Of a DNA stretch of 31,879 nucleotides, positions 1 to 31,879 are shown piece by piece. The position numbers and the translations under genes were made by a program. Position 1 is the stretch's first letter, and every line of letters starts with the position of its first letter. Source of the stretch: Candidatus Iainarchaeum sp. (GTDB lineage: Archaea > Iainarchaeota > Iainarchaeia > Iainarchaeales > JAZDDZ01). The notes under the pieces were generated by a model. It was not told where the DNA came from, searched no databases, and saw only the letters and a program-made list of their open reading frames with translations. The stretch lies in NCBI GenBank assembly GCA_043809245.1, contig JAZDDZ010000018.1, forward strand, positions 1 to 31,879, in the 5' to 3' direction.

Positions 1-141
1 TCAGAAAAATCATTGGCGGACTACGCCGCGAAACCGGCGCACGAACAATGGAAACAATCGCCTCCCTGTTCGCCACATGGAAACAACAAGGCAAACCCCT
101 CTACCCAACACTCAAAAAAGCCATAAGCGGTTAGCACTTAC
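1..141 (+). mobile_element. Right end of an IS66-family insertion sequence, truncated by the window edge
   Basis: Frame 3..134 reads RKIIGGLRRETGARTMETIASLFATWKQQGKPLYPTLKKAISG*, resembling IS66 transposase C-termini. The element ends ...GCACTTAC, i.e. a GTAAG-type terminus typical of IS66. An inverted near-identical copy lies at the other window end. Confidence 0.8.
3..134 (+). CDS. IS66-family transposase, C-terminal fragment (partial)
   Basis: Manual translation: open 43-codon frame ending in TAG 7 bp inside the element terminus. Confidence 0.75.
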   Translation, partial: RKIIGGLRRETGARTMETIASLFATWKQQGKPLYPTLKKAISG

Positions 142-170
142 CTCGGCGCTTGGGGGCTTAAAAAGGATAG

Positions 171-1433
171 TTATGCCGAGGGGTCCGAGACCCTTCCAAG
201 GAAAAGAATGGTGCCTGTTTGCTTTTCCTGAATCAGGAAGATAAAGGGATGGTCTGCGCGGAAAATGGGAATAGGGTTGGGATTAGCCATTGCACCACTC
301 ACTGCAATACCGGTTGCCGCTGCAGCCTCTGTTCCTTCCTCGTTCACTTCAACAAACGCCTTGTGGATTACTGCACTGATGAACAGCTGGTTTGTTCCAT
401 CCATGCCGGAGAAATCCGCGCTTCCTGCAATGAAAGCCGTAGGCATTCCCATTTGCTTTAACGTGTCAGCAAGACCGAATTCTTTTGTGAAAGTGAATTT
501 CGGAATGAACACATCCACCCTCTGTTTCCGTGAATCTTTTTTCCATTCTGCGAGTTTTTCAGCAGTAAGAGATTCTTCGGCTGCATTCAGGTTGTCGTTG
601 TTTGGCAAAAGAATTATCATAGATAGTTCCTCGCCTTTGTAGGGAAGCTCTAAAACCTGCATTAAATCGTTTTCAGCGTAATTGAATTCCGCTTCCTTTC
701 CCGTCAGGCTCATCATCTGTGTTTTAACGGTGTTTCCCGGGCTTAACCTGAAATCATCTTCTTTCGTGTTCGCCTTGTCGAATTGCTTAAGCCATTCTCC
801 CTTGAAGTAAATCGCGTTAGTTAAAACAAGGCGCGTTAACGGGCTGATGCTTCCTGCGGGAAGCAGGTCTTTTATTTTGCTGTTTGTTTTTCCCTCAACC
901 CATGAATTGATTGTCTGGCGGGATTGCTCTGTTTCATTGGCAAAATCAAGGTTAGTTGACTCTCCTCCATAATAATTCTTCACAGTGTTAAAGTATTCTT
1001 CTAAAAACCTGTAGTCCTGTTGCGCCCACAAAGCGTTTGCAGTGTAAAGCTTGTACTGCTTGTCGCTCTTGTTTATCTGGTTGTAAATTTTTGCAAACGA
1101 TGATTGGCGCACAGCTGAATCCTCCGGGAAATGCATTACTGCCTGCATTTCTTCCGCTGTCTGCCCTTTTGCGCCCTCAAAAGTCATCGCCAATGCAACG
1201 GAAATGCTGTAAGGGGAGAAAAAAACATTGCCTCCGCTGCCTTTCAGCCGCGAGTAAAGCTCAAATGAAAACTGGTTGTTTGCGTTTGCAACGCTTTGAA
1301 CTCCTTGAACCGTTGCACCAGCGTCATCCGCAGGCGGAACAACTGGTTCGGGCTGCGGGCAGCCAGCCAAAAACAATAGCAGAGCGATTGCCGCAATTGC
1401 GGTGATGCAGCCAAAAGAAATTTTCCTTTTCAT
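171..1433 (-). CDS. Serpin (serine protease inhibitor), predicted lipoprotein
   Basis: Lipobox LAGC; NVFFSPYSI, LVLTNAIYFKGEW, hinge EVNEEGTEAAAAT and FRADHPFIFLI serpin signatures. Confidence 0.95.
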   Translation of the reverse strand: MKRKISFGCITAIAAIALLLFLAGCPQPEPVVPPADDAGATVQGVQSVANANNQFSFELYSRLKGSGGNVFFSPYSISVALAMTFEGAKGQTAEEMQAVMHFPEDSAVRQSSFAKIYNQINKSDKQYKLYTANALWAQQDYRFLEEYFNTVKNYYGGESTNLDFANETEQSRQTINSWVEGKTNSKIKDLLPAGSISPLTRLVLTNAIYFKGEWLKQFDKANTKEDDFRLSPGNTVKTQMMSLTGKEAEFNYAENDLMQVLELPYKGEELSMIILLPNNDNLNAAEESLTAEKLAEWKKDSRKQRVDVFIPKFTFTKEFGLADTLKQMGMPTAFIAGSADFSGMDGTNQLFISAVIHKAFVEVNEEGTEAAAATGIAVSGAMANPNPIPIFRADHPFIFLIQEKQTGTILFLGRVSDPSA

Positions 1434-1498
1434 GCGAAAAGAATATGGATTAGCCCTTATTTAAAGCTTTTGGCATTGGTTAGGCTTTTGCCTTTTTT

Positions 1499-2485
1499 TC
1501 ACTTAATCATTCCCGAATACATTTTTTCCAAAAAATTCCAGTAATAGCAGCCCTTGTCCGGCTGTGAGGCGTTCTGTGAACCGCATAAATTCATTGTCTG
1601 GAGCTTTTCCGCAAGGCCATCGGAAACAAATTGTTCAGGGGGAATTGCATAATAAGCGACTTTTTCCCCCAAGCCGTTTGTGATGATTAAAGGAAAGCTT
1701 CTCCCCAAATCCCTGCCGTCATTTGTTATAAGCGAGCCCCTGTAATCAATTGAAGCGACAATTGTGGAAGGCGCGTCCTCCACTGCTTCGGTTATAGCCA
1801 TGTTTCCGAATAAAAGCAAACCCTGCCTTGCCGCCTGCACTAATTCGTGGTCCGTGTTTGGAACATCAATCACGCCTATTGCTGGAAATGGCTCGGAGCA
1901 GTCCTTTATTTTTCCGTCGCAAAAATTTCCCAAGAATTCAACGCCGAGGAAGTCGCCAAAACCCACAACCTTTCCGTCTTTTTTTCTCATCCAAGGGCTG
2001 ATTATTTCATGTGGCTTTCCTTCCTCCAATTCATCTTTGTAAAGGAATTCGTCGCCTGCGTCAAGCTCTGTTCCCGCGTCCCCTGTCCAGACAAGCCTTC
2101 CACCCTGGTCAACGTAATCCATGAAAACCTTTAACTTGTCAGTGCTGATTTTTTTGGCTTTCTCCACAATAACCAGTTGATACTGTTTCAGGTTTCCCAG
2201 GCTTATCCTACCCAGGTCCTGTGTTTGCGCCCTGACACCCAAATGTTCGGGATCGCTTAACGACAAGCGCAGCAAATCAGGGTCACCTAAGCCCTCGGAG
2301 CCATGCACAATCAAAACCTTTGGGCTGCCCATCACAAACCAGTAAGCGTCACACCATTTCGGCAAAGGAATCACGGAGCAGCCGAAAACCCAGCTGACAA
2401 CGCCTAAAAGGACAAGCACCATTACTATGAGAAGGACAAGGTGGTATGCGTCTTTTGCCAGGTCTCTTGCCTGCTGTACTTCCAT
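1499..2485 (-). CDS. Membrane-anchored hypothetical protein, possibly class I glutamine-amidotransferase-like fold
   Basis: N-terminal TM helix; the pattern YQLVIV...LKVFMDYVDQGGRLVWTG resembles GATase-like/beta-galactosidase trimerisation domains; ATG at 2485 preferred over the ORF-track start. Confidence 0.6.
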   Translation of the reverse strand: MEVQQARDLAKDAYHLVLLIVMVLVLLGVVSWVFGCSVIPLPKWCDAYWFVMGSPKVLIVHGSEGLGDPDLLRLSLSDPEHLGVRAQTQDLGRISLGNLKQYQLVIVEKAKKISTDKLKVFMDYVDQGGRLVWTGDAGTELDAGDEFLYKDELEEGKPHEIISPWMRKKDGKVVGFGDFLGVEFLGNFCDGKIKDCSEPFPAIGVIDVPNTDHELVQAARQGLLLFGNMAITEAVEDAPSTIVASIDYRGSLITNDGRDLGRSFPLIITNGLGEKVAYYAIPPEQFVSDGLAEKLQTMNLCGSQNASQPDKGCYYWNFLEKMYSGMIK

Positions 2486-2588
2486 GCCTTTTTCACCCTC
2501 GCGCAAACCTTATAAAACTTTAACAATGAATAGTTAATATAAGGCATTAAACCATATTTATTTGTTTCTTTTAAAGGAAAGTGAGAAA

Positions 2589-2753
2589 ATGAAATTCCAA
2601 AAAACAAGAAGCGATGTCTCAGGCCCAAGCTCAACGCTTGGAATAATGCGGTTCTTTGACACTGATACAACAGGCCCGAAGCTCACGCCTGAATTCGTTT
2701 TAGGCATAACAATCGCTTTCTCAGCGCTTATTTTAGTGCTGCACTTGGCTTAA
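2589..2753 (+). CDS. secG: Preprotein translocase subunit Sec61beta
   Basis: PSSTLGIMRFFD...GPKLTPEFV followed by a C-terminal TM helix. Confidence 0.9.
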   Translation: MKFQKTRSDVSGPSSTLGIMRFFDTDTTGPKLTPEFVLGITIAFSALILVLHLA

Positions 2754-2768
2754 AATGTGGGTAAATAA

Positions 2769-3686
2769 TCAGCCAATTTTTTCCTTCAGCGCCGCAAAAA
2801 TTAGCGGCAAGGCGATTGTCGCATCGCAGCGCAGGTCAACAAATTTTCCACCCGGCGACATTTTACCCCAGGAAATTCCCTCGCGCAATTCCGCGCCGGA
2901 GCTCCCCCCGAATTCAGGGTGGTCAGTTGTTACCTGAACGCCGTAAATCGCGGGAGTTGGGGAGAACTGCATTGCCTGCTGGATGAAGTTTTTTGGCGTG
3001 CCTCCGCCGACGTAAAAAATGCCTTTCTTTTTGAAATCCCACGCCAACTCGTTTATTTCCCTCAAATCGTCAAACAAATTAATGTCAAGCGCGTGCTCAT
3101 AACGCCAGTTGTTCACCATTAAGCCAATGCCTGAATCGGTTAAGGCTGGGCAATAAATTGGAATCTTTTTTTTCGCACAGACGCTTAAAATGTTTTTCTT
3201 GTTCTTCACCTTTTCCCCCAACTGCCATAAAAATTCTTTTCCGCTAAGCGACTGAGGCATTTCCGCAAAGGCTTTGTTGCAGAATTTTTCCAGGCCAATG
3301 TAGACTTTGTTCGGCATGAAGCTCTCGTAAATTCTGTCAATTCCTTTTTTGTTCAGTTTTTTGTCATCGGCGTCAGCGCTTCCCTTCAGGTGATGGTAGC
3401 CGAGCGCTTCAACCAAGTCATGGGTTAAATTCGCGCCGGTTGAAACAAAAACATCAATCCAGCCAAGCTCAAGCATTTCAATGAGAATGGAGCGCATTCC
3501 CGCGGGAGTCATTGCCCCTGCAACTCCGAAAAAAACCTTGCATTCCTTGTCGGAAAACATCTGCTCAGCAACTGCCACTGCTTTGCCCATTCGCCCAGCA
3601 CCCAAAACCCCGACTGCGCTCATTTCCGCGGCTATCTCCGCGGCAGTCATTTTCTTTTTCGCAGTGAATTGCTTTACAGGCTTCAT
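2769..3686 (-). CDS. dys: Deoxyhypusine synthase
   Basis: STGANLTHD, IDRIY, CPALTDSGIG, GGGTPKN, GGSSGA..EGISWGK and DATIALP motifs. Confidence 0.92.
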   Translation of the reverse strand: MKPVKQFTAKKKMTAAEIAAEMSAVGVLGAGRMGKAVAVAEQMFSDKECKVFFGVAGAMTPAGMRSILIEMLELGWIDVFVSTGANLTHDLVEALGYHHLKGSADADDKKLNKKGIDRIYESFMPNKVYIGLEKFCNKAFAEMPQSLSGKEFLWQLGEKVKNKKNILSVCAKKKIPIYCPALTDSGIGLMVNNWRYEHALDINLFDDLREINELAWDFKKKGIFYVGGGTPKNFIQQAMQFSPTPAIYGVQVTTDHPEFGGSSGAELREGISWGKMSPGGKFVDLRCDATIALPLIFAALKEKIG

Positions 3687-3690
3687 TTTT

Positions 3691-6573
3691 TCACTTCTTT
3701 ATTTCAATGAAGAACTCCCTTTCAAGGAGCTTCTGCATTTGCCCGCTTTTTTGCACTAATTTTGTGTTTGTCTGTGATTCAATCTGCGCGGAGAATTTTT
3801 CCAAGAACTTTTTGTCAGAGCAGTCAATGAGCAGTTCCGCTTTTTGCCCGGGCATTAAGCCTGCCTGCTTTCGCGCGTCCTGAATCCTGCGCGTTAACTC
3901 AGCCATCTCCCACTCCTCTTTCAGCGCAGGGGAAGCAGTTGTGTCCAAAAACAGCTTTGTCCCGGAAGGGAGAACTTTTACCGCCATTTTTTTCTTTGGT
4001 TCAGAGGAAACAACTTCAATGCCTTTCACGTTAACCATGCGCGCCAAAACTTCTTTGAGCTTTTCCATTTTTTGCTTTCCCTGCAGCTGGACAGCTGCTT
4101 TCTCCAAGGGCCAGCGCAGCCTTAACTTCTGCTCTTCGCGGAGCGCTAAGAAAGCTGCGCCAAATTCTTTAACCAAAACCATTTCCGCTTCCAGCCCTTT
4201 ATCAACGAGTTTTTTGTCAGGCGCCGAGAATTCAAGCAAGTGGATGCTTGCAGGCATTTTTTGCGATTTAAGGGAAAGGTAAACGTGCTCGGAGAAATGC
4301 GGCGTGATTGGCGCGAAAAGCTTCAGCAGATTGAAAAGCGAATAATTAAGCGCCTGCTCCACTCCTTTCTGGCTTTTTGCTCCAACCCTTTCCCTGACAA
4401 GCTTTATGTAAGTGCGGCTTAATTCCTCTAAAACAAATGAGTCAAGCAGCCTCGCGGCCTTTGGGTAATTGTATTCGTTGTAAGCCTTCAAAACCTCTTC
4501 CGCCAAAGAATTTGTTTTTGAAACAATCCACTGGTCTTCGGGCAGTAATTCTTTTTCGCTTAATTTTTCCGCTGAATCAAAATCAGCGCTCAGGTACATC
4601 TGCAGGTAATTGAATGAATTAAGCAGAGTGTTGAACAAGCGGTTAATGTCCTTGAAGGCATTCCAGTCAAAGGCAGTGTCCTCGCCGGTAAGAAGTTCGG
4701 ACAAGTAAAAGCGCAAATGGTCGCGGGAAAACTTTTCAATGACTTCGCTTGGAGTAATTGTGTTGCCAGTGCTTTTGCTCATTTTTTTCTTTGAAAGGTC
4801 CAACACAAGGCCGTGCATTGCAATTGCCTTGAATGGCTTTTTGTCAAAGCAGATGGTTGAACAGATTATTTCCGCGTTCCACCATCCGCGAATCTGGTCT
4901 TTTCCTTCAATGTTCAGGTCAGCGGGCCAGAGTTCCTTGAATAATTTGTCGTTGGACGGATAACCCAGCGCTGCCCAACTGCTCACCCCTGCATCAAACC
5001 ATACGTCAAGAACTTCCGGCACCCTCTGCATTTCACCTTTGCCGCACTTGCACTTCCATTTAACTGCATCAATTTTTGGCTTGTGAAGGTCAAGGTCTTT
5101 CGGCAATTTCACGTATGATGAGAGCTCCTTGATTGAACCCACGACAACTGTTTCACTGCATTCATTGCACTGCCATATAGGCAAAGGCGAACCCCAATAG
5201 CGTGCCCTTGAAACAGGCCAGTCACTTATGCTTTCCAGCCAGTTCTTAAAGCGGTCCTTAGACCATGAAGGCACCCAGAAAACCTCTTCATTGAACTGCA
5301 AAAGCCTTTTTTGGATTTCAGAGATTTTGAAAAACCACTGTGGAACCGCGAGCATGAGCAAAGGCGTGTTGCATCTCCAGCAAAGGGGATAGTCATGCGT
5401 ATGGCTGTGCTTGAATACAAGCGCGTTGTCTTTTTCAAGGTCCTCAACTATTTCCTTGTCAACCGCGCGTGCTTTTTTGCCAGCGTACTTTCCTGCTTCT
5501 GCTTTCATCAAGCCAGTCATTTCCACGTGTGAGAAAATCGGCAGGCCGGTTCTTTTCGCGGCATCATAGTCCTCTTTTCCCTGCCCAGGGCCAACATGCA
5601 CCAATCCAGTGCCTTCCTCTGCTGAAACATACCTTGGCTCTAGTATGACACGGTAACCGTTTTTCATTAATTCCTTGCCGAGCTTCAAGTGCTTTGCAAT
5701 TGGATTGATGTACTTTTTTCCCTCAAGCTCTTTTCCCTTGAAAGTTTTTTTCACGGAGTACGCTGTTTCAATCGCTTCAAATAATTCTTTTGCCCTTTCC
5801 TTTGCAAGAATCCATGTTTCGCCGTTGCTTAACTGGGCTTCAACGTATTCAAGTTCAGGGTGAACCATTACCCCTGCATTGCCTGGCAAAGTCCAAGGAG
5901 TGGTTGTCCAAATCAACAAATACTTGTTTTTTTCTCCCTCCAGCTGGAATTTAACGTAAATGCTTTCATCAGTCTGCTTTTTGTACTCTATTTCGTTGAA
6001 TGCAACCGCGGTTTCACAGTGCGGGCACACGTGCACTGGGTAAATGCCTTTGTACAATAATTTTTTTTCATGCGCTTTCTTGAATGAAAACCAAATCGCT
6101 TCAATGTATTCGTTTTGCAGGGTAATGTAGGGGTTTCCCCAATCCATCCACACGCCGAGGTTTTCAAACTCCGAGTTCATTGTGCCGATGAATTCTGTTG
6201 CAAAGTGCCTGCACTCGTCAACGAATTTCTGAACGCCAAATGCTTCAATGTCTTGTTTTTCCCTGAAGCCAAATTTTTGCTCAACCTTGTTTTCAATCGG
6301 TACTCCGTGAGTGTCATAGCCTGGCCTGTCAAAAACGTAAAAGCCCTGCATTCTCTTGGAGCGGATTGCAATGTCCTTCAAAACCTTGTTGAGAGCGGTT
6401 CCCATGTGAATGTGGCCAGTGGCATAAGGAGGGCCGTCCATGAAATAAAACTTTTTCTTCTGCTTTGAATCCTTTTCCTTAACCTTTTCGTAGGTTTTTT
6501 CTTTCTTCCAATGGCTATGGATTTCAAGCTCTTTTTCCCTTGAAAAGTTTTCCAGAAGTTTTTTTGGGGGCAT
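3691..6573 (-). CDS. ileS: Isoleucine--tRNA ligase (archaeal/eukaryotic type)
   Basis: DGPPYATGHIHMGT (HIGH-type), WTTTPWTLP editing motif, EGKDQIRGW, KMSKS. Confidence 0.97.
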   Translation of the reverse strand: MPPKKLLENFSREKELEIHSHWKKEKTYEKVKEKDSKQKKKFYFMDGPPYATGHIHMGTALNKVLKDIAIRSKRMQGFYVFDRPGYDTHGVPIENKVEQKFGFREKQDIEAFGVQKFVDECRHFATEFIGTMNSEFENLGVWMDWGNPYITLQNEYIEAIWFSFKKAHEKKLLYKGIYPVHVCPHCETAVAFNEIEYKKQTDESIYVKFQLEGEKNKYLLIWTTTPWTLPGNAGVMVHPELEYVEAQLSNGETWILAKERAKELFEAIETAYSVKKTFKGKELEGKKYINPIAKHLKLGKELMKNGYRVILEPRYVSAEEGTGLVHVGPGQGKEDYDAAKRTGLPIFSHVEMTGLMKAEAGKYAGKKARAVDKEIVEDLEKDNALVFKHSHTHDYPLCWRCNTPLLMLAVPQWFFKISEIQKRLLQFNEEVFWVPSWSKDRFKNWLESISDWPVSRARYWGSPLPIWQCNECSETVVVGSIKELSSYVKLPKDLDLHKPKIDAVKWKCKCGKGEMQRVPEVLDVWFDAGVSSWAALGYPSNDKLFKELWPADLNIEGKDQIRGWWNAEIICSTICFDKKPFKAIAMHGLVLDLSKKKMSKSTGNTITPSEVIEKFSRDHLRFYLSELLTGEDTAFDWNAFKDINRLFNTLLNSFNYLQMYLSADFDSAEKLSEKELLPEDQWIVSKTNSLAEEVLKAYNEYNYPKAARLLDSFVLEELSRTYIKLVRERVGAKSQKGVEQALNYSLFNLLKLFAPITPHFSEHVYLSLKSQKMPASIHLLEFSAPDKKLVDKGLEAEMVLVKEFGAAFLALREEQKLRLRWPLEKAAVQLQGKQKMEKLKEVLARMVNVKGIEVVSSEPKKKMAVKVLPSGTKLFLDTTASPALKEEWEMAELTRRIQDARKQAGLMPGQKAELLIDCSDKKFLEKFSAQIESQTNTKLVQKSGQMQKLLEREFFIEIKK

Positions 6574-6590
6574 ATTTTAATCCTTCTTTA

Positions 6591-6687
6591 TGGGCCCGGC
6601 CGGATTCGAACCGACGACACTTGGTGTGCTTCCGCCAAATTCTCGGCGTTATAAGACCAATGCTCTGCCAGGCTGAGCTACGGGCCC
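6591..6687 (-). tRNA. tRNA-Ile with UAU anticodon and 23-nt intron at 37/38 (intron 6627-6649)
   Basis: Minus strand folds as GGGCCCG/CGGGCCC-A acceptor stem, GCTC/GAGC D-stem, TTGGT/ACCAA anticodon stem with CT-TAT-A, GTCGG-TTCGAAT-CCGGC T-arm. The intron forms a CGCCGA/TTGGCG stem and a relaxed bulge-helix-bulge. CCA is not encoded. Confidence 0.93.
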
Positions 6688-6728
6688 GCCAATGAATATA
6701 ATAAGAGGGTTAATGAAGGTTTAAAAAG

Positions 6729-7136
6729 TTAAATAAGTGCAATTAGCCCTGCTGTCGAATAAACATTAACAATTGATTGTTTTTTCAGGGCTGAATCCTG
6801 CGACCATAGCCCGCAGTTGAGTTTCAACGATAATGCGATGAACGGCCAGTCATCCTCGTGGCCTTTCGGGCACAATGAATCCGCTTTATTCTTTAACGGC
6901 GCATATTCCTCTGCAGGAACAATTGAAACGTTTCCAAGCAAGAGCTCAACAGCCGTTAAAAATTCTTCCTCGTTCATTGAGCCTTTCTGCATGAATTCAT
7001 GCTTGTTCTTGGCAATTTCAAATTTCACGCGGTCGGGAGAAAATAATTCGAATCGCTTGGAAAACACGAGCCTACGGGTATCCCCCTTCCTCAGCAAAGC
7101 CGAAACAATAATGTTTGTGTCCACGACAAGCTGCAT
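6729..7136 (-). CDS. PIN-domain toxin (VapC-like)
   Basis: VVDTNIIVSAL, DDWPFIAL and WSQD acidic PIN motifs. Confidence 0.9.
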   Translation of the reverse strand: MQLVVDTNIIVSALLRKGDTRRLVFSKRFELFSPDRVKFEIAKNKHEFMQKGSMNEEEFLTAVELLLGNVSIVPAEEYAPLKNKADSLCPKGHEDDWPFIALSLKLNCGLWSQDSALKKQSIVNVYSTAGLIALI

Positions 7137-7364
7137 TCATTTCAACCCATTATGCCATTTGGCTATGCCTTTCTTTAATTTTTTCGACAATTCCGCAACA
7201 TCTTTTTCGGTTGCCTTTGACTTTGAAGTCAGCTCGTCCATCAGCTCAAGCTTCGAAAGCTCGCCCTCAAATGCCTTTCGGGCAACAGCCGACCAATTGA
7301 CCGTCTCAAAGGTCTCAAGCTTGTGCTTCATATCATCGGAAACCGAAACCGAAACAGTAGCCAT
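7137..7364 (-). CDS. Ribbon-helix-helix-type antitoxin (VapB-like)
   Basis: Alternating N-terminal strand ATVSVSVSD, NWSAVAR helix; abuts the PIN gene. Confidence 0.8.
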   Translation of the reverse strand: MATVSVSVSDDMKHKLETFETVNWSAVARKAFEGELSKLELMDELTSKSKATEKDVAELSKKLKKGIAKWHNGLK

Positions 7365-7511
7365 AAAAAAACACCTCTAACAAAAATAATATAAATAACA
7401 TTTTTAATATTATGCCCTGCCTTTAGCGCTTCTGTCCAGCCGCAGGCTTAAGCGGGAATTAAATAAAAAAAAGAAAAGAATCAGTTGAACCTTTTAGAGT
7501 GGCTTCTTCGG

Positions 7512-8078
7512 TTATTCGTCGCCGCTGAAGTCGCTGTCAAAGGAGCTGTCGTCGCTTGAGCCGCCGCTGTCGCCTCTTCCGCCGCCTCCGCCGCGTCCCG
7601 AGTAGCGCCTGCCCCTGTCTCCGCCGCCGAAGCGTCCGCCGCCTCTTCCGCCGCCGCCGAAGCGTCCGCCGCCTCCGCCGCGCCCGAAGCCGCCGCCTCC
7701 GCCGCCTCCGCCGCCGAACCTGCCGCGTGACTCAAACTGTTTGTCTGAGACGTTGTTTGATTCGTTGACTTCCCCAGCGTCCTCAGTGCTTTCCTCTAAC
7801 TGCCCGTAGCGCCCTATGTTTAAGCGCAGGGAGTTCTTGAAAAGCGAGGTGTAGCCGTTTGTTATCTTATAACTTTTTCCCGCTTCAACTTTGTCGATCA
7901 TGTCGTCCCACAAAGTCAAAAGGATTGTGCCCGAAGTGTCTCCGACGAGTGCCTCGGTCACCTTATGGGAAGAGTTGTCAAGCTTTGAGGTTACTTCCCT
8001 TACCTCGTTTTTGCTCACGCATTTGACTAATGCGTCGACCTTTTTAGAGAAAGGCCTTAACTCAGTTATTTGAACCAT
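7512..8078 (-). CDS. ssb: Single OB-fold ssDNA-binding protein with Gly/Arg-rich linker and acidic tail
   Basis: VGDTSGTILLTLWD OB motif as in crenarchaeal SSB/RPA; GGGGRF repeats; terminus DDSSFDSDFSGDE. Confidence 0.88.
   Translation of the reverse strand: MVQITELRPFSKKVDALVKCVSKNEVREVTSKLDNSSHKVTEALVGDTSGTILLTLWDDMIDKVEAGKSYKITNGYTSLFKNSLRLNIGRYGQLEESTEDAGEVNESNNVSDKQFESRGRFGGGGGGGGGFGRGGGGGRFGGGGRGGGRFGGGDRGRRYSGRGGGGGRGDSGGSSDDSSFDSDFSGDE
7550..7725 (-). repeat. Low-complexity GC-rich (GGC)n/GGGGRF coding repeat
   Basis: ccgccgccgaagcgtccgccgcct occurs twice at 30 bp spacing; encodes the Gly-rich SSB tail. Confidence 0.85.
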
Positions 8079-8290
8079 GTGTGAATTCCTCCATTTGTAT
8101 GGTGGTTGAATTAGTGGCTGTTAATTTCAATAAACATGTGAAAGAAACAGAAAGCTAATCCGTGAACCATCAATATAATATAAGGGCATTGAAAGCAATT
8201 TAAACCTATCTTATGGCTTTAATGCGCGATTTAGGGAGCTATTTAAGCAAAAACAAAAAAAAGAAAAAAAGGGGAAATGTTTTTTTCCCT

Positions 8291-8956
8291 TCATTTTTTG
8301 AGTGACATCGCTAAGTCCTGGAGTTCCTTTTTGTAGGAGAGTGCAAAGGTTATGCCTAGCACTACTGCCACGACTAACACGAATGCCGTGAAACCAATCC
8401 TGAACGCGTCAAGCAGTATCTCTGTCCTGAAGCCGATGTAGTCCAGGCCGATGACGATTGCGATGTACGCGATTACGATTTCCACTATTGTGCCGATTGT
8501 TTTCTTGAACCTGTACTCTGTTGCGTCAATCTTGTTCCTGAGGTATTTTCCCGCAAGCAGGCCTAGCACAATGAAGAGGATCGCCGCGGCAAGCATTGGA
8601 ATGTATGTTGCCAGAATCCTGACGAAATCGCTCAAAACCCCGAGGTTAATGAACCAAAGCGCTTGAGCCAGGAATAATGCCACTGTCCACCACTTGACCA
8701 GAGAGCCAAGCAAGTTTGACAGCTTGATGCTTCCAATTGCCCCGTGGAGTTTCCTGTCCTCAATCCATTTGTCCAGTTGCGCGTACTCCAGGATTTTCAC
8801 TGTGATTCTTTTCAGAACCAAACCGATTATGTAACCGATAAGAACAAGGATTATTGCCGCAATCAAACCGGGAATAACGTTCACGAACGAATTCCACAGG
8901 TCAAGCAGCGCATCTCCAGTGCTTGTTGCTGTATCGGTGAGAATTTCCATTGCCAT
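8291..8956 (-). CDS. Conserved TM-helix repeat membrane protein (MscS-associated TM domain family)
   Basis: Two repeats of the type IPGLIAAIILVLIGY / IPMLAAAILFIVLGL; no cytoplasmic MscS beta domain; AGGTGA RBS upstream. Confidence 0.75.
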   Translation of the reverse strand: MAMEILTDTATSTGDALLDLWNSFVNVIPGLIAAIILVLIGYIIGLVLKRITVKILEYAQLDKWIEDRKLHGAIGSIKLSNLLGSLVKWWTVALFLAQALWFINLGVLSDFVRILATYIPMLAAAILFIVLGLLAGKYLRNKIDATEYRFKKTIGTIVEIVIAYIAIVIGLDYIGFRTEILLDAFRIGFTAFVLVVAVVLGITFALSYKKELQDLAMSLKK

Positions 8957-8993
8957 TAACAAATCACCTTAACAATGAACGACTTCAAAGTAT

Positions 8994-9530
8994 TTAAATG
9001 TTTTTTTCAAGCTTTAAGGCGAGTTTCAGGATTTTTTCACGCAATTCGCGCACGGTTCCGTTGTTTTGCAGAGTGAAATCCGCGAGCTTCAAGGCATTGT
9101 TAAGCCCCTTGTTCCTTATGTCCCTTTTGTCACGCGCAAGGAAATCCTTTCTGGTTTTCGGGTCGCGTGAAGAGCGCCGCGCGAATCTCTTTGAAACGGG
9201 CGCAGTTATTGCGGCAACAAAAGTGTTTTTGCATTTTTTTTTCACGTAATTGATTTCTTCCACGGAGCGCGCGCCAACAAGGACTATCTTTTTGAATTTT
9301 TTTGCCTTTTTCCACAAAAGCCCTGCGACAGCGGCCATTCCATTTTTTTTCCTTAACTCGTCGCCGAAAACCGAAAGGTTGTGCTTTGAAAGAGGCACTT
9401 TTTTCTTTTTGAGTTCAGCGGCAAGGAAATCGCTGAAAACGAATTTTTTGTAATGGAATTTTTTTGCAAGAAAATCGGCTGCAGTGTCCTTTCCGGAGCG
9501 CGCCAGGCCAACCAGGATTATTGCGTGCAT
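8994..9530 (-). CDS. P-loop nucleotide-kinase-like protein (UPF0200/dephospho-CoA kinase-like)
   Basis: N-terminal Walker A GLARSGKDT; GARSVEE; C-terminal ADFTLQNNGT. Confidence 0.8.
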   Translation of the reverse strand: MHAIILVGLARSGKDTAADFLAKKFHYKKFVFSDFLAAELKKKKVPLSKHNLSVFGDELRKKNGMAAVAGLLWKKAKKFKKIVLVGARSVEEINYVKKKCKNTFVAAITAPVSKRFARRSSRDPKTRKDFLARDKRDIRNKGLNNALKLADFTLQNNGTVRELREKILKLALKLEKNI

Positions 9531-9603
9531 TAATGCATTTGATGCACAGCAGTGTATTTATGGCTTTTGGAAAACAATTAAGGGATAGGCAAAGGGGCAC
9601 CAA

Positions 9604-10491
9604 ATGAAGTGGAAGAGGCTGCTGTTAGGGCTGATTGGAATCGCCTTGTTTGCGTTCATCCTTTCAAGCATTGACCTCGCAAAGGTTGCGGAAGCGGTTC
9701 TTGGCGCGGAAAAACTTTTTCTTCTTCTAGCATTCTTCGCAATAATAATAAACCTGCTTGGAAGGGGCTGGAAGTTCGGCTTGGCAGCGGAATTTTACGG
9801 GGAAAAATTCACGTTAATGGATGCAACAAAAATTTTTTGCGCCGGCTCAATGATCGGCTTTCTCACGCCATTAAAGGCGGGAATACTTGCAAGGGCGTTT
9901 TACTTTAAGCAATTGAATCTCGCAAAAAGGATTGCGGCAATAGCGGTTGACAGGGCATCGGACATGATAGCTGTCGGGTTATGCGGCTTGGTTGGATTGG
10001 CTTTCTTTCCTTTGCTTGAAAAATTTTTCCTTGAAAAACTGCTGTTGCTTGCCGCGGTTGCCCTGGTTGGCGCGTGCGTTTTGTTTTTACTGCTGAAAAA
10101 GTTTTTCTGGAATTTTTTAACAGAACTGTTAAGCGTGCTGCATTCGCCTTTTTTTTCGCTTAAAATTTTTGGTTGGGGGGCAATCAATTTCCTCACAACT
10201 GTTATTGCGTATTTTTTTGTCGCAGCATCTTTGGGCGTGACTGTGCCTGTGCTTCCATTCTTGGCAATTGTTGCAGCGGTTCTGTTCATTGAATTGTTTC
10301 CAGTGACTTTCCTTGGATTGGGCACAAGGGAGGCCGGCCTCATCACGCTGCTTTCGCTTTACTCTGTTCCGGCTGAAACCGCGGTGGCGCTTTCACTGGT
10401 TTTTTTGTTCATCAATTATGCAACGCTTTCAGCCATTGCTTTGACGAAAATAATTGAAACCCCGCTGAAATGGATGGAAATTTTTCCCTAA
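9604..10491 (+). CDS. Flippase-like UPF0104 (lysylphosphatidylglycerol synthase TM-like) membrane protein
   Basis: Multi-TM; FLTPLKAG..R, DRASD and PVTFLGLGTREAG motifs. Confidence 0.85.
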   Translation: MKWKRLLLGLIGIALFAFILSSIDLAKVAEAVLGAEKLFLLLAFFAIIINLLGRGWKFGLAAEFYGEKFTLMDATKIFCAGSMIGFLTPLKAGILARAFYFKQLNLAKRIAAIAVDRASDMIAVGLCGLVGLAFFPLLEKFFLEKLLLLAAVALVGACVLFLLLKKFFWNFLTELLSVLHSPFFSLKIFGWGAINFLTTVIAYFFVAASLGVTVPVLPFLAIVAAVLFIELFPVTFLGLGTREAGLITLLSLYSVPAETAVALSLVFLFINYATLSAIALTKIIETPLKWMEIFP

Positions 10492-10493
10492 AA

Positions 10494-11159
10494 TCAGGCT
10501 GTTTTTTTCTCGCAGGAAAATGCTGTAAGGAGCTCTTCTTCGGATGCAAGGCCTTTGAACACTTTTTCCTCGTTGATTATGACTGAGGGTGCTGAGTCAA
10601 CGCCGAACAAGGATTTAAGCAAAGAGATTATTTCCAGGCCAGAGTCAACTGGCAAAGCGAATGTCCTGACATTGGAGCATTTTTCCCTTAACCCGTCAAG
10701 TATTTGCCCCTGCACCCAGCAGTCAGGGCAGGGGTCAGCGTCAAGGTAAAAGTAAAGGATTAAGGCGTCGTTTTTTTCGCATAATTTTTTCGCCTGCTTC
10801 ATGTACATGAACAATTGCGCGTTTGAAAGGAAATAGCTTTGTTTTACGCGTGAAATGTCCCCCAAGAAAACGCTGTCCTTTGTCTGGTCCAAGGACTTCA
10901 AAAGTTCAAGGTTTCGGTTGATTTGAGAGCCAATGCTTTTGTCTATCGCATTGCAGTACTCTTCGTTGCCGCTGAATGTCTGGCTGAATAAGCCAAGGGC
11001 ACGGGAGCTTTCCGCCTGGAGCTCGAGTTCCTGCACTCGCGACTGCATTTCGTTGATGCGGAAAACGTCAATCTGGTTTATCACGAAAAAGCCCGCGAGA
11101 ATGAAAAGGACTGACAAGGCCACTGCACGGAGGTAGTACTTGTTCATTTTTTTCACCAC
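10494..11159 (-). CDS. Membrane-anchored protein with C-terminal thioredoxin-like domain
   Basis: TM helix, coiled coil, CPDC CxxC, FGVDSAPSVIIN cis-Pro loop; start may be ATG 11147. Confidence 0.7.
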   Translation of the reverse strand: MVKKMNKYYLRAVALSVLFILAGFFVINQIDVFRINEMQSRVQELELQAESSRALGLFSQTFSGNEEYCNAIDKSIGSQINRNLELLKSLDQTKDSVFLGDISRVKQSYFLSNAQLFMYMKQAKKLCEKNDALILYFYLDADPCPDCWVQGQILDGLREKCSNVRTFALPVDSGLEIISLLKSLFGVDSAPSVIINEEKVFKGLASEEELLTAFSCEKKTA

Positions 11160-12439
11160 TTGTATTCCGAGCGATTGAGCTCGTTCAGGAAAGCGTAAAG
11201 CCAGACAAAGGCCACGCCGACCGAGTAAACGAATATGATAAATAGCATTGGGGGAATGTTTTTAAAAGAGATTTTCTGCTTTGCAATCACGAATGAAAAA
11301 TACGTGCTGAAAGCGAAAACGCATATCAGAACGAAGTAAAAGAAAAAAGCAGAGGAATTGATTATAACCACTGGCGCCTGAAGCACTGGAAAAGCGGAAA
11401 CCTTTGCCCATGCCAGCGCCATAAGGATGGCGTAACGCAGCGTGTCCACAAGCATTGCAGATATAACGAAGAAAACGAAAACCGAGGCAAAGTCCAGGAA
11501 AAACGTTATCGGAAAGCTGAAAGTGCCCAATGCACCGTACTCTTGGTTGAAGAGCATGTGCCTGTATTTCCAGGTGTTGTAAACCCTTCCCCTATACCAC
11601 CTTGTCCTCTGCTTCAGCCATTGCCTGATGCCCCTTGGAACCTCTGTGTAAATTGAAGCATTATGGCATGCGCGGATTTTGTACTTGCTTGCCTGAATCC
11701 GAAGCGCAATTTCCATGTCCTCTGTGATGTTTTCCTCGTCATAGCCGCCTGATTCAACAAGCATTTGCCTGCGGTAAAGGCACATTGGGCCAGGCGTGAC
11801 AAAAGCCGCGTTTATTATTGAAAGCATTGATTGGTAGAAGGCAAAGCCAATGAGGTATTCTATTTCCTGCACGCGCTGCAGGAAATTAGAGGGATTATGA
11901 ACACGAATCAGGCCTGTTACTGCGCCGACTTTTTTTTCCGCGAAAAGCGGCACCATTTTTTCAAGGCAGTCCTCGGAAGGATAAGTGTCGGAGTCAATGC
12001 ATGCGACAATTTCTCCCTTTGACTCTGCTATTGCGCGGTTAAGCGCGGCTGCCTTGCCGGAATTCTTTTTCTGCCTCAACAGCTTGATTCCTGAAATTTT
12101 TTTCAGAATCTCATAAGAGTTGTCAGTGCTTGCGTCGTCAACCACAATGACCTCTGTTTTTTTTGGGTAACGCATTGCCTTGCATGACTCAACGCATTTT
12201 TTCACTGTGGCTTCGCCGTTAAAGTTTGGAATGAGAATGGAAACAGTTGGCCATGGCTTGATTGTTTTATTCAGTTCGTCCTTGAAGTCATAGTAAATGA
12301 AGAAAAAAATGGAGCCAACGTAAAGGAAAATCAGGGTTAGGAGAACCATTGTCCAGTAAGGCGTAATTGTCTTCGCAAGGAGATAGGCAAATGCAACCAT
12401 GAAAACCAGGAAAAATATTACGCGGAGCCTTACTTTCAT
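11153..12439 (-). CDS. Processive GT2 glycosyltransferase (PgaC/IcaA/cellulose-synthase-like)
   Basis: DDASTD, GKAAALN, DSD, TED and QRTRW motifs with flanking TM helices. Confidence 0.92.
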   Translation of the reverse strand: MKVRLRVIFFLVFMVAFAYLLAKTITPYWTMVLLTLIFLYVGSIFFFIYYDFKDELNKTIKPWPTVSILIPNFNGEATVKKCVESCKAMRYPKKTEVIVVDDASTDNSYEILKKISGIKLLRQKKNSGKAAALNRAIAESKGEIVACIDSDTYPSEDCLEKMVPLFAEKKVGAVTGLIRVHNPSNFLQRVQEIEYLIGFAFYQSMLSIINAAFVTPGPMCLYRRQMLVESGGYDEENITEDMEIALRIQASKYKIRACHNASIYTEVPRGIRQWLKQRTRWYRGRVYNTWKYRHMLFNQEYGALGTFSFPITFFLDFASVFVFFVISAMLVDTLRYAILMALAWAKVSAFPVLQAPVVIINSSAFFFYFVLICVFAFSTYFSFVIAKQKISFKNIPPMLFIIFVYSVGVAFVWLYAFLNELNRSEYKW

Positions 12440-12501
12440 AGAAATAATTTAGTGCAGGACAAGCATTAAAAATTGTTTTAGTTGGAGGCGCATTTAGGCA
12501 T

Positions 12502-13761
12502 TTATTGCTGGGCGCCGCGCCAGACCTTCAAGGCATAGCTTTCCGGCTGTGGCCTGCATTTGCCTGATTTTAGGATAAGGAAGTCTTTGGCTTCAACGAA
12601 TTCAAAGCCGTAAAGCCCTGAAAAATCAAATTTCGTGTTCTTGGATATTGCTAGGCTGTAGCCTTCGCTTAAAAAGTACTGGAATGCATCGCTTCCAGGC
12701 AATGGCTCCGCAACAATTCCTTTCGGGTAAAACAAAACCCATTGGTCGCTCATTACCGCGCATTCCCTGATGAAATCGTTTGATGGAATTTCCTTTACGC
12801 CACCGCCTGAAAGAAAATAACCCCCTGTTGTCAAAGCAAACACTGCAATGAAAATCACAAGAAGCAGGGCGAAAAGCCCGCGATATTTTTTGCTTTCATC
12901 GGTTTCGCGTGAAATCATTTCCGCCTGCGCCGGAACAGCGGCGTTAAAGAAACGCAGTTCCTTTATGCTGATTGCCGCGAACTGGAGAAGCCCTATGAGG
13001 GAAAGCTGCACCGTGCCCGAAGAAAGGTTTTTTCTCAGGCCAGTCAGGCAAACCGCAATGATGAAGAAAGCTGCAACCGCAATTGCCTCCAATGACCATC
13101 CGCCCGCCAAGCCCTTTTGGATGACATTCAGGTAAAGCATTTCATCCAGGCTGAAAAAAGCGTTGCCTGTTTCAGCAAAATTGAACCAGAGCCACGGCAG
13201 CCAAAGGAGGAAAGCGGGCAAAGCGAACTTTGCCCATTCCTTTGGCTTTAGTTTCAGTTGGTAAAGCAGCACTACTGCGAAAAGAAAGTAATTGTAGCGT
13301 GAAAGCGTTGCAAGGCCGTAAAAAAATCCTTTCTTCCAGGGGGAATCAATTGCAAGCGCCAAAAGGAAAAAAGAAAGCGCCAAGACATCGCTTCCCACAT
13401 CCATCAAAATTGTCGGGAAAAGGAAGGCAAAGGCAGCGAAAAGCGGCTGGTTAATTGCCTGTGTTTTCTTTAACTTGTTGTAAAGGAAAAGTGTTGCTGC
13501 AAGGTAAAGGAAGCCGGAAAAAAGCTGTGAAATCATTGTGGAATAATTCCCTGCACCGCTCAGGCAGTTAATCACTCCGGGCAACGGCGCGCGCAGGAAT
13601 TCAAGGTAAATTTTTTGCCCGCAGAACCATTTTCCCTGGAAAAGGTAAGCGATTGGGTCCCATGGCACAAGTGCAGCGTAAAAAACGTGCACTAAAATAA
13701 ACGGAACAAAGAAAGCGAAAATGAATTTGTATTCCAAAAGCAGTGATTTAACTGGTTTCAT
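12502..13761 (-). CDS. Polytopic membrane protein, GT-C (PMT-like) glycosyltransferase-like
   Basis: WD after TM1, RAPL loop, SD..A, LATLSRY, ELRFF pattern typical of GT-C fold proteins. Confidence 0.65.
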   Translation of the reverse strand: MKPVKSLLLEYKFIFAFFVPFILVHVFYAALVPWDPIAYLFQGKWFCGQKIYLEFLRAPLPGVINCLSGAGNYSTMISQLFSGFLYLAATLFLYNKLKKTQAINQPLFAAFAFLFPTILMDVGSDVLALSFFLLALAIDSPWKKGFFYGLATLSRYNYFLFAVVLLYQLKLKPKEWAKFALPAFLLWLPWLWFNFAETGNAFFSLDEMLYLNVIQKGLAGGWSLEAIAVAAFFIIAVCLTGLRKNLSSGTVQLSLIGLLQFAAISIKELRFFNAAVPAQAEMISRETDESKKYRGLFALLLVIFIAVFALTTGGYFLSGGGVKEIPSNDFIRECAVMSDQWVLFYPKGIVAEPLPGSDAFQYFLSEGYSLAISKNTKFDFSGLYGFEFVEAKDFLILKSGKCRPQPESYALKVWRGAQQ

Positions 13762-13820
13762 TCAAATAAGGAAAAGCAGAAAAAAATATAAAAGAAAGAA
13801 AAAGGGAAAAAAGGGAATGT

Positions 13821-15476
13821 TTACATTCCCATGTCGCCCATTCCGCCCATTCCCGGGGGCATTCCGCCTCCGCCTTTCATGCCGCCGCCTTTGCTGCTTC
13901 CCGCAATGATGTCGTCAATGCGCAAAAGCATTTCAGCGACCTCGGAAGCCGAGGTGATTGCCTGCGTTTTGATGCTCAACGGCTCTATGACCTTGTTTGT
14001 TTTCATGTTCTCTATTTTTCCGCTGTAGACGTTGATGCCAAAGTACTTTCCTTCCTTGCCTGCGTGCTTTGACCTCATGGACACAAGCGTGTCAATTGAG
14101 TCAAGGCCTGCTGTTTCAGCAAGAGTTTTGGGAATTATTTCCAGGGTTTCAGCGAAAGCCTCTATTGCCAGCTGCTCCCTGCCTCCGACTGTTTTCGCGA
14201 ATTCCTTGAGGCGCATTGCAACCTCCATGTCGGAAGAGCCTCCGCCTGTAACGATTTTTCCGTTTTTCAAAGCCGATGAGACTGCTCCGATTGCGTCGTG
14301 AACCGCCCTCTCTGCTTCGTCGACAACGTGTTCCGAGCCGCCCCTTACAAGCAGTGAAACCGCTTTCGGGTTTTTGCAGCCCTCAACGAAAACCATCTGG
14401 TCACCTGCAATCTTTCTTTCGATTACAAGGTCTGCTTTTCCAAGGTCTTCTTTTGATAGGTCCTGGGTTCTTGTGACAACTTTTGCGCCGGTTGCCCTTG
14501 CAAGTGCATCCATGTCTGATTTCTTTGCCCTGCGGACAGCTGAGATGCCTTCCTTTGCAAGGAAGTGCTGCGCCAAATCGTCAATGCCTTTCTGGCAGAT
14601 GACAAAGTTTGCGCCGGACTGCTTTATTTTTTCAACCATTTTTTTGAGCATTGCCTCTTCCTGGTCAAGGAAAGACTGCAGTTGGTCCGGAGAGGTTATT
14701 GAAATCTTTGCGTCTGTCTCAGTTTCCTTGATTTCAAGCGCGGAGTCAATCAAGGCGATTTTCGCGTTCTCGATTTTTTTAGGCATTCCCGCGTGCACAA
14801 TCTCCTTGTCCACTACAATGCCTTTCACCATTTCGGAATCTGAAAGAGATGCGCCGACTTTTTTCTCTATTTTTATGTTCTCCATGTCAACGGTTATCTT
14901 GCCTTTCTCGTCCTCTTGCGCGACCTGCTTTACAGCGTTAACTACAATGTTTGCAAGCTCTTCCGCGGCCTCTGCGCTTTTGCCTGTCATTGAAGTCAAT
15001 GCAATGTCCTTCAGTGTTTTTGTGTCGCTGAATGAAATCTCATCCGCAATAGAGGAATACAGTTCCTTTGCCTTTTTCGCGGCCTGCCTGTAGCCCTTGA
15101 TTATGATTGAAGGGTGGATTTCGTCATCCAAAAGCTTTTCGGCTTTCCCCAAAAGGCCGCCTGCAATTACCACTGCAGTGGTTGTTCCGTCTCCAACCTC
15201 GTCGTCCTGTGTTTTTGCAACCTCAACCATCATTTTTCCCGCCGGATGGTCTATAGCCATTTCCTGCAGGATTGTTGCACCGTCGTTGCTGATAGTGATG
15301 TCGCCCAGGTCATCAACCAACATTTTGTCCATTCCCTTTGGACCCAAAGTGCTTCTCACCGCGTTTGCCACTGCCTTTGCAATCAAAATGTTTATTCTCT
15401 GGGCGTCCCTGCCCCTGTATCTCTTTGTGCCCTCGGTTAAGAAAATTACGGGCTGCCCGACTCCATCCTGTGCCAT
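13821..15476 (-). CDS. ths: Thermosome (group II chaperonin) subunit
   Basis: [20 protein letters not shown]-repeat C-terminal tail. Confidence 0.97.
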
Positions 15477-15659
15477 GAAATTACACCTCCAATTATAGCC
15501 TAAATAACGAATTTTACGTTTAAAATAGGATAAAATATTGATGGATATAAATGTTTAAAAGCCTTGTTATTTTTGGATGGATATGCATGCAAAGGCAGCA
15601 TTTTTCTTAATGCGGCAAAAAACAATATGTTTAAATTCTGTAATTTACAGAATTTGTGC

Positions 15660-16022
15660 ATGGCTGGGCTTTTCGCGAAAACCCTTTCAAAAGAAGCAGT
15701 CACCAATATCAATAAACAATTCACAGATGGCTCAATTAGAAGTGATGCCGAGATTGATTTCGTTGTCTTTAAAGCGGCAAACACAAGGGGCATTGACAGG
15801 AAGGCGGCAACTTTGTTGCTGGAAATTGCAAGAAGGCATCCTTTCGTTGACGGCAACAAAAGGACGGCATTTGAATCCATGCTTGCTTTCCTTGAACTGA
15901 ACGGCAAAAAATTGGATGTGGGGGAAACATCACGTTTCAATATTGTAGTATGGTCTGTCAAGCCAAAAACAGGCATTGAAGAAATTGTGACCTGGATAGC
16001 AAACCACACAAGGGGGAAGTGA
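15660..16022 (+). CDS. Doc-type Fic-domain toxin
   Basis: HPFVDGNKRTA Doc motif; ATG 15660 gives a typical 120-aa length. Confidence 0.88.
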   Translation: MAGLFAKTLSKEAVTNINKQFTDGSIRSDAEIDFVVFKAANTRGIDRKAATLLLEIARRHPFVDGNKRTAFESMLAFLELNGKKLDVGETSRFNIVVWSVKPKTGIEEIVTWIANHTRGK

Positions 16023-16023
16023 A

Positions 16024-16152
16024 ATGAAGGAAATTAAAATAAAGGGAAAAAGAGAGCCAATCACTATGGCTGAATGGAAGGACATAAAGGATATAGTAAA
16101 GGCGCATTTGAAAGAGTACAAGGATTTTTACGAAGAGCTTGCGGAATTATAG
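16024..16152 (+). CDS. 42-aa putative Doc antitoxin peptide (not in ORF track)
   Basis: Manual translation MKEIKIKGKREPITMAEWKDIKDIVKAHLKEYKDFYEELAEL*; starts 1 bp after the doc stop; amphipathic acidic C-terminal helix. Confidence 0.7.
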   Translation: MKEIKIKGKREPITMAEWKDIKDIVKAHLKEYKDFYEELAEL

Positions 16153-16174
16153 CTGCGCAAAGCAGTTCACCCGC

Positions 16175-17449
16175 TTATTTTTCAATCGATATCTCTGTTA
16201 ATGTCTGGCTTTTTTCAAGCGCCTGCTTTCCCGTGGTCTGGGCTCCGCCTTTTTTTTCGTATGCAAAGACGCCATAGGTTGTCACGAGGTTTGAGAGCAG
16301 TATTACAAGGAATGCGAGCTGGGTTATCTGCATGAATTCCGGCTTTAATGGAATGTTTAATGTGAGGGGATAGGTTGCAAGCACTGCAGCGGCAAGGCCT
16401 CGTGCTGTCATCACGGAGATGATGCCGTTGTCTTTCCTTATCCTTTCATCGAAGTAGGAGAAAATTGTTGTGGAAATGAATCTTGCCGCGAGAAGCGCGA
16501 GCATTAACGCGATTGCGACAAGCAGCAGGGTCAGCGAGAATTGCTGCACTTCGAAAATTATGCCCAGGTAAACGAAGAAAAAGGTCACAATGAAGAAGGA
16601 TATCTCGGACTGGAATATTTTCACGTTAACGCTTATCTGGCTTTCCTTCATTCTAAGCATTTTGGTTATCTCCATTGCATTGCCCAGAATTATTCCGAAT
16701 ACAAGTGCGGCGATTGCGCCGTTGCCTTTAGCGAATTCAACTACAACGTAAAGGATGAATAGGACCGCAATTGTTAGGAGGTACTGGTATTGCCTTGTTG
16801 AGGGATAATCCCTTAATAACTTGAGCCACAAGAGTGCAAAAATCGAGCCGAGCACAGCCGCGATTGCGAACGCGCCTAAAATGTTCTGGGTTATTACCTG
16901 CAAATCAATGTTTTTTGAAATCACCAATTGCATTACCGCGATTGCAACGATAACGCATAAAGCGTCGGTCATCGCGGATTCAAGGCTTAAAAGCGTCCTG
17001 GTTTCATCAGCAGACTTAAGCTTGGCTACAAGCGGCACTACTACAACCGAACTTGTTCCACCGATAACTGCGCCGAAAAAAATTCCTGTCAGCAAATCCC
17101 AGCCCAATGCAAAAGTGATTATTGTCGTGAACCCAACGCTTAGAACGAAAACCATCAGGGTGAAGGAAGTTGCCCTGCTTAACTCCCTTAAAACCTTGTA
17201 AAAGTTTAAGTGCAGGCCGCCCTCGAACAAAAGGAAAATCAATGCAAGCGTTGCAAAGAAAGGAGTCAGGCCCTTGAACAAGAGGATTGTGGGCGCGGGA
17301 ATTATTCCAAGCAATGGGCCTGCAAGAAGCCCAATGAGCATTAAAAGAATGAAGTGCGATATCTTGGTTTTTTCAAAGAAAATCTGGGTAATGAAGCCCG
17401 CGAAAATAATGACTGCTATGAAAAAGAATGCGGAAATAACTTCAACCAT
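16175..17449 (-). CDS. CPA1 (NhaP-type) cation:proton antiporter
   Basis: LLFEGG, GTSSVVV, LSLESAMTD, FFFVYLG and ARGLAAAVLA motifs; multiple TM helices. Confidence 0.92.
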   Translation of the reverse strand: MVEVISAFFFIAVIIFAGFITQIFFEKTKISHFILLMLIGLLAGPLLGIIPAPTILLFKGLTPFFATLALIFLLFEGGLHLNFYKVLRELSRATSFTLMVFVLSVGFTTIITFALGWDLLTGIFFGAVIGGTSSVVVVPLVAKLKSADETRTLLSLESAMTDALCVIVAIAVMQLVISKNIDLQVITQNILGAFAIAAVLGSIFALLWLKLLRDYPSTRQYQYLLTIAVLFILYVVVEFAKGNGAIAALVFGIILGNAMEITKMLRMKESQISVNVKIFQSEISFFIVTFFFVYLGIIFEVQQFSLTLLLVAIALMLALLAARFISTTIFSYFDERIRKDNGIISVMTARGLAAAVLATYPLTLNIPLKPEFMQITQLAFLVILLSNLVTTYGVFAYEKKGGAQTTGKQALEKSQTLTEISIEK

Positions 17450-17574
17450 TTCAATCCCACTAAAGGAAGGAAGATGATATTATTAAGGATTTCTCTGGCA
17501 ATTGCCCCTGCCACTGTTTTTTCCTTTTATAAATACCTTTTAATAATTGTCTGGATTTTATTATTTTGGTTTTA

Positions 17575-18906
17575 ATGTATAAGGCGATTTATTTCTATTA
17601 TCTTGATGGGAAGCCCATAGTTGACGCTTCGTTTAAAAAGATTGGCGTGCTTCACGATTTGGTTATCGCTGACGGCGTTGAAAGGGCTGAAGTGCTTGCG
17701 CTTGTGTTCGTTTCAGGCGGAGTGCGAAAGAAAATTGAATGGCGGTTTGTTGAAAGCATTGAGCACCAGGTGTTCCTTAACGCGGGAATACAGGAAATTC
17801 CAATTCAGGACGTGAATGAAAACGATTTGCTTGTGAGGGAAATCCTCCTTGACAAGCAATTGGTTGACGTTGACGGGTTAAAGGTTGTCAGGGTTAACGA
17901 CCTGATTCTCGTCAAGGAAGAGGGAAAGTTCTGGATTACGGGAGTTGGAGTAGGCACAAGGGGATTCATTCGGCGCCTTGGCCTGGAAAAAAGGCTTTGG
18001 CATGTGATAAGCAGGCTCAAGGAAATAATTATTCCCTGGCAGAACGTTGACCCCCTTGACCCGAAGTCAAGCATCAAGCTAAAGGTGTCGCGAACAAAGC
18101 TCTCGGAGGTTCACCCTGCTGACCTGGCTGACATGATGGATTCAATGACTGCCACAGAACGGTCAATTATATTTGAATCATTGGATGAAAAAAAGGCAGC
18201 TGCAACCCTTGCACAGGCAAAGCCCGCGGTCCAGAAAACGCTTGTAAGGGGCGCAAAGGCAAAGCAGATTGAAAACGCCATAAGAAAAATGCAGACCGAT
18301 GAAATTGTTGACTTGGTGCAGCTTGTTTCAAGGGAAGACGGCGCAAGGCTCTTGAATGCAATTGACCCGAAAATAGCCGTCCAGGTGAAAAAGCTTCTCA
18401 CATACTCCAAGGAATCCGCTGGAAGCCTGATGACAACAACTTTTATCTCCATTCCAAAGAACTTCACAGCCCAGCAGACCATTGACCACTTGAGAAAAAC
18501 ACTGCAGGACTTCCACCGCACTTACTACATTTATGTCATAGATGAGGAAAACCATTTGGTTGGCTCGATTTCGCTGAGGAAACTCATCATCACCGCGCCG
18601 GAAAAAACAATCGGGGAATTCATGGATGAAAAAATCGTAAACGTTAAAGTTGACGAGGAAATAGAGAATGTTGCAAAGCTTTTCTCGAAATACAAGCTGC
18701 TTGCATTGCCGGTTGTTGACTCGGAAAACAGGCTGATTGGAAGCATCACTGTTGACGACGTGTTCAGTGAAATAATTCCGGATGATGTTGAAAAAAGAAA
18801 GGTAAGGCACAAGCCGAAAAGGCACAGGCACAACGCAATGCATAAAATGCAGGTGGAAAAAAACGCAATAAACAGTGAGCAAGATGTGGCAGGCACTAAA
18901 GCTTAG
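17575..18906 (+). CDS. Soluble MgtE-like protein (PRC-barrel-like region + MgtE N-domain + CBS pair), no TM domain
   Basis: LLDKQLVDVDGLKVVRVND, HPADLAD, SAGSLMT, LLALPVVD...ITVDD. Confidence 0.88.
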   Translation: MYKAIYFYYLDGKPIVDASFKKIGVLHDLVIADGVERAEVLALVFVSGGVRKKIEWRFVESIEHQVFLNAGIQEIPIQDVNENDLLVREILLDKQLVDVDGLKVVRVNDLILVKEEGKFWITGVGVGTRGFIRRLGLEKRLWHVISRLKEIIIPWQNVDPLDPKSSIKLKVSRTKLSEVHPADLADMMDSMTATERSIIFESLDEKKAAATLAQAKPAVQKTLVRGAKAKQIENAIRKMQTDEIVDLVQLVSREDGARLLNAIDPKIAVQVKKLLTYSKESAGSLMTTTFISIPKNFTAQQTIDHLRKTLQDFHRTYYIYVIDEENHLVGSISLRKLIITAPEKTIGEFMDEKIVNVKVDEEIENVAKLFSKYKLLALPVVDSENRLIGSITVDDVFSEIIPDDVEKRKVRHKPKRHRHNAMHKMQVEKNAINSEQDVAGTKA

Positions 18907-20152
18907 GTGGAAGTCATTCCTGATTTTCCTGGCAGTACTCGGCCCCGGGATAATAACGGCGGCAGTTGACAATGACGCACCGGGCATTGCAACATATTCA
19001 ATTGCAGGGGCAACATTCGAATTCAATCTTTTATGGTCCCTGGTTCCAATAATGATTTTGCTAATCATAATACAGGAAATGTGCATAAGGATGGGCATTG
19101 TCACAGGCAAAGGGCTTTCCGACCTGATAAGGGAAAAGTTCGGCGTAAAAATAACCTTTATTCTGGTTGTCGGGCTTTTCATCACAAACTTCGGCAACGT
19201 AATTGCGGAATTCGCGGGAATAGCCGCGAGCTCGCAGCTTTTCGCGGCAAGCTCCAATTTTCTGGTTGGAAGCATCCAGTTCCTTGTCGTGCCCTTGTGC
19301 GCGATATTCATCTGGCTTCTAGTGGTTCAGGGAAACTATAAAAGCGTGGAAAAGGCATTCCTTGCCGCAACGCTTTTTTATTTCTCCTATGTTCTCGCGG
19401 GAATAATGGCTGCGCCTGACTGGATGGAGGTTGCCTCGAAAACAATCGCGCCGACAATTGAGTTCTCGCATGAATACCTTTTGCTTTTTGTAGGGCTTGT
19501 TGGAACAACGATTGCGCCGTGGATGCAGTTTTATTTGCAGGCCGCGGTTGTGGAAAAAGGCGTGAAAAAAGAGGAATTGAAGTTCTCGCGCGCAGACGTT
19601 GTCCTCGGGTCATTGGTCACGATTGTTGTCGCTTTCTTTATTATAGTGACAACGGCTTCCACTCTTTTCAAGAACGGCGTGAGAATTGAGACCGCGGCTG
19701 ACGCGGCAAGCGCCTTGGCTCCACTGGCTGGAGTTTACGCTTCATATCTTTTTTCCTTTGGATTATTCATTGCCGCTCTTTTTGCCGCGGCAATTCTTCC
19801 CCTTTCAACCGCGTTCGTTGTGTGCGAAAGCTTTGGATGGGATTCGGGAATAGACAGGAGGTTCAGGGAAGCGCCTGAGTTTTACACGATTTTCACTGCG
19901 CTCATTGTTTTGGGCGCGGTAATCGTGCTTTTGCCAGGCATACCCATAATTCCAATAATGCTTTTCTCGCAGGTTCTAAACGGAATACTGCTGCCCTTTG
20001 TGCTTATTTTCATGCTGTTGCTGATAAACGACAAAAAATTGATGGGAGAGCACACAAACAGCAAATTATTCAACGTGATTGCCTGGGCTTCATCCGCGTT
20101 CCTCATCATACTCTCAATAATCCTTGTGGCAAGCACGCTTGCAATGGTTTGA
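18884..20152 (+). CDS. Nramp-related divalent metal transporter
   Basis: GPGII..VDNDAPGI, QEMCIRMGIVTGKGL, GTTIAPW; overlaps the upstream MgtE-like gene. Confidence 0.9.
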   Translation: MWQALKLRWKSFLIFLAVLGPGIITAAVDNDAPGIATYSIAGATFEFNLLWSLVPIMILLIIIQEMCIRMGIVTGKGLSDLIREKFGVKITFILVVGLFITNFGNVIAEFAGIAASSQLFAASSNFLVGSIQFLVVPLCAIFIWLLVVQGNYKSVEKAFLAATLFYFSYVLAGIMAAPDWMEVASKTIAPTIEFSHEYLLLFVGLVGTTIAPWMQFYLQAAVVEKGVKKEELKFSRADVVLGSLVTIVVAFFIIVTTASTLFKNGVRIETAADAASALAPLAGVYASYLFSFGLFIAALFAAAILPLSTAFVVCESFGWDSGIDRRFREAPEFYTIFTALIVLGAVIVLLPGIPIIPIMLFSQVLNGILLPFVLIFMLLLINDKKLMGEHTNSKLFNVIAWASSAFLIILSIILVASTLAMV

Positions 20153-20170
20153 TTGGCTTTTTTTGCGCTT

Positions 20171-20713
20171 ATGAAAGAACCGAAATTCAATGTAATTGAA
20201 AAAATCTCAAAGGGATACAGTTCTGAGGTTTTCCTCGCAAAGGATTCAAGGGGAAAGCTTTTCGCGCTGAAAAAAGAGAAAGCGAAAAGCACGCGCCACG
20301 AGATGGTGAAAAAGGAGGCTGGGAATTTGCGCCTGGCTAATTCAGTTGGCGTTGGGCCAAAGCTTGTTGACTTCAGCGAAAAAGAGAAATGGATTTTAAT
20401 GGAATTCATTGAAGGAAAAACCTTTTCCGAGTGGCTATTCAAAGGAAAGCCTGCGCGAAAAGAATTGGCTGCCTTTTTGCGCGAACTGTTTGCACAGGCA
20501 GAAAAACTTGACGCAATTGGCTTGGACCACGGGCAGCTCGCTGGAAAAGGAAAAAACATTCTTGTAAGAAAGGGAAAGCCTGTAATCATTGACTTTGAAA
20601 AAGCAAGCCCCAAAAGAAAACCGCATAACGTGACGCAATTGGCGTCATTCATTGTGTTGAACAGGAACGGGGCTGTGGCGGGGAAAGTTAGGAAAATTTT
20701 CGGGAAAAACTGA
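20171..20713 (+). CDS. Small archaeal Ser/Thr protein-kinase-like protein
   Basis: KGYSSEV, ALK, DHGQL...NIL, IIDFE kinase motifs. Confidence 0.82.
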   Translation: MKEPKFNVIEKISKGYSSEVFLAKDSRGKLFALKKEKAKSTRHEMVKKEAGNLRLANSVGVGPKLVDFSEKEKWILMEFIEGKTFSEWLFKGKPARKELAAFLRELFAQAEKLDAIGLDHGQLAGKGKNILVRKGKPVIIDFEKASPKRKPHNVTQLASFIVLNRNGAVAGKVRKIFGKN

Positions 20714-20739
20714 AGCATAGAAACCTTTAAATACAATTG

Positions 20740-20755
20740 TTATAATACATTATAA
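20740..20755. promoter_or_regulatory. Palindromic putative operator upstream of the AbrB/PIN operon
   Basis: TTATAAT-AC-ATTATAA inverted repeat between a TTTAAATA TATA-like box and the start codon. Confidence 0.5.
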
Positions 20756-20767
20756 TAGGTGGTTTTT

Positions 20768-20977
20768 ATGGATGTTTTTGAAAGCAAGGTCAGGCAGGTT
20801 GGCTCTTCCCTTGGGGTTCTCATCCCGCGGGATGTTGTGGCTGGAGACAGGATTAAAAAGGACCAAACAGTGAAAGTGGTTATACTGAAAAAGGATTTGT
20901 CTTTGCTTGAAAAGGCTTTCGGCTCGCTTAAGGGCGCAGGCGCTTTCAGGAGGGAACACGAAGACAGGGTGATTTGA
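20768..20977 (+). CDS. AbrB/MazE-type antitoxin
   Basis: KVRQVGSSLGVLIP swapped-hairpin motif; FGSLKG tail. Confidence 0.88.
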   Translation: MDVFESKVRQVGSSLGVLIPRDVVAGDRIKKDQTVKVVILKKDLSLLEKAFGSLKGAGAFRREHEDRVI

Positions 20978-21346
20978 TTGCTTTTGGACACGTACGCGTG
21001 GGTTGAATTCTTTAAGGGCACAGGCAAAGGCGAAAAAGTAAAGGAACTGCTTCGCAAAAACGCCTGCTTTTCAAGCGCTATTTCCCTGGCCGAATTAAGC
21101 GAATGGATTGAGAGAGAAGGGATTGAAAGGGACAAGGTCATTCCAGTGGTGAAAAAACTTTCCTCAATAATCGAGGTTGACCAGCAAACCTTTGAGTTGG
21201 CGGGAATAATCAAAGTCAAAAAAAGGGAAACAGCCAAGGGATTCGGCTTGATTGACGCAATAATCCTTGCAACCGCCAGACAGTACAATTTGAAACTCGT
21301 TACAGGCGACAAGCACTTCCAAGGCGAAAACACACTAATTCTTTGA
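20978..21346 (+). CDS. PIN-domain toxin (VapC-like)
   Basis: LLDTYAWVEFF, DAIILATA, LVTGDKHF. Confidence 0.9.
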   Translation: MLLDTYAWVEFFKGTGKGEKVKELLRKNACFSSAISLAELSEWIEREGIERDKVIPVVKKLSSIIEVDQQTFELAGIIKVKKRETAKGFGLIDAIILATARQYNLKLVTGDKHFQGENTLIL

Positions 21347-21386
21347 AAAAAAAGCAATATATTTTACCTTAATTATTCAGGCATCA

Positions 21387-21428
21387 AGAAAAAAAACAGA
21401 AAAAAAGAAGTGAAAAAAATTTCACTTC
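21387..21428 (-). terminator. Hairpin plus poly-T terminator downstream of the histone-fold gene
   Basis: GAAGTGAAA-N4-TTTCACTTC stem followed on the minus strand by T runs. Confidence 0.6.
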
Positions 21429-21512
21429 ACGAATTTGCGGTCCACAAAACTTTTGGAAAAAGTTTTATCAAAAAAGCGGTCGACCGCCTCATTTAACGAA
21501 TTTGCGGTCCAC
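21422..21512 (-). repeat. 24-bp direct repeat of the histone-fold gene 3' end (21422-21445 and 21489-21512)
   Basis: 22/24 identical; both copies encode VDRKFVK*. Confidence 0.9.
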
Positions 21513-21983
21513 TTCGTTGATTAGTACATCGCAGGCTGCTTTGACTGCTTCAAGCTGTTTGATGATTCTTTCTTTTTCTTTTTCAATGTCCTGCACATTT
21601 TCATATGTTTCAACCGCGTCGCGGAACATTGAACCGTCCACGTAAGAGTATGGGTGGGCGTTCATTTTTGCTGCAACGCGCTTGAGCATTTTCGCAAGCC
21701 AAATGTTCAATTCAACTTTAACCTGGCCTTTAATCTGTTTTCCCTTGTCAAGGTTTTCCCTTAACATGTTGACAATTGTTGCGCGCGGGAACGGAAGCTC
21801 TATTCCTGTGTCTTCCTCTTCTTCTTCAACAGGCATTTCTGCTGCTGTTTCTTCAACCGCCTGCTCTGCCACCTCTTTTACCTCTTCAATTGGGGGTGCT
21901 TTTGCCTCTTTAACGGCTTTTTCAGCCTTTAAAGCCACTTCCTCCAATCCTTCTTCCTTTGCTTTTTTTGCCTTTTTAGCCAT
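21489..21983 (-). CDS. Histone-fold protein with charged N-terminal extension and C-terminal coiled coil
   Basis: LPFPRATIVNMLRE...IKGQVKVEL...VDGSMFRDAV matches a histone/NF-YB-like three-helix pattern; GAGGTGA RBS. Confidence 0.7.
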   Translation of the reverse strand: MAKKAKKAKEEGLEEVALKAEKAVKEAKAPPIEEVKEVAEQAVEETAAEMPVEEEEEDTGIELPFPRATIVNMLRENLDKGKQIKGQVKVELNIWLAKMLKRVAAKMNAHPYSYVDGSMFRDAVETYENVQDIEKEKERIIKQLEAVKAACDVLINEVDRKFVK

Positions 21984-22128
21984 GGTTTCACCTCTAAATT
22001 CGTTATACTAGCATCAAAAATAAGATAGAAAAGTTTTCCCCCAATAAGAATTTAAAGCCCTGCCTCAAACAAAAAAGGCAAGCAATTAAGTGAAAAAAGA
22101 AGAAAAAAAGGGAATTTTCTCCCCTAAT

Positions 22129-22524
22129 TTATCCACCCAAATCAGCCGGGTCCACTGCTGAAAGAGCGTCAATGTCATTGAAATCCGTTAACTCAGAGTC
22201 AAGTGCGTCAAAGCCACTGAAGCCATCCTGCAATTCAGTTGCACTTGAACCAAGCTCGTCCGCCGCAGCTTCAGCCGCAGAACCTGAAAGGTCAGAGGGC
22301 TCAACCGCTTCAGGCTCAGAGCCCAAATCAGTGCCACTCAAATCATTATCGGTTTCATTCAGGCTGTCAATGCCCTGCTGCAAATCGTTTGCCCCTGCCT
22401 CAATTGCTGATGCGTCAGGCGAGCTTCCCTGCTGCGCCTGCTGTTGTGCGCAGCCCAAGAGCACCAGAAGCAATGAAAGGGAGAAAAGCACTGCCAAAAA
22501 AATTTTTTCGCTAATGCATTTCAC
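22129..22524 (-). CDS. Acidic predicted lipoprotein
   Basis: Hydrophobic signal with LLGC lipobox; D/E/S-rich body. Confidence 0.7.
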   Translation of the reverse strand: MKCISEKIFLAVLFSLSLLLVLLGCAQQQAQQGSSPDASAIEAGANDLQQGIDSLNETDNDLSGTDLGSEPEAVEPSDLSGSAAEAAADELGSSATELQDGFSGFDALDSELTDFNDIDALSAVDPADLGG

Positions 22525-22526
22525 CC

Positions 22527-23396
22527 CTATTCACCTGAATTCTCGTCAGAACTTTCAGCCGCTTGACCTTTCCTCAACTGGCGCATCTCCCTAACCATGT
22601 TGTTCAACTGCTTGTGGGCTTCAATGAGATAGCGGTTCGCTTCCTTTATCAATGCATGGCCTTGCTGGAATAATTTGTCCGCATCCTGAATGCCTGTTAT
22701 TTCTGAGAATTTCTGCCTTGCATCTTCGTATTTTTGCCCGGCCAAATCAACATTGGAGTTATATGTTCCGAGCATTGCCTGCAACTGCATTGTGTCATAT
22801 CCGTTTGCATCCAACCCGTTTATTTTTGCCTGCGTTGTTAAGCCGATCTGGTTTGCCTTTTCAATCACCTTGTGAAGGTGCGCTGCAAGGATTTCGCCTG
22901 CAAGCCTTTTCACTGTTCCTTTAACGCTGTCCCATTCGTTTTTCACACGGGCAGTTATTTCCCTTAACTGGTTCACATCTGTTGTTGAATTGATATCCGC
23001 CTTCAACAGCTCCAGTTTCGCTGTCTCTGCAGCAATGTCAGCCTTTATTTCCGCTGCAACATTTTCATCAACCAACGGAAGCGCATCCACTTTTTTGTCG
23101 TAGATGTCAAGCTGATTCATAAGGCGGTCAGTGGCTTTCAACATGTAGTTCTGCGCCCCTCCAAAGGCGTTGTCAAGGTTTTTCATGTTTTTCGTTAACC
23201 TTAACCTGTCCCTTGCGTTAAGCCATTGCTGTTTTGCGTCCTCAAAGCCCTGTTTTGCAACCATGTACTTGTCCCTTACTGCTTCATAGGCCTGCACTGC
23301 CTTCTGGTTTGCGGTTGCAAGTGAAGCGAATGCAAAGCCGCTAACCAAAAGCATTGAAAGCACCAAAAGAACAGCCAAAAATTTTCTGTCCATCAA
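22527..23396 (-). CDS. Secreted all-helical coiled-coil protein
   Basis: Signal peptide ending AFA; heptad-rich helical body. Confidence 0.75.
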   Translation of the reverse strand: MMDRKFLAVLLVLSMLLVSGFAFASLATANQKAVQAYEAVRDKYMVAKQGFEDAKQQWLNARDRLRLTKNMKNLDNAFGGAQNYMLKATDRLMNQLDIYDKKVDALPLVDENVAAEIKADIAAETAKLELLKADINSTTDVNQLREITARVKNEWDSVKGTVKRLAGEILAAHLHKVIEKANQIGLTTQAKINGLDANGYDTMQLQAMLGTYNSNVDLAGQKYEDARQKFSEITGIQDADKLFQQGHALIKEANRYLIEAHKQLNNMVREMRQLRKGQAAESSDENSGE

Positions 23397-23567
23397 ATAA
23401 AACCCCCTCTTTTTTTAAGGCAAAAAGAAATTAATAATGCTTTTGCCTCCAGGGAAAAGCGCTTTTTTTCTTTAAATGCATTCTTTCCATGCAAAATTAA
23501 AGCTTTATTAAAGCTTTAAACTTCCAAAAAAATCTGTTTTTTATTGCTTCCGCTTGCATTTTAACTT

Positions 23568-24318
23568 ATGAATGCGCGTTTTTTTGCGTTGATTGCGGGA
23601 TTTTTCTTGCTGCTTTCCGCCTTTTCACCGGCAGCAACAATAACGGGAACGGTTTTTGACGCTGAAACCCTTGAGCCGGCGCAGAACGCAATTGTTTCAA
23701 TTAACTCCAAGCCAGTGCAGACAATGGTTGCAAAGGACGCGCGCTTTTCCTTTAATGTGCCTGAAGGCACTTATTCAATCAATGCAAGCCTGTTTGAAAA
23801 CGGTTTCCTTGTGGCTGACGACGAACAGCAGGTGAGAATCTCCTCTGACGGAAACTTTGTAATAGACTTGGTTTTGTTTCCCGTGCTTGACTCTGACTTA
23901 AACCTCTCGGAATTCCTTGACGATTTGGGGAATGATTTCAATGAAACAGATTTGTCCGACCTGGGCAGCGGAGCGCCTGACGCAGGGGAAGATGAAAACC
24001 TGCTTTACTTCGGAATGTTCGCCGCACTTGTTGTTATGGCAGTGGCGTTCTTTCTTGAAAAAAAAAAGAAGAAGGAAAAGAAAAGCGAAGGGCGGGGAAA
24101 AATTTGCATCGGATGAAAAAGCCAAAACCGTTATTGACGCGCTGAAACGAATGGGGGGCAGGGCAAACCAGAAAGAACTGCGGGAAAGGACAGGCATTGG
24201 AGAAGCGCAGCTTTCGCTGATTGTCTCAGAGCTTGAAGCCGAAGGAATCGTTAAAAAGTTCAAGAAGGGAAGGGGAAATATTGTCGTGCTGAAAGGTGAA
24301 GCAAATGAATCAGAATAG
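23568..24318 (+). pseudogene. Membrane protein (extracellular carboxypeptidase-regulatory-like domain, TM, C-terminal winged HTH), frameshifted at A10 (24058-24067)
   Basis: The N-terminal ORF stops at 24116; the HTH (GGRANQKELR...EAQLSLIVSELEAEGIVKKFKKGRGN) is in the +1 frame; removing one A fuses them. Confidence 0.78.
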
Positions 24319-24709
24319 GTACCGCATTGTCTCCGTTGACCCAATCATTTTGATTGGAAAAAAAATTGTTTTAACAAAAAGGGCAGTTGACCCTTACAAC
24401 GGCTGCTGGGTTTTGCCCGGGGGAAGGATTGAAATGAATGAGACGGTTGAGCAGGCGTGCATGCGCGAGGCAAAAGAGGAAACAGGTTTAAAAGTTAAAA
24501 TCGTTAAAATGACCGGCGTTTACTCTTCGCCTAAAAGAGACCCGCGTGGAACCGTGGCCGTGGCTTTCCTTTGCAGCGGAAAAGGAAAACTGCGGTACGC
24601 GAAAGAAGAGGCATCAGGCATAAAGCTGTTTGACTTGGAGAAGCTGCCGAAGCGGTTGGGATTTGACCACAAAAAAATAATTGCGGATGCTGTTTCTAAA
24701 AAAAACTAA
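24305..24709 (+). CDS. NUDIX hydrolase (ADP-ribose pyrophosphatase-like)
   Basis: Nudix box GGRIEMNETVEQACMREAKEETG; RDPR and FDH motifs. Confidence 0.93.
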   Translation: MNQNRYRIVSVDPIILIGKKIVLTKRAVDPYNGCWVLPGGRIEMNETVEQACMREAKEETGLKVKIVKMTGVYSSPKRDPRGTVAVAFLCSGKGKLRYAKEEASGIKLFDLEKLPKRLGFDHKKIIADAVSKKN

Positions 24710-25116
24710 AGCGAGCCGAATTCTTTCTCCATTTCATCAGTTGTTAGAATCTTAACCCTTTGCTGCGCCTTAAAGCCCTTGTCATTGCTCCAGATAATCG
24801 TGTCTTCTTTTAGCGCGCAGGCAAGGTATAAAAGGTCTTTTACATCAGAGTGCAGGGAAGCCGCAGCAGGCAGAAAAGGCCCTAGTTCATTGTCTTTAAC
24901 GAACAATAACTGCGAAATCAAATTTCCGGACAAGTCAGCAAAATCCTCTGCATCCAAACCGCTTTTTTTCCGCAGATAATCCTTGTATTTCCTGAACTCC
25001 TGAAGGATGAAAAAAGGCGCGTAAAGCTCTATCTCCGGATTAAACCAGATTTTTCTGGTTTTGCCTTTCCTGATGAGAGCCGAGAAAAGAATATTGGCAT
25101 CAACCGTGACCTTCAT
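24706..25116 (-). CDS. PIN-domain toxin (VapC-like), paralogue of 6729-7136
   Basis: VDANILFSALI, DVKD..YLACAL, WSND. Confidence 0.9.
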   Translation of the reverse strand: MKVTVDANILFSALIRKGKTRKIWFNPEIELYAPFFILQEFRKYKDYLRKKSGLDAEDFADLSGNLISQLLFVKDNELGPFLPAAASLHSDVKDLLYLACALKEDTIIWSNDKGFKAQQRVKILTTDEMEKEFGSL

Positions 25117-25342
25117 CCAGAAGCCCCTTGACATGCTCTGCAATATCCTTGTTTACCTTCACTGAAAGCATTTCAACGTCTTTCTCGGCCAGCCTGCTTT
25201 TTTTCGCAAGCCTTTCGGCTTCCTCGAAATCACTGAGCTTTCTCTCAATCACAGCCCTAACCGCATTAGACCAGCGCACTTCAGGATGCTCATCCATCTT
25301 GCCCTTTATTTCATCCGTTATGGATAGAGTTATGTTCGGCAT
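25100..25342 (-). CDS. RHH-type antitoxin, paralogue of 7137-7364
   Basis: NITLSITD...EVRWSNAVR; overlaps the PIN start; CACATA-N5-TATGTG palindrome just upstream. Confidence 0.8.
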   Translation of the reverse strand: MPNITLSITDEIKGKMDEHPEVRWSNAVRAVIERKLSDFEEAERLAKKSRLAEKDVEMLSVKVNKDIAEHVKGLLDEGHG

Positions 25343-25385
25343 TAATTTTCACATATTTATTATGTGCAGATAAATATTTAAACTG

Positions 25386-25691
25386 CTACCTTTTCTGCGT
25401 TGCGTCCTCGCGCATCATGTACTTAACCACAATGAACACAACAAGCGCGATTATCGCGAAGTCAATCAGCGCGCCTACAAAGTCCCCGACCAAAAATTTC
25501 GCGGGGCCGATTTCAAGAGTTGCAGCGCGCCAGTCTCCTCCTGGAATAATCACGCCAACAATCGGCATAACCAAATCATTGACGATTGCCGTGACAAGCT
25601 TGGTTGAAGCCGCACCTATGATGAACGCAACCGCCAAGCCTATCACTTGGTATTTTTTAAAAAAATCCAGAAACTCATTCGCAAAACCCAT
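25386..25691 (-). CDS. mscL: Large-conductance mechanosensitive channel
   Basis: EFLDFFKKYQVIGLAVAFIIGAA..KLVTAIVNDLVMP; G.F..ALIDF. Confidence 0.92.
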   Translation of the reverse strand: MGFANEFLDFFKKYQVIGLAVAFIIGAASTKLVTAIVNDLVMPIVGVIIPGGDWRAATLEIGPAKFLVGDFVGALIDFAIIALVVFIVVKYMMREDATQKR

Positions 25692-25806
25692 TCATTTCAC
25701 CTCAAAAAAAATCCGTTAAGGATGCCAAAATGTTGCCGCAAACCGAATAAAAAGCCTTTCATTGCGCAGGGGAATTCTTTTATTGATTGTGCTCTTTTTC
25801 TTTATC

Positions 25807-26448
25807 ATGCTTTTCGGGGATTACTATAACTTCGCGGTTTTATGCTTTGTTTCACTTATCGTAATAATTAATCCCCTTTCAAAAATTCTTGTGCTGCCGC
25901 CGCTCATCGGGCATTTTCCCAAAAAAGAGCAGACAGCCATGATAAGGAAAGGCATAACCATCGGCTATTTTTTGCTTGTCGGGTTCTCGGTTCTCGGCGG
26001 CTATTTGTTGAATTTTCTTGAAATAGACATTTTTTCCTTCCAGATTGCCGGGGGAATATTTCTTTTCTATATCGCCTTTGACTTGTTGACTGGGAGAGCG
26101 CATGAAAAAAACCTTGAAAAACGCGAAGAATACCAGCACACAAAAATGAACCAAATTGTTTTCTCCCCGCTTGCTTTCCCGATTTTTGCGGGAGCGGGAA
26201 GCATCGCGCTTGGAATGCTTTTGTTCACGCAGGCGCAGGACATTTTAATGAAAGGCGTATTCATCGCTGTTCTGACATTCATTTACCTGATAAACTATTT
26301 TTTCGCGGTTAACACGCCTTACCTCGGCAAAATAATAAAAGAAGAGGGAATAAACGTGATAGCAAAAGTCTTCGGCCTAATCATTGCAGCACTGGGCATA
26401 CAATTGATTCTAATCGGGTTGAAAACCGCGTTCACTGCGCTGGTTTGA
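25807..26448 (+). CDS. MarC-family membrane protein
   Basis: IINPL, FQIAGGI, PLAFPIFAGAGSI, KVFGLIIAALGIQ. Confidence 0.9.
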   Translation: MLFGDYYNFAVLCFVSLIVIINPLSKILVLPPLIGHFPKKEQTAMIRKGITIGYFLLVGFSVLGGYLLNFLEIDIFSFQIAGGIFLFYIAFDLLTGRAHEKNLEKREEYQHTKMNQIVFSPLAFPIFAGAGSIALGMLLFTQAQDILMKGVFIAVLTFIYLINYFFAVNTPYLGKIIKEEGINVIAKVFGLIIAALGIQLILIGLKTAFTALV

Positions 26449-26465
26449 ATAGATTTAAAAATAAA

Positions 26466-26490
26466 GCCTCAGTCCACCCATCTCTCGTCA
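26466..26490 (-). repeat. Copy 1 of the sRNA 3'-end repeat
   Basis: gcctcagtccacccatctctcgtca, 23/25 identical to 30546-30570. Confidence 0.9.
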
Positions 26491-26581
26491 AGGGTTAAGC
26501 TGTAACGAAACCCGTAGAATTCTTGGCGAGTTTTGGGGTGTGCGATAATGGTTTATTAACGCGGGAGTTAGTCACATAGCC

Positions 26582-27325
26582 TTAAATTTTTTCCAACAAA
26601 TCCGTGAGTTTGTTTTGCCCTATTTTCAGCATAGTGGCTGACGCTGCTATTGTGCCATCTATTTTGAACCTTTCAAGATTTTCCCTGAATCCCTTTGCAA
26701 GATTTTTATCCAAGCCCTTTGTTTTTGTTCTCCGGCCGTTTTTCACAAGCCACAAAATTGGATTATTTTCCAACAAAGCGTAAAGGTCTGCAATGTCTTT
26801 TGTTCTTTTGAATGCATCGCTTCTTCCGGGAATTGATTTCAGTTTCATTTCAACCATTATTTTTGGCGATGGAACCATTACCTGAATGTCCTTGATTTTC
26901 ACATGCCCTTTTTCTTTCTTGAAAACTTTTTTAAGCAATGGCTCGGGCATTGAGTGCCATATCTTGTTTGGGGCAGCAATGTCAAAGTAAACGTATGAAA
27001 GATTGTAAATCGGGTGTTTTTTGCTTTCTTCCAAGCCAAGCTCTTTTTCCGTTTCGCTATGGAAGATTTTTACCCAGCGAAAAGTCGAGTGAGGATGAAA
27101 ACCCATTTTCTCAAGTTTTTCTTCAATCGCTTTTGGCTTTATTTTTGCAGGGTCAAAGAAAATGTCAATGTCCCTTGAACCAATGTGCACGACACCCCTG
27201 CTTTTGAGAATGTAATGCACTGCCCAGCCACCCATAAGGCCAATTTCATCAATTTCGTTTTTTGCGAGGTTCTTGAAGAAAGCGTGCAAGAATTCGTCTG
27301 ACTTTTCAATCATCAGCTTTTCCAT
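26582..27325 (-). CDS. Nucleotidyltransferase, AbiEii-like (type IV TA toxin candidate)
   Basis: MGGWAV, SRDIDI, MKL...R..KD..D motifs. Confidence 0.78.
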   Translation of the reverse strand: MEKLMIEKSDEFLHAFFKNLAKNEIDEIGLMGGWAVHYILKSRGVVHIGSRDIDIFFDPAKIKPKAIEEKLEKMGFHPHSTFRWVKIFHSETEKELGLEESKKHPIYNLSYVYFDIAAPNKIWHSMPEPLLKKVFKKEKGHVKIKDIQVMVPSPKIMVEMKLKSIPGRSDAFKRTKDIADLYALLENNPILWLVKNGRRTKTKGLDKNLAKGFRENLERFKIDGTIAASATMLKIGQNKLTDLLEKI

Positions 27326-27329
27326 TGTT

Positions 27330-28037
27330 TCACAGCCTGTTGTTAAGCCATTCTTCCATCAGAAAATTAGCTTGTTCTTCAGCCAATCCGCCAAAGCTCA
27401 AGAGGTCGCTCAAGAGTATCGGCATTGGCACAACTGAAAAGCCCTTCACTTTTGCAGCGCCCTTGAAGAATGCATCTTGCGCCGTTGGAATCAGGAACAG
27501 GTTTGCCTGGCTTTTTTGCGCTTTCAGGCATTTTTTTGAAAGCAGGTATTTGCCCCATTTTTCTTCCTCTCCTTTCCTGATGTAAACGTGCACTTGGTCT
27601 GTTTTCACGTACTGCCTGTAAAGCTCGCTGCCGGCAAAAACCGTAAACGAATGCGGCAATTTTGATTCCCTAACCATTTTCAGGGTTTTAGAAAATTCAA
27701 GCGGCGAATGAAAATTAAGCGTTTTCAGGCTTGCAAACGGTCTCGCAAATGAAATCATTTTTACGATGTCACCGACCTTTGCAACCCTGTACTCTGAAGT
27801 TTTTGCATCCTTTGTTATGAAGCTGCTTTTTTCAAGTTCTTTTACAAAAGTGAATGTTGGGCCGTAAGTCAAGGCTAAGTCCATTGTTGGAAACCTTGTG
27901 TTCTTCTTGTAAACTGCGTCATCTTTTCCAAGCATCGCAGCCGCCCCTCTCCGCAGTTCTGAAATGCTCCACTTTTTTCCCTTGTTTTTCAGCATCCACA
28001 AAAGGGTAACAATCCTCTTCTCGGTCAACTCAAGCAT
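27330..28037 (-). CDS. AbiEi-like antitoxin/transcription regulator (N-terminal wHTH)
   Basis: HTH-like N-terminus; C-terminal ANLFLIP...VVPMPILLSDLL..GG.AEEQA.FL; directly upstream of the NTase. Confidence 0.72.
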   Translation of the reverse strand: MLELTEKRIVTLLWMLKNKGKKWSISELRRGAAAMLGKDDAVYKKNTRFPTMDLALTYGPTFTFVKELEKSSFITKDAKTSEYRVAKVGDIVKMISFARPFASLKTLNFHSPLEFSKTLKMVRESKLPHSFTVFAGSELYRQYVKTDQVHVYIRKGEEEKWGKYLLSKKCLKAQKSQANLFLIPTAQDAFFKGAAKVKGFSVVPMPILLSDLLSFGGLAEEQANFLMEEWLNNRL

Positions 28038-28172
28038 AAAATTATCTGTTTAACGAATAGTATATAAATACAACGAATATGCTACGGGGCCATAAAAAAG
28101 ACTATACCCCGCTATAATGCATTGTTTTTCAGTTTTTCACTGATTTTTAGTACTATAAGGTATTAAAAATAA

Positions 28173-28190
28173 GCCTCAGTCCGCCCATCT
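28173..28190 (-). repeat. Copy 2 of the sRNA 3'-end repeat
   Basis: gcctcagtccgcccatct, exact match to 30546-30563. Confidence 0.92.
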
Positions 28191-28219
28191 GACCCGAAAG
28201 ATGAGAAATATTTGGCATG

Positions 28220-29446
28220 TCAGAATTCATGCTCGATTTTTTTTGCCAGGTGTTTCAGGTTTTCAAGGGCAATCTGTTTCATCAGCAAGGCGAACTTTTT
28301 GTCATCCCTTTTTTCGCTTAATTTTGTAAGATTCATGTATTGGTCCGAGAACCCCACAGGAATTTTTATAAGGGGAAAATTGTTTTGGGTCAGCACTTTA
28401 AGGAATATGGCTCTTGATGTCCTGCTGTTGCCGTCAATGAAGGGATGCATGCGCTGGAATTCATTGTGTAAAAAAGCAGCCTCTTCAACTATCCCGACAG
28501 CCGTGGTTTTTTCCTTTTTTTGGGTTTTAATATTCCCGAAAAAATTCCTTAACAAACTGGGAAGTTCCCGCCATTCCGGGGTTTTAAAATTCGGGTTGCC
28601 TTTTATCCTCACATTATCTGTCCTAAATTGCCCGGCGCCAGCCGCCAATGAATTCATCGCAGTCCTGTGGAAGTCAAGAATTAAGTCTTCCGTTATTGCG
28701 CTTTTGGAAAAAATGAAGCCATCAAGAGCCTTTTTATAATCAAGAACCTGTTGCGCGTCTTTCGCTGGCTTTGAGGCAGGAGCCATATTTTGCATGATCA
28801 TCCTTTCGGTTTCTGATAAAGTGAGTGTGTTTCCTTCAAGGGAAAGGCTCACATAAATAAATCCTATTTCATCAAAATCAAATTTTTGCCTTTCAAGATT
28901 CTTGCATTCTGAAAAGTGTTTTTCTAGCATAGAGTCAACAAAACTTTCATCCAGACAGTCAACAAGCAAAGGGCATTTGACCCCAGTTTTGCCGAAAAAG
29001 TATTCCGCAAGCAATTGGGTGAACTGCGATGGCACGATTTTGCTCAAAAACGGTTTTCTTGACTCAACAATGGCAAACCCGTTTTTCGAAAGCTGCAGGG
29101 CAATTCTCCTGACTGTCTTTGCATCAAACGGCAAACCACTTATTTTACCTTTCTCCAAGCCAAGTTTAACGAATTCGGCAGTTTTCTCCGAAACAACCTT
29201 ATTGTAATCAATTCCATTCTTGAAGCAAAAGTAAACCAATCTTATTAGCTCACCGGCTTTTTTTGTTTTTGACAGGCTGAAAAGTCCTTTTTCATATATA
29301 ACCAGGCCATCCTTTTTTAGTTCCGCAAGCAGGTTATATGCTGCATTGTACGATGTTTGCTTCTTGCCAATCTTTTTTACTATATCAGGGCATGAAATTT
29401 CAGGGTATAGGCCCACAACCAAAAAAACGTCCAAACGTGAAACCAT
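28220..29446 (-). CDS. Fic-domain protein with N-terminal wHTH-like extension
   Basis: SLSLEGN inhibitory-type helix; HPFIDGNSRTSR Fic motif. Confidence 0.9.
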   Translation of the reverse strand: MVSRLDVFLVVGLYPEISCPDIVKKIGKKQTSYNAAYNLLAELKKDGLVIYEKGLFSLSKTKKAGELIRLVYFCFKNGIDYNKVVSEKTAEFVKLGLEKGKISGLPFDAKTVRRIALQLSKNGFAIVESRKPFLSKIVPSQFTQLLAEYFFGKTGVKCPLLVDCLDESFVDSMLEKHFSECKNLERQKFDFDEIGFIYVSLSLEGNTLTLSETERMIMQNMAPASKPAKDAQQVLDYKKALDGFIFSKSAITEDLILDFHRTAMNSLAAGAGQFRTDNVRIKGNPNFKTPEWRELPSLLRNFFGNIKTQKKEKTTAVGIVEEAAFLHNEFQRMHPFIDGNSRTSRAIFLKVLTQNNFPLIKIPVGFSDQYMNLTKLSEKRDDKKFALLMKQIALENLKHLAKKIEHEF

Positions 29447-29529
29447 ACTATTAAATTACTGCAAAAACTTAATAAATATGCCTATAAATGACTAAATATT
29501 AAGTTTTTATTAATTTTAAGTCCTTTATA

Positions 29530-29547
29530 GCCTCAGTCCGCCCATCT
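29530..29547 (-). repeat. Copy 3 of the sRNA 3'-end repeat
   Basis: gcctcagtccgcccatct, exact match. Confidence 0.92.
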
Positions 29548-29595
29548 GACTGAAAGGTGAGGCAGTACTTGCACGTGGTTGGGGGGCAATATATT

Positions 29596-30504
29596 TCAGA
29601 CTTTCCTTCTTGCTTTTGTGCTTTGTATCTTTGACCATGTTTTTGCTCTCTTGAATCTTGCTACCAACTTTTCAAGAGGCTCGGCAGCCGCTATTGGAAG
29701 GAAGCCTAACTTGGCCCTCAGGCTAAGCTCCTTAAAATGACTAATCTCCCTTGAACGTATCTTCTTAGCGTCAGAATAATAGGGTTCTTTCAAATCCGGA
29801 CGAATCTTAAAGAGGGTTCGCCTTTCAACTGCGTGCCTAACCCTTTGCTTCATGTGGTCCTTCAGGCTGGGATGCCTAAAATATACTTTGGCATCATAAA
29901 GAACTTTTATTCTGCCTTTATATTCAAGGTTGATATACCTGTCATCGCCTATATAAGGATGCTCGGGCAGAGGCTTGTTAACTAAGACACTCTTCCTCGC
30001 TGCAAAGCCCATGCCAGTTAGCCTATAGAGTTTATGTTTTATACCTATCCCTGAACCTTCGGCATAGAATGCGGCAAGAGGCCTCCTTTTTTTGGTTGCG
30101 GTAAAAACAGAGGTGGGAACAGGAACTGGTGCAGCGAAATCAATCTTCCTGTCTCTTCTTAATTCTCCTGTCACCTTGCCTATCGAATCCTTCGCAACAA
30201 CGACATCTGCATCAGAGAAATAGATAACATCTGCTTTTCTGCTGGAGTTTTTGGTAATGGTATTGATAGCCCGGTTTTTTCCAGGTTCCTTATTTTCGAT
30301 AAGGTTGATTTCAGGAATCTCTTTTTGGAGATTTCTAACAATTTCGGCAGTTCTGTCAGTTGAGTCGTTCACGCATACGATAATCTCCCTGCCTGACTTT
30401 GAGGAATCTTTCCATGCATCTGACTTAACAATAGACCGTATAGTAGCCTCAATGGATTCCTCCTCATTCCTTGCAGGAATCCCAACACAAAGTAAATCCC
30501 CCAT
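29596..30504 (-). CDS. GT2 family glycosyltransferase
   Basis: IPARNEE, NDSTD.T, GKNRAIN, DAD, DD, QRVR; ATG 30504 preferred over the ORF-track start inside the sRNA. Confidence 0.88.
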   Translation of the reverse strand: MGDLLCVGIPARNEEESIEATIRSIVKSDAWKDSSKSGREIIVCVNDSTDRTAEIVRNLQKEIPEINLIENKEPGKNRAINTITKNSSRKADVIYFSDADVVVAKDSIGKVTGELRRDRKIDFAAPVPVPTSVFTATKKRRPLAAFYAEGSGIGIKHKLYRLTGMGFAARKSVLVNKPLPEHPYIGDDRYINLEYKGRIKVLYDAKVYFRHPSLKDHMKQRVRHAVERRTLFKIRPDLKEPYYSDAKKIRSREISHFKELSLRAKLGFLPIAAAEPLEKLVARFKRAKTWSKIQSTKARRKV

Positions 30505-30545
30505 GGAGAAATAATGTTTAACAAGAATATAAGTTTTTCCTTTTC

Positions 30546-30608
30546 GCCTCAGTCCGCCCATCTATCGTCATCCCTTTCGGTCAGAGTCATCGTCAGTTCA
30601 TCATCGGC
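30546..30608 (-). ncRNA. Box C/D methylation-guide sRNA (63 nt)
   Basis: Minus strand reads GCCG-ATGATGA(C)-ACTGACGATGACT-CTGA(D')-CCGAAAGGG-ATGACGA(C')-TAGATGGGCGGA-CTGA(D)-GGC: 13- and 12-nt guides, GNRA hairpin, GCC/GGC terminal stem, TATA-like box upstream. Confidence 0.88.
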
Positions 30609-30629
30609 AATAATGTAAGTTGAGTGAAG

Positions 30630-30640
30630 AGTTTTTAACT
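30630..30640 (-). promoter_or_regulatory. TATA-like box of the C/D sRNA
   Basis: TTAAAAACT about 22-30 nt upstream of the predicted 5' end, preceded by an A-rich tract. Confidence 0.55.
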
Positions 30641-30647
30641 TGTTTTT

Positions 30648-31565
30648 TCAGCTTCCGATTTGATTCGTCCATTCTTCGGCTGTTTTTTCCGCGGATTCCT
30701 GGCGCTTTCTGATAACTTCATTAATAACATTGCTTGCCGGGTCTGTGTTGTTTTTGCATTTTGTCGCCCAATCATCAGTGTATTTTACTGAAGTGAATAT
30801 TTTTTCCAAAACCGCTTTTGATTCTTCCCACTGGCTTGCCGGAGAGGTATAACCCCAAACGTTAATCCACCAGGTAGTGCCATCCCCAAGGTCAAAAGTC
30901 TGGACAAAATATTTGCCCCTCATTTGCGTTGCATTATTTTCATAAGTTGCTTCAAAGACCTTGGCATCGCATGCCGCAAGGCCTTGAATGCAGACAGACT
31001 GCGCGAACACAGGGGTCAATTCAGCATCAACTCCAACAACCTGCAAATTGCTCGAGCCTGAAAGCGGGGCAACAATCCGGGCAGACGCTGCTTCTGCTGC
31101 AAGGAATGCGGAGACTGGCACATCGTCAATTCCAGCCAAACCGTAAAGCTTGTACATTTGCCTTGCATCCTCAGACTTTAAAACCATTATTTGATTCGCC
31201 ATGTAAGCCGAGCTCTTTCCGCTGGAATCACCCACAGACCAGTTTACAGTGCAATTGTCAACCTGTTTTTCCTCGGCAGCCCAGCCTGCAGGAACTTGAA
31301 GCGTGATTGAATTGTCCTGGGCTTTCCACTCACTGAATTCCAGCCCTGTTTCTTCACCAGGCGCTTGTGCATTAGAATTGTTATATGTTGCCGTGCCGCC
31401 TCCAACTCCACCTTCCCCTTTAGCGCCTGTTTCAGCAGCTGAATTAAGGCCATTAGCGTCTGCCTGCTGTCCGGTGTTTTGAGTTCTTTCAAGAGGCTGT
31501 TGAGTGCAGCCAATAAATAGAACAATGACCAAAATCAGGCAAGCAAGAAAAATTCGCTTTTTCAT
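30648..31565 (-). CDS. Predicted lipoprotein, hypothetical
   Basis: MKKR + hydrophobic + FIGC lipobox; low-complexity linker; SITLQVPAGW start of a globular domain. Confidence 0.8.
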   Translation of the reverse strand: MKKRIFLACLILVIVLFIGCTQQPLERTQNTGQQADANGLNSAAETGAKGEGGVGGGTATYNNSNAQAPGEETGLEFSEWKAQDNSITLQVPAGWAAEEKQVDNCTVNWSVGDSSGKSSAYMANQIMVLKSEDARQMYKLYGLAGIDDVPVSAFLAAEAASARIVAPLSGSSNLQVVGVDAELTPVFAQSVCIQGLAACDAKVFEATYENNATQMRGKYFVQTFDLGDGTTWWINVWGYTSPASQWEESKAVLEKIFTSVKYTDDWATKCKNNTDPASNVINEVIRKRQESAEKTAEEWTNQIGS

Positions 31566-31657
31566 TGATTATATGTAGTTTTCCTAAAATAAAAAACTAT
31601 CGAAAGAGGAAATTAAACCGATTTTATATTATCTAGAGCGGATCTAGTTAATTGCCG

Positions 31658-31676
31658 GTTCATCATCGGCATTAAT
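31658..31676 (-). repeat. Copy of the sRNA 5' end (box C region)
   Basis: gttcatcatcggcattaat versus gttcatcatcggcaataat at 30596-30614 (18/19). Confidence 0.85.
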
Positions 31677-31738
31677 TCAGGGCAATAAAAAGTTTTTAAA
31701 GTGAAACAAAAAGGGCAGGGCGTTGAATCCCGACGGGG

Positions 31739-31879
31739 GTAAGTGCTAACCGCTTATGGCTTTTTTGAGGGTTGGGTAGAGGGGTTTGCCTTGTTGTTTC
31801 CATGTGGCGAACATGGAAGTGATTGTTTCCATTGTTCGTGCGCCGGTTTCGCGGCGTAGTCCGCCAATGATTTTTCTGA
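31739..31879 (-). mobile_element. Right end of a second IS66-family copy, inverted, truncated by the window edge
   Basis: Reverse complement of 1-141 with 4 mismatches; begins GTAAGTGCTAACCGC. Confidence 0.8.

Follow-up and report, generated by a model that had tools for sequence, protein, structure and literature searches.

The locus described here is probably a chromosomal gene-cassette array anchored on a conserved box C/D sRNA gene that is predicted to target 16S rRNA. It lies in a window of 31,879 nt, meaning the whole stretch of DNA analysed, on contig JAZDDZ010000018.1 of a Candidatus Iainarchaeum sp. genome (assembly GCA_043809245.1, here G000), and its features are listed in Table 1. 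The cassettes are small, with a median of about 1 kb and one gene or gene pair each. The array recurs across the order Iainarchaeales, its cassettes are exchanged between families and are gained and lost at the boundaries of a short core sequence, and no recombinase is encoded in cis.

Table 1. Features of the sRNA-anchored array and its flanks, in window positions
Feature	Position	Strand	Description
End of multi-copy IS66-family insertion sequence	31739..31879		Breaks the contig upstream of the locus
Lipoprotein gene (30648-31565) and leader resembling the sRNA 5' half (31651-31676)	30648..31676	minus
Intact box C/D sRNA, docking gene	30546..30608	minus	All boxes and guide spacing
sRNA terminal stem	30606-30608 with 30546-30548	minus	GCC/GGC
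sRNA C box	30598-30604	minus	AUGAUGA, read from sequence; consensus RUGAUGA; near 5' end
sRNA D' box	30581-30584	minus	CUGA, read from sequence
sRNA C' box	30565-30571	minus	AUGACGA, one departure from consensus
sRNA D guide	30553-30564	minus	Exactly 12 nt, read from sequence
sRNA D box	30549-30552	minus	CUGA, near 3' end
Core 18-mer at sRNA 3' end	30546..30563	minus	AGATGGGCGGACTGAGGC; last 11 nt of D guide, D box and GGC
Cassette 1, 1016 bp	29530..30545	minus	GT2 glycosyltransferase (ORF 29596-30507); Pfam Glycos_transf_2, E 2e-20
Arm and core at end of cassette 1	arm 29548-29574; core 29530-29547	minus	Core exact
Cassette 2, 1357 bp	28173..29529	minus	wHTH-Fic protein (ORF 28220-29446); Pfam Fic, E 4e-16
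Conserved arm directly 5' of core, cassette 2	28191..28217	minus	Family consensus, 39-site alignment
Core at end of cassette 2	28173-28190	minus	Exact
Cassette 3, 1707 bp	26466..28172	minus	Two-gene nucleotidyltransferase module
Core at end of cassette 3	26466-26483	minus	1 mismatch
MarC-family membrane protein gene	25762..26448	plus	Downstream chromosomal flank, convergent with array; Pfam MarC, E 4e-44

The docking sRNA and its terminal repeat

Judged by its sequence, the anchor is a genuine canonical box C/D sRNA, and guide complementarity makes 16S rRNA its predicted target. The D' guide, as read from the sequence, measures 12-13 nt, and 10 contiguous nucleotides of the genome's own 16S rRNA gene (C42:21882-23371) are complementary to it, while the D guide is matched by 9 contiguous nucleotides of the same gene in what we take to be the decoding-centre region. 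Matches to the archaeal CD-box models of Rfam within 26350-31750 were confined to the intact sRNA, the best being sR2 (27.2 bits, E 0.005, gathering score 42) with sR1, sR18 and sR41 scoring lower, and the Rfam search of the window gave no family at or above its gathering score. The D guide and D box also occur in single-copy C/D sRNAs of other archaeal phyla. Compared with archaeal box C/D sRNAs of the sR2/sR1 type, the anchor shares every defining box, the spacing, the terminal stem and the rRNA complementarity, and what sets it apart is its use as an integration platform, for which no such sRNA is described in the literature searched.

The last 18 nt of this gene form the repeat of the array. 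As the original prediction had stated, the 18-mer recurs three times downstream of the intact sRNA in direct orientation, at core spacings of 1016, 1357 and 1707 bp; two of these copies are exact and the last has one mismatch. Allowing up to three mismatches, the window holds four matches against 0.03 expected, a number reached in 0 of 100 shuffles, and the whole genome (55 contigs, 1.48 Mb) holds no other copy at that threshold, so that both chance and a genome-wide repeat are ruled out by the shuffles and by the confinement of the 18-mer to the locus. By analogy, the core at the sRNA 3' end may be regarded as the functional counterpart of attI/attB.

Cassettes and their terminal sites

Each of the three units delimited by the cores carries one gene or gene pair in the orientation of the sRNA, as had been claimed for the glycosyltransferase, Fic and nucleotidyltransferase units. 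PADLOC assigns the Fic protein of cassette 2 to PDC-S04 and SoFic. The first gene of cassette 3 encodes a 235-aa protein without a family assignment (27330-28037) and the second a 247-aa nucleotidyltransferase (26582-27325); relatives of these genes also occur outside arrays in two genomes (G001, G035). The pair itself stands as first described; its earlier label 'AbiEi/AbiEii-like' is weakened because the matches of the nucleotidyltransferase to NTP_transf_5 (E 1e-5) and AbiEii (E 2.5e-3) both fall below the Pfam cut-offs. AT-rich DNA with TATA-like stretches precedes the ORF at the cassette starts, so that the cassettes probably bring promoters of their own.

A site of about 45 nt closes most cassettes; in it, an arm of about 27 nt with the consensus TGTAAnTAAnnCTTCATCTTTCGGGTA is followed by the 18-nt core that equals the sRNA 3' end. 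The arm had escaped the original prediction. Across 39 aligned cassette-end sites the mean column identity is 72%. Cassette 3 terminates in a non-canonical site that lacks the canonical arm; the stretch before its core resembles instead the C'-box region of the sRNA, with 8 of 9 nt identical.

The site contains an inverted repeat of two 7-nt halves around an 8-nt spacer, which pair in 91.6% of cells over the 39 sites, as against 30-64% when the partner is slid, and the arm and core consensus contains CATCTT-N6-AAGATG. The inverted repeat of the arm shows no compensatory covariation because the pairing partner is invariant, and RNAalifold found neither a consensus hairpin nor a helix in the arm of the 39-site alignment. 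Folding energies were mostly no better than those of shuffles (z of -0.1 to -1.2 in six of seven cassette-end sites tested), and the best-helix statistic lay barely above them (6.8 versus 5.95). An alternative helix was rejected since it pairs in only 69% of cells. The lack of covariation, the lack of an RNAalifold hairpin and the weak folding scores leave a structured, attC-like site unproven. An attC site is an imperfect palindrome with terminal inverted core sites, GTTRRRY and its complement; the consensus of the 39 sites has no attC termini and no supported hairpin, in agreement with the earlier judgement that these sites do not look like attC. The site also carries a T-rich tract, CATCTTTC or CATTTTTC.

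Recurrence across the order

Recurrence was assessed in 196 genomes of the same order, DPANN archaea whose records are labelled Candidatus Iainarchaeum. The 18-mer is present at up to two mismatches in 88 of them, one such match, within a coding region of G035, being taken as noise. At least two co-oriented copies on one contig were found in 18 genomes, spaced by at least 0.4 kb in 15 of these and reaching a maximum of 11 copies, and a copy of the sRNA type heads the array in 14 of the 18 multi-copy loci. The 18 loci comprise 43 inter-core intervals, whose median length is 1032 bp. Since the same architecture recurs in these 18 independent assemblies and on nine metagenome contigs, misassembly is excluded. 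A site resembling the sRNA 3' half was seen in the middle of the array of G172.

When 185,579 species genomes were scanned for an exact 17-mer, every multi-copy record was a genome of this order, mostly labelled Candidatus Iainarchaeum and in a few cases bearing another phylum label or none. Single bacterial matches were set aside as chance, about 70 exact 17-mers being expected by estimate in 596 Gb.

Among 64 array ORFs, 52 are co-oriented with the sRNA and 12 reversed. Fic (7), Polbeta/NTP_transf_2 (6), HEPN (5), HicA (3), RHH (3), MqsA (2) and MazF (1) are represented, and the cargo, in which toxin-antitoxin and defence genes predominate, is like that of chromosomal integrons.

Gain, loss and exchange of cassettes

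Each of the three window cassettes has a counterpart in the arrays of other families, with nucleotide identities of 83-93%, where the housekeeping DNA in the first 20 kb of the window reaches only 64-75% against the same genomes. The glycosyltransferase cassette matches cassette 7 of G172 at 92.7% over 954 nt, starting at cassette position 2. The Fic cassette matches a 1357-bp cassette of the same genome at 86% over its full 1357 nt, and cassettes of G093, G095 and G050 at 75-78%. The nucleotidyltransferase cassette is 83% identical to one of G050 over 1290 of 1707 nt, a homology that begins about 320 nt in and stops about 100 nt before the unit end, and so lies off the core.

Cassette content and order differ at the same locus in related genomes. 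The window has the order glycosyltransferase, Fic, nucleotidyltransferase; G050 has nucleotidyltransferase, Fic; and G172 has glycosyltransferase, another cassette, Fic. The nucleotidyltransferase is also joined to Fic on a metagenome contig of a relative, known as contigs only from one public run that held 6% of the sampled words at about 85-90% identity. Within one genus, G093 carries two cassettes, A and B, between sRNA and flank where G095 carries B and Fic, with flanks that are homologous on both sides, and five further species of this genus differ again in their cassettes. In G027, a congener of G172, the sRNA is followed after 10 nt by the flank that G172 has beyond 11 cores, which makes it an empty site. 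Comparative genomics thus bears out the central claim of the original prediction, that a methylation-guide RNA gene has time and again taken up small recombinase-less cassettes at its 3' end. Within a single population, neither an excised circle nor an empty allele or insertion polymorphism was observed, the run of the relative being the one public run with part of the locus. A metagenome scan with the cassette-site pattern yielded no integrase-linked and no circular form, and a viral or plasmid carrier of the site was set aside, the exact 17-mer having no match in the 2.9 million viral contigs searched.

Candidate recombinases

None of the 402 ORFs in 21 array loci matched a tyrosine recombinase, the 25 most frequent Pfam families in 52 large flanking ORFs included no recombinase, and the window contig has no PF00589 match. 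In five array genomes the PF00589 matches lie on other contigs or far from the array. Such matches are found in 186 of the 196 genomes, with up to 11 tyrosine recombinase matches per genome. G000, like most of the order, encodes a XerA-like protein that scores about 160 bits against PF00589, and the array genome G127 has the XerA-like enzyme only.

Other candidates fared worse in the five array genomes: serine recombinases occur in one, as a broken copy, IS110 elements in none, and Y1/IS200 transposases in three, G172 and G134 being those in which they were not found. Only the integrase type encoded on contig C27 of G000 has close orthologues; it is found at E 1e-40 in 23 of the 196 genomes and is missing from the array genomes G172, G093 and G090; it was rejected as the cassette recombinase because of this patchy distribution. 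No recombinase family correlates with the arrays.

The trans-acting recombinase of the original prediction had been deduced solely because none is encoded in cis, and it does not stand as asserted, homologous recombination being a further possibility. If the locus is a platform for mobile cassettes, a trans-acting site-specific recombinase is about as probable as all other routes together; RadA-type homologous recombination at the repeats is a distinctly weaker candidate, and something else would account for the remainder. The exchange may be site-specific and catalysed in trans, most plausibly by a tyrosine recombinase, since no other classical recombinase family was found in every one of the five array genomes tested and the XerA-like protein is near-universal in the order.

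Proposed mechanism and alternative explanations

We envisage that a circularised or incoming cassette would recombine through its core, either at the 3' end of the sRNA gene or at the terminal site of a cassette already in place. An intact sRNA would be rebuilt from the incoming core and a copy of the core would stay downstream, and repeated insertion would produce a tandem, co-oriented array, by the same logic as insertion at tRNA or tmRNA gene 3' ends. A defective core in a cassette would damage the sRNA, which would explain why the core is nearly invariant. Taken further, the locus may exemplify an independently evolved, integron-like capture system of the Iainarchaeales, with the sRNA 3' end as primary site, the element of about 45 nt as cassette site, a recombinase encoded elsewhere (XerA reused or an unrecognised enzyme) and interfamily spread of promoter-bearing toxin and defence cassettes. 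We hold this wider proposal tentatively and put it at somewhat under an even chance.

A different and rather unlikely account dispenses with a dedicated system: the element would be kept for a reason at the RNA level, such as 3'-end formation, protection or protein binding, and, once DNA had been taken up, ordinary RadA-type homologous recombination between these repeats and the end of the sRNA gene would shuffle, remove and add cassettes. Directly oriented repeats of 18-45 nt should suffice for short-homology exchange in archaea, so these repeats could recombine with no enzyme of their own; the lack of a cis recombinase at the 21 loci, the lack of any family that tracks the arrays and the genome with only a XerA-like enzyme fit this account. 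The T-rich tract could be an archaeal terminator, and pairing on the sense strand tolerates G-U, as would suit an RNA role, although folding is no better than in shuffles at most sites. Homologous recombination alone also leaves unexplained why different families conserve an arm that the sRNA lacks and why arrays are seeded almost only at one sRNA, and a single 18-nt homology would be an inefficient route for inserting a circle.

It is far less probable that integrase-bearing plasmids or viruses integrated serially into the sRNA gene and that deletions left one gene of each. Integration of this kind classically leaves an intact gene with displaced 3' fragments, the terminal copy at 26466 retains more of the sRNA, as would be expected of the 3' end displaced first, and genomes of the order have up to 11 tyrosine recombinase matches. 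Against this, the same 1357-bp unit has the same boundaries in G000 and G172, which belong to different families, and independent decay to identical boundaries is implausible; none of the 43 intervals contains an integrase, and the viral contigs lack the 17-mer. That the locus is an ordinary integron with IntI, attI and attC, and overlaps the sRNA by coincidence, has a negligible probability. The co-oriented array and the toxin-antitoxin-rich cargo would match those of bacterial and archaeal integrons, as reported in PMC9668308, whereas no tyrosine recombinase lies on the contig or near any of the 21 loci, the 39-site consensus has neither the terminal inverted core sites of attC nor a consensus hairpin, the core common to the sites consists of 18 nt from the sRNA, and the cassettes start with AT-rich, TATA-like DNA.

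Relation to known systems

The cassette array on an sRNA gene is an integron-like system built from unrelated parts. As in integrons and superintegrons, including the archaeal ones (PMC9668308), recombinase-less cassettes of about one gene each stand in tandem and are mostly co-oriented, a family-conserved site ends each cassette and a distinct primary site heads the array, and cassettes rich in toxin-antitoxin and defence genes are shared and reordered among genomes. Unlike integrons, there is no adjacent integrase, a box C/D sRNA gene supplies the primary site at its 3' end, primary and cassette sites have in common an identity block of 18 nt and not a few bases, no attC-type consensus or supported hairpin is found, and the cassettes apparently bring their own promoters.

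Tandem islands of tyrosine-integrase elements at the 3' ends of tRNA and tmRNA genes, of which archaeal cases are reviewed in PMC8371274, likewise combine an intact RNA gene with direct 3'-end repeats that bound the inserts; there too the identity block reaches the gene end so that integration rebuilds the gene, and insertion is serial at one conserved, essential target. Here, in contrast to elements that encode an integrase beside one att site, the target is a methylation-guide sRNA and the units are 0.4-2.4 kb long, without integrase, drawn from a shared pool and provided with a common arm. The words sRNA and snoRNA are absent from the main text of that review of archaeal integration, and the papers searched contain no description of a C/D sRNA gene as an integration platform, in line with the novelty originally claimed.

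A third likeness is to Xer-dependent dif modules. The pdif modules of Acinetobacter plasmids, like other elements that make use of Xer recombinases, are recombinase-less, often carry toxin-antitoxin genes, are bounded by short sites and are moved by a host Xer recombinase whose gene lies elsewhere; the cassettes resemble them in being small units without a recombinase of their own, often with toxin-antitoxin genes and bounded by short sites. The inverted repeat is here an imperfect one of about 7-8-7, unlike the 11-6-11 of archaeal dif (PMC2958812), and all sites are direct. No second site with the same half-sites was found in G000: a search for dif-mimic half-sites gave 19 loose matches, of which the sole perfect one was the cassette site itself.

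Integron-like capture is the best-understood prokaryotic route for collecting and shuffling single adaptive genes and has, to our knowledge, so far been linked with a single enzyme family, IntI, and a single type of site, attC. If the Iainarchaeales have arrived at an independent solution, cassette platforms would be a convergent strategy, realised here in DPANN archaea with a box C/D sRNA as anchor and no adjacent integrase. Methylation-guide RNAs would join the classes of RNA genes used for integration, and there would be a tractable way to study how defence and toxin genes spread horizontally among uncultivated archaea with small genomes. The short, well-defined site makes the recombinase question directly testable in vitro.

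Flanks of the array

The IS66-family element at the contig end was considered as a mobiliser and set aside, nothing beyond adjacency linking it to the array. The lipoprotein gene upstream of the sRNA, which has no family in Pfam, PADLOC or NCBIfam, had been counted as a fourth unit of 1062 bp bounded by copies of the sRNA 5' end. The repeat is real: the leader fragment is identical to the sRNA 5' end at 22 of 26 nt, at a spacing of 1062 bp. Its status as a cassette was not upheld, the block being conserved whole in another family, where leader and gene together show 80% nucleotide identity over 1046 nt to a counterpart in G134 that sits 4.3 kb upstream of the sRNA. The lipoprotein block is a conserved chromosomal neighbour and not a cassette of the same kind.

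Coordinates of the array, its surroundings and related features in other loci (L, fetched locus; C, contig; G000, the genome that carries the window)
Feature	Location	Strand	Remarks
18-mer core	30546, 29530, 28173	minus	exact; AGATGGGCGGACTGAGGC
18-mer core	26466	minus	one mismatch; pattern search
Box C/D sRNA	30608-30546	minus
GT2 cassette	29530-30545	minus
Fic cassette	28173-29529	minus
Nucleotidyltransferase module	26466-28172	minus
GT2 frame opened to core ATG	29596-30561	minus	also L049:9589-10554
Lipoprotein block	30648-31676
Match to sRNA 5′ end	31651-31676		22/26 nt
Leader resembling sRNA 5′ half	L056 about 2839-2948
MscL channel gene	25386-25691	minus
PIN_2-domain protein	24706-25143	minus
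tRNA gene	6591-6687	minus	97 nt
IS66-family element ends	1-142 and 31739-31879
IS66-family element, full copy	G000:C49:55085-56621		L152
16S rRNA gene	G000:C42:21882-23371	minus
16S complement of D guide	G000:C42:22005		9 nt
16S complement of D′ guide	G000:C42:22348		10 nt, exact
C27 tyrosine recombinase	G000:C27:7223-8512		L155; 430 aa
Two sRNA-type copies	L049 4750-4930, L056 8090-9150, L061 1-950, L064 7960-9030
Longer sRNA 3′ half	L049 8790-8855		sixth copy, array of G172
Conserved ~60-nt element	L063 about 7300-7370, L065 about 8388-8460		also L040, L142, L149, L179
Core-free relatives of nucleotidyltransferase module	L003 (G001:C4), L007 (G035:C18)

The sRNA anchor and its repeated 3′ end

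The anchor gene reads, in order, GCC, the C box AUGAUGA, a 12-13-nt guide, the D′ box CUGA, a short loop, the C′ box AUGACGA, a 12-nt guide (UAGAUGGGCGGA), the D box CUGA and GGC. In a permissive Rfam scan of 26350-31750 the archaeal CD-box families matched only this intact copy; the top match was sR2 (27.2 bits, E 0.005; gathering score 42), and no family attained its gathering score. Both guides have complements within the genome's own 16S rRNA gene, and in records labelled Hadarchaeota, Thermoproteota and Nitrososphaerota ordinary single-copy C/D sRNAs end in the same D guide plus D box. The anchor is a genuine box C/D sRNA, and its layout together with the presence of the D guide and D box in other archaeal phyla identifies the repeated 18-mer, here called the core, as the final 11 nt of a guide that is widely conserved, plus D box and terminal stem.

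As originally predicted, a pattern search found the core again at three places downstream of the intact sRNA, with 1016, 1357 and 1707 bp between successive copies. The four matches compare with 0.03 expected at up to three mismatches, and none of 100 shuffles gave four. The genome-wide count proposed as a check returned these four copies alone in 55 contigs (1.48 Mb, up to three mismatches), so that the repeat is confined to this locus. G+C is slightly lower in the array (0.39-0.44) than in the flank (0.41-0.49).

Distribution of the arrays

Among 196 genomes of the same order, Iainarchaeales (G handles below), 88 hold the 18-mer at up to two mismatches. At least two co-oriented copies share a contig in 18 genomes, with spacing of at least 0.4 kb in 15 of these, and this is an undercount, since assemblies are fragmented and copies lie at contig ends in some genomes (G053). 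Eleven such copies stand within 10 kb in G172, and nothing but short tandem duplications of 83-184 nt is present in G126, G143 and G158. When one genome per species was scanned for an exact 17-mer (185,579 species), 83 stretches were found and every record with more than one match was a genome of this order; these records are labelled mostly Candidatus Iainarchaeum, a few having other or no phylum labels. Single bacterial matches are at chance level (an estimated ~70 expected in 596 Gb), and the viral collection gave no exact 17-mer.

Twenty loci were fetched, and 18 loci, the window included, have more than one copy. An sRNA-type copy with C box and D′ guide heads 14 of the 18, a half-sRNA (C′-like box, guide, D box) right after a long ORF heads two, and in two the head was not classifiable. 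Successive copies are separated by 84 to 5430 bp (n=43, median 1032). Nine metagenome contigs recovered by a cassette-site pattern search have the same architecture. Several genomes carry two sRNA-type copies, one with a variant C box (UGUGGA type) and long terminal stem and the other without C box, and in some of them a cassette sits between the pair.

Movement and turnover of cassettes

The 43 intervals were compared by all-against-all blastn. The GT2 cassette of the window matches cassette 7 of G172, a genome of another family, at 92.7% over 954 nt from cassette position 2. The Fic cassette is 86% identical end to end to a G172 cassette of the same length (1357 bp) and 75-78% identical to cassettes in G093, G095 and G050, and the nucleotidyltransferase module matches a G050 cassette at 83% over 1290 nt. 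Over its first 20 kb, which hold housekeeping genes, the window reaches only 64-75% with G172, G050 and G095, so the cassettes (75-93%) are far more alike than the genomes carrying them.

Order differs as well, being GT2-Fic-nucleotidyltransferase in the window, nucleotidyltransferase-Fic in G050 and GT2-X-Fic in G172; on a relative's contig from a public run the end of the nucleotidyltransferase cassette is joined to a core and then to the start of the Fic cassette. Within one genus, G093 has the arrangement sRNA-A-B-flank and G095 sRNA-B-Fic-flank, with B 92% identical, both outer flanks homologous and the breakpoints at cores. Cassette content differs again in five more species of this genus, and in one of them the 1.5 kb nearest to the sRNA contain no cassette site. 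At a second locus of the genus, where one species carries a Fic cassette, the other has a toxin-antitoxin pair in reverse orientation. In another genus, 10 nt past the sRNA of G027 begins a sequence whose counterpart in G172 resumes ~450 nt past the last core; the upstream flanks of these two genomes did not align. From these comparisons we infer that cassettes move between genomes. The different content and order in relatives support the central claim of the original prediction, namely that cassettes are captured at a methylation-guide RNA. The nucleotidyltransferase module exists outside arrays too, as its relatives in G001 and G035 have no core nearby; they share similar 3′ gene ends and downstream UTR (85% over 130 nt and 79% over 56 nt, respectively).

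Cargo

The window cassettes encode a GT2 glycosyltransferase (Pfam E 2e-20), a 408-aa Fic protein (Pfam E 4e-16) assigned to the PADLOC candidate defence families PDC-S04 and SoFic, and a 235-aa protein without family followed by a 247-aa nucleotidyltransferase. All three units are co-oriented with the sRNA, as had been noted at the outset. The third had been described as an AbiEi/AbiEii-like pair; it does comprise two genes, but the nucleotidyltransferase matches NTP_transf_5 and AbiEii below cut-offs only, and its partner belongs to no family. A crude greedy call of ORFs of at least 70 aa inside the arrays gave 64, of which 52 are co-oriented with the sRNA. Their Pfam matches are Fic (7), Polbeta/NTP_transf_2 (6), HTH_24 (6), HEPN (5), HicA (3), RHH (3), GT2 (2), MqsA (2), UPF0175 (2) and MazF (1), and transporter genes fill one 5.4-kb interval between cores. 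This is a toxin-antitoxin and defence profile like that given for integron cassettes in PMC9668308. At a distance of 40-135 nt ahead of the ORF, the AT-rich cassette starts have TATA-like stretches, which suggests that each cassette has its own promoter. The GT2 frame is open upstream to an ATG inside the sRNA core, for a product of 321 aa in G000 and G172 alike, where the next ATG would give 303 aa; a start codon at this place could be chance.

The cassette-end site

Directly 5′ of the core, cassette ends have a conserved arm of ~27 nt. Across 39 sites, which align almost gap-free with a mean column identity of 72%, the consensus reads TGTAAnTAAnnCTTCATCTTTCGGGTA for the arm and then AGATGGGCGGACTGAGGC. 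The position of the arm is taken in the intact sRNA by the C′ box and loop, and arm sequence classes travel with cassette lineages. The TGTAA part is missing from both canonical sites of the window. At the third (26466) there is no arm of the canonical kind, and 8 of 9 upstream nt match the C′-box region of the sRNA; this site is thus a longer sRNA fragment, as expected if it is the 3′ end that was originally displaced.

Across a spacer of 8 nt, yyCAyCT of the arm is repeated in inverted form by AGATGGG, the opening 7 nt of the extended core. This inverted repeat pairs in 91.6% of cells (G-U counted) versus 30-64% when the partner is slid 1-3 columns; compensatory changes are lacking, its 3′ side being invariant. 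In the arm RNAalifold predicted no helix common to the sites, and another candidate helix pairs in 69% of cells. The best-helix statistic is near that of shuffles (6.8 vs 5.95), and of seven cassette-end sites folded, six have z-scores of -0.1 to -1.2 and one has -4.4. With the structure tests mostly null, we treat the site as conserved sequence, possibly with a pair of inverted half-sites; a hairpin is hypothetical.

In two families a conserved ~60-nt element, CAGTTTCGGCTGT... and then a 12-bp perfect hairpin around CATCTGCGATG, directly adjoins the 3′ end of the sRNA or of the final core; the element is inverted next to a core in L060 and has the word CTCATCT in common with the cassette arms. 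In the G172 array (L049), the sixth of twelve copies is preceded by D′-box and C′-box-like sequence, and this long copy in mid-array suggests that two arrays fused or that the anchor was duplicated internally.

Recombinases, mechanism and known systems

The cassettes had been called integrase-less, and no tyrosine recombinase was found among 402 ORFs of 21 loci by blastp (E 1e-4) or profile with queries from five array genomes; the profile also took in some neighbouring ORFs, and the blastp null is the firmer. Integrase and transposase families are likewise absent from the 25 commonest of 67 families among 52 large flanking ORFs, and no integrase lies on the nine metagenome contigs. When the recombinases of the five array genomes were listed, as had been proposed, PF00589 proteins turned up in all (3-7 per genome, never near the array), but serine recombinases occurred in one (a broken copy) and IS110 in none. 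Y1 transposases occur in three. As array enzymes these last three groups were rejected, not being consistently present.

The tyrosine recombinase on contig C27 of G000 has orthologues at up to 90% identity in other families (23/196 genomes at E 1e-40; 90% in G113, 70-78% for copies in other families) but its spread is patchy, and it is absent from G172, G093 and G090. Its copies are more conserved between families than XerA (61-64%), so that it probably serves some other mobile element as integrase. G000 encodes an XerA-like protein on contig C23 and, besides the C27 enzyme, further tyrosine recombinases on C4, C8, C49 and C19. An XerA-like protein is near-universal in the order, where 186 of 196 genomes have a PF00589 match, and is the sole such match in the array genome G127 (86% complete). 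A second CATCTT-N6-AAGATG site was not found in G000, the sole perfect one among 19 loose matches being the cassette site itself. Cassette exchange may be site-specific or driven by short homology.

The identity block begins in the guide and extends through the final base of the sRNA gene. An exchange inside this block, or at its 5′ edge, would rebuild the sRNA from cassette-borne sequence, and the core would be maintained by the selection that acts on the sRNA. The same logic of a target rebuilt by incoming sequence applies to integration at tRNA and tmRNA genes. With integrons the arrays share tandem organization, turnover and a common site family, but they have neither an adjacent IntI nor attC, to which the sites had already been judged dissimilar, and are thus not members. 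Xer-dependent dif modules use a recombinase encoded elsewhere, and in this the sRNA arrays would resemble them. The cassette sites lack the 11-6-11 form given for archaeal dif in PMC2958812. A 2021 review names tRNA genes, intergenic sites and protein-coding genes as archaeal tyrosine recombinase targets, and the words sRNA and snoRNA do not occur in its main text (PMC8371274). Titles and abstract openings held nothing related for Iainarchaeum with integrase and nothing relevant for Iainarchaeota with toxin-antitoxin. The literature searched, which excluded subscription journals and supplements, contained no paper on a box sRNA as attB in archaea and no prior description of an sRNA-anchored cassette array, in agreement with the original statement that no described system uses a C/D sRNA in this way.

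The lipoprotein block and the flanks

A fourth cassette had been proposed upstream of the sRNA, bounded by copies of the sRNA 5′ end. The match to the 5′ end is real, but leader and lipoprotein gene as a whole have a counterpart in G134 (80% identity over 1046 nt), located 4.3 kb upstream of that genome's sRNA, two genes intervening. On this comparison we take the block for a conserved neighbour that carries an old, partial copy of the sRNA 5′ half, and not for a cassette. The leader resembles that half in its stem, C box, related guide and D′-like box, and could represent either a half or split sRNA or a promoter module common to the two.

The window makes up the entire contig C18, which stops on both sides in an IS66-family insertion sequence of ~1.54 kb (446-aa transposase with DDE_Tnp_IS66 and zf-IS66), so that the upstream flank of the locus is not assembled. 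The element is present at no fewer than 12 contig ends of G000, and its ends match G172 and G050 at 81-83%. Genes for an MscL channel and a PIN_2-domain protein lie just past the MarC flank of the array. The tRNA gene farther along the contig (Rfam, 56.7 bits) is called tRNA-Tyr by ARAGORN with an odd anticodon reading, and for that reason probably contains an intron.
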